A stretch of 64,000 nucleotides of DNA from Deltaproteobacteria bacterium (lineage in GTDB: Bacteria; Myxococcota_A; Polyangia; Polyangiales; Houyiibacteriaceae): contig JAXMNT010000017.1 of assembly GCA_034670305.1 (NCBI GenBank), positions 64,001-128,000 of the forward strand. The letters run 5' to 3'. Shown in pieces: positions 1-64,000 of this stretch (the first letter of the stretch is position 1; the number at the start of each line of letters is the position of its first letter). Under the pieces are notes generated by a model, which saw nothing but the letters and a program-made list of their open reading frames with translations, did not search any database and was not told the origin of the DNA. The translations under genes and the position numbers were made by a program.

Positions 1-1
1 T

Positions 2-1282
2 CGACGCCACTACACCGAACACTGGGCCACCGAACAGATCCCGGACGGCATGGTGGAGTTCCGCCAGAACCTGACCAGCGTCGTCGAAGGCGATCAGTGG
101 AACCCGTGGCGTCGCTGGTACTGGGGCGCCGCACCGCAGGGGGACGAGGAGCAGGTCTTCATCGATCGCAGCGGCATGTGCCTGACGTCGGAAGGATTGA
201 TGGCGTACTTCTGGGGCAAGTCGATGGGTGCCGAGGAACTCGGCAAAGCGATGCTCGCGACCCGATGCGTGCGCGGCCTGCATCTGGACATGAACCAGAG
301 ACACACCGCGTTCGAACTCTACAACGCGTTCCCCCGCGAGGAAGCGCCGCCGCTCGACCGCCGGCTCCGCTCCGAGCTCGAGTTCGAGATCAACGTCCCG
401 TACGCGCGCGGCTGGCGGGTGCGTGGGCGAAAGCTCGTGCAGAGCATGACGCCGATGACTTTCCCGCGGTACATCCGCCGAGACCCGCGCGACTTCTTCT
501 ACCTGACGCTTCGGCCTACGTTGCCCGGCCCGGATCTCCCACTCGCCGAGGGCCCGCTGACACTTCAGACGGAAGGTCTGCCCCATGCCGGATGGCCGTA
601 CGCGTTTGCCCGGGCGGGGCTGCCTCTCGGCGACGAAGCGCCGGCCGTGTCGCGGCGCACCTGGGTCGTGCGGATCGATCCGAGGCGCGCCACGCCCTCG
701 CTGGACCAGGAGGGGGCGGGACGCACCCTCGCGCTCCTTCCGCGCTTGTTCCCAGGCCGGCCCACGGCGCCGGGGCCGCTCGCGCTATTTGCGCAAGGAG
801 AACTCATCGGCCGCCGCTACGTCGTGGCGGATGAGGTTCCGGACGGTGCCGAGGTCATTCTGCGCGGCGAAGCCGTCTCGTCGTCCACGCTGGTCGCGCT
901 GGGTGTCGATGCCGACGGGTTCTTGGTCTACGTCGAGCGCCCCGCCGATGGGGTGGGTCCGACGATCTTGGAAGCGCTCGCGCTCGCCGGGGTCGAGCAG
1001 GCCATCGCGCTTCCGGACGAAGGACGGCTCGCGTTCGCCCTCGAGGCTGGCTACGCGGGTCCAGATGCCTACGAGCGAGAGGTCGATTCCGGGGCGCCGC
1101 TCCGCTTCGTCGCCAATGAATCGCCCGCGTCCGAGGTCTTGTTTCCAGACGTGGCACCTCGTCCCTACATGTACTGGGGTCCAATGCAGGACACCCGAGT
1201 GCGGTACTTGCGCGATGGCGGTCCCGGCCGTTTTCAACCGCCGGAGACAGCCGAGGAAGAAGACGAGGAAGACGCGGAGTGA
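2..1282 (+). CDS. 5'-truncated hypothetical protein, possibly phosphodiester glycosidase (NAGPA-like) family
   Basis: Frame is open from the window edge. RSGMCLT...LGKAMLATRCVRGLHLDMN resembles the family's 'A..LD(G/I/M)N' signature. Acidic C-terminal tail. Confidence 0.55.
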   Translation, partial: RRHYTEHWATEQIPDGMVEFRQNLTSVVEGDQWNPWRRWYWGAAPQGDEEQVFIDRSGMCLTSEGLMAYFWGKSMGAEELGKAMLATRCVRGLHLDMNQRHTAFELYNAFPREEAPPLDRRLRSELEFEINVPYARGWRVRGRKLVQSMTPMTFPRYIRRDPRDFFYLTLRPTLPGPDLPLAEGPLTLQTEGLPHAGWPYAFARAGLPLGDEAPAVSRRTWVVRIDPRRATPSLDQEGAGRTLALLPRLFPGRPTAPGPLALFAQGELIGRRYVVADEVPDGAEVILRGEAVSSSTLVALGVDADGFLVYVERPADGVGPTILEALALAGVEQAIALPDEGRLAFALEAGYAGPDAYEREVDSGAPLRFVANESPASEVLFPDVAPRPYMYWGPMQDTRVRYLRDGGPGRFQPPETAEEEDEEDAE

Positions 1283-1476
1283 CTGCGAGCAATTCGCGTT
1301 CTGTCCCACCGTCGGTCAAACTTCTCTCAGGCCTTGCCCACCCATGATGCGTGAACAAACTCACGGAAACGATGGCGATTCCGTCCCCCGATCCCCACCG
1401 GTGCACCCTTGACCGCACTTGTGCACGCTGGGTACAGTGCCGCCGCGAATCCGCTTTCGGGCGGGCGTGAGGCCTT

Positions 1477-4122
1477 GTGAAGAAGCCCATCCCATTCGGC
1501 AAATACTTGCTGCTCGAACGCGTGAACGTCGGCGGCATGGCGGAGGTCTTCAAAGCGAAGGCATTCGGGGTGGAGGGCTTCGAGCGCCTGGTCGCTGTTA
1601 AGCGGATTCTCCCGTCGATTGCGGAGGATCAAGAGTTCATCGAGATGTTCGTCGACGAAGCGAAAATCGCCGTCGAGCTCACGCACGCGAACATCGCGCA
1701 CATCTTCGACCTCGGAAAAGTCGCCGACAGCTACTACATCGCGATGGAGTTCGTGCGTGGCAAAGACACCCGCGCGATCTTCGACCGGGTGCGCAAACGG
1801 GGCGAGACGATCCCCGTTCCGATGGCTTGCTACACCATCATGAAGGTCTGCGAGGGCCTCGACTACGCGCACAACAAGAAGGGCAGCAGTGGCCGGCACC
1901 TGAACCTCGTGCACCGCGATGTCTCCCCGCAGAACCTGCTCATCTCGTACGACGGCGAGATCAAGCTCATCGACTTCGGAATCGCCAAGGCGGCGAACAA
2001 AGCGAGCAAGACGCAGGCGGGCATCCTCAAAGGCAAGTTCGGCTACATGTCGCCGGAGCAGGTGCGCGGTCTGCCGCTCGATCGCCGCAGCGACGTGTTC
2101 GCAGTGGGCATCTGCCTCTACGAGCTGTTGACCGGCGAGCGTCTCTTCGTTGGGGAGAGCGACTTCTCCACTTTGGAGAAGGTACGCAACGTCGAGATCA
2201 TGCCCCCGAGCACCTACAACCGGAAGATCCCGGAAGAGCTCGAGCAGATCGTTCTGAAGGCGCTCGCGAAGGACGTCGACGACCGGTACCAGACCGCGAT
2301 GGACCTGCACGACGACCTGCAGTCCTTCATGTACACGAGCGGCAACTTCTTCGCCCGCAAGGACCTTGCGGCGTACATGCGCAAGGCCTTCCAGGACGAG
2401 ATCACCCGCGAAGAAGCGCGCGACGAGCAGTACGCGAAGATCAAAGCGCGGGACCCCGTCTCAGGACTCGACGCGTTCAGCGACATTCCCTCGCGGCGCG
2501 AGGCCAAGGGCGCCGCACCACCGCCGCCCCCACCGGCGGGCAACGTCTCGAAAGCGCCGCCGCCTCCCCCGAAGCCGCGACCGAAGGCGACCCTCATGGG
2601 CATCGGTCAGCAAGGCCTCGGCAGTCTTCCGCCCGTGCCGCCTCCCCGCGCGAGCCTCGGCCCTTCGGTCCCCCCGCCGCCTCCGCGCGTGAGCGCACCC
2701 GCCGCGACCCCGCCGCCTGGCCCCGAACTCGACATGGACTGGGACGACGACGAACTCGCCACCCAGATCTACGACAGCCCACCGATCACGGCCGCGGAGC
2801 CCGCGGTTCACGCACCGCTGAGTGCAGTGGCGACCCAGGTGCCCACGCCCGCGCCGGTCGGCGCGCCGAGTCCCTTCGACCCCCAACCCGCGCAGCCGGA
2901 TCCATTCGGGCCGGGCCCTGCCGCGCCCCTTGGGGTGCCGAGCGGTGCGCCGAGTCCCTTCGACGACCTCGGCGGTCCCAAAGCGCCCGTCGTGCCGGAG
3001 CCGACCTCGGTCACGTCACGCCCTTCGCGGGAAGGTGGCTCGAACATCGGGCTGCTCGTGACCATCGGGGTCGTGTTGTTGCTGGCACTCGGCGGAGGCG
3101 CCTGGCTTCTGCTTCGTCCAGCGGACCCCGGCACGATTCAGTTCACCACGAGCCCAACCGATCCCGTCGTCATCTTCGACGAACAACCGGTGCAGGCCAC
3201 CTCGAGCCCGTTCGTCATTCCGAACGTCTCGCCCGGCGAGATTCACCTCATCGAGGTCCGCAAGACCGGCTTCCGCACCTGGTCGACCCAGGTCACCTTG
3301 CAGCCGGGGCAGGCGCTCCAACTCGCGCGGGTCGAGCTCGTACCCGAAGAGGGCACGCCCGCCGTCGGCACCGGCGGCTTCGTCGTGAGCAGCGTTCCCC
3401 CAGGGGCACGGGTCACCGTCGACGGCCAGCCGCGCGGCACCACACCGGTCACCGTCGATGGTCTGCCGCCCGGTCCGCATCAGCTCCGGGTCGAAGCGGA
3501 TGGACGCGCGGCCAACGAGCAGACCGTGCAGGTCGTCGCGGGCGCCGCGACACCGCTTCCGCCGATCGCCCTTGGTGCGAGCAACGTGACGGTGCGCTTC
3601 ACCTCCGATCCTTCGGGTGCGCGTGTGAGCCTCGTGCGGGGTTCAGAAGTGCGCCGGGTGGGGACCACCCCGACCGTGTTCGATGTCGACCAGTCGGGCG
3701 GCGCCTGGACCGTCGAGATGACGCGCAATGGGTACGACACCTGGGAAGAGCCGCTGAGCATTCCTGCGGGCCAGGCCGTGCACAGCGTCGAAGCCGAACT
3801 CGAGCGCACCGAAGTCGCCAGCAACGGCGGTGGCGGGACCCGCGTGATGCGCATGGTCGTGCGCATGGACCCCGTGATGATGGAAGAGGCCATGGGCGGC
3901 GGCGGCGGCTTCGGCACGCTGCGCCTCAACTCGCGTCCCTGGTCGGAAGTCAGCATCGATGGCCGGAGCGTGGGCAACACGCCGCAGATGAACCTCCGCC
4001 TCAGCGCCGGTTCGCACCGCGTGACGCTCGTGAACCCGGAGTTCAACATCCGGCACAACATCACCGTGAACATCACGGCGAACGAGACGACCACCCGCAT
4101 CGTCACGCTCCCGACCAACTAG
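1477..4122 (+). CDS. Membrane Hanks-type Ser/Thr protein kinase with C-terminal PEGA domains
   Basis: GGMAEV, VAVK, HRDVSPQN, DFG and GKFGYMSPE motifs. Pro-rich linker, one TM helix, repeated S.P.GA.V.VDG...G.TP PEGA motifs. Confidence 0.95.
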   Translation: MKKPIPFGKYLLLERVNVGGMAEVFKAKAFGVEGFERLVAVKRILPSIAEDQEFIEMFVDEAKIAVELTHANIAHIFDLGKVADSYYIAMEFVRGKDTRAIFDRVRKRGETIPVPMACYTIMKVCEGLDYAHNKKGSSGRHLNLVHRDVSPQNLLISYDGEIKLIDFGIAKAANKASKTQAGILKGKFGYMSPEQVRGLPLDRRSDVFAVGICLYELLTGERLFVGESDFSTLEKVRNVEIMPPSTYNRKIPEELEQIVLKALAKDVDDRYQTAMDLHDDLQSFMYTSGNFFARKDLAAYMRKAFQDEITREEARDEQYAKIKARDPVSGLDAFSDIPSRREAKGAAPPPPPPAGNVSKAPPPPPKPRPKATLMGIGQQGLGSLPPVPPPRASLGPSVPPPPPRVSAPAATPPPGPELDMDWDDDELATQIYDSPPITAAEPAVHAPLSAVATQVPTPAPVGAPSPFDPQPAQPDPFGPGPAAPLGVPSGAPSPFDDLGGPKAPVVPEPTSVTSRPSREGGSNIGLLVTIGVVLLLALGGGAWLLLRPADPGTIQFTTSPTDPVVIFDEQPVQATSSPFVIPNVSPGEIHLIEVRKTGFRTWSTQVTLQPGQALQLARVELVPEEGTPAVGTGGFVVSSVPPGARVTVDGQPRGTTPVTVDGLPPGPHQLRVEADGRAANEQTVQVVAGAATPLPPIALGASNVTVRFTSDPSGARVSLVRGSEVRRVGTTPTVFDVDQSGGAWTVEMTRNGYDTWEEPLSIPAGQAVHSVEAELERTEVASNGGGGTRVMRMVVRMDPVMMEEAMGGGGGFGTLRLNSRPWSEVSIDGRSVGNTPQMNLRLSAGSHRVTLVNPEFNIRHNITVNITANETTTRIVTLPTN

Positions 4123-4170
4123 CCCGCCAACGCCTTGCGGAGTCCGGGCTTGGCTCACACGTTACCGCCC

Positions 4171-4698
4171 GTGCACGGCCGAAGAATCCACGAGCGCGGC
4201 GTGACGCTGGTCGAAGCGGCGATCGTGATCTCTCTGGTCGGGATCCTCCTCGCGGTGTTCTTGCCCACCTTCGTGCGCAATCTGCGCGCGAGCAAGATCG
4301 GGGAAGCGCCGGCCCACCTGCAGAGCCTGGTGGAGGGGTTCGCGCGCTACTACCCCGAGAACGAGTGCGTGCCTGCGGCGGCGGCCACCCCCGACGCGCC
4401 GTCGGACGAACCGAACCCGATCGTCTTCCAGGATCCCGAGACACCAGGATTCGAGACCTGGGCCGCGCTGGGCTTCGAACCGGACCGGCCGGTTCGCTAC
4501 CGCTACGAGGTCATTCCGCACATCGAAGGCTGCGGGGTGCGGGTGCCGCCCGGCCAGGTGCTCATCACGTTTCGCGCGGTGGGCGACCTGGACGCGGATG
4601 GCCATCAATCGGCGTTCGAGCGTGAGCTGACCCTGGACGAAGCGACCGGTCGGGTGATCGACCGAGGCCTGCTCTACGTGCGCGACCGCGTCGAATAG
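4171..4698 (+). CDS. Type IV pilin-like protein (minor pilin)
   Basis: RG|VTLVEAAIVISLVGILLAVFLP class III signal with E5; C-terminal GDLDADG. Start uncertain (4135 or 4171). Confidence 0.85.
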   Translation: MHGRRIHERGVTLVEAAIVISLVGILLAVFLPTFVRNLRASKIGEAPAHLQSLVEGFARYYPENECVPAAAATPDAPSDEPNPIVFQDPETPGFETWAALGFEPDRPVRYRYEVIPHIEGCGVRVPPGQVLITFRAVGDLDADGHQSAFERELTLDEATGRVIDRGLLYVRDRVE

Positions 4699-4753
4699 AT
4701 CCGCGGGCACGGCTCGAGTTGTAGACGTTCGAGTCGCGATCCCTCGAGCCGCG

Positions 4754-5605
4754 TCAGTCGAGCCAGCGCGCCTTGCGCGTGGCTTGCACATCGACCGGCG
4801 GTCGTTCGCCCAGGTGCACGTAGAACTCCTGCGGCACCCACGGGAAGTCGCGCTGCCAATGTTCCACGAACGTACGCTGGGCCCGCTCGATGCGCTGCGA
4901 CTCGGACCGGCTGCGAAGCTCTGCGATCTCCTCCGCGATGCGCAGCCGGGCGTCTTCGTCGTCGACGACCGCGTACATCTCTTCCAAGTGGCGCGCCGCT
5001 TGTTCGAGATGCCCGAGCCGGCGCAGTTCGCTGGCGGCATTGAGGACGAGCCAATCCGGCCCCGCGCCGAGCCGGTTCGCGGTCACCAGATGGTCGGTTG
5101 CGCGTTGTCGGAGCGCTTCGCGTTCGGTCTCGTCTTCGACCCGCGGCAGAATCTCGTACAGCAGCGTCGCGCCGAGTTCGTAGGCCATCTCTCCGTCGTC
5201 GGGGAAGCGGCGGACGCCTTCTTCGAGGATGTCGACCGCCGGCCACATCTGTTCCAGCTCGATCTCTTGCGGGCGGTAGAGCCCGACGACCGCCACCCAG
5301 GGGTAGACGTCGCGGAACTCGGGGTCGAGGTGGAGGATCGCGCGGGCGTACGGATAGATGTTCTCGACATCGCCGCGGTCCTTGAACTCGTTGCCGATGT
5401 AGACGAGCGCCTTCATCCAGACGAGGTCCGCGGCGGCTTCTCGGTGTCCGAGCGAGAACACCGCCAGCCACTCCGGCGGCGGCAGGTAGTAGACGTCTTC
5501 GTAGCTCTGCGCGTCGACGAAACGCGTCATGGCTCCATCGCGCAACACCGCGCCGGCGGCGAGGAGCGCGCACACGGTGAGGAGCTGGAGGGAGCGAATC
5601 AGCAC
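4754..5605 (-). CDS. Pilin-associated TPR-like protein (PilG/XapA-like)
   Basis: N-terminal hydrophobic segment. YLPPPEWL..FSLG..AAADLVWMKAL.Y.G resembles proteins encoded downstream of deltaproteobacterial pilA. Helical repeats. Start uncertain. Confidence 0.6.
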   Translation of the reverse strand: MLIRSLQLLTVCALLAAGAVLRDGAMTRFVDAQSYEDVYYLPPPEWLAVFSLGHREAAADLVWMKALVYIGNEFKDRGDVENIYPYARAILHLDPEFRDVYPWVAVVGLYRPQEIELEQMWPAVDILEEGVRRFPDDGEMAYELGATLLYEILPRVEDETEREALRQRATDHLVTANRLGAGPDWLVLNAASELRRLGHLEQAARHLEEMYAVVDDEDARLRIAEEIAELRSRSESQRIERAQRTFVEHWQRDFPWVPQEFYVHLGERPPVDVQATRKARWLD

Positions 5606-5659
5606 GAGGCGCGAGCATAGCAAACGGGCGGCGCCAAATCCGAAGCGCCGAAGCCGCCC

Positions 5660-7381
5660 TCAATCGTTCTGGAGGACGGCTTCGAGTTCGGGGCGGGTGT
5701 TGAGGAGGCGGCGGAGGGCGGCGCGGTTTTCGGCGCGGTCGGGGGCGGTGCGGAGGAGGGTGCGGAGGCCGGCGGCGCAGTCGGGGCGGCCGGGCCAGAC
5801 CTCGAGGCAGCGGACGAGGTGGCCGACGGCGAGGCCGGGGGAGCGTGTCTGCATCGCGCCGACGGCGGTCATGTGGAAGACCGCTTCTTCTGGGCCGCCG
5901 GCGAATCGTTCGATGCCTTCGGTGGCGGTGGCGGTGGCGCCGGCGCGGTCGCCGCTCTCGAGCAGCGCGATGCCGGCCTTCGCCAGATAGCGGTGCGTCG
6001 ATGGGTCGAGCTCGGACGCTTCGAGCAGGAGCGGCGCGGCCCGCGTGGGCTCGCCGTGGTTGAGCAAGCTCATGCCCCAGAACCCGCGCGCCATCGCGCT
6101 GTCCGGGTCGATCTCGACCGCCGCGCCATAAAGCGTGTCGGTGCTCTGGAAGTCGCGGGTGAACGAGAAGGCGAGCACCCCGAGCAGCCCCACGTGCACG
6201 CACGCGAGCGCGGCGAGCAGGCGCCGGCTGGACGACGGCCGGGCGAGCACGCAGCGGGCGAGATCGGCGACCACCCACGCGAAGCCTGCCGCGGGCAGGT
6301 AGAGGTACCGCCCGAAGCCGGGCCACAAGACCGTGGTGATCACCGCCACCGGCACGAGCGGCAGCGCGATGAAGAAGAGGCCGAAGAGGGTGGTGGGTGC
6401 TTGGCGTCGGAACCGCCACGCGAGACCGAGCAGTGCCAAGAGCAACACGCCCGCCACGAGCGCGTGCGGCAGAGCGATGTCGAGGTAGTCGTCGCGCATG
6501 CTGCGCAAGTGCGGCGCGGTGGGTGCGAGCAGCTCTCGCGCGGCGTCGAGGAGCAGCACCGGACCGCGGACCGCGGCGTCGGCGACCATCGATCCATCCC
6601 GGTGGGTCTGGACGCCGCCGAGCACCGAGGTCCGAACGACGAGGTAGACCACCGCTGCGGGAAGCAACGCCACGGCGCGTCGCCACACGAGCGCGCGTTG
6701 CGGCCAGACCGTCGTGCCGTCCTTCTCGGAGGGCAGAAGCGGCAAGGCGACGAGCGGAAGGAGCGCGGTCTCCTTGGAGAGAAGCGAGAGCATCGCGACC
6801 GCGAACGCGAGTGCGCGCCAACGGAGACGCCGCCATTGGTGATCGACCCGTTCCGCCCGCAGCATCGCGAGCGCGGCGGCCAGCAAGCACAGCAGGGCGG
6901 CTGGATCGCTGCGCCCGTTGATCCACACGTGGGCTTCGACGCTCCAGGGGTGCACCGCGAAGACCGCCGCCCCGTAGAGGACAGGCAACCGGTGGCGCGC
7001 ACCGAGCAGACGCAGACCCAGGACGAACACCAACCACGTGCATCCGAGATGCAGCAGCAGGTTCGTGAGGTGGTAGCTCCAGGGCGCGTGTCCCGAGACC
7101 CAGGCGTCCCACATGAACAAAGTGATGGGCACCGGACGGTAGGTGTCGACGGACGCCACCACCCCATCGTCGGCACTGGACGCGAACATCGTTCGAGAGG
7201 TCCACACGGCGCCGAGTTGCGACGGGTCGTGAATGACCGTGCCGTCCTCGATCACATGTTCGTCGTCGTAGACGAAGCCGTTGTCGAAGCGGGCCCCGGT
7301 GGTGGCCACCACCAAGAGCGCCAACGCGGCGAAGGGCCACCACCGCCGGCCCGCGTGCGATGCAGAGGACTCCGCACTCAC
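5660..7381 (-). CDS. TMTC-like GT-C membrane glycosyltransferase with C-terminal TPRs
   Basis: FVYDD, YRP, YHLTNLLLH, FAVHP..VE...WINGRSD, SKE and RYLYLP motifs; many TM helices followed by TPRs. Confidence 0.85.
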   Translation of the reverse strand: MSAESSASHAGRRWWPFAALALLVVATTGARFDNGFVYDDEHVIEDGTVIHDPSQLGAVWTSRTMFASSADDGVVASVDTYRPVPITLFMWDAWVSGHAPWSYHLTNLLLHLGCTWLVFVLGLRLLGARHRLPVLYGAAVFAVHPWSVEAHVWINGRSDPAALLCLLAAALAMLRAERVDHQWRRLRWRALAFAVAMLSLLSKETALLPLVALPLLPSEKDGTTVWPQRALVWRRAVALLPAAVVYLVVRTSVLGGVQTHRDGSMVADAAVRGPVLLLDAARELLAPTAPHLRSMRDDYLDIALPHALVAGVLLLALLGLAWRFRRQAPTTLFGLFFIALPLVPVAVITTVLWPGFGRYLYLPAAGFAWVVADLARCVLARPSSSRRLLAALACVHVGLLGVLAFSFTRDFQSTDTLYGAAVEIDPDSAMARGFWGMSLLNHGEPTRAAPLLLEASELDPSTHRYLAKAGIALLESGDRAGATATATEGIERFAGGPEEAVFHMTAVGAMQTRSPGLAVGHLVRCLEVWPGRPDCAAGLRTLLRTAPDRAENRAALRRLLNTRPELEAVLQND

Positions 7382-7469
7382 GGGCGAACGACTCCATCAA
7401 TCATCGGTCGCACCATCGCACACTCGAACGGCATCGCTGACGTCTCCCTTGTTCCATTGGACGGAAACG

Positions 7470-7501
7470 AAAAAAGGCAGCGCGACCGAGGTCGCGCTGC
7501 C
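7470..7501 (-). terminator. Rho-independent terminator after pilA
   Basis: Minus strand reads GGCAGCGCGAC-CTCG-GTCGCGCTGCC followed by TTTTTT, about 20 nt past the pilA stop. Confidence 0.9.
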
Positions 7502-7523
7502 ATGGATTCGGAAGGGTCTCGGA

Positions 7524-8099
7524 CTATTCGAGTTCGGCTTCAACGTAGATGGCGCCGTTTCGGTAGAGGGTGTTGCCCTCATCGACACCAACCGAGAGTT
7601 CGTAGAGGCTGGACACGTCGTCGCCATCGAGGTCGCCGTTGGCCCGCATCTGGTAGAGGCGGGTACCGACGGCCGTCGTGTCACCGCATCCTGCAGTGCC
7701 GGTCGTCACGACTTCGTAGTTGAAGTACACCGGGTCGGAGACCTGGAACTGGAACGACTCGAAGGTCGAGGTGGCCGCGTTGATGGTGGCCCAGTTGAGG
7801 ACGCTCTTCTGGTCGTCGGCGGCGTTGGCGGTGGTCGCCGATGCGGCCTTGCAGCGCGTGACGGTCACGACGCCGGCACCACGAGCGGGGAGGGCGGCCG
7901 GGCCACGCTCCGAGGTGTAGTAGGAGGCCGCGCCGGTGAACATCGCCTTCAGGTTGGCCGGTGCTTCCGAGGTCTTCGAGCGCTTGACGTAGTTGATGAA
8001 CGCCGGGATCGCGATGGCCGCGAGTACGCCGATGATGGCGACGACGATCATGAGCTCGATGAGCGTGAAACCCGACTGATTCTTCCTGAACTTGCGCAT
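7524..8099 (-). CDS. pilA: Type IV major pilin
   Basis: [50 protein letters not shown]; own sigma54 promoter and terminator. Confidence 0.93.
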
Positions 8100-8151
8100 T
8101 TTGAGAGACTCCTTCCGGCGGTTCCGCCGTGACGTTGGTGACGGGTACAAG

Positions 8152-8167
8152 AGCAAGTCGTGTGCCA
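8152..8167 (-). promoter_or_regulatory. Sigma54 (-24/-12) promoter of pilA
   Basis: Minus strand TGGCACACGACTTGCT matches TGGCAC-N5-TTGC(A/T). Confidence 0.9.
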
Positions 8168-8228
8168 CCGGATTCCGTCCGCCCTGACTGCAGAATCGGC
8201 TCGTCTCCACAGGGAAAATCAGGAATCC

Positions 8229-8275
8229 GACGATAATTGTCACCCGCGGGTGGGCGGGGGTGACGATTTTTGTCA
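8229..8275. promoter_or_regulatory. Putative PilR upstream activator sites (two boxes)
   Basis: GACGATAATTGTCA (8229-8242) and GACGATTTTTGTCA (8262-8275): dyad-like GAC-N7-GTC boxes 33 bp apart, upstream of the sigma54 site. Confidence 0.65.
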
Positions 8276-8353
8276 GTCCGAAAACCGAAAGGCCACCAAC
8301 GAAAACGCCCCCGCACAGAGAGTGCGAGGGCGTCCAACGGTCTACGGTGAAGG

Positions 8354-8935
8354 CTACTCCCAGCCACCTGCGGCACTGGTCCAGATGGACTGCCGATGAG
8401 ACGTGATCTCAAACGTCACCGTCACTCCGTCCCCGTCCAGATCTCCGACGCCATGTGCGATGTGCCAGAACTCGTCCGCCCGTACCACGTTCGCCACTGG
8501 AGGCGCGGTGTTGGGAAGGCCGCCCACCGCAGCGTATTGGAAGCGGACCGCTGCGCTGTCGGGGATGGCGCCGAGCTGCCGCCATCCGGCCTGCTCTTCC
8601 CAGGCGACCAGGTTGCCGTCCGTCGGTAGAATCGTGGGGTTGAACGTCGTCAGTGCACCGCCGCTCGGGTTGGCGTAGATCCCGAACTCAGCGCGGTAGG
8701 CCTCTTGCCGCTGGTGGATCTCACCGAGGAACGTGGTGGCTTCACTCGTCCGTGCCTTGTGGACGTAGTTGATGAAGGTCGGGATGGCGATGGCCGCCAG
8801 CACCCCGATGATCACCACCACGATCATGAGCTCGAGCAGGGTGAACCCCGCGTGACGGAGAGTGCGGCGCCGTCGGCGAGGACCGCAGGGCAATCGTTTC
8901 GTGACGCGGGGTCGGTCGCTGCGTGCGGGGGACAT
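8354..8935 (-). CDS. Second type IV pilin paralog
   Basis: [43 protein letters not shown] near the C-terminus. Start uncertain. Confidence 0.88.
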
Positions 8936-9025
8936 GGGGCTCCTAGATTCGGACAGCAGTGCGTTTGGAAGGGCCCGCACTGGGTTGCAACCACGGTATC
9001 GCGTGGAGGTGGCGTGGACAACGGC

Positions 9026-9041
9026 TGCAAGAACGAGGCCG
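9026..9041 (-). promoter_or_regulatory. Possible weak sigma54 promoter for the second pilin
   Basis: Minus strand CGGCCTCGTTCTTGCA has GG-N10-GC with TTGCA, but a poor -24 box. Confidence 0.35.
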
Positions 9042-9232
9042 GCAGGCTGTGTTGCAGAGCCGTTTCCGAGGGGCCTCCGGCGGCCCGTTCGAACACGGTG
9101 GTTCAAAGCGGTGCAGCATGGACAATTGGCAACAAGCCCCGCATCCGTGCCGCCTGGTCTCAACGGCTCCCTGGAAGTCCCCAGCCGGAACCCGGCCCAG
9201 CCAGCCCCGCCTTCGCAGACGCGCACAGTCGA

Positions 9233-10627
9233 TCAGTCGTCGTCGGTGAGTTTGGCGAGTCGGTAGCGAAACGACCGGAAGGTCATGCCCACGAGCTCAG
9301 CGGCTTTGGTGCGGTTGCCGTTGGCGACGTCCAGCGCCTCCAGCAGCAGCCGCTTCTCGATCGCCGCGAGGTGCGCGTCGAGGTCGATGCCCTTCGAGAG
9401 ATCGAGTCCAGGGTCGGTCGGGAACATGGAGGGCGGCCGCGAGGGGGTGCCGCCGAGGTCTTCCACCGAGAGGACGGGCCCCCGCCCGAGCGCGACCGCC
9501 CGCTCGACCACGTTCTCGAGTTCGCGGACGTTGCCGGGAAACGAGCGGTGCGAGAGCCACCGAAGGGCCTCCTCGGAGAGGCTCAACGTTCGGCGCTGAA
9601 GCGCGGCGTGTTTCTCGAGCAGGTGTTCGGCCAAAGGTCGGATGTCCTCCGGGCGCTCTCGAAGCGGTGGCAGCACGAGGCGGATCACGTTCAGCCGGTA
9701 GTAGAGATCCTCTCGAAAGTTGCCGGCCTCGATTTCGGCTTCGAGGTCTCGGTTGGTCGCAGCCACCACCCGCACGTCGACCGACGTCTCCGACTCGCTC
9801 CCGATCGGCCGGACTTTGCGCTCTTGGAGCACCCGCAGGAGTTTGACCTGCAGGGGCAACGGGAGTTCGCCGATCTCGTCCAGGAAGAGGGTGCCGCCGT
9901 CCGCAGCTCGGACGAGCCCTTCTTTGGCCGCCGATGCACCGGTGAACGATCCCCGCTCGTGTCCGAAGAGCTCGCTCTCCATCAGGTTCTCGGGCAACGC
10001 GCCGCAGTTCACGACGACGAACCCCGCCTCTCGGCGGTCGCTCTGTTCGTGAAGCGCGCGGGCGACGAGTTCTTTGCCGGTGCCACTCTCGCCGGTGATG
10101 AGCACGCTGGTTGGCGCTGCGGCCGCACGCGCGATCAGCTCCCGGAGCTGGGCGAGTTTGGCACTGACGCCCACGATGCCAGAGTCACCGCCGCGCACCT
10201 GTCGGCGAAGGGTGTGGTTCTCGCGCACGATCGACGTTTTCTCGAGGGCCTTCTCCAACGTCGCGAGGAGCACGTCGTTTTTGAAGGGCTTCTGGAGGAA
10301 GTCGTAGGCGCCGCCCCGCATCGCTTCGACGGCCCGTTCGGTCGTCGTGTAGGCCGTGATCACGATCACCTGGGTCTCGGGCGCGCGTGCGATCGCCGAC
10401 TCGAGCACGTCGAGTCCCGAACCATCCGGCATCAGCAGATCGGTGAGGATCGCGTCGAAGGGTTCGTCGGCGGTTTGAATGCGGCCGCGCGCGGCCACCA
10501 CGCCTTCCGCTTCCGTCACATCGTAGCCGGAGCGTTTGAGCAAGGTGTGGAGCATGCGACGCAGGTTCTGCTCGTCGTCGCACACGAGCACGCGCGCACC
10601 GGTCGTCGCCCGTCCGTCTCCGTCCAT
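9233..10627 (-). CDS. pilR: Sigma54-dependent NtrC-family response regulator (PilR-like)
   Basis: Receiver (VCDD, TDLLMP, KP), [21 protein letters not shown] and a Fis-type HTH with RSFRYRL; immediately upstream of the pilins. Confidence 0.85.
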   Translation of the reverse strand: MDGDGRATTGARVLVCDDEQNLRRMLHTLLKRSGYDVTEAEGVVAARGRIQTADEPFDAILTDLLMPDGSGLDVLESAIARAPETQVIVITAYTTTERAVEAMRGGAYDFLQKPFKNDVLLATLEKALEKTSIVRENHTLRRQVRGGDSGIVGVSAKLAQLRELIARAAAAPTSVLITGESGTGKELVARALHEQSDRREAGFVVVNCGALPENLMESELFGHERGSFTGASAAKEGLVRAADGGTLFLDEIGELPLPLQVKLLRVLQERKVRPIGSESETSVDVRVVAATNRDLEAEIEAGNFREDLYYRLNVIRLVLPPLRERPEDIRPLAEHLLEKHAALQRRTLSLSEEALRWLSHRSFPGNVRELENVVERAVALGRGPVLSVEDLGGTPSRPPSMFPTDPGLDLSKGIDLDAHLAAIEKRLLLEALDVANGNRTKAAELVGMTFRSFRYRLAKLTDDD

Positions 10628-10733
10628 CACGCCGGCCCCATCCCGCACACGCCGAACGCAGCTTCGGCGAGGCCACTCGCTTGGATGCGGGGGAGCGCGC
10701 TCATACCGTCACTCTAGCAGGCCAGGAACAGGC

Positions 10734-11012
10734 TCAGGCGAATCCGGTCTTGCGCTCGCCCGGTGCGGTCGTGCCTTTGACTTCGACGACGTAGACCGCC
10801 GCGTAGGTCGCGAACACTTCCTTCTCTTTTTGTCCGAGCCGGACGTAGCCGTCTTCGAGCGTCACCGTGAGGACCTCCTGCACCGGCATCGCGCCAATGG
10901 CCTCCCCGAGGTAGAACGTCACCCGATGTCCCTCGGAAGTCGTGAAGGTCGACCCCTTCTTGGAGAAGCCGTTGGAGGATTCGAGAATTGCGCTGAGCGT
11001 CTTGGACTCCAT
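10734..11012 (-). CDS. Small hypothetical protein
   Basis: 92-aa ORF with natural composition that fills the gap. Confidence 0.7.
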   Translation of the reverse strand: MESKTLSAILESSNGFSKKGSTFTTSEGHRVTFYLGEAIGAMPVQEVLTVTLEDGYVRLGQKEKEVFATYAAVYVVEVKGTTAPGERKTGFA

Positions 11013-11042
11013 CGATCCGATGGTTGGAACCCCAGGAGAGCC

Positions 11043-12107
11043 CTGTCAAGCGCCGCCACAGAACGACGTGCCCGTCGGCTCGCCGCGATCGGGTGCGTGC
11101 TGGGGCTGATGTGCGTGGCGTGTTCGCCCGCCGAGGTCCGTCGCGGCCGCCGATCCATGTCGGAAGGTCACTTCGAGGATGCGGCGCGACACTACGCACT
11201 GGCGGCCGCCGACGAACCGAACAACGCCGCCCGGTGGCGCGACCTGGCCCGCGCGGAACTCCTGGCCGAGCGTCCGATCCATGCACGCCGTGCGTTCCGC
11301 CGACTCGCCCGACTGCGCCCGAACGACCCGCGGCCGGTCGTGGAGATCGGGTTCACCCAAGAGCTCGAGCGCGACTACGACCAGGCGCTGGCCACGTACC
11401 TGGAAGCGGTCGTCGTCGATCCCGAAGACGCCTATCCGTACCGCGTGCTCGGAACGCGGCTGTTGCGCTGGGGCAAGGCGGACGAAGCGATCGAACCACT
11501 CGCGCGCTCGGTGGAGATCGATCCTTCCCACCCGGAGACCTGGAAAGCGCTTGGGCTGGCGCACCATGCGGCGGGCCAACCAGAGGCGAGTGAGTCCGCG
11601 TTCCGCGCCGGACTCGAACACCATCCATCGGACCTCGGACTCAACTTGAGTCTCGCGGCGTTGCTCATCAACGCGGGCCGGTTCGAGCCCGCGCTCGAGA
11701 TCTACGATCGGTTGATCGAAGGGCTGCCGCGGTTCGCTGCAGCGCACGTCGGTCGTTCGCTCATTCTCCACGAACTCGGACGAGAGAACGAAGCGGAGGC
11801 GGCGCTCATCCGTGCGGTGGCGGTGGCGGACGATCCGGCGCGCTACGAGCGGCGGCTCGAGGCGTACCGGGCGTTGAGGCGGCGGGGCGTTCGGGCGCGC
11901 CGGGTGGGGCGCGACGGGGGCGGAGCCGGTGCCGAAGCCGAAGCCGAAGCCGAAGCCGAAGCCGAAGCCGACGCCGATGCCGAAGCCGAGGCCGATGCCG
12001 AAGCCGAAGCCGAAGCCGATGCCGATGCCGAGGCCGATGCCGAAGCCGATGCCGAAGCCGATGCCGAAGCCGATGCGGAAGCCGGTGCCGAGGCCGACGG
12101 GACCTAG
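11043..12107 (+). CDS. TPR-repeat lipoprotein with Ala-Glu/Asp tail
   Basis: Lipobox-like CVAC and multiple TPRs; tail encoded by a GCCGAN array. Start uncertain (11043-11109). Confidence 0.8.
11925..12098 (+). repeat. Degenerate GCCGAN hexamer array (in frame)
   Basis: Tandem GCCGAA/GCCGAT/GCCGAG/GCCGAC units. Confidence 0.95.
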
Positions 12108-12122
12108 GACTCCCAGTCGCGG

Positions 12123-12920
12123 TCAGTGGCCCTGGTACTTGGGCGCCCGCTTCTCGCGAAACGCGGCGAGGGCTTCCAGCCGGTCTTGGGAGTTGAGGGT
12201 CTGCTCGTAGCAGCGGCGTTCGTGCAGCAGGCCGGCGTCGAGGGTCATCTCGGTGGCGGCGTCGATCGCACTCAACGCGGCGCGCACGGCGATGGGGGCA
12301 GAGGTCGCGAGCTGCTGCGCCATCGAGGTCGCGAGGTCGCGCGCGCTCTGGCCGGGCTCAGAGACCCGGGTGACGATGCCGAGGGCGAGGGCTTCGTCGG
12401 CTTCGAGCCGACGTGCGAAGAGGATCAAGTCCTTCGCGATCGCCGGACCGACGAGGCGGGTCAGCCGCTGGGTGCCGCCAGCGCCAGGAATGATTGCGAG
12501 CGACACCTCCGTCAGACCGACCTTGGCTTTCGGCGACATGACCCGCAGGTCACACGCGAGCGCGAGCTCGAGTCCGCCGCCGTACGCCACCCCGTCGATG
12601 GCCGCGAGGATGGGTTGGGGCAGCCGGTCGATCGCGTCGAAGGTCGAGCGGTACAAACCGAGGAAGTCGCGCACGTCCTCCTGGGTCATGTCCTTGCGCT
12701 CTTTGAGATCGGCGCCCGCGCAGAACGCCCGCTCGCCTGCGCCTGCGAGCACCACCACCCGCACGCTGGCGTCCTCCGCGGTCTGGCGGGCGAGCGCGCC
12801 AAGCCGGCGCACGGTCGCGCGCGAGAGCGCGTTCATCCGGTCGGGTCGGTCCAGGGTCCAGAATTCGATCGCGCCTTCTCGGCGGACCCGAATGCCATCG
12901 AGCAACTGGTCGGTCGTCAT
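12123..12920 (-). CDS. Enoyl-CoA hydratase/isomerase (methylglutaconyl-CoA hydratase-like)
   Basis: [44 protein letters not shown]. Confidence 0.93.
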
Positions 12921-13000
12921 GCCCAACCTTCTGCCCGCTCCATCAACACTCCGTCAAGCCAACGCGCTCCAGTCTCACGAAGCGCGCGAGGCCCGCGAGG

Positions 13001-13561
13001 TCAGGAGCAGTACGCGAGGAAGTCTCGGACGTCGCCGCGGAGGCGTCCCTCCACCTCCGACAGGCCGCGCGAGCCGGCGTGGTTGCGCTCTCGGTCCGGA
13101 TCGTACCGGTACGTCGCCTCGTCCAGCAGGAGGATCTCGATCTGAGCGTCGTCGCCCGCCCCCGGGAGAATGCGGAGTTGGCCTGGCACCGGGGCGGGGA
13201 GGGCATCCCCGAGTCGTTCGCGGTCCTGGGCCGAGACCCATTCGATCGCGAAGCGGGTGTCGTCGAGGCGCACGTCGACCTCCATGGGAGACGCTTCGCC
13301 GATGCTCACATCGAACGCTGCATTCGGCGCGCGACCGGCTTCTCGGACCACCTGCGCCACGATCTGAAGCGCTTGCGCTTCGGTGAGTGAGCGCAGCTCA
13401 TGCGCGGTGGGGGTGCGCGGCCCGGTGGGCGGGCCGCAGTGCAGGAGCAGAAGCGCAAGGGCCAACCCGCAGGACCACGTCGTCGTGTTCCTCACCGGTG
13501 GCGGGATTCGTTTCGGGTCGGAGGCTCGGGGAGGATCCGCTGGTGTCCGCAAAGAAGTCAC
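13001..13561 (-). CDS. Hypothetical exported protein/lipoprotein
   Basis: LALALLLLHC segment; GTGA overlap with the upstream stop. Confidence 0.7.
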   Translation of the reverse strand: MTSLRTPADPPRASDPKRIPPPVRNTTTWSCGLALALLLLHCGPPTGPRTPTAHELRSLTEAQALQIVAQVVREAGRAPNAAFDVSIGEASPMEVDVRLDDTRFAIEWVSAQDRERLGDALPAPVPGQLRILPGAGDDAQIEILLLDEATYRYDPDRERNHAGSRGLSEVEGRLRGDVRDFLAYCS

Positions 13562-14118
13562 TCGAGGGTGAGGGGGTAGTGCGCGATCATGTCGGGTCCA
13601 TCGAAACTCGGAAGCGACATCTGGCGCGCTGCGGTGCGCAGGCAGTCGCCCGCCTCGCCGCCAGTGACGGCGGACGGACCCCGAAGATTCACCCGGGTGA
13701 CCCGGCCGGAAGAAGCGATGCGGAGCCCGAACGTGATTCGCCCGCGCGACTCCCCTTCCACCAAGATGAGACAGCGGCGGATCCGGGGGAACACCTGGTC
13801 GAAGCCGCTCTCGATCTGGGCGTTGGTCAGCTGCTGCTCGCCCGCTCCACCGACGCCATCGATCTCACGGGGGTCGTTCTCACCCAAATCGTCGTCGCCT
13901 TGGAACATGCCTCCGCCGCTCATGCCCATGCCTCGCCGTCCACGACGGCCGCGTCGGCGCATTTTGGTTGGCGCCTCCTCGACTTCCTCTTCGAGCTCGA
14001 CCTCCATCGCGACCGGCTCGGGCTCGGCGTCGGCGAAGATCAGGCCTTCCGTGTAGGCGTAGCCGAAGCCGCCCCAGAGCACGCTCGCCAACCCGAATCC
14101 TGCGAAAAAGCGTCCCAC
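13558..14118 (-). CDS. AgmX/PglI C-terminal (TonB-C-like) domain membrane protein
   Basis: N-terminal TM; IRRC...G.I...SG.V...DCL...SLPSF...YPLTL pattern. Confidence 0.75.
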   Translation of the reverse strand: MGRFFAGFGLASVLWGGFGYAYTEGLIFADAEPEPVAMEVELEEEVEEAPTKMRRRGRRGRRGMGMSGGGMFQGDDDLGENDPREIDGVGGAGEQQLTNAQIESGFDQVFPRIRRCLILVEGESRGRITFGLRIASSGRVTRVNLRGPSAVTGGEAGDCLRTAARQMSLPSFDGPDMIAHYPLTLE

Positions 14119-14209
14119 GGACGGGTGATAGCACGCGCGTCTGGAGCCGACAGTGCAACTCACACCCCTGTTTGACCACACTGTGGGCGGGGACTACCGT
14201 CCGGACGCT

Positions 14210-14908
14210 GTGAACCGAGCATTCTGCATTGTTTTTGGGCTGGTCCTTACCGTTGGGGCCTTCGCATCGCCCGGTCCGTGGGGCGGACCGTCGCGTGCGC
14301 TGGCACAAACCACTGGCGACGACGATCTCCCGCCCGCACTGCGGGAATCCACGCTCGACCCAGAGCTTCATGGACCGGCCGAGCCCGAGTCGGAGAGTCC
14401 TCCGCTTCGGATCGTCGCTGGGATCGGGGGGGGCGCGACCATCCGACTCGTCAAGCACCTCGACCTTCAGCAAGAGCGGTTCGCGCCGAGCTACCTCGAG
14501 GTCTTCGGCGGTGTCGTGTTGCCGGTGGGCGGACGAATTGGCCACCAGGTCACCCTGGCCGTCGCCACGAACCTGTCCGGCGACGGCTCGTACACCGCAG
14601 GCATCGATCCCCTCCAGCAGTGGACGCTGACGCCGGCGTACACCGCACGCATCTCCTTCCCAGAAGATCCCGTGCCCGACTGGATCCTGTTCGGCCGGTT
14701 CGGTGTGCCGCTGACCTTGTCCTCGGACTTCTCGTGGGGCCTCGGCCTCGACGTGGGCGCGGCCTACATGTTCACCGCCGGCATCGGGGTGTACGTGGAG
14801 ATCGACTACTCCATGTACTTCGGCGCCGACGACCGCAGTGGCAACGCCACGATTCACCCGCTCCTGAGCGGTGAGCTCGGCGTGCTCTTCGACATCGAGG
14901 TGCTCTGA
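14210..14908 (+). CDS. Outer-membrane beta-barrel protein
   Basis: Signal peptide; alternating amphipathic strands ending GELGVLFDIEVL. Confidence 0.7.
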   Translation: MNRAFCIVFGLVLTVGAFASPGPWGGPSRALAQTTGDDDLPPALRESTLDPELHGPAEPESESPPLRIVAGIGGGATIRLVKHLDLQQERFAPSYLEVFGGVVLPVGGRIGHQVTLAVATNLSGDGSYTAGIDPLQQWTLTPAYTARISFPEDPVPDWILFGRFGVPLTLSSDFSWGLGLDVGAAYMFTAGIGVYVEIDYSMYFGADDRSGNATIHPLLSGELGVLFDIEVL

Positions 14909-15378
14909 TGAAACGTTCTCACTTGGGCGTACGACCCCCAAACTCCGCCCTGGTGACGCGCCTCGCTCGCTTCGCTCGGCGTCACCGCGTCGTCTTTCAG
15001 CTCCCGATGATGTTGGTGCTGCTCACCCTTGTGGTGGGACCCGCGCCTGGCGAAGTCGGCGGATGTGGCCAGGGCGACGTCGTCGCCGACGCGACCGATC
15101 ACTGCCGTCAGACCCGGTACTGGGATTGCCGCCGCCAAGAAGCCCGCATGGAGATCACGGCCGACGAGGTCCAGGGCTGCGTCGATGCCGTCGAAGCCAT
15201 GTGTGCTGGTCGCACTTGGCTCGCCAGTTGCGCACCGTTTCCGCTCCGCAGCCAGTCTCAGGCGTGCATCGATGCGTTGGCTCTTCCGGGCAATGTGTAC
15301 TTCGATCCCAATGGAGACGAGTCGTACGACATCAATGAGATCCCCGAGTGTCAGCTCTGCTCGGGCGGAGGTTCGTGA
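14908..15378 (+). CDS. Cys-rich exported hypothetical protein
   Basis: Hydrophobic stretch then GPAPGEVGGC; several Cys; overlaps both neighbours. Confidence 0.7.
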   Translation: MKRSHLGVRPPNSALVTRLARFARRHRVVFQLPMMLVLLTLVVGPAPGEVGGCGQGDVVADATDHCRQTRYWDCRRQEARMEITADEVQGCVDAVEAMCAGRTWLASCAPFPLRSQSQACIDALALPGNVYFDPNGDESYDINEIPECQLCSGGGS

Positions 15379-16520
15379 TGATGCAGCGCAACGTACTCGT
15401 TTTCTCCCTGCTCACGGGCCTCGTGGGCTGCGCAATCGTGGCCGGCAAGTCGGACTACCGCGCCTACCGTCACGTCGAACTCGCGGACGACGACCAGTCT
15501 CGCCAGCGGGCGATGGCGCGCTACATCGAAGAACACCCGGAAGGCCGATGGGCGCCCGACATTCAGTCTGAGCGCGCGCGTCAGGAACCAGGTCTCTTCG
15601 AAGCCAGCAAGTCCACCGGCGCCGGCCTCCAGTACTACCTCGAGATCTACCCCTCCGGTCAGTTCACCGATCAGGCGCAGGCCCGCCTCGCCGCGCTTCG
15701 TTCGGTCAGCAAGAACCGCGAAGGCGAGTCCACCGCGCGTGCTGATGTGCAGCGCGAACGTCGTCAGGACACCCTGGAGGAGCGTCGTCAGTGGGCGACC
15801 AAAGCGGTCACCTACTGGAGCCGCATTCTTCTGAGCGTGGACAACTGGGGCAGCCCCATCGCCGAGGTCGCCGGTGGCAACGCCGAGTTCAACCGCGCGT
15901 TCGGTGCCCAGCCCGCGCCGCGCTGCAGCCGCGCCGAGTGCATCAAGTTCTACGAGCTCGGGTTCGCGATCCCGGTGCCGGGTCAGACCCGCATCGAACG
16001 TCGGCTGCGCCTTCTGCTTCGACTCAAACTCGAAGAGGGCAAACTCGTCCGCGCCGAGATGCTGATGCCCGACCGCGGCTTCTCCCGCTGGTACGAACTG
16101 CAGAACCAACAGTTCATCGCCGACGCTGATCCGGAAGCACGCCAGTTGGCGATCAACTGGGTGCTCGAGCAGGTCATCCCACTCATCCGCGAGATGTCGC
16201 CGACCGCTCAGGGCGTCGACGTCGTGCCCGAGCCGATCGATCCACCGACGGTGCGTGCGCCGAACCAGCCGGATCCAGGTGCCTCTCAGGTGCCGGGCGA
16301 AGCCGCCGCCGGCGACGCGCCCTCGGGTCCCGCTGCGCCTTCCGGACCCGCCGAAGAGGTGGCGCCGGTCAGCCCCGATTCGCTCGTGCTGCCGATGGCC
16401 CTCCAAGGGCTTCGCATCGGTGATCTTCGGGTGGTGGTCTTCGCGGCCGCAGACGACGACGAGGGTCCTGCCTACGACGGGATCTTCCTCGAGCACTCGA
16501 GCGCCACGCCCTCCGAGTGA
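15378..16520 (+). CDS. Hypothetical lipoprotein
   Basis: LVGC lipobox; Y..E(H/Y)P.G helical repeats. Confidence 0.8.
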   Translation: MMQRNVLVFSLLTGLVGCAIVAGKSDYRAYRHVELADDDQSRQRAMARYIEEHPEGRWAPDIQSERARQEPGLFEASKSTGAGLQYYLEIYPSGQFTDQAQARLAALRSVSKNREGESTARADVQRERRQDTLEERRQWATKAVTYWSRILLSVDNWGSPIAEVAGGNAEFNRAFGAQPAPRCSRAECIKFYELGFAIPVPGQTRIERRLRLLLRLKLEEGKLVRAEMLMPDRGFSRWYELQNQQFIADADPEARQLAINWVLEQVIPLIREMSPTAQGVDVVPEPIDPPTVRAPNQPDPGASQVPGEAAAGDAPSGPAAPSGPAEEVAPVSPDSLVLPMALQGLRIGDLRVVVFAAADDDEGPAYDGIFLEHSSATPSE

Positions 16521-16528
16521 CGTCCCCG

Positions 16529-17938
16529 ATGCGGCTGAGAAGCGCAGTGATTGTTGGCCTGCTCGCCTGTGTTGCGTGCGGCGACGACGACGCGATGGGT
16601 CCGCGCGATGGCGGACCACCCCCGCTTCCGTCCGCGTCCCTGGGCCACATCGTGGCGTTCGAGGGGCACCAGACGTTCGTCAACGATCTGGTCGTCGAGG
16701 ACGGTGGTTCGCTCCTGGGCGCGACCATCGTGCCGGAGCCCGGCACACCGATCGAGATCGTCGAGCAGCAGTGCGTCGCCGATCGATGCGGGTTCGTCGC
16801 GCGCGTGCTCGACACGCGGAACAACCGCGGGGTGGGGGTGCCTTCGCCCATCGACGCGCAGAACCACTTCTTGATCGTGCAGCGCGGGGGCGTGGACGCG
16901 TACCGTGCGCTCGTCACCGTCAACCCGGTCGATGAACTCACCGGGCGCGGCACCGAGCCGGCGCGGGTGGGACAGGCGATCTTCCTCGCGACCTCGGTCA
17001 CGTCCGATGTGGGGAGTCAGTTCATCGCAGCCACCGACGACCCGGTTCGCTGGGTCTCGTTCGGCGACGTCCGGTTGGAGGGCGACTTCCTTCTGAACGA
17101 TTCGCTCGGACTGGCCGGCGGCGGTCTCGGCGGCGACCCTCAGTCCGACGCGCCCGGTTCTTTCGGCGGCGGCGGTTCCACCGAGGGCGGCGGCGGAGGC
17201 GGCGGACACCTCGAGGTGGGCAGCCCGGGCCAGCTCGCGGGCGAACCCGACGCGGGCGGCTCCGGTGGTGCGGCCCGAACCGAAGCGCCGGGCGCGTGTC
17301 TCGCCGACTTCGCCCGAACCGACTGCGGTGGCGGCGGTGGTGGTGGTGGACGGGTCGGTGCGGGTGGCCGTGGCGCAGGTTCGATCCTCATCGCGTCGCT
17401 TGGCGACGTCGTGCTGTCCGGCAACATCCTTGGGGCTGGCGACGATGGTGTGGACGATGGTGGCGCGGGTGCGGGCGGCGCGGTGTTCCTCTCGGGGCGG
17501 ACCGTCGCGCTCAACACCCGGCCCACCCTCGCGGGCGGCACCGTGAGCGATGGACCGGTGCCGGGCGGCGTCGGCAGCCCGGGGGTGCTCCGACTCGACA
17601 GCCCCGAAGCGGTGACCGGTGTGTTCGCCGACCCGGCCTCGGTCCCGCGTCTGACCAGTGACGCGCGGGTCGAACTCTCCGGTCAGACCCTGCCGGACAC
17701 CATTGTGGAAATCGAACGAGACGGCGCGGTCGTGGGCTCTGCGACGAGCGACGGGACCGGCGCGTTCGCGGTGTCGGTCGACCTCGCGGCTGGACTCAAC
17801 CGCCTCGCGGTCTTCGCCAACACGGACGCGGGCCGGATTCGATCGTGGACGGGCACGAGCTTCGAGTTCTTGCGGGTGGGGGACGCGCGGCAGGCGCTTC
17901 CGGTCGGTGCGCTGACCGACGTCGTGTACCTGCCGTGA
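16529..17938 (+). CDS. Gly-rich lipoprotein with C-terminal Ig-like domain
   Basis: ACVAC lipobox; GGGGG tracts; LSGQT.P...VEI...G.F.V.V.L..G.N Ig-like motif. Confidence 0.8.
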   Translation: MRLRSAVIVGLLACVACGDDDAMGPRDGGPPPLPSASLGHIVAFEGHQTFVNDLVVEDGGSLLGATIVPEPGTPIEIVEQQCVADRCGFVARVLDTRNNRGVGVPSPIDAQNHFLIVQRGGVDAYRALVTVNPVDELTGRGTEPARVGQAIFLATSVTSDVGSQFIAATDDPVRWVSFGDVRLEGDFLLNDSLGLAGGGLGGDPQSDAPGSFGGGGSTEGGGGGGGHLEVGSPGQLAGEPDAGGSGGAARTEAPGACLADFARTDCGGGGGGGGRVGAGGRGAGSILIASLGDVVLSGNILGAGDDGVDDGGAGAGGAVFLSGRTVALNTRPTLAGGTVSDGPVPGGVGSPGVLRLDSPEAVTGVFADPASVPRLTSDARVELSGQTLPDTIVEIERDGAVVGSATSDGTGAFAVSVDLAAGLNRLAVFANTDAGRIRSWTGTSFEFLRVGDARQALPVGALTDVVYLP

Positions 17939-18531
17939 CCAAGCCGCCCGAGGACCCTGGTTCCGAGCCATCGGGTTCCGATCCATCGGGCTCCGAGCTG
18001 TGGTCCAGCGAGTTGCTCGTCAGCGACTCCATGGGACGGCTGATTCAGTTCTGGGGCTTCAAGCGGAACATGGGCCGCGTGTGGGCGGTGCTCTACCTGA
18101 GCGACGAACCGCTCAGCGCCAAAGACTTGCAAGACCGCCTGCAGCTCTCGAGTGGCGCGGTGTCGATGACCGTCAACGAACTCGCGCGGTGGAGCGTGGT
18201 CAAGAAGGTCTGGAAGCAAGGCGACCGCCGCGACTACTTCGTCGCGGAGGGCAACTTCTGGAAGATGATCTCGCGGGTCTTCAACGAACGAGAACGCGTA
18301 GAGATCCTCGACACCATCGACGCGATGGAAGAGGCGCTCACGTACGCGAAGGCCAAGGCGAAAGAAGGACCGGAGGAGGAACGCGCCAAAGCCGAACTCC
18401 AGGTCGAACGCATTGGGCAACTGCTCGAACTCGCGCGGCTCGGCAACCAGCTCCTGATCGCGCTGCTCGCCAAAGCGACCGTCGATGCCCGGCCGTTGCT
18501 TGGCATCCTGCTCGGCCAACGCGACGAGTGA
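17935..18531 (+). CDS. GbsR/MarR-family transcriptional regulator
   Basis: WGFKRNMGRVWAVLYLS.EPLS...L.LSSGAVSM...EL..W..V....GDRRDYF.AE. Confidence 0.9.
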   Translation: MTKPPEDPGSEPSGSDPSGSELWSSELLVSDSMGRLIQFWGFKRNMGRVWAVLYLSDEPLSAKDLQDRLQLSSGAVSMTVNELARWSVVKKVWKQGDRRDYFVAEGNFWKMISRVFNERERVEILDTIDAMEEALTYAKAKAKEGPEEERAKAELQVERIGQLLELARLGNQLLIALLAKATVDARPLLGILLGQRDE

Positions 18532-21170
18532 CCGACGCCAAGAAACGTCGACCGTCGCGCACCCCACGCCCGGTGGATCCGCCGAGTCGACCCGCGCGTC
18601 GAAAGCTTCGGCCACGCAGTCGTCCGACCCGCACGTCGCTCATCGGTGAGTTTCTCGAACACCGCACCGTTCGCTTGCTCGTGGCTTCGCTCATCGTCGT
18701 CTCGCTGCTTCCTTATCCGGAGCTCGAACGACTGCTCCGCCCATGGCTCTTGGTCGCGTTCGGCGCCGAGGTGGTGCTTCGATTCACCCGGCTGGCAATC
18801 GAGAAGGCCAAGGAGCGGAGCGACTGGCTCTACCTCTGCATCGACGTGCTCGCGTGGACGAGCTTCTTGCCGCTCGAGCATCTGCTCGGCGTCGACGCGA
18901 CCTGGGTCCGCGGGCTGCGCCTGGTCCGGCTGCTCGTGCTCATCCGGTTCACGCGGTACCTCGCGCAGGACGTCTGGCGCGTGCTCACTCGGCGCGAACA
19001 GCTCCAACAGCTCGGGCTCGTCACGACGTCCGTACTGGCGCTCTCGTTCTTCTCTGCGGTGGTGATGAACCACATCCTGCCCGACGACCCGACCGTGCAG
19101 GGCAGCTTCTGGGATCAGATGTGGTGGAGCTTTCGCCAAGTCGAGAGCCCGGACAACCTCATCGCCCACCTCGATGCGCATCCGCTCGTGGTCATCCTCT
19201 CGCTCGGTCTGACCATCACAGGCATCTTTGTCTTCTCGTACCTCATCGGTGTGGGCACGACCGTGGTGGAGCTCGTGCTGCGGGCCGAGCGTCGCCGGCC
19301 GGTGCCGTACCACGGGCACACGCTCGTCATCGGTCCGATGTACGAGAGCGAGCTGCTCGTCCGCGAGTTCGTGCGCATCCACGAGAAGAACCGCGCGCTG
19401 CGCCGCATCTCGCCGGCGGACCTGTGGCGCTGGCTCACCCACCGGCACCACCCGACCCCGCGGCGGCACGCGCTCCCGCAGATGGCGCTGCTCGGGCCCG
19501 AGGTGGAGCCGCCGCCGTATCTCTACGAACCCGAGATGCGCTGGGTCGTCTACCGGCAGGGCGACGGCGTCGAGGCCGAAAGTCTCGACCTCGTGGGCGC
19601 GACGGACAGCAAACGCGCCATCTTGCTGGCGCCACCCTCCAATGCGCACGACCCGGACGCGATCACACTCTCGCGGCTGAGCGCCATCCGCACCATCAAC
19701 CCCGATGCGCATGTCTTCGTCGAGGTCACCCGCAGCGAGAACGAAGGCGTCGTGCGGGCGGTCGGCGGCGTCGGCACGTTTCCGCTCGATGCGAGCCGGC
19801 TCGTCGGACTGTTCCTTTGCCACCACTTGCTCGTGCCGGGCGTCGACCGACTCTTCGAAGAACTGCTCAGTGCGCGCGGCCACGAGATCTACACCCACCT
19901 CTACGTCGACAGCTGGGAGCACCGCGCCCTGGATCTTCGCGCGTCCAAGGAAGGAACTGGGGGGACCGTCTCGTTCCAGGCGCTCCAGCGCTTCGCTCAG
20001 GAGCGACACCACGTCACCCTGCTCGGTGTGTTCCTCGGCGATCGCATCGACCGCAAGCAACGCGATCTCATCCCGGTCGACCTGCTCGACGCCTGGGTCA
20101 ACCCGCTCGCGGCAGCCGAGGCAGAGGGCGCGTCGGCCGCCGGTCGCATCCCGGTCGAGCGACTGCAGGGCATCTTCGGCATCGCCGACACCTACGTACC
20201 GCTGCGCGCGTCGGGCCGCGAGGTCCTCGAGTCCGACCTCGGTGCGCCCACTTCCGGTGACCTCCATGCTGCCAAAGCGGTGGTCGACTCGATCGATCGC
20301 GAAGTCGATCCACCGATGGAACGCATCGTGGTGGTTGGGTACGGACACGCGCTGCCCGCGTTGGTGGATGCGCTCGCGCACTTCGTCCCCGGGGTGTCGG
20401 TACACGTCGTGCTGTGTGGCGACTCGCCCGACGCGGCGCGCTGGCTCCGCAAGTGCGGCATCCCCAAAGCCGGCGGCCGCTGCGCGATCGAGGGCGGCGG
20501 CACGCTTGCGATCGAACGCTGTGAGCGTGACGAACTCTCCGAGGTCGCGGCCGAGCGGGCTGCCGTCGCAGACGCGGCGGTCTTTCTTGCAGATGCGGGT
20601 GCGACCGACAGCGACGCGACCGTCTCGATGCGGGTGCTGCGGTTCGCCAACGCGCTGCGCCGCGGTTCGGAGAAGACCACGGAGATCGAACTCTGGCCCG
20701 ACGACCGGGAGCGTGCGCAAGACCGCACTGCGATGCCGCTGCGACTGCTGGTCGAACTCGACTCCCGCCACCGCGGCGCGCAACTCGAAGGGCATCTCGG
20801 CGGGGGCATGTCCCAGGCGGAGACCGAGCTCGTCCTCGTCAGCACCGACCAGATCAAGAACTACTTCATGGTGCACAGCGCGTTCGTGCCCGGCGTCACG
20901 TCGATCTACGAACGGCTGCTGGGAAGCCGCGGTCAGGAAATCGTGCGCCTGCCCGTCGCCTGGCTGCCCGACTCCCACGAGTCGTTCACGTTCGGGGGAC
21001 TGCGCGCCGCGCTCGCCGGGCGTGGCTGCATCCCGATCGCGCTCTCTCTCGACGGCGAACTGCTTGTGAACCCACCGTGCGCCCGGCCGCTGAAACGCGC
21101 GGACCTCGAAGCCATCTACGCCGTCGCCGACATGGACTCCCTCGACGAGATCTTCCCCGCGCAGTCCTGA
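18528..21170 (+). CDS. Ion channel: voltage-sensor-like TMs, pore and RCK-like cytosolic domains (CASTOR/POLLUX-like)
   Basis: S4-like RGLRLVRLLVLIRF; pore helix FWDQMWWSFRQVESPDNL; GHTLVIG; PGV..LFEELLS.RGHEIY and a second PGVTSIYERLLG..GQEI. Confidence 0.75.
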   Translation: MTDAKKRRPSRTPRPVDPPSRPARRKLRPRSRPTRTSLIGEFLEHRTVRLLVASLIVVSLLPYPELERLLRPWLLVAFGAEVVLRFTRLAIEKAKERSDWLYLCIDVLAWTSFLPLEHLLGVDATWVRGLRLVRLLVLIRFTRYLAQDVWRVLTRREQLQQLGLVTTSVLALSFFSAVVMNHILPDDPTVQGSFWDQMWWSFRQVESPDNLIAHLDAHPLVVILSLGLTITGIFVFSYLIGVGTTVVELVLRAERRRPVPYHGHTLVIGPMYESELLVREFVRIHEKNRALRRISPADLWRWLTHRHHPTPRRHALPQMALLGPEVEPPPYLYEPEMRWVVYRQGDGVEAESLDLVGATDSKRAILLAPPSNAHDPDAITLSRLSAIRTINPDAHVFVEVTRSENEGVVRAVGGVGTFPLDASRLVGLFLCHHLLVPGVDRLFEELLSARGHEIYTHLYVDSWEHRALDLRASKEGTGGTVSFQALQRFAQERHHVTLLGVFLGDRIDRKQRDLIPVDLLDAWVNPLAAAEAEGASAAGRIPVERLQGIFGIADTYVPLRASGREVLESDLGAPTSGDLHAAKAVVDSIDREVDPPMERIVVVGYGHALPALVDALAHFVPGVSVHVVLCGDSPDAARWLRKCGIPKAGGRCAIEGGGTLAIERCERDELSEVAAERAAVADAAVFLADAGATDSDATVSMRVLRFANALRRGSEKTTEIELWPDDRERAQDRTAMPLRLLVELDSRHRGAQLEGHLGGGMSQAETELVLVSTDQIKNYFMVHSAFVPGVTSIYERLLGSRGQEIVRLPVAWLPDSHESFTFGGLRAALAGRGCIPIALSLDGELLVNPPCARPLKRADLEAIYAVADMDSLDEIFPAQS

Positions 21171-21254
21171 CTTCTGCTTCTGCTTCTGCTTCTGCTTCTG
21201 CTTCTGCTTCTGCTTCTGCTTCTGCTTCTGCTTCTGCTTCTGCTTCTGCTTCTG
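21171..21254. repeat. Perfect (CTTCTG)14 microsatellite
   Basis: Direct reading; starts right after the channel stop codon. Confidence 0.97.
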
Positions 21255-21264
21255 CGGGCCAGGG

Positions 21265-22917
21265 TCAGCGCCGGGGTCGCGTGCGCGGGCTTCGAGGGCT
21301 GCGGCGCACGGGCGGCACCGCCAGACTCAACGTCGCGACGTCGATCCGTTCGGTGCCGGCGGCGACTTGCAGCGCGACCTCCACCTGGGCCGGGACGTCG
21401 ATGCTGGTGCCGATGGTGACGCGGAACCGCCCGTCCGGGTGGCGGAGGATGGAGCCAACCGCGACGCCGGGCGGGGCCCGCGCGACGAGTCGGTCGGGGA
21501 GCCGGAGCGGGCTGCGGATGCGCAGGGTGAGCTCGCGCCTCCCGCCGCGGCGGAGCACCGGCCGACCGACGACGCGGGCTTGGGCGCGCATGACGAGCAC
21601 GTCGAAGCCAGGGATGTCGCGGTCGCTCGAGTCGATGCAGCGAATCGACTGACGCCCGAGGCCGCGCACGGTGGTGATGCCTTCGAGCGCCGCGTTCTCC
21701 CGGGACGAGACGCCGCAGCGCAGGCCGAGGGGAGAGACGAGCCAGGTGCCCGGCAACACCCGCACCGGTTCGTAGGGCCGGGTGGGATCGCCCGGATCGA
21801 ACGAGTCCGGCGGTGGGTCGCCGCCGCCGGGCGGCACGATGCGGGCTTCGCGGATCACCATCGCGCGGCGGGGGGAAGGGCGCCCTTCGAAGAAGGCACT
21901 GTCGATGGTGGACACCCGCACGTAGTAGGCGCCCGCTGGAAGGCGGGCGATCTCGAAGCCGGTCGCGTCGCCCGGCACCTCGATCGCCGCGACGAGCTCG
22001 GAGCCATCCGCTTCCGCCGACACCTCCACCCGATAGGCGCGCGCCCCCTCGACCGCATGCCACTGGCCGCGCAGCGTGCCGCCGCTGCCGGTCACGCCTA
22101 CGAACCGGCCGCTTCGGTCGTCCCGCCAGCGTGGCGCGCGGGGCAAGGGCCGCGGCGGCGTGGGACGCCGGCCCGCCGTGACGGTGGTGCCGCTGCCTTC
22201 GGGCAACTGCAACCGTCCGCGGTCGCCCGTCACGAAGAGCGAACCGCCGAGGTTGGCGACGCGGGTCGTGTCCTCGTCGACCTGGACGATCGCTTCACCG
22301 CCGACGTCGGCGCGCGCGGAGTCGGTCTGCACGGCGAGCCCACCCGCGAGTTCCCCGAGCCGGCCCCGCAGTGCGCCCCGTTGAAGTCGCGCGACGCGCC
22401 GGGGACGTGCGGACGACCCGCCGCCGCCGACCACGACCACGAGCGAGCGGTCGCGCATCTGGAGTCGCGACCCATCGCGGTACAGGAGCTCGGCCGCCGA
22501 GTGTTCGCCGGTGGCGACTTGGTTGCCTTCGTCGAGTCCATCGCCGCGCCGCGCGCGTCTCCAAGCGTCGGCGGCCGCGCGACGCAGTTCCACCTCGTGC
22601 ACCACCCGCGCCATCGACGCCTCGTGCGAGGCCCGTTCCCGCGAGGGCAACACGAGCGTCGTGCCTTCTTGCAGCCGATGGGGCGTCGGCCCGAGCCACC
22701 GGTTGTACGCGTGGATGACATCGATTCGGGCGCGGTCGCCGTACACTGCGCGCGCGATGCTTCGGCACGAGTCGCCCGGCTGCACGACGTAGCGCAGGTC
22801 CTCGTCCGCATGCGCGTTCGGAGCCCTCAGCACGCACAGCCAGCCCACCAGCATCCACCACCGCAGCTTCGTGCGTTGCCCGGCGCGAGGCGGCCGACGC
22901 GCGAACGCGCCCCTCAA
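21265..22917 (-). CDS. LysM + FecR-domain secreted protein
   Basis: YVVQPGDSC..IA..YG LysM; G..L..G..V.TG..S.AEL.Y.DGS FecR; FN3-like LPAGAYYVRVS. Start 22917 (TTGA overlap) or slightly downstream. Confidence 0.85.
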   Translation of the reverse strand: MRGAFARRPPRAGQRTKLRWWMLVGWLCVLRAPNAHADEDLRYVVQPGDSCRSIARAVYGDRARIDVIHAYNRWLGPTPHRLQEGTTLVLPSRERASHEASMARVVHEVELRRAAADAWRRARRGDGLDEGNQVATGEHSAAELLYRDGSRLQMRDRSLVVVVGGGGSSARPRRVARLQRGALRGRLGELAGGLAVQTDSARADVGGEAIVQVDEDTTRVANLGGSLFVTGDRGRLQLPEGSGTTVTAGRRPTPPRPLPRAPRWRDDRSGRFVGVTGSGGTLRGQWHAVEGARAYRVEVSAEADGSELVAAIEVPGDATGFEIARLPAGAYYVRVSTIDSAFFEGRPSPRRAMVIREARIVPPGGGDPPPDSFDPGDPTRPYEPVRVLPGTWLVSPLGLRCGVSSRENAALEGITTVRGLGRQSIRCIDSSDRDIPGFDVLVMRAQARVVGRPVLRRGGRRELTLRIRSPLRLPDRLVARAPPGVAVGSILRHPDGRFRVTIGTSIDVPAQVEVALQVAAGTERIDVATLSLAVPPVRRSPRSPRTRPRR

Positions 22918-24224
22918 TGCGCGCCACCATTGCGCCGGATCGCACGGAGCAGTCGGCGTACGACTTCGCTGGCCTGTGCTGGGGAGGGCACGACGTCGCT
23001 CGCACCCGCACGGATGAGCGCGCGCAGTGCGGAGACGTCCGACGCGTTCGCCTCGCAGACCACGGGCGCCAGCGCGACGAGGGACCCGAGCCGCTCGGTC
23101 GCGTCCGAGGCGAGGAAGACGGCGGCGGGCTGTCCGACCTCTTCGCCCTCGCCAACGACGTAGGGGGTGAGGCCGGCTGCGCCGAGTGCGAGGAAGAGGT
23201 CGGGGTGAACCCCGCCGTACAGCGCCACCTCGCCCGGCGCGGCCGCCTCGGGGGCGCCCTCCGGTGGCGCGGGCACCATGCGCGCCGCGCGACCGAGCAC
23301 ATGGGCATCCTCGCGACTGCGCCCTCGGCCTTCCTGGCCGGTCGCGTCCGCAAGTTGTTCTCGGGCTTCGAGTGCGGTGGGCCGCGCGTCGGCGCGTTTG
23401 TCGAGCAGGCGCGCGACCAGCGCTTCGAGCGACGCCGGCAGAGGCGCGCCTTGGCTGCGAAGCGGTGGCGGCGGCGCGTACATGTGGCGGGTGAGCACTT
23501 CCGCATCGGCGCCGAGGAAAGGCGGTCGGCCGGAGATCATCTCGAAGAGCACACACCCGAGCGCGTAGACATCCGTCGCCCCATCCACCGCGCCACCGCG
23601 CGCTTGTTCCGGCGACGTGTACGCGGGTGTTCCGGCGACCACGCCCTCGGCCGTCATGCGCGAGGTGCCGGTGCCCCCGCTGAGAAACGCGAGGCCGAAG
23701 TCGACGAGCCGCACCTTGGCGTCCGCGGTCTCCAGCATGATGTTCTCGGGTTTGAGGTCGCGGTGCACGATGTCGGCCCGGTGCGCGGCCCACAGCACGT
23801 CGGCGATCTGCCAGGCGATCTCGAGCGACTCGTCCAGCGACAAGGGCGTGGCCGGCATGGTGGCCAAGGGCGCTGCGCCGCCACGCGAAGGGTGCGTCAC
23901 TCGGGTGCCTACTTCGAGCCGGGCGCGCAGCGGTGCGCCCCACACCCGCTCCATGGCGAGAAAGAGGCGGCCCTCGCATTCGCCGAGTTCGAACACTCGG
24001 ACCGCGCCCGGATGGTCGAGCGCACTGGCGACCCGCGCCTCCCGTTCGAAGCGCGCCCGGGCACGCGGATCATGCTCGAGCGACGCGCCGAGAATCTTGA
24101 GCGCGACGTCCCGTCCGAGGTCTTCTTGATGCGCGGCCCACACCACCCCCATGCCGCCGCGTCCGAGCTCGTGTTGCAGGCGGTAGCGCCCCGCGATGCA
24201 CATGTCCGCAGCGAGCGCAGACAT
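22914..24224 (-). CDS. Ser/Thr protein kinase with C-terminal pseudo-receiver-like domain
   Basis: LGRGGMGVVW, VALK, HRDLKPEN, DFG, GTPAYTSPE; tail LIRAGASDVVPSP. Confidence 0.92.
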   Translation of the reverse strand: MSALAADMCIAGRYRLQHELGRGGMGVVWAAHQEDLGRDVALKILGASLEHDPRARARFEREARVASALDHPGAVRVFELGECEGRLFLAMERVWGAPLRARLEVGTRVTHPSRGGAAPLATMPATPLSLDESLEIAWQIADVLWAAHRADIVHRDLKPENIMLETADAKVRLVDFGLAFLSGGTGTSRMTAEGVVAGTPAYTSPEQARGGAVDGATDVYALGCVLFEMISGRPPFLGADAEVLTRHMYAPPPPLRSQGAPLPASLEALVARLLDKRADARPTALEAREQLADATGQEGRGRSREDAHVLGRAARMVPAPPEGAPEAAAPGEVALYGGVHPDLFLALGAAGLTPYVVGEGEEVGQPAAVFLASDATERLGSLVALAPVVCEANASDVSALRALIRAGASDVVPSPAQASEVVRRLLRAIRRNGGAH

Positions 24225-25867
24225 CACGTGCGCACCTCGAACAGCTCCATCGCAGCGGCGTGTCCGGCCAGGTGGTGTTCGCCGACCGAGACGAACTCGA
24301 AGCCGTCGCCTGCGGCGAGCCGGGTCGCGCCCGAGACGAGGATCTGGTGCGGTCGCGCCATCGACTCCAGCCGTGCCGCGAGGTTCACCGCTTCGCCGAT
24401 GGCGGTGTACTCCATGCGCACGTCGGAGCCGAGGTTGCCCACAACCGCCTCGCCGGTGTGCACGCCGATCGCCAGTTGGATCCGGACGCCGAAGCGCTTC
24501 TCCCAGCCGGTGTTGGCTGCTTCTACGAACGCGAGCATGTCCTCGGCTGCCCGCAGCGCGTCGGCCGCGTGCGCTTCGTTGGGCTCGGGCGCGCCGAAGA
24601 GCGCCATCACCGCGTCTCCGAGAAACTTGTCGACCGTGCCGGAGTGCCGGAAGACGACCTCCGTCAACAGCGTGAAGAGCTCGTTGAGGATCGCGACCAC
24701 CTCTTCCGGTGGGAGCCGCGAGGTCAGCGGGGTGAACGCGACGACGTCGGCGAAGAGCACCGTGATCGGCAGCCGTTGTCCACCGAGCTGCATGTCGTGT
24801 TCGCGAGACGCCACCCGGCGGGCGAGCTCGGCGGGTAGAAACCGTTCGAGGTCCGCGCGGATCGCTTCCTCCTCGCGCACCCGTGCTTCGCTCGACTCGA
24901 GCGTCTCCGCCGCGACCGACAGGTCCTCCGCGAGCGCCCCGAGTTCGTCGCGACTCGCGATGTGCACGCGCCGGTCGAACCGCCGGCCGGCGAGCTCGGA
25001 GGCGAACGCCGAGAGCGTCCGGATCGGCGCGGTCAGCAGCCGCGCGAAGACGGCCGCGAGCATGAGCGAGACCACGATGGCCACACCGATGCCGATGCCG
25101 ACGATGCGCCGCATGCGGCTGAGGCTCCGGAACGCGATGCGGCGCGGGACACTGACCACGGCGACCCCGAGCGAGGGCTCCGAGTCCCCGAGCGGCGCGA
25201 CGGTGGCGACTGCGTCCGCGATCTCCGACGAGACGGGGCTGCGGAGGGTGGCGGGGTCGAGGTCCCGGAGCGCTTCGTCCAGCGACATCGGCCGTCCGGC
25301 CTGCACTGCGATGTCGCCGTTCGCCCGCACCAGTGCGATCGTGCCTTCGAGCAGCGAGAGGTGGGCGCGGGCCAGACTCTCCGCGCGCCGTCTCACGGGG
25401 GCGAGCGGGAAGGGCGTCGCCACCTGTCCGGTCTGTTGTGCCCCGACTCGGATCGGCACCGAGAGCCAGTCGTCGGGCAGGCGGGTGAGCGTGGTCGCTG
25501 GAGGTACCTCTCCGCTCTCGCCGCCTCGCACGAACCCGTCGATCACGTGGCCTGCGGCATCGAAGACCTGAACTTCGTCGAGGCCACTCGAGTCGAAGAG
25601 CCGGCTGCAGGTCTCGAGGCGCACGTCGTCGCTGAGCTGGGGGTCGGCGAGGGTCTCGGCCATGGCGCGCAGGTCGTCTTGGGCGGACTGCACTTCGCGT
25701 TCGAGCGTCCGCCCGAGATCGTCCGCCAGCGCGATCTGGAGCTGGAGCGCGCTGCGCCGGACCGTCTCTTCGTTCACGTCGAGCAGCAGCCACCCGGCGA
25801 GCAAGAGCGGACAGGCCGCGAGCAGCCCGCCAAACAACGTCAACTTCAGGCGGAGCGGGAAAGACAC
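24224..25867 (-). CDS. Membrane class III adenylate/guanylate cyclase with HAMP domain
   Basis: Two TMs, HAMP (SRDELGALA), TVLFADV..FT, DKFLGDAVMA, EYTAIGEAVNLAARLE. Confidence 0.93.
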   Translation of the reverse strand: MSFPLRLKLTLFGGLLAACPLLLAGWLLLDVNEETVRRSALQLQIALADDLGRTLEREVQSAQDDLRAMAETLADPQLSDDVRLETCSRLFDSSGLDEVQVFDAAGHVIDGFVRGGESGEVPPATTLTRLPDDWLSVPIRVGAQQTGQVATPFPLAPVRRRAESLARAHLSLLEGTIALVRANGDIAVQAGRPMSLDEALRDLDPATLRSPVSSEIADAVATVAPLGDSEPSLGVAVVSVPRRIAFRSLSRMRRIVGIGIGVAIVVSLMLAAVFARLLTAPIRTLSAFASELAGRRFDRRVHIASRDELGALAEDLSVAAETLESSEARVREEEAIRADLERFLPAELARRVASREHDMQLGGQRLPITVLFADVVAFTPLTSRLPPEEVVAILNELFTLLTEVVFRHSGTVDKFLGDAVMALFGAPEPNEAHAADALRAAEDMLAFVEAANTGWEKRFGVRIQLAIGVHTGEAVVGNLGSDVRMEYTAIGEAVNLAARLESMARPHQILVSGATRLAAGDGFEFVSVGEHHLAGHAAAMELFEVRT

Positions 25868-25987
25868 GCTGCGTGCCCGGGGCGGGCTCGCATCCTTGGG
25901 GGGCGTCCTGACGTCCGCGGGCGTCTCGACGCAGGGCACGTCGCTCCTGGGGGCACTCGGCACGGTCCGCAGTGTAAGGTCTATCGC

Positions 25988-27280
25988 ATGCCAGCGACGA
26001 CGCAGCCTGCAGACGACCGCCGAGGCCTGCCGATCCGGAGCCTCGAGGTGGTGGTCGTCGAGGGCCCCGACAAAGGCACCGAGGCGAGCGCGTCCAGCGA
26101 GACCCTGACCGTAGGCACCGCCGAAGGAAACGATCTCAAGCTCAGCGACTCGACGGTGAGCGGGTTTCATCTGGAGCTCGTGCAGGCGGGGGACGTCATC
26201 CGCGTACAGGACCACGGCAGCCTCAACGGGACGATCTTTGCGGGCGCCCGGCTCGGCCACGCGGAGATTCCACCCGGCGCCACGCTCACCCTTGGCAACA
26301 CCAAGATCGAAGTGCGCGACGGGGCCCGGGTCACCGTCGAGATGCACGAACACGACGAGTACGGCGGCATCACGGGCCGCACGCCGGTGATGCGTCGGCT
26401 GATGGTGAAGATTCGACGCGCCGCGCGCAGCGACACCGCCGCGCTGCTCGTCGGCGAATCCGGGACAGGCAAAGAACTCATCGCGCGCGCCCTCCACGAT
26501 CAGGGCAAACGCGCCGGCGCGCCCTTCGTCACGGTCGACTGCGCCGCGCTCGCGCCTTCGCTCGTCGCGAGCGAACTCTTCGGTCACGAGAAGGGCGCAT
26601 TCACAGGCGCCGACCGGCGGCACGCCGGTGCGTTCGAACGCGCCCACGGCGGGACCCTCTTTCTGGACGAGATCGGAGAGCTCCCGCCCGCACTCCAGCC
26701 GGCGCTGCTCGGTGCGCTCGAGCGGCGACGGTTCCGGCGGGTTGGCGGCCGCGAAGAGATCGAGGTCGACGTGCGGGTCGTGTGCGCGACCCACCGCGAC
26801 CTTCGATCGGAAGTGAACGCGGGCCGATTTCGGCTCGACCTCTACTACCGGGTGGCGGTCGTCGTGCTCGCGGTGCCCGCCCTTCGCGAGCGCATGGAAG
26901 ACCTGCCGCTTCTGGTCGAACACTTCGTACGCGAGGCAGGCTGGGACGGACCGGTGGAAGAGGTGGTGCCGCCGGACACGATGGTCGCGCTCGCGGCGCA
27001 TCGGTGGCCCGGCAACGTGCGCGAGCTCCGCAACGTGGTCGAAGCGACGATCGCGATGGGCGAACCGCCCGCGCTGCATCCCGAGCTCGGAAGCACCGAC
27101 GAACGGTTCTTCGAGCTCGGCTACAAAGACGCGCGTGCGGCCATCCTGCACGACTTCGAATCGCGCTACCTGCGGCGCCTTGTCGAGCGGGCGGAGGGCA
27201 ACGTCTCCAAAGCCGCCCGCGACGCGCGGATGGACCGCACGTACCTGATCAAGTTGCTTCAGAAACACGGCCTGCGATGA
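25988..27280 (+). CDS. FHA-domain sigma54 enhancer-binding protein
   Basis: FHA (VGT...VSGFH...GSLNGT), [17 protein letters not shown]. Confidence 0.93.
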
Positions 27281-27522
27281 GCCGTCGCAAGATCGATTGG
27301 GGCAAGCACCCGGTGGCGTCGGTGGTGGTTTGGATCCTGACCGCGGCGTGTGTGATCGGCCTGCTGTACACCGCGACGCATCTGGACGAGTTGCCCACGC
27401 GACGTCCGGGGGGAGGGCGCGGCAAGAACCACCTTGCCGCGCTGATGTTCGTCTTCTGCCCGGTGGTGCTGGCGGTCACGTGGGGCATCTTCCTGCGCAA
27501 CTTCCGAGGTCCGCCCCGCTGA
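27277..27522 (+). CDS. Small two-TM membrane protein
   Basis: ATGA overlap with the EBP stop; two hydrophobic segments. Confidence 0.7.
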
Positions 27523-27523
27523 G

Positions 27524-27697
27524 GACTCCGACGCCGAAGCCGACGCCGAAGCCGACGCCGAAGCCGACGCCGAAGCCGACGCCGACGCCGAATCCGAAGC
27601 CGACTCCGACGCCGAAGCCGACGCCGAAGCCGACGCCGAAGCCGACGCCGAATCCGAAGCCGACTCCGAAGGCGACGCCGACGCCGACTCCGAAGCC
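27524..27697 (+). repeat. GCCGAA/GCCGAC hexamer array
   Basis: Direct reading; between convergent genes. Confidence 0.95.
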
Positions 27698-27710
27698 GGG
27701 GCCGTGTCCT

Positions 27711-29663
27711 TCACTCCGGGATGAGCTCCTGTCCGGCGGCGCAGGCGATCTCCACCCCGGTCGGGCCGGTGTCGGTGCGGAGGATCTTGACCTCCACGCG
27801 GCGGTTGGCCTCCCACGCGGTCGCGTTGTGGCGCGGGTCGGTTGGGCACCGCTCGCCGTAGCCTGCGCTGCGCAGCCGACCACCCGCGACGCCGCGCTGA
27901 ATGAGTGCTTCGCGGACCGCGGCGGCGCGGTCTCGGGTGAGCTGGATGTTGTACTCGTCGTCGCCACGCTCGTCGGCGTGTCCCTGGATCTCGACCAATT
28001 CCACTTCGGTGTGGCCGGTCATGGCCGCGGTGATCGCGTCGAGCACGGGGTAGCTCCGCTCCTGGATGCGGGCGCTGTCGGTGTCGAAGTAGATCTTCTC
28101 CAGCAAGATGAACCCGCCGGTCTCGTGCCGCAGCAGCCCCACATCCGGGCAGCCGTCTTCGTCCTCGAAGTTGTTGTACTCCTCGGGGTCGAGCGGGCAG
28201 TTGTCGTTCACGTCGAGGATGCGGTCGTTGTCGTTGTCCGGGTCTGGACAGCCGTCGTCGTCCTGGAAGTCGTCGGGGTCCTCGGGGTCGTTCGGGCACA
28301 TGTCGTCGCGGTCGAAGATGCCGTCGCGGTCGTTGTCGTCGTCCGGGCAGCCGTCCTCGTCCTGGAAGCCGTCGCGGTCTTCGGGGTCGTCCGGACACTC
28401 ATCGACTTCGTCGAGCAGCCCGTCGCCGTCGCGGTCGCCGGATTCGCCCTCCGGGCATCCGTCTTCGTCGGCGTCGCCGTCGCGGTCTTCGGGGACGAGT
28501 GGGCACTCGTCGTCGTCGTCGAGAATGCCGTCGCGGTCGTTGTCCGGATCGGGGCACCCATCGGGGTCGGCGAAGTTGTCGAAGTCCTCGGGTTCGTCTG
28601 GGCACTCGTCGACGTCGTCCTTGTAGCCGTCGCCGTCGCGGTCCCCGATCGACGGTTCGAAGACGAACCCGACGGTGCCGCGCCACTGCGCTGCCGAGAG
28701 CCCGTCGGTCAGCCCGAGGCCGCCGCCGATCTGCAGGAACGAAGAGTGCTGCACGAAGATCTTCAGTCCCACCAGCGCTTCCACCGAGAGCGCGCCTTCT
28801 TGTCCGAACGCGGTGACGATCTGCGTGCCGTAGCTCTCGAGCACGACCTCCAGCCCGTCCGTAGCGCGCACGCCGATGCCCGCGCCAAACGTCAGCTCGT
28901 CGTCGTAGGTGAGGTCTTCGCCCACGCCCGGAACGAACATGGCCGAAGTCGCGTTGGTGCCGGTGGGTTCGGTGCGTCCGCCGACGCGCACGGTGCTGCC
29001 TTCGCCGAGCACGGCCCGGTATCCGACGTTGCCCACGAGTCGCACGCGGCGGTGCGGGCGCCACTCGAGCACGATCTCAGGCCAGATGCCCACGCCCGGT
29101 GCGCCCGCGAAGTTGCGCTCCGCCCCGCTCGGCAACTGCAGCCGCACGATGGCCGCGAGCCCGATCGGATCCCGCTCCGGGCGGAGCAGCCGCACCTTGC
29201 CGTGCAGGACGAAGTCCCCGATGCCCTGTTGGCTGAGCCCGCCGACGTCTGGGCCGACGTTGTACTGACCGGGCACCTCCACCGCTGGGCCGCCCACCAC
29301 CGCGATGGGAAGTTGGGCACCGACGACCAGCCGGTTCGCGAGCCCGAGGTCCACGTGCAACGTGCCGGTGATCGAGTGATCGATCAGGTGCGAACGGCGC
29401 GACGCGTTGCCGGCCATCGCTCGGTCGTCGTTCGAGAACCCGTCGAACGGCACGATGCCGAAGCCGCCGTCCAAGACGAGGCCGAAGCTCACGTCGGTGT
29501 GGCCGAGGATGTCGGCGCCGTTGAGGGTGAGCAGGCCCTTCGAGTCCAGTGCCGGCCGGAACAGCCGCAGGTCCATGCCGCCGCCTTGCAGCTGGGCATC
29601 GGCGGAGGTGGGCCAGAAGAGGAGGGTCAGGGCCGCGCAGAGGAGACGAAAGCGTGGTTGCAT
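27711..29663 (-). CDS. OmpA-family protein with thrombospondin type 3 repeats (TraB-like architecture)
   Basis: Signal peptide, beta-barrel region, repeated D.D.DG..D..D.CP...ED.D.F.D.DGCPD, OmpA_C (IQGHAD...RA..V...NRRVE). Confidence 0.88.
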
Positions 29664-29774
29664 GCCCTCGTGCATCGCAACGGACGTGCCGCACAGAAAC
29701 CGGCGCGGCGTCCGCCCGGTCGTCGTGCCCGCACCACCGCCTGTCGTCTACAAGCGACAACACCCAGCGCGCAT

Positions 29775-29992
29775 CGGCTTCGGCGTCGGCGTCGGTTTCG
29801 CCCTCGGCTTCGGCTTCGGCTTCGGCTTCGGGATCGGCTTCAGCTTCAGCTTCAGCTTCGGCTTCGGCTTCGGCTTCGGCTTCGGGATCGGCTTCGGGAT
29901 CGGCTTCAGCTTCGGCTTCGGCTTCGGGATCGGCTTCAGCTTCGGCTTCGGCTTCGGATTCGGCGTCGGCGTCGGCCTCGCTTCGGCGTCGG
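29775..29992 (-). repeat. GCCGAA-type hexamer array (GGCTTC on +)
   Basis: Direct reading. Confidence 0.95.
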
Positions 29993-30019
29993 CCACAAGA
30001 ACGGCCTCATCCTCGACGC

Positions 30020-30415
30020 TCAGTTGAGTGAGTGCGGCATCGCGAGCGCGAACGGCGCGATCTCTGCGTCGAACACTTCGCCGTCGTCGGTATGCATCTG
30101 GTAGCTGCCGCGCATCTCGCCGCGCGGCGTCGTCAGGATGGCGCCGCTGGTGTACTCGAACCCTTCGCCGGGTCGCAGCACCGGCTGTTCACCGACGACC
30201 CCGGGTCCGCGCACCTCTTCGACCTCGCCCAGCTGGTTCCGGATCACCCAGTGCCGCGTGCGGAGCTGGACGGGGGCCTCGTGGGTGAGGTTCTCGATGC
30301 GCACCCGATACGCGAACACGTAGCGGAGCGCCTGCGGGTTGCTCTGCGCTTCCACGTATTGACTCTGCACCACCACGCGGATGCCGTTGGTCGTGGCCGT
30401 TGACTGGATGTCCAT
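30020..30415 (-). CDS. apaG: ApaG protein
   Basis: YVFAY.VRI.N...QL.TRHW.I...[22 protein letters not shown]. Confidence 0.96.
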
Positions 30416-30431
30416 CGCGAAAAGGAAGGTG

Positions 30432-30941
30432 CTACGCCGCCGCGTTGGCGGCAGCGTCCCACGCGGACTTCACGGTCTTGAAGGTCTCGATGGCGGACGC
30501 CGCGAGGTTGAGCGCTTGCGCTTCGACCAGTTTTCCGTGGACCGCTTTCGGATCCTTGTCCCAGCCCTTCGGCAGGTCGAGGCGCACGTTGAGCGGAACG
30601 CCCCCGAGCAGTCCTTGCTCTTCGAGGGTCCACACCGCTTCCGCCGCGAGGAACTGTCCGGCGACTTTGCGCACTTCCGGGGTGAGGTGGCTTGCGAGCG
30701 GGAACAGGTCGTAGAGTGCGACCGTGCCCTTCGGAAGTTTCAGCGCTTTGCGCAACGCGGCGAATGCGGGCGCGGCGACGGAGAGTTCGACCAGGTCCAT
30801 GCCGGCGATCTGGTGGGCGCTGGAGGAGACGATCGCGCGCTCCATCGCGTCCCCGTGGCTGCGGGTGGTCGCGGCGGGTCGCGCGCCGGAATCGAGCAAC
30901 GCGGTGACGACGAGGAAGGGGGTAGGGCTGGGCTCTGCCAT
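30432..30941 (-). CDS. Hypothetical protein
   Basis: Natural-looking ORF within a minus-strand operon. Confidence 0.75.
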   Translation of the reverse strand: MAEPSPTPFLVVTALLDSGARPAATTRSHGDAMERAIVSSSAHQIAGMDLVELSVAAPAFAALRKALKLPKGTVALYDLFPLASHLTPEVRKVAGQFLAAEAVWTLEEQGLLGGVPLNVRLDLPKGWDKDPKAVHGKLVEAQALNLAASAIETFKTVKSAWDAAANAAA

Positions 30942-31010
30942 GGCGGCGGAACATAGCCAATTCAGAGCGCGCACGACAGGGGAGAAGAGCCGAAGGCCTC
31001 GGCAGCAACT

Positions 31011-31922
31011 CTAGGGTCGGCCGAAGACGAGCTTCTTTTCGCTGCCGTCTTCGAAACCGCACAGCATCTGCCCGGGCGCGACCACCTGCAGCACCTTGCC
31101 GACCCCGAACTTCGGGTGGACGAAGTACTGTCCGGCTTCGTAGGTCGCCCGCATGCTGTAGCGCTCGGCGCTGCCACGCGCGGCGGCGACTTCGTCCGCG
31201 GTCAGGCGCTCCGCGGCGCGGGTGGTGCCTTTGGAGCTCTTCGACTTCGAACTGGACTTCGCGCTGCTCGACTTCGAACTCGAACCCGCGGTGCGGCGTC
31301 GTTTGGTGGGCGCGGCCTCTCTTGGCGGCGCGATGCGCTCGGCGGACTTCGCCAAGCCGCGCACCGAATACTGCGCTTTGCGAAAGTGACTCAGCAGCGC
31401 TTCGCAGACGAGCACCTCTTCCACGACCGGCGCACGCCCTGAGGCGAAACACTCTTCGTGGTACTCGTGCGCGGCCTTCACGATGAGCACGAGTCGTTCG
31501 GCGCGGTCGAGTTCGTTCGGACCCCCACCGAGCGCGGGGAACGCGACGCGCTCCACGTTGCGTTCGGCGGCGAAGCGCAGCACCTGCAGCACGCCCTCGC
31601 GAATGATCGCCGCGGTGGGGGCGTCCGATCGCGCGGTGCCGGGTTCGGGTTCGCGGCTCGCGATCCACGCGAGGAAGTTGCAGTGCAGGCGGCCGGGATG
31701 CACGCGGATCACCGACGGGATCTCGAGCTTGCGGCCCTCGACTTGGCGCAGTTCGTTGTCGAGCGCGCGCTGCAGCGTGTCGCCGTAGTGCTCGCGCAGT
31801 TCGCTGTCCGGTCCGGGCCCCGGCCACATCTGCATGTCGGCGGTGCCGTCGTAGGCGATGCATCCGACGCGCTGTTTGGACGGGAGGGAGAAGACCGAGA
31901 GATTGATCAGCGTGACTTCCAC
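31011..31922 (-). CDS. Degenerate macro-domain protein with C-terminal Tudor-like (DUF3553/UvrD-CTD-like) domain
   Basis: VAFPALGGG macro motif; Ser/Lys linker; VHPKFGVGKV tail. Confidence 0.75.
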   Translation of the reverse strand: MEVTLINLSVFSLPSKQRVGCIAYDGTADMQMWPGPGPDSELREHYGDTLQRALDNELRQVEGRKLEIPSVIRVHPGRLHCNFLAWIASREPEPGTARSDAPTAAIIREGVLQVLRFAAERNVERVAFPALGGGPNELDRAERLVLIVKAAHEYHEECFASGRAPVVEEVLVCEALLSHFRKAQYSVRGLAKSAERIAPPREAAPTKRRRTAGSSSKSSSAKSSSKSKSSKGTTRAAERLTADEVAAARGSAERYSMRATYEAGQYFVHPKFGVGKVLQVVAPGQMLCGFEDGSEKKLVFGRP

Positions 31923-31975
31923 TAGGTCAGGCGCTTAGCACGCGAACCGCACGCGTCTCGTGCCGATCTCGGAAA

Positions 31976-32578
31976 TCAGAACAAGCTGTCGATGGGGCCG
32001 GCGCCTTCGCGGACGATGGTCGGGTCGGGGGTCGAGAGATCGATGACGGTCGACGGGTCGAGCGCGCCCCAGCCCGAGTCGATCAGCAGGTCGGCTTGTT
32101 TGAAGCGAACCGCGAGGTCGTCCGGGTCGTTGAGCTGCTCGCCGTCCCAGGTCGCCGAGGTGGAGACGATGGGGTTGCCGAGCTCCCGCACGAGCGCCAG
32201 CGCGACTTCGTGGTGCGGCACGCGGATGCCCACCGTCTTGCGTTTCATCATCAAGATGCGCGGGACCTCGCGCGTCGCCTGCAGGATGAACGTGTAGGGC
32301 CCGGGCAGCAGCCGGCGCATGATGCGGTAGGCGCGGTCGTCCACAATGGCGTAGCGCGCGATGTCTCCGAGATCCGGACAGACGAACGCGACCGGATGGT
32401 CCTTCTTCATCTGCTTGATCTGGTAGACCCGATCGAGCGCCTTCTTCTGCATGGCGTCGCAGCCGATCGCGTAGACGGTGTCGGTCGGGTAGCAGATCAC
32501 GCCGCCGCGCCGGAGGATCTCGACCGCCTTGCCGATCTTGCGTGGCTCGGGATGGGTGGGGTGGATCTCCATGCGCAT
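31976..32578 (-). CDS. SUA5/YciO/YrdC-family protein
   Basis: YPTDTVYAIGCD, LPGPYTFIL, KRKTVGIRVP, STSA, PSTVIDL. Confidence 0.95.
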   Translation of the reverse strand: MRMEIHPTHPEPRKIGKAVEILRRGGVICYPTDTVYAIGCDAMQKKALDRVYQIKQMKKDHPVAFVCPDLGDIARYAIVDDRAYRIMRRLLPGPYTFILQATREVPRILMMKRKTVGIRVPHHEVALALVRELGNPIVSTSATWDGEQLNDPDDLAVRFKQADLLIDSGWGALDPSTVIDLSTPDPTIVREGAGPIDSLF

Positions 32579-32609
32579 GGCGCGCCAGGTAGCGCGTCTC
32601 GCGCCAGGT

Positions 32610-33101
32610 TCAAGTGGAGCGCTCCTCGAGCAGCCTCCGCGCGGCGTGTTGATGTTCGAGAAGCGCCGGGTCGAGTCCATCGCGCCACCGGGCCGGCGTG
32701 ACGAATCCGTGGTGGCCGGCCCACGCGCGTCCCAAGCGTTCCCATGCACGGGGCGCCACCCCGATCAGCCACCCGTCCGGCGTGGTGAAGACGTGATCAA
32801 CCGCCCAGTCGAGCGCGAGCGCGGTCGCGTCCAAGAAGGCGCGCACCGCTTGGTCGCGGACCGAGGCAGCGCGCTCAGGTTCGACCGGTTCGTAGAGTCG
32901 GTCGAGCATCTCCCAGCTCTGAATCCGTCCGAGCAGCTCCGCGTGCGCGATGGGGCGTTCGGCCTCGGGCCGCAACACCCCTTCGAACCCGACCCCCCCG
33001 TCGACGTGGATCACCTGCTGCGCGTCGTAGAGTACGCGCGCTTCGGCGGTCCGTCCGGCGAGGAGCGCGGCGGCGAACGGAGCGTCGCGCCAGCTGCGCA
33101 T
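32610..33101 (-). CDS. Hypothetical protein
   Basis: ATG directly follows the kinase TGA in the same frame; fills the gap to the SUA5-like gene. Confidence 0.6.
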   Translation of the reverse strand: MRSWRDAPFAAALLAGRTAEARVLYDAQQVIHVDGGVGFEGVLRPEAERPIAHAELLGRIQSWEMLDRLYEPVEPERAASVRDQAVRAFLDATALALDWAVDHVFTTPDGWLIGVAPRAWERLGRAWAGHHGFVTPARWRDGLDPALLEHQHAARRLLEERST

Positions 33102-34172
33102 TCAGCCCGAGAGCACGAGGCCGAGCACGGCCACAAGGGCGATCGCCGCGATGCTGAGCACGGCGATCATCACGTAGAAGAGTGTCTTGTCGTTCGAGCC
33201 CTGGGCAGGCGCGATCGGTTGCTGCGCCGATGCGATGGGCGCGACCGGTGCGTGCGCGACCGGGGCTTGCCCCAATGGCGCGACCGGTGCGTGTGCTGGA
33301 GCCGCTGCCGCGGTGCCGAGCCCGGGGATCGCTTCGAGCGCGCGCAACATCTCTCCGGCGTCTTGGTACCGGTCGGTCGCCTTCTTCGCCATGGCCTTCA
33401 CGATCACCGCGTCGAGTTCGGCAGGCAACCGCACGCCGCCCTCGAGCACGTCGTTCACGCTCGGCACCGGCTTGCCGAAGTGCGCTTGGAACATCGAGAT
33501 GCGGTCTTCTTCCATGAACGGCCACAGCCCGGTGAACACCTCGAAGAGGATCACGCCGGCCGAGTAGACATCGCCGCGTGTGTCGACGGGTGCACCAGCG
33601 CATTGTTCGGGCGCCATGTACGCCGGGGTGCCCATCACCGAGCCTTGCACCGTGAGGTTCTTGGACTCGCCCCAGCGGTCGTCATCCACGAACTTCACGA
33701 GGCCGAAGTCGAGCAGCTTCGCGGTCATGGTTCCGTCGGCCGCGGTCGAGACGAAGACGTTCTCGGTCTTGAGATCGCGGTGCAGCACGGATTTGGAGTG
33801 CGCGAACGCGAGACCGGTGAGCACTTGACGGCACAGGTCGTAGGCGATGGGCGGTGCGAGTGGTCCGTCCTCGACCATCGCGTCGAGCGGGCTGCCGCTC
33901 AGCAGCTCCATCGCGAGGTAGGGCATGCCGTTGACGATGCCGAAGTCGTGGACCGCGAGCACGTTCGGGTGCTCGAGGGCAAAGAGGGCGCGGGCTTCGC
34001 GTTCGAAGCGTTCGCGCAGCTCGGCCTGGTCGCCAAGCTCTTCGTGCAGCACCTTGATCGCGAGCTGTGGCCCGTTCGGCTGCTCCGCCCGATACACCGC
34101 CCCCATGGCCCCCTCGCCGATGAGTTCGAGGATCCGGTAGCGCCCGTCGAGCACGGCGCCGATGAGGTTCAT
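33102..34172 (-). CDS. Ser/Thr protein kinase with C-terminal TM
   Basis: IGEGAMGAVY, LAIK, HRDLKTEN, DFG, GTPAYMAPE; terminal hydrophobic helix. Confidence 0.93.
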   Translation of the reverse strand: MNLIGAVLDGRYRILELIGEGAMGAVYRAEQPNGPQLAIKVLHEELGDQAELRERFEREARALFALEHPNVLAVHDFGIVNGMPYLAMELLSGSPLDAMVEDGPLAPPIAYDLCRQVLTGLAFAHSKSVLHRDLKTENVFVSTAADGTMTAKLLDFGLVKFVDDDRWGESKNLTVQGSVMGTPAYMAPEQCAGAPVDTRGDVYSAGVILFEVFTGLWPFMEEDRISMFQAHFGKPVPSVNDVLEGGVRLPAELDAVIVKAMAKKATDRYQDAGEMLRALEAIPGLGTAAAAPAHAPVAPLGQAPVAHAPVAPIASAQQPIAPAQGSNDKTLFYVMIAVLSIAAIALVAVLGLVLSG

Positions 34173-34278
34173 GACGGTGGGTCGTCCGCTCTGCACGTGC
34201 GCCGATTCTTCACGCTGCCCACCCCACGTCAAGCCAACCCGCCAAACCCGGCCCAAACACAGAGTCATGGGGACCGCA

Positions 34279-34508
34279 ATCGGGATCGGCTTCGGGATTC
34301 GGCGTCGGAGTCTGCTGCTTCGGAATCGCCGTCGGAATCGGCGTCGGAATCGGCGTCGGAATCGGCGTCGGAATCGGCGTCGGAATCGGCGTCGGAATCG
34401 GCGTCGGAATCGGCGTCGGAATCGGCTTCGGAATCGGCGTCGGAATCGGCGTCGGAATCGGCGTCGGAATCGGCGTCGGAATCGGCGTCGGAATCGGCTT
34501 CGGGGTCG
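34279..34508. repeat. 12-bp (GGAATCGGCGTC)n array
   Basis: Direct reading; between coaBC and the kinase. Confidence 0.95.
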
Positions 34509-34546
34509 ACCTCCGCGGCCACCCATCGGGGATGGGCACGGACCTG

Positions 34547-35776
34547 TCAGCGTGCGATCAGCGCGGCGACTCGGTCGAGGATGGCGTCGGCGAGTTCGCG
34601 TTTGGTGCCTCGGGGGAGTTCGGTGGCGCTGTGGGCGTCGACCAGGGTGACCAGGTTGTCGTCTTTGCCGAACCCGTCGCGCGCGAGGTTGCCGACGATC
34701 AAGTCGACCTTCTTGCGCTCGAGTTTGCCTCGGGCGCGGACGACGACGTCGGACGTCTCGAGCGCGAAGCCGACCAACAGGGGTCGACTGCCGGTTCTCG
34801 CGGCGCCGAGCTCTGCGAGAATGTCCGGGTTGCGCACGAGCTCGAGCACGCGGCCTTCCTGCGCGTCCTTTGACTTCTTGATCTTCTCCGCCGCCACATC
34901 CTTCGGGCGGAAGTCCGCGACGGCGGCCGCCATGATCACGACATCGGCGCCGGCTTCCAGGCTGCCTTCGAGTGCGGCTTTCATCTCAAGCGCGGAGCGG
35001 ACGGGGACGCGGCGAATCGCGGGGTGGGGGTCCGGAAGGGTGGTGGGGCCGGAGACCAGCACCACCGACGCTCCGCGGGCACGCGCGGCTTCGGCGAGCG
35101 CGTAGCCCATACGGCCGGTCGAGCGGTTGCCGAGGTACCGCACCGGATCGAGATCCTCGTGGGTGGGACCGGCGCTGACGACGACGGTGAGGCCGCTCAG
35201 ATCCGACGCCGGTTTCGCGTCGGCCGTCTCGGAATCCGCGAGCACCCGCTCGAGGGCGTCCGCGATGTCCTCCGGTTCGGCGAGGCGTCCGTCGCCCACC
35301 TCGCCGCTCGCGAGTGGGCCGCACACGGGGCCGACGAACGCCGCGCCGTCCCCTCGGAGCCGTTCGACGTTGCGGCGCGTCGCTGGGCGCGACCACATGC
35401 GGTGGTGCATCGCCGGAGCGAACAGCACCGGGCAGGCGACGCAGGAGAGGGTGGCGAGCACCGCGTCGTCGGCGAAGCCGTGCGCGCTGCGGGCGAGCAG
35501 GTTCATCGTGGCGGGCGCGACGACCATCGCGTCGGCCCAGACGCCGAGCTCGACGTGGACTTCGCCCGCGTAACTCGGGTCCCAGAGATCGGTGACGGCG
35601 GGCCGGCCAGTGATGCCGGTGAACGTGACCGGGCCGACGAAGCGGGCGCCGGCGCGGGTCATGACGACGCGGACTTCGTGGCCGCGGCGCTGCAACTCGC
35701 GGACGAGGAGCACGGCTTTGAACGCGGCGATGCCACCACCCACCCCGACGACGATTCGAGCCACGAGCGCGAGCAT
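34547..35776 (-). CDS. coaBC: Phosphopantothenoylcysteine decarboxylase / phosphopantothenate-cysteine ligase
   Basis: [51 protein letters not shown]. Confidence 0.96.
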
Positions 35777-35811
35777 AGCAAGGCGCGCGGGCTGGGGTTG
35801 TTGGCGACGCA

Positions 35812-36279
35812 GTTCTTGTCGCTGCCGTTGTCTCTGTCGCAGTTTCTGTCGCTGCCGTTGTTTCTGTCGCTGACGCTGGTTCTGTCGCTGGTTTGGCGCT
35901 GGTTCTGTCGCCGACGCTGGTTCTGTCGCTGACGCTGCTTCTGACGCTGACGCTGGTTCTGTCGCTGACGCTGGTTCTGTCGCTGACGCTGGTTCTGTCG
36001 CTGACGCTGGTTCTGTCGCTGACGCTGGTTCTGTCGCTGAACCCGATGCCGACGCCGATGCCGAAGCCGATGCCGACGCCGAAGCCGAAGCCGAAGCCGA
36101 TGCCGATGCCGATGCCGAAGCCGATGCCGACGCCGAAGCCGAAGCCGATGCCGAAGCCGATGCCGATGCCGAAGCCGATGCCGATGCCGAAGCCGATGCC
36201 GACGCCGATGCCGATGCCGATGCCCATGCCGAAGCCGAAGCCGAAGCCGATGCCGATGCCGACGCCGATGCCGATGCCG
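35812..36279. repeat. Compound array: 18-bp (GCTGACGCTGGTTCTGTC)n followed by GCCGAT/GCCGAA hexamers
   Basis: Direct reading; fills the coaBC/VanW divergent region. Confidence 0.95.
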
Positions 36280-36323
36280 TGGAAAAGTTGACCACTGAAG
36301 CCCGTCTCTGGAGCATCGGGCGC

Positions 36324-37769
36324 ATGCGACGACTGGTCTTGCTCGTGGCGCTCTTGATGGTGCCGGCCGGGTTCTCGGCCCGGGCCGACGATGCCGTGGT
36401 GCGGGTCGCTGGGGTGGCGGTGCCGGCGTCGGAGTCTCCGGGCCAGGCGGCGCAGCGGTTGGCGGAGACGTACCTCCAAGAGACGATCACGATCGGGGGC
36501 ATCGGCGCGACGCAGACGCGGACGCGTGCTTCGCTTGGCGGCAAGGTCGATCTCGAATTGCTCGAGCGGTGGATTCGAGAGGCGCGCGACCCGGACTCGC
36601 GGCTGAGAGAAGCGTCGAGCCTGCCGATCGATCTGCGTCTGCCGGTGCTGCTGGATCCCGAGGCGCCCCGGGGGTGGCTGACCGAACTCAAGGCGCGGCG
36701 CGATCGAGCCGCGCACGATGCGACGCTCGATCCGGAGACCGGCGAAGTCGTTGCGGAGCTCGCTGGGGTCGCGGTGGATGTGTGGGCCACGCTGGACCGT
36801 CTGGACGCGGCGCTTCGCGACGGCACCGACCGGGTGGAGATCGTGGTGCGCACCACCGAAGCGCGGCGGACCGCGGCCCAGCTGCACGCCGCGGATGTGC
36901 GCACGGTGCTCGGCACCTTCGAGACGCCGTACAACGGGAGCGGCGAAGCGGCGGAGCGGACCCACAACCTCCGGGTCGCGGCCGCGAAGATCGATGGGCT
37001 CGTGCTCCTGCCGGGCGAAGAGTTCGACTTCAACGACGTGGTCGGCGAACGCAGCTTGGCCAACGGGTTCAAACCGGCGCCGGTCATCGCAGGCGGCGAG
37101 CTGGTGGATGGAGTCGGTGGCGGCGCGTGTCAGATCGCCGGCACGCTGCATGCGGCGGCCTACTTCGCGGGCCTCGAGATCGTCGAGCGCAGCCCGCACA
37201 GCCGGCCGAGCTCGTACATCAAGCTCGGCCTCGACGCGGCGGTGTCGTACCCGAACCTGACCTTCCGGTTCCGCAACAACCGCGACTTCCCGATCCTCGT
37301 CCGGCTTGTCGTGCAGGGCGGCTGGGTTCGGGGTGAGCTGCGCGGGGCGGAACGGACCGAACGGGTGGCGTTCATCCGCCGCATCGACGAGGTCGCGCCG
37401 TTCGACGAGCGCGAACAGAACGACAGCCGGCTTCCGAGCGGCGTGCGGGTGCTGAGCCAACGTGGCGTTCCTGGGTTCAGCCTCACCACCTTTCGACTTC
37501 TCACCGATGTCCGAACGCGGCAGTCGCGGCGGCAACGGAGTGAGTCGAGCTACCCGCCGACCACGCAGATCTGGCGGGTCGGGACCGGACCGGCAGCGGC
37601 GGCAGGCTACGAGCCTCCGAGCGGCGACACCCACGGCGAGTACACGGCGGACTCGTACCTCGTGACCACTCAGGGACCGGACGTGGAAGGCACGCCGACG
37701 ATTCGCCGGGCGGGCCGGACGGGCACACGTGGGTGGACGGCGCGGGAGGGCATGCCCCAGCCGGACTGA
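36324..37769 (+). CDS. VanW-family exported protein
   Basis: R.HNL..AA.KIDG..L.PGEEF.FN.VVG.RS, GGGACQ, ERSPHS, GLDAAVSY...FRN. Confidence 0.92.
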   Translation: MRRLVLLVALLMVPAGFSARADDAVVRVAGVAVPASESPGQAAQRLAETYLQETITIGGIGATQTRTRASLGGKVDLELLERWIREARDPDSRLREASSLPIDLRLPVLLDPEAPRGWLTELKARRDRAAHDATLDPETGEVVAELAGVAVDVWATLDRLDAALRDGTDRVEIVVRTTEARRTAAQLHAADVRTVLGTFETPYNGSGEAAERTHNLRVAAAKIDGLVLLPGEEFDFNDVVGERSLANGFKPAPVIAGGELVDGVGGGACQIAGTLHAAAYFAGLEIVERSPHSRPSSYIKLGLDAAVSYPNLTFRFRNNRDFPILVRLVVQGGWVRGELRGAERTERVAFIRRIDEVAPFDEREQNDSRLPSGVRVLSQRGVPGFSLTTFRLLTDVRTRQSRRQRSESSYPPTTQIWRVGTGPAAAAGYEPPSGDTHGEYTADSYLVTTQGPDVEGTPTIRRAGRTGTRGWTAREGMPQPD

Positions 37770-37776
37770 CATCTTC

Positions 37777-37975
37777 CCGAAGCCGACGCCGACGCCGAAG
37801 CCGAAGCCGAAGCCGAAGCCGAAGCCGATGCCGATGCCGAAGCCGATGCCGATGCCGAAGCCGATGCTGATGCCGATGCCGATGCTGATGCCGACGCCGA
37901 AGCTGAGGCCGAAGCCGAAGCCGTTGCCGAAGCGCCGAGGCCGAGGCCGAACGCCGTTGCCGTTGCCGATGGTGC
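37777..37975 (+). repeat. GCCGAN hexamer array
   Basis: Direct reading. Confidence 0.95.
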
Positions 37976-38020
37976 TGCTCGACATGGTCGGTGGCAGGGC
38001 TCTCGTGCTAAATTGTACGG

Positions 38021-39325
38021 GTGCCTCTTCGACTGTGCGTGTGCTTGTCCCTGCTCCTCACCACACAGCTCGGCTGCGGCGGGGACGACGACCGACCCGA
38101 CCGCGACGGGGGGCTCGACGCGACCCTCGAGGATGCGCGCGGCACCCGGGATGTGATCCTCCCCGACGTCCCGTTCTTCGGGGACGCGGCGTGCGCGACC
38201 GCGACCTCTGCCGCCGAAGTGGGGCGCGCGCCGGTGGACATCATCTGGATGGTCGACAACTCGACCAGCATGGCGCCGGCCATCGAGAACGTGCAGAGCG
38301 GGCTGAACGCGTTCGCGACCCGCATCGCGGACAGCGGCCTCGACTACCGAGTCATCATGCTCTCACTGCAGGGGCGCACCGCGACCTCGCGGTTGCCGGT
38401 CTGCATTCCGTCCCCGCTCTCGGGCGACGAGGAGTGTGGCGACGGGGACCGGTTCTTTCACATCTCGATCGACGTGAAGTCGACCCAGCCGATCGAACAG
38501 TTCATCGGTTCGCTGGCTCAGTCGGAAGGGTTCAGCGCCGGCGACGAACGTGGGGGCGGGCCCTGGCGCATGCACCTGCGGGACGACTCGACCAAGACCA
38601 TCGTGTTCGTCACGGACGACAACGGCCGGACCTGCGAGCGTCCGTGCGGCGACATCCCGGCCGGGTCTCCCGGCTGTTCGGGCACGCGCCTCTGCCGCGA
38701 CGGAGATCCCCTCGTCACGGAGCTGGCGCTCGAGAACTTTCCGGGCGGCGGCAACCCGTTCAACATGACCTCGCTCGGGCCAGGCATCCTCGACGCGAGC
38801 TACGGCGGCCTCTTCGAGGGCTACACGTTCAACGCGATCTACGGGTGGGGCTCGGAGGTCGATCCCGAAGTCGTGTGCACGTTCCCCGGCGGCCGGGAGC
38901 CGCCCAACCCTGGCTGGACCTACACCACGCTGGTCGAGCGCACCGGTGGGGTGCGGGCGCAGATCTGCCAACAGGCGGAGTCTGCGGCCTGGGATGCGTT
39001 CTTCGGCGAGGTCGCGAGCACCGTGGAGTCCACCTCGAGGCTCTCCTGCACCATCGACATTCCCGCGCCGCCGGACGGCATGAGTTTCGACGCGACGAAG
39101 GTGAACGTGCTGCTGGATTCGGACGGCAGCGCGCGCCCGTTCTTCAAGGTCGGCTCGGGGTTGACCTGCGACGACGTGCCGAACGGCTGGCGCTACGACA
39201 ACGACGCGGCGCCGACCCAGGTCATCCTGTGCCCGACGGGGTGCGAGGAAGCCCAGGCCGCGCTCGAAGCCGCCGGCGAAGCGGCGATCCTGGTTCAGTT
39301 CGGCTGCGACACGCTGCTGATCTGA
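38021..39325 (+). CDS. vWA-like domain lipoprotein (myxobacterial)
   Basis: LGC lipobox; [13 protein letters not shown] (DxSxS MIDAS); VFVTDD; C-terminal C.....GWRYD...ILCP..C...FGC. Confidence 0.85.
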
Positions 39326-39349
39326 AGCGGGCGGAACTCAGCCGCGGCG

Positions 39350-39565
39350 GCATTCCGACGGCGAATCCGATTCCCGACGGCGAATCCGGAGCCGCCGAAG
39401 TCGATTCAAGCCGAAGCCGACACTGAAGCCGACGCCGAAGCCGAAGCAGACGCCGAAGCCGAAGCAGACGCCGAAGCCGACGCCGAAGCAGACGCCGAAG
39501 CAGACGCCGAAGCAGAAGCCGATTCCGAAGCCGACGCCGAATGCCGATTCCGAATCCGAGGGCGA
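39350..39565 (+). repeat. Degenerate (G/T)CCGAN / GCAGAC hexamer array
   Basis: Direct reading; between convergent genes. Confidence 0.9.
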
Positions 39566-39573
39566 CGCTAGAC

Positions 39574-40338
39574 TCAGTCTGCGCGGAGGAGGCAGCCGCC
39601 AGCGTCGCAGCGGACCGACTCGGGGGGCGGCGGGCATGCGCAGACCGCGCCGCCGCACCCCAGGCGCACCCAGCGCTCCGCGATGCCGTCGAGTTCCGAC
39701 TGAGAGACGCCAGTGTTCACGCCGTAGTAGCAGCCGCCGAGCCCGACGCCGCAGTGGCCGCTCAGGATGTGGCACTCCGCCTCGCAGCGCATGGCGTCCC
39801 CGGTCGTAGCCGCCGTGTACGCCGCTTCGATGTCTTCGCAGGTCTCGGCCGGCGGGCCGCTGCACATGGCGACGCCGTCCTCCACGAAACAATCGCGGTC
39901 GCCGCACGGGGCGACGGTGAAACAGGATCCGTCGGCGGAACAGTTGGTCGCGGACGAACCCGAACACGAACCGCCGAACCCTTCGCAGGGACAACAGCCG
40001 CACGGCGCGTCGCAGGGCTCGCCGCAGCGGGGTGGGGCGCCGCATCCGATCACCGAACAGTCGATGCCCGTGTCTTCGCCCGAGTCGACACCGGTGTCTT
40101 CCGCGGTGCCGGTGTCTTCCACGGTGCCGGTGTCTTCCGCGGTGCCGGTGTCTTCCGCGGTGCCGGTGTCTTCCGCTGTGCCGGTGTCTTCCGCTGTGCC
40201 GGTGTCTTCCGCGGCACCGGTGTCGACGCGTGCGGCGTCATCCCCGCCCCCAGCGTCCACGGAGGCATCGTCGTCGCCTCCGCATCCCAGCGCGAGCACC
40301 ACCAACAACGAACCAAGCCCCACCATACGCAGCGTCAT
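39574..40338 (-). CDS. Cys-rich lipoprotein with (AEDTGT)n linker
   Basis: LALGC lipobox; 18-bp tandem repeats at about 40090-40225; many Cys. Confidence 0.82.
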
Positions 40339-40486
40339 GTGGGCAGTATTGCTCGTCTCTCGCGGGCTGTCAGCGGGGCCGGACCGCTTCGGCTTCCGAA
40401 CACGGCTCCGGATCTGCTCGTCCGCTTTCGCTCCTGCCGGGCCAGAGCCTCCGTGCTGCCTGCCGAGAAAGTCGATTGCAGTCGCG

Positions 40487-43432
40487 TCAGTCGCAGAAGG
40501 TGCCCATGGGCCGGCAACCGAATTCGCAGCAGTGATCGGTGCCGGTACAGGTGTCCCCCGGCTGGTTGCAGGAACCGGTGCTGTTGCAGCGGGTGACGTT
40601 GCAGACGAGGAACATGTTGCAGATGGTGCCCGCCGGTTCGTAGCTGTTCGAAGGACACGAGGGCGAGGAGCCGCTGCAGGTCTCGGCCACATCGCACGAG
40701 CCGGCGTCGGCGCGACAGACGTGGCCGCTGGACTGGTATTGGTCCGAGGGACACGTCTTGCTCGAGCCGGTGCAGGTCTCTGCCACGTCGCAGGTCCCGG
40801 CCGCGGAGCGGCACACGGTGCTCCCGCTCGCCACACCGTCCGCGGGACAGTTCGGGCCGCTGCCATTGCAGCTCTCGGCCACGTCGCACACCCCGCTTGC
40901 CGCGCGGCATTGTCCGCTGGAGGCGAACGAGTCGCCGGGGCAGCTCGCGCTGCTTCCGGTGCAAGTCTCCGCCACGTCGCACACGCCCGCGGTGCTGCGG
41001 CAGACCGTCGATCCAGACGCAAACGAGTTGCCCGGGCAGCTGGCGCTGCTGCCGGTACAGGTCTCCGCCACGTCGCACACACCGGCGGAGGAACGGCAGA
41101 CGGTGGAGCCGGAGGCGAAGGAGTTGCCCGGACAGCTCCCGCTGCTGCCGGTACAGGTCTCTGCCACGTCGCAGGTGCCCGCCGAGGCGCGGCACACGGT
41201 GGAGCCCGATGCGAACGAGTTCGACGGACACGCAGCGCTGCTGCCAGTGCACGTCTCCGCGACGTCGCAGACGCCCGATGCGCTGCGGCAGACGGTCGAT
41301 CCCGACACGAAGGAGTCCCCCGGACAGCTCGCGCTGCTCCCGGTGCAGGTCTCTTGCACATCGCACGGTCCGGCGGATGGACGACAGATGGTGCTGCCCG
41401 AGGCGAACGAATCGCCAGGACATGCCGCGGTCGAGCCCGTGCAGGTTTCTTCCGCGTCGCACGCCCCCGCCGAGCCGCGGCAGACGGTGCTGCCGGAGCG
41501 GAACGCGTCGCCAGGGCAGGTCGCACTCGAACCGGTGCAGGTCTCTTGAATGTCGCAGGGTCCGGTCGCCGAGCGGCAGACGTTGGCGGGCGGCTCGAAG
41601 CCGTTCGCCGGGCAGGCGGTCGACGCGCCGTTGCACGTCTCCGCCACGTCGCAGACACCGCCCGACGCGCGACACTCGAAGCCGCTGGCGCGCACTTGAT
41701 CGGCCGGACAGCTCGGTCCGGTTCCGTCGCAGGTCTCGGCGACGTCGCATCCACCCGCACTGGCCCGGCAGGTGTTGCCGCTGGCGAACCCATCGGCCGG
41801 ACAGTTCGGACCCGAACCGCTGCAGGTCTCGGCTTCGTCGCACACGCCAGCGCTGGCGCGGCAGGTGAACCCAGGGTCGCGGAATCGATCGCGCACGCAG
41901 ACCGGGGCACCGCCTGAGCAGTCGATGATCCCGATCTCACAGAGGTTGCCGGTCTCGCAGGGATCACCGCATCCAAGGTCCAAGCACATGCCTCCGCCAT
42001 CGCAGACCCGCCCGCCCGAGCAGGTCACGCCCGCGGTGGTGAACGCGTCGTCGGGACACAGGTCGCTCGAGCCGTCGCACATCTCGGCGGTGTCGCACTC
42101 ACCCGCCGCCGCACGGCAGGTGGTGCCGCCGCTCATGCGGCTATCGGAGGGACACATGGCGCCAGCGCCAGAACAGGTCTCGGCCACGTCGCACGCGCCG
42201 CGGGACGCGCGGCATTCGGTGCTGGCCGCAACGAACGCGTCGGCTGGGCAAGCGGCGGTCGTTCCGTCGCAGGTCTCGACTTGGTCGCAGGCGCCTGCAG
42301 CGCCGCGGCAGGTCGTCCCCGCAGACTCGACTCCATCGGCTGGACAAACCGGCGAGTCGCCAGTGCAGGCTTCTTCGATGTCGCACGCGCCGGCGGAGGG
42401 CCGACAGGTCGTGCCTGGGTCCACGAACCCCGAGGCCACGCAGGTCGGCACGCCCCCGTCGCACGAGACCTCGCCGAGCTCGCAGACGTTGCCGGTCTCG
42501 CAGGCGACGCCCGGTTCGCATTCCCCACACACCGCGTCGATGCAGAAGCCCGAGGCGCACTCGGTGCCGGTCGGCACGAACCCATCTTCGGGACAGGCGA
42601 TGGAGGTGCCGTCGCAGACTTCTTCCACGTCGCACTCGGAGACCGATGCGCGACAGACCGTGTCCGCGTCGACCACGCCGGTGGCGACACACACTTCGCT
42701 GCCGGAGCTGCAGTCGGTGACCCCGGTCTCGCACGCGTTGCCGGTGTCGCACGGAAGCTCGTCCACGCATCCACCCGCATCGCCCATGCTTCCATCCGGC
42801 ATGCCGCCATCCGTGCCGGTCGGTCGCGTCGTGCAGCCGGTCTCGGGCTGGCAGAAATCGGTTGAATCGCAGCTGCCGGCGACCTCTTCCACCAGACACG
42901 CGCCGGCCAGGCAGACGGCTTCGGCACAGTCGGCCGTGGGGGCAGGGCAGTCGGTGGCGTCGGTGCAGTTGGTCTCGCCGCACGCATCCGGGTTCTCCGG
43001 GCTGCATTCGGGCTCGACGCACATGCCGTTGTGACACGCGGTGCGGCTGGCGTCGCCGGCGCCAGGACAGGTCACGGCGAGACAACTCCGGGTGAAGACG
43101 ATCGTCACGACGGTGTCGCCGTTGATCTCGATGGTCACCTCTCGTTCGCCGATGCGGCGTCCATCGCGATCGAACAAGCGCGCTCGGGCGGTTCGGCGGC
43201 TGGAGGTGAGGTTCTCGAACGCGGCCACCCGGACCCCACGGAGGTAGTCGCTGGCGGGGGAGACGGCGTGGGTCTGGGAGACATCGAAGTCGTCGCCCAA
43301 CAGTTCCACGGTCACCGAATCGAATTCGATCCCAGGCACGAGATCGGTTCGAAGATCCACCAGAAGCGAAGGATCGTCCCCCGAGCAAGCCACGAGGGCC
43401 GTCAGGAGTAGAAGTTTGGTCAGTCGAGTCAT
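40487..43432 (-). CDS. Large Cys-rich lipoprotein with 18 disintegrin-like repeats
   Basis: LVAC lipobox; repeats of CR.s.G.CDvaE.C.G....CP.(D/N). Confidence 0.88.
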   Translation of the reverse strand: MTRLTKLLLLTALVACSGDDPSLLVDLRTDLVPGIEFDSVTVELLGDDFDVSQTHAVSPASDYLRGVRVAAFENLTSSRRTARARLFDRDGRRIGEREVTIEINGDTVVTIVFTRSCLAVTCPGAGDASRTACHNGMCVEPECSPENPDACGETNCTDATDCPAPTADCAEAVCLAGACLVEEVAGSCDSTDFCQPETGCTTRPTGTDGGMPDGSMGDAGGCVDELPCDTGNACETGVTDCSSGSEVCVATGVVDADTVCRASVSECDVEEVCDGTSIACPEDGFVPTGTECASGFCIDAVCGECEPGVACETGNVCELGEVSCDGGVPTCVASGFVDPGTTCRPSAGACDIEEACTGDSPVCPADGVESAGTTCRGAAGACDQVETCDGTTAACPADAFVAASTECRASRGACDVAETCSGAGAMCPSDSRMSGGTTCRAAAGECDTAEMCDGSSDLCPDDAFTTAGVTCSGGRVCDGGGMCLDLGCGDPCETGNLCEIGIIDCSGGAPVCVRDRFRDPGFTCRASAGVCDEAETCSGSGPNCPADGFASGNTCRASAGGCDVAETCDGTGPSCPADQVRASGFECRASGGVCDVAETCNGASTACPANGFEPPANVCRSATGPCDIQETCTGSSATCPGDAFRSGSTVCRGSAGACDAEETCTGSTAACPGDSFASGSTICRPSAGPCDVQETCTGSSASCPGDSFVSGSTVCRSASGVCDVAETCTGSSAACPSNSFASGSTVCRASAGTCDVAETCTGSSGSCPGNSFASGSTVCRSSAGVCDVAETCTGSSASCPGNSFASGSTVCRSTAGVCDVAETCTGSSASCPGDSFASSGQCRAASGVCDVAESCNGSGPNCPADGVASGSTVCRSAAGTCDVAETCTGSSKTCPSDQYQSSGHVCRADAGSCDVAETCSGSSPSCPSNSYEPAGTICNMFLVCNVTRCNSTGSCNQPGDTCTGTDHCCEFGCRPMGTFCD

Positions 43433-43647
43433 GGATGGCTCACGACGAGGCCCCACCTCCTCGCTCCTAAGGTCTTTGGGCCAGTGTACCTCATTCGGGG
43501 GAGGGTACGGAGCGTCGCGGGTGGTCAGGCCCTTCAAAAGCTTGGAAGAAGTCGGGTTGGCGTGCGTTGACTCGCCGGTACGCCCATGCAACATCGCCCG
43601 CTCGACCGCCTTCTCCGGCCGATCCGGGGAGGCCAGGAGATAAGTAC

Positions 43648-44910
43648 GTGCCGAGCGACGAAGACACCCGCGAAGAAGACGAACGAGACGAGTCCGAAGA
43701 GGACGAGTTCGAAGAGAACGACGCGGACGACGAAGACTCGGACGACGAAGGCTCGGACGACGAAGACTCGGACGACGAAGGCTCGGACGACGAAGACTCG
43801 GACGACGAAGACTCGGACGACGAGGACTCGGACGACGAAGGCTCGGACGACGAGGGCTCGGACGACGAGGACTCGGACGACGAAGACTCGGACGACGAAG
43901 ACTCGGACGACGAAGACTCGGACGACGAGGACTCCGACGAGGATGCGGAGACCGCTCCGGCCAAGAAGACGCGTCGCAAGACCGGCCGCAAGAAGCGCAA
44001 GCCGAAGGTCACTGCCGGACAACGTCTCGCCGCGGCCAAGGCCGCGAAGGCCGCCAAGAAGGCCGCGCTCCGTGGACGCGACGCGGAACAGCTCGAGGAC
44101 AAGGCCACCCAGCGGGCCGAAGCCGCGGGCAGCTGGCTCGAAGATCACCGCGGTCAGCTGATGGGCCTGGTGCTCGCGGTGGTCGTCGGTGGTGGCATCT
44201 TCATGGGCTGGACCCATTACGCCAAGAGCCAGGACGCCGACGCCGCTGGGCTGCTCTGGCGGGCCACCGAGACGCTGGAAGCACCGATCGTACTCGAAGG
44301 CGAAGACCGCCCCGAGGGCGTCGAAGAGGACGACGAGGTCTACCCGACCATCGCCGCGCGGGCAGCCGCGACCCTGGAACCTCTGGACGCGCTTCTACGC
44401 GACCACAGCGGCTCCGGCGCAGCCATCTACGCCCAGCTCGAACGGGGGAGGGCGCTCTACCAACAGGGCGAGTTCGCCGACGCCCGCACGGCGTTCCAGG
44501 CGGCTCTGACCGGCAGCGCCGACGTGCGCGTGCATGCTCGGGCACTCGAGGGCATCGCGTTCACCCACGAGTCCGAAGAGGCGTGGGGCGAGGCGATCGC
44601 TCGGTTCGAGGAGCTGCGCGAGGCCGCCGAAGACACCGAGACCGAGATCCTCGCGGACTACCACATCGCCCGAATGCACATTGCTCAGGACGAAGAGGTG
44701 CCGGCGAAGGAGAAGCTCCAGGCCGTGCTCGCTGCGCTTCGTGAAGAAGACGCGCCCGAGATGCCGTACGTGCAAGACCAGGCCGAACTCCGGCTGATGG
44801 CCATCGACTCGAGTCTCGTGCAGCGGACGCCCGACGCGATGGACCCGGAGCAGATGCGCCGGCTCATCGAGCAGATGCAGCAGCAGCAGCAGCAGCAGGC
44901 ACCGCAGTAG
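43648..44910 (+). CDS. YfgM-like TPR membrane protein with acidic N-terminal repeat
   Basis: AGGAGA RBS plus GTG; (EDSDD)n, basic patch, single TM, TPRs; directly upstream of the bamB-like gene. Confidence 0.8.
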   Translation: MPSDEDTREEDERDESEEDEFEENDADDEDSDDEGSDDEDSDDEGSDDEDSDDEDSDDEDSDDEGSDDEGSDDEDSDDEDSDDEDSDDEDSDDEDSDEDAETAPAKKTRRKTGRKKRKPKVTAGQRLAAAKAAKAAKKAALRGRDAEQLEDKATQRAEAAGSWLEDHRGQLMGLVLAVVVGGGIFMGWTHYAKSQDADAAGLLWRATETLEAPIVLEGEDRPEGVEEDDEVYPTIAARAAATLEPLDALLRDHSGSGAAIYAQLERGRALYQQGEFADARTAFQAALTGSADVRVHARALEGIAFTHESEEAWGEAIARFEELREAAEDTETEILADYHIARMHIAQDEEVPAKEKLQAVLAALREEDAPEMPYVQDQAELRLMAIDSSLVQRTPDAMDPEQMRRLIEQMQQQQQQQAPQ

Positions 44911-46118
44911 TGCGGGCTGGGTCCGCAGTGTCCGCAGTGCGGACTTCCCGCAGTGTCGCGCTGCTGGGCACGCTGCTCTTCGGTACGATCTCCCTCGGCG
45001 GGTGTTCGGTCCACGGGCCCAACACCTACGGGTGGTTCGGCGACACGAACAACAGCACGCTCGCGGGCACTTCGGGGCTTCGCATCCGCTGGACCGAACA
45101 GCTGACGGAAGAACTCGACAGCTCGTATCAGCCGGTGGAACACGCCGCGGCCGCGCTGGATCCCCGCCGAGACCGGATCTACGTCGGGTCTTCGGGCGGC
45201 GACTTCTACGCGTTCGACTCGGGTGGGCAGCGCAAGTTCCACTACAACCCGCGCTCCGGCATCGAGGCGGCTCCGGCCATCGACCCGCAGTGGGGCGACA
45301 TCTACTTGGCGTCAGAAGACGGCGTCGTGCACGCACTTCGTTCTCGAACCGGCGAAGTGCGCTGGAAAGAGTCCGCCCCGGGTCCAGTGCGCCAGTCGCC
45401 CGTGCTGACCGAAGACGCGGTCTTCGCGATCACCGAGAGCGACGAAGTCGTCGCGTTCGCACGGGAAGACGGCGAGATCCTCTGGACCCACCGCCGCGAC
45501 GTGGATGTGGAACTGGCGATCGTCGGCCACAGTGGTCTGACCCTGCACGAAGGCGTGCTCTACGCCGGGTTCACCGACGGCATGGTCGCGGCCTTGCGGG
45601 TCGCCGATGGCGGCGTCGTCTGGGAGCGGCCGACCCAGCTGGACATCGAAGAGAACAACGACGCGCACACCTTCTACGACGCCGACGCCACGCCGGTCGT
45701 GGTGGATGACATCGTGTACTGCGCGTCGTTCGCGGCGGGCGTCTACGCGCTCGACCGCAGCAACGGCACCGTGCTCTGGCGCGAGCCGATCAAGGGCGTC
45801 AACGGGTTGACCACGGCAGGGCGGTTCTTGGTCCTGGCGAGCGCCGACGAAGGTGTGATCACGCTGGATCGCAACACGCGGGAGCGGCTCTGGGGCCGGC
45901 CACTGACCCGCGGCGCGCCTGGACAACCGGTCATCACCGGCAACGGCACCGTCCTGGTCGCGGAGAGCACCGGCTCCTTGCTGGCGCTCGACCTGCGCTC
46001 GGGCCGAGAACTGAGCCGGATCGACAGCGGCCACGGCTTCGCAGCGGCACCGGCCGTGGCAGGCGAGCTCGGTTGGATCCTGTCCAACGGCGGCACGCTC
46101 ATGGCGTTCCACCTCTAG
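44910..46118 (+). CDS. bamB: BamB-like PQQ-type beta-propeller lipoprotein
   Basis: LGGC lipobox; repeated (V/L).A(L/F)....G...W blades; yfgM-bamB synteny. Confidence 0.75.
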   Translation: MRAGSAVSAVRTSRSVALLGTLLFGTISLGGCSVHGPNTYGWFGDTNNSTLAGTSGLRIRWTEQLTEELDSSYQPVEHAAAALDPRRDRIYVGSSGGDFYAFDSGGQRKFHYNPRSGIEAAPAIDPQWGDIYLASEDGVVHALRSRTGEVRWKESAPGPVRQSPVLTEDAVFAITESDEVVAFAREDGEILWTHRRDVDVELAIVGHSGLTLHEGVLYAGFTDGMVAALRVADGGVVWERPTQLDIEENNDAHTFYDADATPVVVDDIVYCASFAAGVYALDRSNGTVLWREPIKGVNGLTTAGRFLVLASADEGVITLDRNTRERLWGRPLTRGAPGQPVITGNGTVLVAESTGSLLALDLRSGRELSRIDSGHGFAAAPAVAGELGWILSNGGTLMAFHL

Positions 46119-46233
46119 GCAACTCCGCTGCGCGGACTCGGATGCGAGCCCGGCGGGCTTCCTAGGCTCCGCTGCACGGAATGGCGCGGCATCGGCACCA
46201 GTGGTCAGGGGCTGGATGTCTTTTCTGGCCATG

Positions 46234-46261
46234 AGTTTACATAATCTACATTATGCGAAGT
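46234..46261 (-). other. dif: dif-like XerC/XerD recombination site (chromosome dimer resolution)
   Basis: Minus strand ACTTCGCATAA-TGTAGA-TTATGTAAACT versus E. coli GGTGCGCATAA-TGTATA-TTATGTTAAAT; AT-rich island; KOPS converge here. Confidence 0.88.
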
Positions 46262-46307
46262 TGGGTTCGTGGTTTGGGCCGAAGTTTGTTCGTGGTACGA
46301 CCCTCTG

Positions 46308-46454
46308 ATGCCAAGTCACGACGAACTCGTCGGGATCGCGGTAGATGCAGCCGCGGACCTAGACCCGGTCGTCGTCGCATCGGCGTTTGCCGCCAGCCTG
46401 ACGAGTCGCCGGTTGGACTGGCGGTCCGCGTTCGGATCCTACGCCGCGGCGTGA
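46308..46454 (+). pseudogene. Gene fragment next to dif
   Basis: SHDELV..A.DAA..LD...VA.AF.ASLTSRRLDWRSAFGSYA reads like an internal piece of a longer protein and stops abruptly. Confidence 0.45.
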
Positions 46455-46532
46455 ACGAGGAACGCATCCGTTTCTGGTTTGGCGATCTGGTCGGTTGACG
46501 CGGCAGACGTCTGACCCAGCAGACGTCAAGAG

Positions 46533-46901
46533 TAGCAGCTGCTGAAGAACGCCCGCAGGGCGTTCTCGCAGCCTGCCCCTTGCCCCTGCCCTTGCCTTTG
46601 CCCTTGCCCGCGGATCAGCGGTCAGATCGCTTGATCAGCGCGACGAGCATCGCGACAACCTACAGACGCAAGACACTGTTCGCCGCCTACCTGGCCGACG
46701 CCGCATACAACCTCCTACGCGTCGCGCGGCTGCGCCGCGTAGCACCGATGCCCGGCGGCTTCGTCCGCTCGGGGCATCGGGCTCCGATTCGCGGCCTCGC
46801 CGTCGCGAAACACACGGCGTCCACGACGCGGGCAAGGGCACGGGCAAGGGCACGGGCAAGGGCAACGGCAAGGGAGCAGGTCGCTTTTCAGCGACCTGCT
46901 A
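46533..46901. mobile_element. Degenerate IS/MITE-like remnant
   Basis: Imperfect terminal IRs TAGCAGCTGCTGAAGAA / (rc) TAGCAGGTCGCTGAAAAG; internal AAYNLLRVARL resembles an IS5/IS1182-type transposase C-terminus; left ~100 bp repeated at 56524. Confidence 0.55.
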
Positions 46902-47516
46902 CGGGCCGAAGCCTGGCGGTGGCGGCATGGTGTTCGGGTTCTGGGGCGGTGTCGCGCCTGGCTGTTGGGGCTGACCGTTCGGGTTCACCGCGCCTTCGAG
47001 GAACCCTTCTCCGAAGTTCCGGGTCGCTTCACCCAGCGCGCGGCCGGCTTCGCGGACCTGGTTGGAGTCACCCGCTGGGTTGGTCGGCGTGCCCGTCATG
47101 GCGCTGGAGCCGCCTGTAAAGGCGGAGCCGAGGCCCTGGACGAGGTCGCCCAGCGCGGCGGCGGCTTCGCCCATGGCGGCACGGAGCTGTTCGCCCACTT
47201 CGCACGCCGGAACGGGCCCCACGAGCGGCTGGGTGCCGGTGCCGGCGCTCACGTAGAGCGTGGGCGGCGATCCGCCACCGATCGCGCAGGCGTCGTCGTG
47301 AAGGACGAGTTCCTGGTCGAGTTTCGCTTGAACGGCCACACCGCCGGCCGGATCGATCGCGACCGCGGAGACCTCACCGACCCGCAATCCGTTGATCTCT
47401 ACGGGAGATCCGACGCCCAGGCCGGCACCGTTGTCGAGGTGAACATCGACCTGGTGGCCACCGCACGCCATCGACATGCTGAGGCAGACCAGGAGAACCC
47501 AAAATTTGGCGCGCAC
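46899..47516 (-). CDS. MlaD/MCE-domain lipoprotein
   Basis: SMAC lipobox; GAGL.VGSPV.INGLRVGEV. Confidence 0.8.
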   Translation of the reverse strand: MRAKFWVLLVCLSMSMACGGHQVDVHLDNGAGLGVGSPVEINGLRVGEVSAVAIDPAGGVAVQAKLDQELVLHDDACAIGGGSPPTLYVSAGTGTQPLVGPVPACEVGEQLRAAMGEAAAALGDLVQGLGSAFTGGSSAMTGTPTNPAGDSNQVREAGRALGEATRNFGEGFLEGAVNPNGQPQQPGATPPQNPNTMPPPPGFGP

Positions 47517-47603
47517 GGCTGTCACGGTGTGTCCTACGTGCGCAGTCCGCAACACATTCCGGCCCAATCCGCCGATGACACCACTTCGCTCGCGCGTCGG
47601 CTG

Positions 47604-47798
47604 CTACTCCGCGAGCTGCGGCGGCGGCCCAAGCGAGTTCATCGGCTCCGGCTGTTGCCGCCGCATCGCCTCGCCGAGCACCCGGACGTCTTCGAGGTAC
47701 TGGTTGCCGAGCGTGACGGCGTAACCGGCGAGGATCGCGGCGATGAGCGCGACCGCAAGTGCGGAAGCTGCCAATGCACGGGCGAGACGGTCACTCAC
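47604..47798 (-). CDS. Small single-TM protein
   Basis: GTGA overlap with the upstream stop; hydrophobic N-terminus. Confidence 0.6.
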   Translation of the reverse strand: MSDRLARALAASALAVALIAAILAGYAVTLGNQYLEDVRVLGEAMRRQQPEPMNSLGPPPQLAE

Positions 47799-48799
47799 GA
47801 TTGAGGCTCGGTGTCGTCGGCGTCCTCGGTCTCGAACAGATCCTCGATCCGCTGGTCCACGTAGCCCGCGCCCCGCACTCGGAAGACGGCCGGGTCACCG
47901 ATGAAGGTCCCCGTCAGCGCTTCGATCTCGTACTGGTCTCCGTCGTAGACGAACTCCAACTTGGGCCGGATCTCGTACACGCCGGGCACCGCGAAGGTGT
48001 CGTCGGGACAGTAGAGACTCGACGAGAGCGAGGCGCGGCTGCCGCGATTCAGGCGCCGGAAGAAGTCGACGATGGGCACGATGGTGGTGCGTGGCATCGC
48101 GCAGACCACGTCTCCCAAGGGACCCGAGACGAGGAACGACCAGAGGTCGTCGCGCATGTACGCCCGCCCTGCCCCGCGCGCCCGCACGCTGAAGGTGGGC
48201 CCGCCGCGGGTGGTCCGCCCGCTCAACGTTACGGCCAACGCCGGCGCTTCCGTGCCTTCAGCGGTTGCTGGGATCGCTGGGGCGGTCCACGTCATCGAGG
48301 TCCCGGCGACCTTGTTCGGGGGCCGACGCTCGTCGGTGCGCTTCGCGACGTAGCGGGTCCGGCTCCGGGTGCGGAACCCATACTCCACCTCAACGGTTGC
48401 GGACTTCGACTCGAGCGCGCGAAGGGCCCGACCCGTGCAGTACATCCGCAGATCGATCCACTCGCGGTGCGTGGCGCCGTTCGGCATCTCTTCCACGCGG
48501 CTCGGATCGACGCGCCGGGGTGCGTCTGGGTGCACGCATCGAAGGCGCTGACGGCTGCCCTCGGGTCGCACCGTGAGCCGCAGCAGGCGGCGGTCGCGCA
48601 CCACCTCCTGCCGTTCGTTGGAGCGGATCTCGAGCACCCGCCGCCAGTCGCCGTGCCGCACCGGTTCGGTGTGTCCGGCGGGCGCGGCGATGGGACGCAA
48701 CGAGACCGACAAGCGCGGGGTCTCGTAGGTCTGGGCGTGGACAGACGTGGCGACCACAAGGATCGTGAGCGAGGCAGCGACGAGGGATGCGGGCTTCAT
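47795..48799 (-). CDS. Secreted hypothetical protein with two similar beta-rich halves
   Basis: Signal peptide MKPASL...VHA; ATGA overlap with the HD gene. Confidence 0.75.
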   Translation of the reverse strand: MKPASLVAASLTILVVATSVHAQTYETPRLSVSLRPIAAPAGHTEPVRHGDWRRVLEIRSNERQEVVRDRRLLRLTVRPEGSRQRLRCVHPDAPRRVDPSRVEEMPNGATHREWIDLRMYCTGRALRALESKSATVEVEYGFRTRSRTRYVAKRTDERRPPNKVAGTSMTWTAPAIPATAEGTEAPALAVTLSGRTTRGGPTFSVRARGAGRAYMRDDLWSFLVSGPLGDVVCAMPRTTIVPIVDFFRRLNRGSRASLSSSLYCPDDTFAVPGVYEIRPKLEFVYDGDQYEIEALTGTFIGDPAVFRVRGAGYVDQRIEDLFETEDADDTEPQS

Positions 48800-50127
48800 G
48801 AACTGGGCTCCAACAGATCCTGGATGGCATCCAAGACCGGGGTACGAAATCGCGCTGGGAAGATGAGTCGTGTGTTGCGGATCCGTTTGCCGCGCAACTC
48901 GCCGAGCAGGAACGAGTGTTCGGAGAGCGGAGAGATCGGTTGGTGCCGGATCAGCACGAAGAGACCGTCGGCGCCGGGTTTCTCCTCGTACGGAATGTCG
49001 CTCGGCGAATCGAGCACCACCCGCAGCGCGGCCGACGCACCGCCCTTTCCTTCCGCATCCATCGCCCCCGCGACGACGTCGGTGGCCCGCTCGAGGATGA
49101 GCGGCCACCGCGACTGGTCGCTGGGGAGCGGGACCGTCTTCGGCAACCGGCGCGCGCGCAATCGGGACGAGAGCTCCGCCAGCGCGGGGTCGTCGCTTTG
49201 TTCCCAGCGGGCGAAGCAATGGAGCAGCGCCACGTCGTCGAGTTCGAGGTAGTCGCCGAGAGAGACCGGCGCACCCCGCGCCGCACTGATGAGCGCTTGG
49301 GGCGTCGCCTCGGGCACCCCACCGTCCCGCACCAGCTCGCCAACCCGTACGAAGAGCCCGCGGATGAGCGCCTCGGCGGCTCGGGTCGCTTTGTGGTGGT
49401 AGACCTGCTGGAACATGAAGTGCCGCGCGAGGAAGAACCCCTCGATCGGCGGCAGGCCTTTGCGGCCCTCGACCGCGAGCACCCACTCCTCGTGGCCGTC
49501 CACGTCGATCGCGCCGAACGCCAGCGCCCGCAGCAACCAATCGAGATCGTAGAGCCCATACCGCACGCCGGTCATGTGGCTGTCGCGCAGCAGGTAGTCC
49601 GCGCGATCCACATCCAGCGCACCGCTCACCGCCCGCGCCAGGTACGGAATTCGATACGTGCCACCCAGCAGCGAGGTCACCCGCTCCGCCATGCCCGCGG
49701 ACAGCCGCTCGAGCGCCCGGTGCACCTCGGTGCCGGGATCCCGAAGGATGTCGAGCGTCCACGCTTCGTGATGCCGCGCGCCCGGACTGACCTCCTCGAA
49801 CAGATGCGAGAACGGTCCATGCCCGAGATCATGCAGCAACGCGGCGGCCAGTGAGTCCATGCGCGCCTCGTCGTCGAGTCGCAGATCGACTGGCAACGCG
49901 TCCTGGACCTCGTCGATGCGCGCATGCAGCCGCACCATCACGTGCGCCGCCCCGAGCGCATGCGCGAACCGCGAATGTTCCGCCCCCGGAAACACCAGCG
50001 AGGTCAGCCCCAACTGGCGGATGTGCCGCAACCGCTGCACCTCCCGCGTCTCGAGCAGCGCCGCCACCACCCGCTCCGCCGATCCCTCGAACGTGATCAG
50101 TCCATGCACCGGGTCCCGAAGAATCAT
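48796..50127 (-). CDS. HD-domain phosphohydrolase (SAMHD1/YdhJ-like dNTPase family)
   Basis: RDPVHG, QRLR.IRQLG, HSRF.H.LG, LHDLGHGPFSH, LDVDR.DYL.RD, VY.HK. Confidence 0.93.
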   Translation of the reverse strand: MILRDPVHGLITFEGSAERVVAALLETREVQRLRHIRQLGLTSLVFPGAEHSRFAHALGAAHVMVRLHARIDEVQDALPVDLRLDDEARMDSLAAALLHDLGHGPFSHLFEEVSPGARHHEAWTLDILRDPGTEVHRALERLSAGMAERVTSLLGGTYRIPYLARAVSGALDVDRADYLLRDSHMTGVRYGLYDLDWLLRALAFGAIDVDGHEEWVLAVEGRKGLPPIEGFFLARHFMFQQVYHHKATRAAEALIRGLFVRVGELVRDGGVPEATPQALISAARGAPVSLGDYLELDDVALLHCFARWEQSDDPALAELSSRLRARRLPKTVPLPSDQSRWPLILERATDVVAGAMDAEGKGGASAALRVVLDSPSDIPYEEKPGADGLFVLIRHQPISPLSEHSFLLGELRGKRIRNTRLIFPARFRTPVLDAIQDLLEPSS

Positions 50128-50179
50128 TGCGGCCCTCTGTATACTTGAAATCCGCCACCACCCCAGCCCCCCGCTTTGG

Positions 50180-50510
50180 AGTCGGCTTCACGGTCAGCCT
50201 CGGGATGGGCGTCGGCTTCGGCTTCGGCGTCGGCCTCGGCTTCGGGGTTTCGGCTTCGGGGTCGGCTTCGGTCTCGGCTTCGGCGTCGGCTTCGGCGTCG
50301 GCTTCGAGGTCGGCTTCGGCTTCGGGGTCGGCTTCGGGGTCGGCTTCGGGGTCGGCTTCGGGGTCGGCTTCGGGGTCGGCTTCGGGGTCGGCTTCGGGGT
50401 CGGCTTTGGGGTCGGCTTCGGGGTCGGCTTCGGGGTCGGCTTCGGGGTCGGCTTCGGCGTCGGACTCGGCTTCGGCCTCGGGATCGGCTTCGGCTTCGGC
50501 CTCGGACTTC
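50180..50510 (-). repeat. GCCGAA/GCCGACCCCGAA array
   Basis: Direct reading. Confidence 0.95.
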
Positions 50511-50513
50511 TGA

Positions 50514-50660
50514 GCCCGACTCACCCGTGATCACGCCTGACTCACCCATGATCACGCCTGACTCACCCATGATCACGCCTGACTCACCCATGATCACGCC
50601 TGACTCACCCATGATCACGCCTGACTCACCCGTGATCACGCCTGACTCACCCGTGATCAC
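50514..50660. repeat. Seven tandem 21-bp repeats GCC(T/C)GACTCACCC(A/G)TGATCAC
   Basis: Direct reading; 7 x 21 bp. Confidence 0.97.
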
Positions 50661-50684
50661 GGACGATTCCGGCCATTTCCAATC

Positions 50685-50713
50685 TTGACAATCCCGATGG
50701 GGTAACCCATAGA
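50685..50713 (+). promoter_or_regulatory. Candidate sigma70 promoter / Rrf2 operator
   Basis: TTGACA, 17-bp spacer, weak -10 CATAGA, just upstream of rrf2. Confidence 0.45.
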
Positions 50714-50728
50714 ACCCGCAGGCCAGGG

Positions 50729-51178
50729 ATGAAGCTCAGCAACAAGAGTCGATACGGCGTGCGCGCCATGTTCGACATCGCGTTTCACAACGACGGCAAA
50801 CCCACCCAGGTGCGGACCATCGCCGAGCGTCAGGCCATCCCGCCCCGCTTCCTCGAGCAGATCTTCCAGGATTTGAAACGCGCTGGGCTCGTGACCAGCA
50901 AGCGCGGCCCACGCGGCGGGTACGCGCTCTCCCGAGACCCGGACACGATCCACATCGGCGATGTCATTCGGGCGCTCGAAGGCGAGATCCGCCTGACCGG
51001 CGACGAAGCCGCTGGGGGAGACGCGATGAGCCGCGCCATCACCGACGGGGTGTTGACCGAACTCGCGTCACGCATCGACCAAGTGCTCGACGAACTCAGC
51101 CTGCGCGACCTCTGCGAACGCGGCGAATCCGAAGGGGTTCGACGCCGCCCGCCGAGGCGCTACGTGTACAGCATCTGA
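50729..51178 (+). CDS. Rrf2-family regulator (CymR-like, lacks the IscR Cys triad)
   Basis: RYGVRAM.DIA, IAERQ.IP..FLEQIF..LKRAGLV.S.RGP.GGY.L; only one Cys. Confidence 0.93.
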   Translation: MKLSNKSRYGVRAMFDIAFHNDGKPTQVRTIAERQAIPPRFLEQIFQDLKRAGLVTSKRGPRGGYALSRDPDTIHIGDVIRALEGEIRLTGDEAAGGDAMSRAITDGVLTELASRIDQVLDELSLRDLCERGESEGVRRRPPRRYVYSI

Positions 51179-51180
51179 CC

Positions 51181-52212
51181 ATGACCCTCTCCGCCGACAC
51201 CGAAGACACCGACCCTGGCTTGCCGAGGGACACCCTCCCCGATCCCGGCCCGCAAAAGCGCGCCCCCGTGGTCGAGAGCGTGCTCGATCTCATCGGACAG
51301 ACCCCGCTCATTCAGCTGCGCCGTGTGGTCTCGGGCGCGCAGGTCTGGGCGAAGGCCGAACACCTGAACCCCGGCGGTTCGGTGAAGGATCGGATCTGTC
51401 TCGCCATGATCGAGCGGGCCGAACGCGAGGGCATCCTGAAGCCCGGCATGACTGTGGTCGAACCCACCAGCGGCAACACCGGCATCGGCCTCGCGCTCGT
51501 CTGCGCCCGCAAGGGCTACAAGCTCGTGCTCACCATGCCGGCCAGCATGAGCCTCGAGCGGCGCGCTCTGCTCGAAGCCTACGGCGCCGAGATCGTGCTC
51601 ACCGATCCGAAGCGCATCATGGAAGGTGCGCTCGAAGCGGCGGAGAAGATCAAAGGCGAGCGCGGCGCGTTCATGCCGCAGCAGTTCGACAACCCCTCGA
51701 ACCCCGAGGCCCACGCCGAACACACCGCGCGCGAGATCATCGAAGCCTTCGAGGGCGAGACGCTTCACACCTTCGTCGCATCGGTCGGCACCGGCGGCAC
51801 GATCAGCGGCGTCGGCCGCGCGCTCAAAGCGCACTGGCCCGACATCCGCATCGTCGCCGTCGAACCCGAGGCCAGCCCAGTGCTCAGCGGCGGCCAAGCC
51901 GGCCCTTCGAAGATCCAAGGCCTCAACGCTGGGTTCATTCCGAAGAACTTCGACCGCACCCAGGTGGACGAGATCGTCCTCATCAGCGACGCCGACGCGT
52001 GGCGGATGAAAGAGCGGCTCGCGCGCGAAGAAGGCCTCCTCGTCGGGGTGAGCGCCGGCGCCAATGTGCACGTGTCCGCCGCCATCGCCGCCGAGCTGCC
52101 GCCCGAAGCGCACGTCGCCACCGTGTTGTGCGACACCGGCGAGCGCTACTTCAGTCTGGGCGTGCACTTCCAAGATCTCGACGACCCCAAGGGCGCGGAC
52201 CCGGGCGCATGA
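51181..52212 (+). CDS. cysK: Cysteine synthase A
   Basis: NPGGSVKDR, EPTSGNTG, QQFDNP.N, GTGGT, GP.KIQGL, DTGERY.S. Confidence 0.9.
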   Translation: MTLSADTEDTDPGLPRDTLPDPGPQKRAPVVESVLDLIGQTPLIQLRRVVSGAQVWAKAEHLNPGGSVKDRICLAMIERAEREGILKPGMTVVEPTSGNTGIGLALVCARKGYKLVLTMPASMSLERRALLEAYGAEIVLTDPKRIMEGALEAAEKIKGERGAFMPQQFDNPSNPEAHAEHTAREIIEAFEGETLHTFVASVGTGGTISGVGRALKAHWPDIRIVAVEPEASPVLSGGQAGPSKIQGLNAGFIPKNFDRTQVDEIVLISDADAWRMKERLAREEGLLVGVSAGANVHVSAAIAAELPPEAHVATVLCDTGERYFSLGVHFQDLDDPKGADPGA

Positions 52213-52916
52213 CGCGGACGTGGCTCATCGTCGGCGCGGGCGGCCTCGCGTGTGGTGCCGCCCGCGTGCTGCAGTCGGCTTTCCCGTCCGGCGCCTCCCG
52301 TCCTCGGTTCGTGGTCGTCGACGACGACGTCGTGGACGCCACCAACCTGCACCGGCAGACCCTCTACACCGCGTCCGACATCGGTGCGGCCAAAGCCGTA
52401 CTCGCTGCTCGCGCGCTCGGTGGTGAAGCCCGCCGGGAACGCTTTCTGCCGGACAACGCAGCCGCTCTGCTCGAAGGCGTCGATCTGGTGATCGAAGGCG
52501 CGGACAACTACGCGACGAAGTTTCTCGTCGCCGACGCCTGCGCGCTCGCCGGCATCGCGTGTGTGCATGCGGGTGCGGTCGGATGGAACGGCTGGGTGTT
52601 CGGGAGCCGGGGTCACGCGGCCAACCAGCCGTGTCTGCGCTGCGTGTTCGAAGACGTGCCTTCGGGTCCGGTGCAGACCTGCGAGAACGCCGGCGTGGTC
52701 GGTCCGGTCGTCGGTGTCGTCGGCGCGGTGCAAGGCCGCGACGCCCTCTCGGTGCGCCGCGAACCGGCACACCTCTGGAACTACCAGGGCCTGCGTGGCT
52801 CTCTTCGCCGCACCAGCGTACAACCCCGTCCCGACTGTCCTCACGCGCTCGGTTCCATCCGTGCGCTCGACCCCCACCGCTACGTCGCCCCCACCATTCA
52901 CGACGCGTGCAACTAG
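52209..52916 (+). CDS. ThiF/MoeB-family E1-like adenylyltransferase lacking the N-terminal helix
   Basis: Begins at the P-loop strand (IVGAGGL); D.D.V..TNLHRQ, K, DN, PCLRC, TC..AGVVG; no rhodanese domain. Confidence 0.9.
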   Translation: MTRTWLIVGAGGLACGAARVLQSAFPSGASRPRFVVVDDDVVDATNLHRQTLYTASDIGAAKAVLAARALGGEARRERFLPDNAAALLEGVDLVIEGADNYATKFLVADACALAGIACVHAGAVGWNGWVFGSRGHAANQPCLRCVFEDVPSGPVQTCENAGVVGPVVGVVGAVQGRDALSVRREPAHLWNYQGLRGSLRRTSVQPRPDCPHALGSIRALDPHRYVAPTIHDACN

Positions 52917-52942
52917 CCCGCGTCGAGCAACAGGAGACCCCC

Positions 52943-53218
52943 ATGGCCATCACACTTCGAATCCCCCCTGCCCTTCGTTCCCTCACCGGCGGCGACGCCG
53001 AGCTCGCGCTCGAAGGCGCCACGGTCGGCGCCCTCATCGACGCCGCCGAGAGCTCCTTCCCCGGCATCAAGGGACGCGTCTGCTCGGACGACGGAAAGGT
53101 GCTGCGTTTTGTGAACCTCTTCGTCGGCGAAGACGACATTCGCATGCTCGACGGACTCGAGACCCCGCTCAAAGAGGGCGACCAAGTCTCGATCATCCCG
53201 GCCATCGCAGGCGGCTGA
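52943..53218 (+). CDS. Ubiquitin-like sulfur carrier (CysO/MoaD/ThiS family)
   Basis: IP..LR..TGG, FVN.FV..EDIR...GL.TPL..GD.VSIIPAIAGG with C-terminal GG. Confidence 0.95.
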   Translation: MAITLRIPPALRSLTGGDAELALEGATVGALIDAAESSFPGIKGRVCSDDGKVLRFVNLFVGEDDIRMLDGLETPLKEGDQVSIIPAIAGG

Positions 53219-53222
53219 ACGG

Positions 53223-53492
53223 TTGACCCCTGAGGAGCGTCAGCGGTTCGTGCGACCCATGCTCGTTCGAGAGATCGGTGTGGCGGGACAAGAGCGGCTG
53301 CTCTCGGCCACCGTCCGGTTGTCCGGTCGGCCCGGCGACGAGACGGCCGCGCTCTACCTCGAGCGCGCTGGCGTGACGGTCGAAGTCGGAGCGCACATCC
53401 GCGTCGTGGAGTCGCCGGACGAGATCGTCGCCGGTGCGCTTCGCGCGGTCGAACAGATCAAAACCCTCCTCTCCCTCTCGGATCGATCATGA
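53223..53492 (+). CDS. Miniature ThiF/MoeB-like protein (N-terminal helix and interface elements, no P-loop)
   Basis: ERQRFVRPMLVREIGVAGQERL..ATV; AALYLERAGV; GALRAVEQIK.LL. Confidence 0.75.
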   Translation: MTPEERQRFVRPMLVREIGVAGQERLLSATVRLSGRPGDETAALYLERAGVTVEVGAHIRVVESPDEIVAGALRAVEQIKTLLSLSDRS

Positions 53493-54424
53493 GACACGGC
53501 AGACTCTCCAGCGTGTTCGACGCGGTCGGACAGACCCCGATGGTCCGGCTGCGCCGGATCGAACAAGAGACCCCCGGCGTCGAGATCTACCTGAAGCTCG
53601 AGTACATGAATCCGGGCGGTTCGGTGAAAGACCGACCGGCGCGGCAGATGATCCTCGACGCCGTCCAGGACGGCCGGTTCACCTCCGACAAGATCCTCAT
53701 CGACTCGACGAGCGGCAACACCGGCGTGGCCTACAGCCTATACGGCGCCGCGCTCGGGTACCGCGTTGCGCTCGTGATGCCGAGCAACGTCAGCAAGCCC
53801 CGCAAAGACATCACCCAGGCCTACGGGACCGAGCTCATCTTCAGTGATCCGATGCTCGGCAGCGACGGAGCGATCGAGAAGGTGAAGGAGATCGTGGCCG
53901 CGGATCCGGAGCGCTACTTCTACCCGGACCAGTACGCGAACCCCTCGAACCCGCGGGCGCATTACCTGGGCACGGGCGCGGAGATCCTGGACCAGGTCGG
54001 TGACCGCATCACCCACTTCGCCAGCGCGCTCGGCACGAGCGGCACCATGATGGGCACCACCCGCCGGCTGCGCGAACACAGCCGGCCGATCCAGTGCATC
54101 GCGCTCGAACCCGCCGAAGCGCTGCACGGCCTCGAAGGCCTCAAACACATGGCCTCGTCCATCGTGCCGCCCATCTACGACGCCACCACGTTCGATGAGG
54201 TCATGCCGGTGAAGACCGACGACGGCTGGGACATGTCGGAGCGGCTTGCGGCCCAAGAAGGCATCTACGTCGGCCACTCCACCGGGGCCAACGTCGCCGG
54301 CGCGGTCCAGGTCGCGAAGCGGCTCATCGCCCAGGGCGAAGAAGGCTGCGTGGTCACCATCGCGGCCGACCGGGGCGACCGGTACTTCGCCCCCATGAAG
54401 TGGGAGAAACACTATGTCTGGTAG
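53489..54424 (+). CDS. cysM: Cysteine synthase B-like (probably sulfur-carrier dependent)
   Basis: NPGGSVKDRPA, DSTSGNTG, DQY.NP.NP.AHY.GTG.EI, GTSGTMMG; lies between the sulfur carrier and JAMM genes. Confidence 0.8.
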   Translation: MRHGRLSSVFDAVGQTPMVRLRRIEQETPGVEIYLKLEYMNPGGSVKDRPARQMILDAVQDGRFTSDKILIDSTSGNTGVAYSLYGAALGYRVALVMPSNVSKPRKDITQAYGTELIFSDPMLGSDGAIEKVKEIVAADPERYFYPDQYANPSNPRAHYLGTGAEILDQVGDRITHFASALGTSGTMMGTTRRLREHSRPIQCIALEPAEALHGLEGLKHMASSIVPPIYDATTFDEVMPVKTDDGWDMSERLAAQEGIYVGHSTGANVAGAVQVAKRLIAQGEEGCVVTIAADRGDRYFAPMKWEKHYVW

Positions 54425-54453
54425 CCCTGCCCTGCGGTTTTCGGAGCCCCCTC

Positions 54454-54969
54454 ATGCCCGCTGACCACCCTCAGTTTCCAGGGCTGCCCTGGATCGCCGG
54501 CGACCTCGTGGTGTCGCGCGAAGTGATGGACGCGATCGAAGCCCACGCGCTTGCGGCCTATCCGAGCGAGTGCTGCGGCTTCGCGTTTGGTCCGGCGGAC
54601 CAGCCGCTCGTGATCGACGAAGAGATCGAAGTCGAGAACGAAGCCGACAAGTACCACGCGATGGATCCCGAGCAGTTCCCGCGCACGTCCAAGACCTACT
54701 TTCGGCTGAACCCGATGAAGGCGATGCGGACGCTCGACGAAGCGTCGGCCAAGGGGCGTCCGCTCAAGGTCATCTACCACTCGCACTGCGACGCAGGCGC
54801 GTACTTCTCCGGAGAAGACAGCGCGACGTTCGCCCAGGGCGAGATGCTGATGTGGCCGTGCGCGTTCCTCGTCGTCAGCGTCGTCGACGGCGCGGTCAAG
54901 GAACACAAACTCTGGGTGCACGAAGTCGGCACCAACAACTTCGTCGAAGCTCCGATCCGCATAGGCTGA
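54454..54969 (+). CDS. JAMM/MPN+ metallopeptidase (Mec-like)
   Basis: YPSECCG and YHSH.D..AYFS.ED (E..HxH..S..D). Confidence 0.92.
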   Translation: MPADHPQFPGLPWIAGDLVVSREVMDAIEAHALAAYPSECCGFAFGPADQPLVIDEEIEVENEADKYHAMDPEQFPRTSKTYFRLNPMKAMRTLDEASAKGRPLKVIYHSHCDAGAYFSGEDSATFAQGEMLMWPCAFLVVSVVDGAVKEHKLWVHEVGTNNFVEAPIRIG

Positions 54970-55214
54970 GCGAAGCGAAGCCCCCGTGCCCGTGCCCTTG
55001 CCCCTGCCCTCGCCCTCGGTTTGATTGAGGGCGGCGGAAACCAACTCCGAAGCCGACCCCGAAGCCTTGAGCGAAGCGAACCGGCCTTGCCCCTGCCCTT
55101 GCCCCTGCCCTTGCCCTCGGTTTGATTGAGAGCGGTGGCGGAAGTTGCTGCCGTCCAATGCGAAGCCGAGGCCGACGCTGACCCCCGAACCCGACTCCGG
55201 ACCCCGAAGCCGAG
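54967..55214. repeat. Tandem ~100-bp REP-like doublet with GCCCTT/GCCCCT core
   Basis: TGAGCGAAGCGAA...(GCCC(C/T)T)n...CGGTTTGATTGAG at 54967 and 55068. Confidence 0.8.
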
Positions 55215-55895
55215 TCAGTCTCCGCGCCAGCGGCGGTCGGGCCCGATGTCGATGTGGATGAAGCCGCTCACGGGGTAGGTGCCGATGCCGCCGACGTGGA
55301 GGGCTTCGGCTTCTCTTGCCATCTGCCGGGCGCCGACGCCGGGGATGCGGAAGTCGAGTGCCTGACCGAAGGTGTGGCGGCTGGTGCGGGCGACTTGGCG
55401 CCCCTTCTTGCGCAGCATCTCGTTCATCTTGGAGGACCGAAATCCGCTGACCACTTCGATGCGCCGGCTTTCGTGAAGCACGGCGAGCGCGGCAGCCACC
55501 CGAACCGGCGCGCGGGCCATCTCGGTCTCGGCGCCGGTGATGCGGCAGCGGAGGAAGCGAGAGAGGTGCCCGGCCTGCTCGGGGTCGCTTCCGTCTTCGA
55601 GCGTGGCGTGTTGCAGCGGTAGGACCTCGAGGGTGTGCATGTTCACCAGCGTCAGGTCGTAGCGGGTCGTCGTCGGCGAGGCGTTGCTTGGCGCCGACTT
55701 CGAGTCGTCCGAGGGCGGCGCGTTCGGCTCCAGGCGGGGCGTTTGCCAGACCGGCATGGCGTCTTGGTACTCGGCCCAGTCCTCGGCCTCGAGCGCGGGC
55801 GGCGGGGAGAGCGCGAGGGTGTCGTCGGGCGCGAGGACGAAGACGAGCGCGGCGCCGAGCGTCAGGGCGAACGCGAGCTCGAGGACGGTGCGCAC
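55215..55895 (-). CDS. DUF882/YcbK (peptidase M15-like) protein
   Basis: FLRCR.TG, VVSGFRS...N..LR, VA..S.H..GQALDF, GGIG.YP.SGFIHIDIG..R.W. Start uncertain. Confidence 0.88.
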   Translation of the reverse strand: MRTVLELAFALTLGAALVFVLAPDDTLALSPPPALEAEDWAEYQDAMPVWQTPRLEPNAPPSDDSKSAPSNASPTTTRYDLTLVNMHTLEVLPLQHATLEDGSDPEQAGHLSRFLRCRITGAETEMARAPVRVAAALAVLHESRRIEVVSGFRSSKMNEMLRKKGRQVARTSRHTFGQALDFRIPGVGARQMAREAEALHVGGIGTYPVSGFIHIDIGPDRRWRGD

Positions 55896-55941
55896 CTCCA
55901 GGGGGCTAACATGCAGTGATGGTCCAAGCGGAGTTTTCGGG

Positions 55942-56048
55942 ACCGAAGCCGAAGCCGATCCCCGAAACGGATCCCGAAGCCGAAGCGGAAGCCGATCCCG
56001 AAGCCGATCCCAAAGCCGATCCCGTGAGCCGGGCGGACCCGAAGCCGG
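55942..56048 (+). repeat. GCCGAA/GATCCCGAA array
   Basis: Direct reading; in a divergent region. Confidence 0.85.
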
Positions 56049-56094
56049 CGGTTCTTGTTCACGCAGTCGAGCATGGGCGGGTATCGTTGTCGGC

Positions 56095-56526
56095 ATGGCG
56101 GACTACCGGAATCCTTTCCCGACTGTGGACGTGATCGTGGAGGTCGCGGGCGGCATCGTGCTCATCGAGCGGGCGAAGACCCCGAAGGGCTGGGCGCTGC
56201 CCGGAGGGTTCGTGGACTACGGCGAGTGCGTCGAGGACGGAGCCATTCGCGAGGTCATGGAAGAGACCGGGCTCGTGGTGCGGCTCGAAGCGCTGCTCGG
56301 CGTCTACAGCGCGCCCGACCGCGATCCGCGCCAGCACAACCTCTCCGTCGTCTACGTCGGCCAAGCCGAAGGCGAGCCCAAAGGGGGCGACGACGCCGCC
56401 AACGCCGAAGTCTTCCCCATCGACGCCCTCCCCTCCCCCCTCTGTTTCGACCACGCCCAGATCGTCGCCGACTACCGCGCCTACCGCGCCACCGGCAAGA
56501 TCCCCCTCCCCCGCCCCACCCACTAG
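56095..56526 (+). CDS. NUDIX hydrolase (ADP-ribose pyrophosphatase-like)
   Basis: WALPGGFVDYGE..EDGA.REV.EETGL; RDPR.H; FDH. Confidence 0.95.
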   Translation: MADYRNPFPTVDVIVEVAGGIVLIERAKTPKGWALPGGFVDYGECVEDGAIREVMEETGLVVRLEALLGVYSAPDRDPRQHNLSVVYVGQAEGEPKGGDDAANAEVFPIDALPSPLCFDHAQIVADYRAYRATGKIPLPRPTH

Positions 56527-56632
56527 CAGGCTGCGGAAGACGCCCGCAGGGCGTTCTCGCAGCCTGCCCCTTGCCCCTGCCCTCGCCTTTGCCCTTGCCC
56601 GCGGATCAGCGGTCAGATCGCGCGACGAGCAT
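56524..56632. repeat. Second copy of the IS/MITE-like end seen at 46533
   Basis: TAGCAGGCTGCGGAAGACGCCCGCAGGGCGTTCTCGCAGCCTGCCCCTTG...GCGGATCAGCGGTCAGATCGC is near-identical to 46533-46630. Confidence 0.85.
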
Positions 56633-56714
56633 CTGGTCTCGGAGGTGAGCACGGCCTCGCGGGAGCTGCTCGGCGATGAGGTCGCAGGCGTCGAGGGCCT
56701 CGAGCGCTCGTCGA

Positions 56715-56788
56715 TCGGCTTCGGGGTCGGCTTCGGCTTTCGGCGTCGGCTTCGGCTTCGGCGTCGGCTCCGGGGTCGGCTTCGGTCT
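56715..56788 (-). repeat. GCCGAA-type hexamer array
   Basis: Direct reading. Confidence 0.85.
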
Positions 56789-56857
56789 TCAACCACCCCA
56801 AACGCAGAAAATCGCCCTCACCGGATGGCGAGGACGACCTTCGAAGTACCGGAAGAA

Positions 56858-57259
56858 CTACTTCTTCTTCGGCTTCTGGGAGCGGATGACGTCTTCCGCA
56901 CCGTGCGAGCGGCTCGCGCGGAGGCGGGCCTTCTTGCCGCGCAGGTCGCGGAGGTAGTAGAGGCGCGCCTGGCGGACGTGGCCGCGGGCGGTGATCTCCA
57001 CCTTTTCGATGCGCGGCGAGTGCACCGGGAAGATGCGCTCGACGCCGACGCTGTAGGAGACCTTCCGGACGGTGAACGTCGCGCGGGAGCTCTCTCCACG
57101 GCGGCGGATCACGACGCCCTCGAAGACCTGGACACGCTCTTTCTCACCCTCACGGATGCGGAAGTGAACGCGGACGGTGTCACCAACCCGGAACTCGAGA
57201 ACGTCGGGGTTCAGCTGCGCGGATTCGATGGCGGTGATTTGGGGGACGGTGCTGCTCAT
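56858..57259 (-). CDS. rplS: 50S ribosomal protein L19
   Basis: [50 protein letters not shown]. Confidence 0.98.
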
Positions 57260-57374
57260 GGGACTGTCTTTGTTGGGGGCCCGCAAAGAGGAGGGGCCGG
57301 TTCGCGCAAAAGGTGCTGCGAGGGACGCGGTCCGTAGCATGGCCGGCCCGCGGTGCCAACCCGCTTTGTACCCC

Positions 57375-58166
57375 TCAATCCAGGCGAATCGTCCGGGAGA
57401 AGACCTCGTACCTCGAGTCGGTCTGGGTGAAGACCTCCAGGAGCACCGGTTCGGTGGGGTCGGGTCGGGGATCGGTCGGCCCGGCCACCCGCACATCCAG
57501 CCGGTAGCTCGAGTCCGCCCCGTCGCTCAGCATGGTTCGGTTCGGATCCCGGACCGTCTCCACGGTGCCCAGCGTAGGACCGGTCAGTCGCGCCCACACG
57601 AGCGTGCATGTGAAGCTGTCGCCGTACGCCCTCGGGTCCAGGACCAACTCGACGAACAAGCCGTCCGTGTCGCACTGGAGCGGCAAGACCTCGTCTTCGG
57701 CCACCAACCGGGTGGGGTCGGATGCTGGGCCCACGCCATCGGCGCGCTCCACGGGGCCCCCCACCGGGTCCGGGAACGCCGGCGCGCACTCGTTGCCCGG
57801 ATCGTGGGGGGCGAAACACGCCGGTCCTCCGTCGCGTGGACCTGCGTCGATCGGGCCCCCGTCCGAAGGGCCGCCGTCGATTCGGTCGCCGCAGGCCTCG
57901 ATGAAATGGCGGCACACGTCGTCGGGGAGGTCCGACGCGTCGTCGTGCTCTCGGTCCCCACACACGACCCCGCTGTCGAGTTCCACCCGGCTCGGGAATT
58001 CGGGGGGACACTCGAAGCCGCCCCGCACGACGATGTAGACGCAGTAGCGGCCGGTCCCGCCCACCTCCGCCACCCCTTCCGTCGGGCAGGCGTGGAGCAT
58101 GGGCTCACTTCCGTTGCACGCTCCGAGAACCCCCAGCACCACCGCCACAATTGCTGTTCTTTTCAT
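57375..58166 (-). CDS. Hypothetical Cys-containing lipoprotein
   Basis: [17 protein letters not shown] lipobox; DGGP linker. Confidence 0.75.
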
Positions 58167-58250
58167 GAGTTCCACTCTGGCGGTGCGACCGATGCACTTC
58201 AATCCATCCGGACGAATTACCGGTGCAACTCACTGCACCCCGCTGACGGA

Positions 58251-58973
58251 TCAGAGGCGCTGAGGTCGAGTGGTGGCGCAGAACACCACCGATGCTTCGA
58301 TCGCATCGTCTTTCGATTCGGCCCGCGCGTCGGCCTCGATCACCAACCGCTCGAGGTGTTCGTACGCTTGCTTTGCGAGGGCTGGGAGCTCGTCTGAAGC
58401 CACCGAGAACGTCAGCACCCGCGCCATGGACGCATCGTCCGAGGGCACGAAGAACCGCTGAAAGATGGTCTGGGTGACGACCTCCAGCAGGTGACGCAGC
58501 GAGCTGAATCGCTGATCGAAGTCGCCGCCCAAGAGATCCAGAAGCGCGGCGCGCACTCGGATCGATGTGCCCTCGCGCTCGAGCAGTTGATCCTCCAACA
58601 ACGACTCCAGCTCGGCCGAAAACTCCGGGTGGGCCCGAACTCGCACGCTGAACTCGGCTTCCGTGGTGGCGGTCGTCGCTGCTTCACGAACGATCCGGCG
58701 GCGCAGTTCCAGCCGCTCCGATTGCGGCAAGGGCGCGTTCTCCGCCGCGGACTTGGCGAGCGTCGCCACGGTCCGTCGGCTCTTACCCAGTCGGCGCGCC
58801 ATCTGCTCCCAGCTCAGACCGCGCTTCTTGAGAAGCTGGAAGTACCCGCGGTCGAGCGAGTTGCGAACGTCGTCGAGCGACATGCCCGTGTGGCGCGCGA
58901 GGGTGGCGACCGGTTCGAGGAGCGCTTCGACGACCCGGATCCGCAGGTCGATCGCGGAAGGTTGGTTGGCCAT
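58251..58973 (-). CDS. HTH-containing putative regulator (DUF6502-like)
   Basis: LLEPV..LA...G.S...GLSWEQMARRLGKSRRTV helix-turn-helix. Confidence 0.6.
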   Translation of the reverse strand: MANQPSAIDLRIRVVEALLEPVATLARHTGMSLDDVRNSLDRGYFQLLKKRGLSWEQMARRLGKSRRTVATLAKSAAENAPLPQSERLELRRRIVREAATTATTEAEFSVRVRAHPEFSAELESLLEDQLLEREGTSIRVRAALLDLLGGDFDQRFSSLRHLLEVVTQTIFQRFFVPSDDASMARVLTFSVASDELPALAKQAYEHLERLVIEADARAESKDDAIEASVVFCATTRPQRL

Positions 58974-59047
58974 GCCGCGAGTCTATCGCTGCGTTGGGCG
59001 TCGTCTCCCGAGTTCCGCCCCACCGCTCAGGTTTCCAGCCCTCAGAG

Positions 59048-59602
59048 TCACTCCCCGACGAGGCGGTCGAGGGTGATCGCGACCGCGGACCGGACGCTGA
59101 GGTGGTTCCAGCGGCCCGCGCGGATGGGGGCGAGCACCGCGTCGACGCTCGAGAGCACCTCGTCGGCCAAGCCGTGGCCGGTGCCGAAGAGCAGGAGCGT
59201 GGGCTGGGTCTGGGTTTCGAGCTGCGCCCTCCCCTCGGCCCAGCCGATCACGGGATGGTCGCCGCTGGCCGCGGTGGCGAGGATCCGGGGCGCCTGCCCT
59301 TCCCGCTCGGTGATGTCGGCGACCGCGTCGGACACGAGCGCGACGCAGCGGGCGCGGGCCAGTGCTTCGACGCGCTTCGGGACCCGGAACCGGCCGTCGC
59401 CTTCGGTCCAGTGGGTGAGGATGTGGTCGACCACCGCGCGCTGGGCGGTGATGGGGTTGACCAAGTACGTCGCCTTCACGTCGAACGCGCGCGCGCTGCG
59501 CGGGAGGTCGTGCACGTCGAGGTTCGTGACCGAGGTCGTGATGGTCGCGCCGGTCTTGTCCTTGATCGGGTAGTGCACGAGCGCGATGTAGAGGGGGCTC
59601 AC
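59048..59602 (-). CDS. SPOUT RNA methyltransferase (trmD-associated, DUF2168-like)
   Basis: YIALVHYP, TSVTNLDVHD..RS, LLLFGTG.GL, NHLSVRSA.AI.LDRL. Confidence 0.92.
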   Translation of the reverse strand: MSPLYIALVHYPIKDKTGATITTSVTNLDVHDLPRSARAFDVKATYLVNPITAQRAVVDHILTHWTEGDGRFRVPKRVEALARARCVALVSDAVADITEREGQAPRILATAASGDHPVIGWAEGRAQLETQTQPTLLLFGTGHGLADEVLSSVDAVLAPIRAGRWNHLSVRSAVAITLDRLVGE

Positions 59603-60357
59603 GTGGAGGTCTTTCGTTCGTCCTGGAGTTCGCGCAGGAGCACGCGGTCGTCGTCGCTCAGTTCGGCGCGTTCGATCAAATCGGGCCGCCGCTCCATCGT
59701 CCTACGGAGCGCTTCTTTGCGGCGCCAGCGTTCGATCTTCGCGTGGTGTCCGCTGAGCAGGATCGGAGGCACCGACACCCCACGAAACTCAGCCGGGCGG
59801 GTGAACTGCGGGTACTCGAGCAGACCGGTCGAATGCGATTCTTCGACCGCCGACTCGCGGTTGCCGAGCACGCCGGGCACGAGCCGCGCGGTGGCTTCGA
59901 CCAGGGTCAGCGCCGCCATCTCGCCGCCGAGCAAGACGAAGTCCCCCAGCGAGACCTCTTCGTCGACGAGACCGCGGATGCGGTCGTCGAACCCCTCGTA
60001 GCGTCCGCACACGAGCGTCAGGCATGGCTCGAGCGCGAACCGCTCCGCCATCGACTGCTGGAAGGGTTGGCCCTGGGGCGTGAGCAGGATGCGTTTGGTG
60101 CATCCCGGCGTTCCGTCTGGCTGCACCCGGCGTTCGTCGAGCGCGTCGAGCGCGCTCGCGACCGGCGGCGCCATCATCACCATGCCGCTGCCACCGCCGT
60201 ACGGGGTGTCGTCGACCGAGCGGTGTTTGTCGGTCGCGAACTCGCGCGGGTTGATCGCGTCGAGCGTGACCAGACCCTGGTCGACGGCTTTGCCGAGCAG
60301 TCCGATCTTCAGGGTGTCGAGGAACTCCGGAAAGAGCGTGACGAGCTCGAACCTCAC
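59599..60357 (-). CDS. trmD: tRNA (guanine37-N1)-methyltransferase
   Basis: VDD.PYGGG.GM, LVCGRYEG.D.R, SLGDFVL.GGE, LLEYPQFTRP, LLSG.H. Confidence 0.98.
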   Translation of the reverse strand: MRFELVTLFPEFLDTLKIGLLGKAVDQGLVTLDAINPREFATDKHRSVDDTPYGGGSGMVMMAPPVASALDALDERRVQPDGTPGCTKRILLTPQGQPFQQSMAERFALEPCLTLVCGRYEGFDDRIRGLVDEEVSLGDFVLLGGEMAALTLVEATARLVPGVLGNRESAVEESHSTGLLEYPQFTRPAEFRGVSVPPILLSGHHAKIERWRRKEALRRTMERRPDLIERAELSDDDRVLLRELQDERKTST

Positions 60358-60959
60358 CCGTCGATCACCGGCAGATCGTCCCAGGCGCCGACGACCAACA
60401 CGCCTTCTTCGACGTCGATGGCGAGGGTCCACGGCTCCTGGAGCGGGACCTCGCGGATGCCGTCTTCGCAGACGACCTTCACGCAGGTGGCGGCCGGGTA
60501 CTCGTAGACCTCTTCGACTTCGCCGACCTCTTCGGGTTCGCCTTCGCCGAGATCCTGGAAGACCAAGAGGCCCACCAAGTCGCGCAGGTAGAACTCGTCC
60601 GGGTCGGGCGGCGGCAGCTCGCTCCGGCGCAGGCACACCTCGTGACCACGAAGTGCCTCGGAGCCCTCGCGGGTGTTCACCCCTTCGAGCACGAAGATGA
60701 GGAACTTCGCCGCGCGGGAGATCTTCTTGACCTTGATCCGGCGCTCTTGGCCCTCGTGCAAGAGCACCACGTGGCGCGGTCCATCCCACAGCGGCGACTT
60801 CGGGTGGAACGCGTGCACGCGAACGTCGCCCTTGATGCCGTGCGGTTTGATCACGACCCCGAGCGGGACGAGTTCGTCCGGATCCGGGCCCGATGGTGCC
60901 GGAGCAGGATCCGCGCCGGCCCCCGCGCTCGAAGTGGACTTCGGTTCTTCGGGGGCCAT
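60354..60959 (-). CDS. rimM: Ribosome maturation factor RimM
   Basis: G...KPHGIKG.V.V, LP....DEFY..DL.GL; synteny. Confidence 0.95.
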   Translation of the reverse strand: MAPEEPKSTSSAGAGADPAPAPSGPDPDELVPLGVVIKPHGIKGDVRVHAFHPKSPLWDGPRHVVLLHEGQERRIKVKKISRAAKFLIFVLEGVNTREGSEALRGHEVCLRRSELPPPDPDEFYLRDLVGLLVFQDLGEGEPEEVGEVEEVYEYPAATCVKVVCEDGIREVPLQEPWTLAIDVEEGVLVVGAWDDLPVIDG

Positions 60960-60969
60960 GCGCGGCGCG

Positions 60970-61218
60970 CTACTCGAGGATTTCGAGGATGGCGCGCTTG
61001 CGGCTGCGTGCCGACATCGTGCTCAAGAGGGTGCGCATCGCACGGGCGGTGCGGCCTTCTTTGCCGATGACCTTGCCGAGGTCGTCTTCGGCGACCGTCA
61101 GCTCGATGACGTGCGCACGGTCGCCATCGACGACGGCGACTTCGACCTGATCGGGATCGTCCACCAGCGCCTTGGCGAGAAAGGAGACGAGCTCCGTCAT
61201 CGCTTCGACGTGGGTCAA
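60970..61218 (-). CDS. khpA: KH-domain RNA-binding protein
   Basis: LVDDPDQV, DLGKVIGKEGRTARAMRTLL; located between rpsP and rimM. Confidence 0.93.
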   Translation of the reverse strand: MTHVEAMTELVSFLAKALVDDPDQVEVAVVDGDRAHVIELTVAEDDLGKVIGKEGRTARAMRTLLSTMSARSRKRAILEILE

Positions 61219-61475
61219 GACTCGACCGTCGGGGTGGGAAGCTTGAGGTGGTCGCGCATGAGCTTGTTCACGCGGGTGCTGGTCTTGGCGCCGACGCTCA
61301 ACCAGTAGCCGATGCGCGCATGGTCGACCTTCGCCTCGGCGAGGGGCCGGGCGGGGTCGTAGTGACCGACCTGCTCGATGAAACGACCGTCGCGGGCGCT
61401 GCTCTTGTCGGTGACGACGATGTGGTAAAACGGGCGCCGTTTGGAGCCGCCGCGGGAGAGTCGAATCTTGACCAT
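61215..61475 (-). CDS. rpsP: 30S ribosomal protein S16
   Basis: MVKIRLSRGG.K.RPFY.IVV.D....RDGRFIE..G.YDP. Confidence 0.98.
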   Translation of the reverse strand: MVKIRLSRGGSKRRPFYHIVVTDKSSARDGRFIEQVGHYDPARPLAEAKVDHARIGYWLSVGAKTSTRVNKLMRDHLKLPTPTVES

Positions 61476-61638
61476 GGTTGTTTCCTTGTCCGGACCTGGT
61501 TGGGTCCGTGAAGTGCCCGGGTGGGCGTGGAGAGGCGGCACAACGCGCGCCAATCCAGAATCGTGGGGTGGCCGAAAAGGCCGTCGAGGCCGCGGAACCT
61601 AACCCCGCCCGCCAATCGAGGCAAGCCGAGGGCCCTGC

Positions 61639-61928
61639 GAGACAGTGGCAGAGACAGCGGCAGAGACAGCGGCAGAGACAGCGGCAGAGACAGCGGCAGA
61701 GACAGCGGCAGAGACAGCGGCAGAGACAGCGGCAGAGACAGCGGCAGCAGCAGCAGCAGCAGCAGAGACAGCGGCAGGGTCAGGTCGGCTTCGGTGTCGG
61801 CCTCGGGGTCGGCTTCGGCTTCGGCTTCGGGGTCGGCTTCGGGGTCGGCTTCGGGGTCGGCTTCGGCTTCGGCTTCGGCGTCGGCGTCGGCTTCGGCTTC
61901 GGTCAGCGGTCAGCGGTCAGTCGTCAGC
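61639..61928. repeat. Compound array: (GAGACAGCGGCA)n, GGCTTC hexamers and CAGCGGT heptamers
   Basis: Direct reading; between bcp and rpsP. Confidence 0.95.
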
Positions 61929-62394
61929 CTGCGTCCGCGAGGATGACGTCGAGCACTTTCTGGGCATGGCCCTTGGAGGTCGCCCGCTTCCAGTGTTTCA
62001 CCACTTTGCCGTCCGGTCCGATGAGCACGGTCGAGCGGATGACGCCGACGGTCTTCTTGCCGTACATGTTCTTCTCGCCCCAGGCGCCGTACTTCTCCAT
62101 GACCTTGCCGTCCGTGTCGCTCAAGAGCGCCACCGTCAGCTTCTCTTTGTCGCGGAACTTGCAATGGGTCTCGACCGAGTCCTTGCTGATCCCGAAGACG
62201 ATGGCGTTGGCCTTCTCGAACTTCTTCTTCAGCGCGGTGAACTCGGTCGCCTGGATGGTGCAGCCCGGCGTCATGTCCTTCGGGTAGAAGTAGACGACGA
62301 CGTATTTGCCCTTCTGGTCCGTGAGTTTGACCTTCGATCCGTCGTAGGTCGGGAGCGTGAACGCGGGGGGCTTTTTGCCAACTTCGATGGGCAT
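61924..62394 (-). CDS. bcp: Peroxiredoxin Bcp/PrxQ
   Basis: YFYPKD.TPGCT.QA, GISKDS, WGEK.MYGK...G..RST.LI. Confidence 0.95.
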   Translation of the reverse strand: MPIEVGKKPPAFTLPTYDGSKVKLTDQKGKYVVVYFYPKDMTPGCTIQATEFTALKKKFEKANAIVFGISKDSVETHCKFRDKEKLTVALLSDTDGKVMEKYGAWGEKNMYGKKTVGVIRSTVLIGPDGKVVKHWKRATSKGHAQKVLDVILADAG

Positions 62395-62453
62395 GATCTG
62401 GGTTCCTTGCAGGGTCAGGCCGGACGCGCCGGCGGGTTCAAAGTCTCAGGGCT

Positions 62454-63299
62454 TCAGGAGCGCGCGAACGCAGCCTGGACCGTGTTGGAGAGCAGCATGG
62501 CGATGGTCATCGGGCCGACGCCGCCGGGGACGGGCGTGATGTGTCCGGCGCGCGCTTCCGCCGAGGCGTAGTCGACGTCGCCCGCCAACGTCCCGTCGTC
62601 GAGCCGGTTGATGCCGACGTCGATGACGACCGCGCCTTCTTTGAGCCACTCGCCGCGCACGAGACCCGCGCGGCCGACCGCCGCGACGACCACATCGGCT
62701 TCGGCGACACGCGCCGCGAGGTCCGCGGTTCGGGAGTGGGCCATGGTCACCGTCGCGTTGGCGGCCAGCAGCATCAGCGCGATCGGCTTTCCGACCAGCA
62801 GGCTGCGCCCAATGACGAGCGCGCGTTTGCCGTTCAAGTCGAGGCCGGTCTCCGCGATGAGCCGCATGCAGCCGCTGGGTGTGCACGGACGAAGGCCGTG
62901 GCGGCCGTCCATCAACAGACCCGCACTGACCGGCGTGAGTCCGTCGACGTCCTTGCTCGGATCGATGCGGTCGAGCACTGCCTGGGCGTCGAGTCCATCC
63001 GGCAGGGGCAGCTGCACGAGGATGCCGTCGATGTCCGGCGCGTCGTTGAGCTTGGTGACCAGCGCTTCGAGGTCTGTCTGGGAGACGTCGGCGGGCAGCC
63101 GGTGCACCTCCCCTGCGATCTCGCACTTCTTCGCGGAGCGTTCTTTGTTGCGCACGTAGACCTGCGAGGCCGGGTCGTCGCCGACGAGCACCACGTGCAG
63201 GCCGGGCTTGCGGCCGTGCTTCTTCGCGAAGGCTTCCGCCTCCGTTTTCACTTCCGCCCGCACCGTCTTGGCGAGGGCTTTGCCATCGAGTCGTGCCAT
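62454..63299 (-). CDS. folD: Methylenetetrahydrofolate dehydrogenase/cyclohydrolase
   Basis: [52 protein letters not shown]. Confidence 0.98.
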
Positions 63300-63376
63300 G
63301 GCCGGGGCGATACCACAGCGGGGGGAAGGCGTCAGCCGGGCATGTGATCCCGTGCCCTCACCGCGGTGCCCAAACG

Positions 63377-63573
63377 TGCCCTTGCCCGTGCCCTTGCCCG
63401 TGCCCTCAAGGCACGAAACCGACCCCGAAGGCGACTCCGAAGCCGACCCCGAATCCGACCCCGAATCCGACCCCGAAGCCGACCCCGAAGCCGACCCCGA
63501 ATCCGACCCCGAAGCCGACCCCGAAGCCGACCCCGAAGCCGACACCGAAGCCGACACCGAAGCCGACCCCGAA
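63377..63573 (+). repeat. GCCCTT/GCCCGT array followed by a GCCGACCCCGAA array
   Basis: Direct reading. Confidence 0.93.
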
Positions 63574-63588
63574 CGATTGGATCGCGGT

Positions 63589-63999
63589 TCAGGCGGGGGT
63601 GATGCTCAGGCCGAGGTCGGCTTCTCCGACCGCGTCCGTGCGCTCGACGTCGCCCTTCGCGAACGAGGTCGCGAGGGTCTCTTTGGCGATGGTGGCCTTG
63701 TGTTCGTCGATGGCGGCGGCGAGTTCGCCTTCCGCGCTCCACTGCACTGCGATGCGGGCTTCGAAGGCGAGGTCCAGGTCCTTGCGCATCTTCTGGATCC
63801 GGCTCGTGACCTCACGGGCCAACCCAGCACGCACGAGGGCGGGCGTGAGCGTCGTGTCGAGCACCACGACGTGTCCGCCTTCGGCGGAGGCGGCGAACCC
63901 TTCTTTGGCGGCGAGCCGGATCTCGACGTCGTCGGGGCCGAGTTCGATCGCGCCGCTCGGCAGGTCGACGCTGATCGATCCGCCCTTCGAGAGCACCGC
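63589..63999 (-). CDS. ileS: Isoleucine-tRNA ligase (type 2), C-terminal part
   Basis: VVLDT.LT..L...GLARE....IQ.MRK..DL....RI...I..ETLA; truncated at the window edge. Confidence 0.88.
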
Positions 64000-64000
64000 G

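Follow-up and report, generated by a model that had tools for sequence, protein, structure and literature searches.

ThiF and MoeB are homodimeric enzymes in which the N-terminal residues of one protomer cross the dimer and set an arginine at the γ-phosphate of the ATP bound by its partner. This trans-acting arginine finger is reported to be R11 in ThiF and R14 in MoeB (PMC13139853). In the 64,000 nucleotides of myxobacterial DNA that we analysed (the window), an E1 gene of the ThiF/MoeB type lacks this N-terminal head, and a very short ORF close by resembles it, which raises the question of whether two separate polypeptides together form one E1 with an ATP site completed in trans. A preliminary description of the locus had proposed an active E1 and a degenerate arginine-finger partner flanking their carrier, and conservation, synteny, controlled complementarity, purifying selection, the arginine itself, the predicted fold and a predicted heterodimer all agree with this proposal.

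The two genes lie in a myxobacterial operon with the gene order Rrf2–CysK–E1–ThiS/CysO–mini–CysM–JAB, here on the forward strand throughout. Its first gene (50729..51178) encodes an Rrf2-family transcription regulator (Pfam Rrf2, 126.7 bits) that is also found 5' of cysK or the E1 gene in most related loci and is followed by a CysK-type cysteine synthase, a PLP enzyme (51181..52212; TIGR01139 cysK, 383.5 bits, above the cut-off of 350.95). The ATG of the E1 gene (52209..52916) overlaps the cysK stop codon (ATGA), and an AGGAG ribosome-binding site precedes the gene of a CysO-like sulfur carrier of the ThiS/MoaD type with a C-terminal Gly-Gly (52943..53218; Pfam ThiS, 50.1 bits) that shares 52–81% identity with its relatives. 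The 89-aa ORF, which we call mini-E1 (53223..53492), starts with a TTG 4 nt past the ThiS stop, overlaps cysM in another ATGA and is translationally coupled. The preliminary description had put this ORF two genes after the E1; the pair does flank the carrier, but the exact wording needs a small correction, since a single gene, that of ThiS, separates the ORF from the E1. Further downstream, a CysM-type PLP enzyme and predicted user of the carrier thiocarboxylate (53489..54424; Pfam PALP, 208.4 bits; 65–82% identity among relatives) scores 328.9 bits against TIGR01138 cysM, under the equivalog cut-off of 394.2, and the last gene encodes a Mec-like JAMM/Prok-JAB metalloprotease (54400..54969; Pfam Prok-JAB, 66.3 bits) that may truly start at a later ATG because its relatives align from about residue 20–31, with tblastn alignments beginning at query residue 11–31. 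The CysO/CysM/Mec set (Gly-Gly ThiS-like carrier, CysM-type PLP enzyme, JAMM peptidase) is present in one cluster, and the cluster holds no E2-like gene; the operon context is CysO/CysM/Mec-type cysteine synthesis and not protein conjugation.

The catalytic E1 of 235 aa is headless, just as had been claimed: it begins five residues ahead of its GAGGLA P-loop strand, is covered by Pfam ThiF (PF00899) at profile positions 23–237 of 238 (136.5 bits; cut-off 28.1), matches the NCBIfam MoeB/ThiF models from position 25–46 onwards, and is aligned by solved ThiF, MoeB and Uba4 only from their own residue 32–37. It has no N-terminal arginine-finger helices, and the ThiF domain is the only one in its 235 aa, with no rhodanese domain; the crossover loop is short, and there is neither a mobile catalytic Cys domain nor a UFD. 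The catalytic motifs are all in place (P-loop, NLHRQ and DN, aligned with those of Uba4, ThiF and MoeB), and 65 columns including G9, G11, G12, N46, R49, Q50, K62, D99 and N100 are invariant in nine orthologues, with R49 corresponding to ThiF R70 and MoeB R73 by alignment and the numbering reported in PMC13139853. The protein also has Cys158 in the crossover loop and two Zn motifs, the first CLRC and the second, as described before, CPHA. The latter is a minority variant: across 69 relatives with a complete C-terminus, CPLC was found in 33, CALC in 10, CPHA in 7 and CPHT in 1. His212 or the C-terminal Cys might replace the missing Zn-ligand Cys. None of the E1s in 80 related loci carries a head. 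The possibility that a different frame or start codon supplies the head was considered and rejected, given that the sequence preceding the E1 in its own frame belongs to cysK and that no head-like segment occurs upstream of the E1 in any frame within 2.5 kb in 80/80 loci. The genome encodes a second E1, a MoeZ-like, head-bearing protein of 404 aa whose gene sits on this contig just beyond the window.

What the catalytic E1 lacks is found in mini-E1, which carries the head segment and a terminal helix as previously noted. Its recognisable features are N-terminal helices with R8 and R11, a first β-α-β unit that has no P-loop, and, towards the C-terminus, a helix of the dimer type at residues 65–82; its sequence is devoid of Cys, GxGxxG and NLHRQ, in agreement with the preliminary description, and of the catalytic Asp. 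Residues 2–52 match MoeB/ThiF profiles at positions ~1–56, always below cut-off (at best 30.5 bits against 449, NCBIfam), with R11 aligned to ThiF R11, and a profile of the mini-E1 family weakly matches ThiF residues 198–218 (the "GTLQALEAIK" helix; 6.6 bits). In full-length E1s of the same phylum (L040, L042, L043 and L045), both of these regions, the N-terminus and the later helix, are matched by the profile within one ORF. Judged by their sequences, mini-E1 and the headless E1 thus have complementary coverage of ThiF/MoeB, the former with positions ~1–56 plus residues 198–218 and the latter with positions 23–237. A direct hhalign comparison of the two gave no significant match (probability 0.15); their overlap is confined to the degenerate strand-helix region.

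The same complementarity is seen at the level of whole loci. Using E1 alignments, we collected 80 E1-anchored loci from Polyangiales and found a mini-E1 directly downstream, after ThiS, in 73, with contig ends explaining six of the seven misses and L095 being the seventh, with no mini-E1 in the 1207 bp downstream of its E1. The window's own family has it in 18/18 loci (its own locus counted), and other families of the phylum have it too. As a control, 40 ThiS-anchored loci were drawn from other families, where a separate mini-E1 lies beside 8/11 headless E1s vs 0/12 head-bearing ones; co-occurrence across genomes had been named as a check in the preliminary description. In the remaining three headless control operons (L152, L154 and L155), ThiS is directly followed by CysM, and the surrounding ±4.5 kb contain no head motif. 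A search of their genomes at E≤0.05 returned no small-ORF match, but it also missed the divergent mini-E1 of L144, which we read directly at its locus, and a blank in that search is thus weak evidence of absence; across five genomes, the profile search at this threshold recovered only the N-termini of ~400-aa E1s. One further locus, L157, shows an 18-bit head-like match with neither an E1 nor a head motif and was left unclassified.

A short ORF without a Pfam family match, located in high-GC DNA that is rich in spurious ORFs, could be a chance frame or the decaying fragment of a duplicated E1. Pfam indeed returns nothing for mini-E1 at E≤0.1, none of nine family members reaches the Pfam cut-off, and the family has no Pfam entry; a word-index homologue search found four proteins only. 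It took an exhaustive profile search to recover the family, which comprises 4784 representatives at E≤0.001, of which 397 remain at E≤1e-10, and the best 150 of these 397 are all small proteins of 89–210 aa (median 126). The reading frame survives many indels, and dN/dS ranges from 0.19 to 0.56 (median 0.29), staying below 1 in 22/22 pairs. Together with the fixed position in 73/80 loci and a confidently predicted fold, these observations make a decaying fragment or chance frame barely credible, and we rejected decay, which the preliminary description had named as a refutation of its proposal, on family size, synteny and dN/dS. The mini-E1 ORF is, on this genomic evidence, a real gene. It changes more quickly than the neighbouring genes, with a dN/dS above that of the E1 in 22/22 pairs; one CysM value, 0.966 for the pair L091/L100, was discarded because L100 ends before cysM and the match was to its paralogue CysK. 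Mean column identity across the family is only ~34–38%, and R8 is replaced by Leu in 33/150 representatives, while R11 is kept in 149/150 of the best representatives and in 69/73 loci. In sister families, the same operon slot downstream of a headless E1 is filled by graded intermediates, half-E1 proteins of 147–159 aa whose matches to Pfam ThiF span positions 1–96 and exceed its cut-off (29.4 and 44.2 bits).

Structure prediction places mini-E1 in the same fold family and, if correct, at the dimer interface. Modelled alone (pLDDT 92.4, pTM 0.83), the protein retrieves ThiF, Uba4 or MoeB as all of its top 14 Foldseek matches (TMq 0.54–0.60, probability 0.97–1.00), with the inactive subunits SAE1 and NAE1 ranking next, and 55 columns of the model superpose on ThiF at 1.6 Å. 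The predicted complex of E1, mini-E1 and ATP reached an ipSAE of 0.92 in each of three runs against 0.00 for the best control, on a scale where the ipSAE mark was attained by 58/80 solved complexes and 2/110 mismatched pairs, though our prediction used custom alignments and an ATP ligand unlike that calibration set. No less than 92% of the contacts recur between the runs, the partner pLDDT is at least 88, and the predicted interface is like that of an E1 homodimer, with predicted contacts between mini-E1 residues 7–12 and E1 residues 44–51. The preliminary description had named as a check a complex model of both proteins with the carrier in which the mini-E1 arginine reaches the ATP site. The predicted pairing agrees with its proposal, with the proviso that the high score may reflect likeness to the solved ThiF/MoeB homodimers instead of binding. 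Comparing residue lists by eye, we saw no clear enrichment of conserved residues at the predicted interface.

The predicted interface also bears on the idea that mini-E1 partners another protein, be it the MoeZ-like full-length E1, CysM or the carrier, and that the headless E1 is an ordinary homodimer. Such a partner would be at hand in the 404-aa head-bearing E1 nearby, and the mini-E1 gene sits between those of the carrier and CysM. However, the E1 and mini-E1 pair persists without ThiS and CysM in L083, L101 and L105, a mini-E1 is found in none of the 12 head-bearing E1 operons, and the interface predicted with such a clear separation from controls (0.92 vs 0.00) is the E1 dimer interface itself; we therefore regard a different partner as quite improbable.

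Somewhat less remote, yet still unlikely in our view, is that mini-E1 does bind the headless E1 but as an auxiliary or regulatory cap (a stabiliser, a half-of-sites element or a block to homodimerisation) on an enzyme that is active alone. The three headless control operons and L095 without detectable mini-E1 would fit this scenario, as would the constraint that is looser on mini-E1 than on the E1 in all 22 pairs and published work describing the ThiF/MoeB arginine fingers as non-essential and E. coli TcdA as devoid of one (PMC13139853). A pure cap would nevertheless have no need for an arginine, and R11 is near-invariant (149/150 and 69/73) despite the low identity across the family; in addition, mini-E1s accompany only headless E1s (8/11 vs 0/12). 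What the operons without detectable mini-E1 and the reported dispensability of the arginine finger do mean is that the statement that mini-E1 supplies an essential arginine is too strong.

We thus return to the heteromeric reading. The two proteins probably form a sulfur-carrier E1 that is heteromeric and has a minimal inactive subunit, and we consider it likely that the E1 of this cysteine pathway is made of two polypeptides, a catalytic subunit of 235 aa and a relic subunit of 89 aa, with its ATP site completed in trans. The larger subunit would bring all catalytic elements of the ThiF/MoeB adenylation domain minus the first ~30 residues, and the smaller one would be the remnant of a second E1 copy, reduced to the helix pair, a β-α-β scaffold with a ruined P-loop and the dimer-axis helix. 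Mini-E1 would occupy the place of the second protomer on the catalytic subunit, with its helix 65–82 packed on E1 helix 158–180 and its residues 7–12 sitting on the NLHRQ loop (E1 residues 44–51), and this pairing would make the enzyme asymmetric, with 1:1 stoichiometry and one ATP site to which the partner contributes in trans. Homology, the reality of the gene, conservation, synteny and complementarity come from the data, and the heterodimer is a prediction. We infer that mini-E1 is needed for catalysis and that the asymmetric E1 adenylates the ThiS-like carrier at its C-terminal Gly; sulfur would then be moved to the carrier from a donor, the E1 itself having no rhodanese domain, and CysM would build a carrier-Cys adduct from which the JAMM peptidase would free cysteine. 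We are evenly divided over a further-reaching version of this reading, according to which an obligate asymmetric enzyme arose independently in Myxococcota from a symmetric sulfur-carrier E1 with two sites. Its inactive subunit would have been pared down, by way of surviving forms of ~160 and ~120 aa, to the arginine-finger helices and the dimer helix, the ~90 residues that have to be provided to an E1 active site in trans.

If true, a housekeeping sulfur pathway would here use an E1 encoded by two genes, and this would imply that the transition from symmetric to asymmetric E1s happened more than once and can run by shrinking one paralogue below 100 residues. Mini-E1 would be a natural minimal "inactive adenylation domain", a natural answer to the question of what an E1 active site really requires from the second protomer, and a living model for the origin of heterodimeric or pseudo-dimeric eukaryotic E1s; the graded series of 160, 120 and 89 aa offers material for a biochemical test of these needs. 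The analysis also names a sizeable unannotated family (the 397 representatives at E≤1e-10, not covered by Pfam), whose members are likely to be annotated as "hypothetical" or truncated MoeB, labels that it corrects.

Known bacterial E1-like enzymes are reported to be homodimers with the exception of BilD (PMC10557695). Compared to the ThiF/MoeB homodimers (PDB 1ZUD/1ZFN and 1JW9), the catalytic subunit shares the adenylation fold and its motifs, and the first ~55 residues of mini-E1 superpose on ThiF, with its arginine equivalent to ThiF R11/MoeB R14; unlike in these enzymes, the trans-acting helices reside on a separate 89-aa chain without P-loop or catalytic residues, and one active site instead of two is predicted per pair. 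The closest metabolic parallels are the mycobacterial CysO-CysM-Mec system with MoeZR as its E1 (PMC3227635) and operon type 4c of Iyer et al. 2006 (PMC1779556), in which a Gly-Gly carrier, a CysM-type enzyme and a JAMM peptidase are likewise described as clustered. The E1 of those systems is one full-length chain fused to rhodanese, whereas the operon studied here has a headless, rhodanese-free E1 plus mini-E1 and additionally CysK and an Rrf2 regulator.

Two E1-fold units of which one bears the catalytic motifs are found here as in NAE1-UBA3, SAE1-SAE2 and BilD. The eukaryotic heterodimers NAE1-UBA3 and SAE1-SAE2 similarly combine an active subunit with an inactive E1-fold subunit that bears an N-terminal arginine, but their inactive partner exceeds 300 aa, compared to 89–160 aa here, and our pair has no Cys domain, UFD or E2 and would serve sulfur-carrier chemistry. 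The myxococcotal arrangement presumably arose independently of these eukaryotic E1s. In yeast, Tcd1-Tcd2 is reported as two ThiF-fold paralogues of which one lends its arginine finger to the active site of the other, with an R59A mutation lowering the product ratio by only 26%; both proteins are described as full-size, and their substrate is tRNA t6A and not a ubiquitin-like carrier (PMC13139853). Nor would E1 plus mini-E1 be the sole asymmetric bacterial E1, because BilD of the Bil antiviral systems has a fused IAD-AAD in which Arg9 of the IAD is reported to complete the single active site (PMC10557695). According to the same report, BilD has its full-size IAD and its CYS domain in a single chain and works with an E2 in defence, whereas here the asymmetry would be split over two genes, with a minimal IAD and in a metabolic operon.

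The headless E1, a 235-aa ThiF/MoeB-type catalytic protein (52209-52916), and the mini, a degenerate E1 paralogue of 89 aa (53223-53492), belong to a run of seven same-strand and mostly overlapping genes at window 50.7-55.0 kb, together with an Rrf2 regulator (50729-51178), CysK (51181-52212), a ThiS-like carrier with a C-terminal Gly-Gly (52943-53218), a CysM-type PLP enzyme (53489-54424) and a Prok-JAB/JAMM peptidase (54400-54969). ATGA overlaps occur at both the cysK/E1 and the mini/cysM junctions, and the TTG start of the mini lies 4 nt past the ThiS stop. By sequence, this gene content matches CysO/CysM/Mec-type cysteine synthesis. The gaps around the operon hold GC-rich tandem arrays (50208-50661, 55085-55117, 55943-56024 and 56715-56790). 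Ahead of the Rrf2 gene, one repeat unit is 12 nt long (x24) and another 21 nt (x7); at the other sites the units measure 6, 12 or 18 nt. On both strands the arrays give rise to long spurious ORFs that translate as (EADP)n or (GFGV)n.

We confirmed that the E1 lacks its N-terminus, as the preliminary description had proposed: its Pfam ThiF match covers profile positions 23-237 of 238, NCBIfam ThiF/MoeB models align from position 25-46 on and the alignment to solved ThiF, MoeB and Uba4 begins at residues 32-37 of those proteins, so that ~30 N-terminal residues are absent, and the in-frame sequence 5' of its start falls within cysK. The P-loop, NLHRQ, Lys, Asp-Asn, CLRC and crossover-loop Cys are all kept. 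The second zinc motif is indeed CPHA, which only a minority of the relatives share (of 69, 7 have CPHA and 1 has CPHT vs 33 with CPLC). Most E1 orthologues share a C-terminal tail "RY..x.C", with a Cys within the last 14 residues in 51/69, and this Cys could be a fourth zinc ligand where CxxC has turned into CPHA. The same contig also encodes, ~12 kb ahead of the window start (contig positions 51267-52007), a full-length, head-bearing 404-aa MoeB/MoeZ-like E1, and three more ThiF-family genes elsewhere in the genome all begin at profile position 1-11.

The missing segment, the head with the Arg-finger helices, is found in the mini. Pfam scans gave no match for the 89-aa protein and none over cut-off for nine members of its family; MoeB/ThiF/MoeZ models align their first ~56 positions with its residues 2-52, with scores under the cut-offs. 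A profile of the mini family in turn matches ThiF residues 3-56 and, weakly, 198-218, in keeping with the E1-like terminal helix suggested earlier, and aligns mini R11 with ThiF R11. In the available text of one paper (PMC13139853), ThiF R11 and MoeB R14 are the Arg finger donated to the adjoining subunit.

The alternative of a non-conserved, decaying fragment is contradicted by the spread of this family: an exhaustive profile search returned 397 representatives at E<=1e-10 and 4784 at the looser E<=0.001. Each of the top 150 matches the profile over its full length, and their sizes range from 89 to 210 aa (median 126), the window's form being among the shortest in a family of typically ~120 aa. 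Purifying selection is likewise indicated by dN/dS values below 1 in 22/22 orthologue pairs (0.19-0.56, median 0.29), each higher than that of the E1 (0.09-0.31, median 0.18), in pairs that are non-independent and close to saturation at synonymous sites. The 89-aa ORF is thus a real, widespread gene. In an alignment of 224 members, R occupies the Arg-finger position in 149/150 representatives and 69/73 genome loci, and Q23, G50, G22, Y45, G71 and A75 are fixed to a like degree; R8 is replaced by Leu in 33/150 representatives. Neighbours in the ESM Atlas belong to clusters labelled "hypothetical protein", most commonly from Myxococcota. One representative (P0001), an 89-aa variant 96% identical to the mini, has RRRA vs TPEE at residues 2-5, a possible sign of a small indel or frame difference at the very start of the gene. 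At another locus (L004 1480-1851, same record as L063), the mini frame enters a perfect (PSLSTT)n repeat that runs to the end of the contig, where a tandem repeat probably broke the assembly.

E1 and mini also travel together. Among the best 80 of 451 relatives retrieved with a headless-E1 alignment from species genomes, nearly all titled Myxococcota, Polyangiales, Sandaracinaceae, Polyangiaceae or legacy delta-proteobacterial names besides a few generic titles, the mini directly follows ThiS or E1 in 73/80 loci, and a head was found in any frame in 0/80. Six of the seven mini-less loci end <=349 bp beyond E1; the seventh, a headless E1 on a lower-GC Sandaracinaceae record (L095 2342-3232), has 1207 bp downstream with a convergent gene and no mini. 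Gene order is the same in 18/18 loci of the window's own family, window included. Eight of the 80 lack CysK and CysM yet keep Rrf2-E1-ThiS-mini-JAB. Clusters of this type include L053, L065, L066, L072, L086, L094 and L121, as well as L011, and cysteine synthesis may not be the local role of the core module in every case. Three loci, L083 (2351-3590), L101 and L105, retain E1 and mini alone with no ThiS, CysM or JAB nearby; their E1 forms a second headless subfamily with an intact CPSC zinc motif, directly followed by a 115-aa mini, and the E1 of L095 belongs to this subfamily too. Since it is kept in both settings, the E1-mini pair is the most persistent unit. The L083 pair adjoins rplS-trmD and a Ser/Thr kinase gene, and the window's rplS (56858-57262) lies 3.4 kb downstream of the mini. 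At L061 (1558-5333), where mini and E1 are intact, the match to each of CysK, CysM and JAB is broken up across two or three frames, which suggests assembly indel errors and not pseudogenes.

As a control, we turned to other families of the phylum and analyzed 40 loci in which the ThiS-like carrier served as anchor. A head-bearing E1 (~400 aa or more) lies beside ThiS in 12, with a separate mini in 0/12; the E1 is headless in 11, with a mini after ThiS in 8/11 (seven by profile, L144 by reading its ORF). No E1 lies near 16, and L157 was left unclassified. In the other three headless loci (L152, L154 and L155), CysM directly follows ThiS and no head motif was found within +-4.5 kb; a small-ORF search of these genomes at E<=0.05 was also blank, which is weak evidence because it missed the L144 mini too. 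Together with L095, these are the few headless E1s with no detectable mini, and the three are natural test cases for a headless E1 working alone.

The mini alone is predicted with confidence from 68 sequences (pLDDT 92.4, pTM 0.83) as helices 3-8, 10-14 and 19-27, strand 30-33, helix 39-48, strand 52-55 and helix 65-82, and structurally it comes closest to ThiF, Uba4 and MoeB, then to PaaA, TcdA and the inactive subunits SAE1 and NAE1. Modeling the two proteins together, as the preliminary description had suggested, from both alignments plus ATP gave an ipSAE of 0.92 in 3/3 runs vs 0.00 for the best of three controls (a mark reached in calibration by 58/80 solved complexes and 2/110 mismatched pairs), a pass that likeness to solved dimers may explain. 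The runs share >=92% of contacts at a partner pLDDT of >=88. Mini helix 62-80 is placed on E1 158-180 (the GVVGPVVGVVGAVQ helix) and mini 7-12 (R8, R11) faces E1 44-51 (ATNLHRQT), a predicted geometry equal to an E1 homodimer with the mini replacing the second protomer. As the scoring covers no ligand contacts, we infer the Arg-ATP contact.

Sister families carry, in the slot after ThiS and preceded by a NIL-domain gene, a "half-E1" of 147-159 aa that combines a head with roughly half a Rossmann fold, its P-loop ruined, and that exceeds the Pfam ThiF cut-off over positions 1-96; the same contig encodes a headless E1 1.8-2 kb upstream. The order at L038 (1-3240), L044 (1-3171), L133 and L134 is headless E1, ThrC-like PLP enzyme, ThiS, NIL-domain protein (81-87 aa), half-E1, CysM and JAB; the NIL and ThrC-like genes are missing from the window operon. 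These forms point to the mini as a second E1 copy that would have been reduced stepwise. Origin as a split-off E1 N-terminus is disfavored because the mini repeats the strand-helix and dimer helix still present in the catalytic chain.

The split into a headless E1 and a separate head-bearing ORF is confirmed by profile matches, alignment to solved E1s and synteny, and conservation, the 73/80 loci, the 8/11 vs 0/12 controls and the predicted complex lend computational support to an active/inactive E1 pair. We consider it likely that the two form a functional heteromer, and the pair is worth a bench test. Dependence of the enzyme on the mini may be partial, as a few headless E1s have none and PMC13139853, in the text available, describes the Arg finger of ThiF/MoeB as non-essential. 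No description of such a pair was found in the main texts of the full-text literature, whose coverage mostly excludes subscription journals. From the accessible portions of the respective papers, ThiF and MoeB are homodimers with two active sites (PMC12355090), and known bacterial E1-like proteins homodimerize except BilD, in which inactive and active adenylation domains are fused and the inactive one provides Arg9 (PMC10557695). The operon class "ThiS + E1 + JAB + cysteine synthase" of Iyer et al. 2006 (PMC1779556) shares its gene content with the window operon, whereas its E1, in the part of that paper available, is one chain fused to rhodanese. Two-chain analogues are eukaryotic NAE1-UBA3 and SAE1-SAE2 and, from the available text of PMC13139853, yeast Tcd1-Tcd2. 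The E1-mini pair would work in the same way as these and BilD. It is set apart by the small size of its inactive unit, 89-160 aa in a chain of its own, by the lack of a Cys domain or E2 and by its context in sulfur-carrier metabolism.
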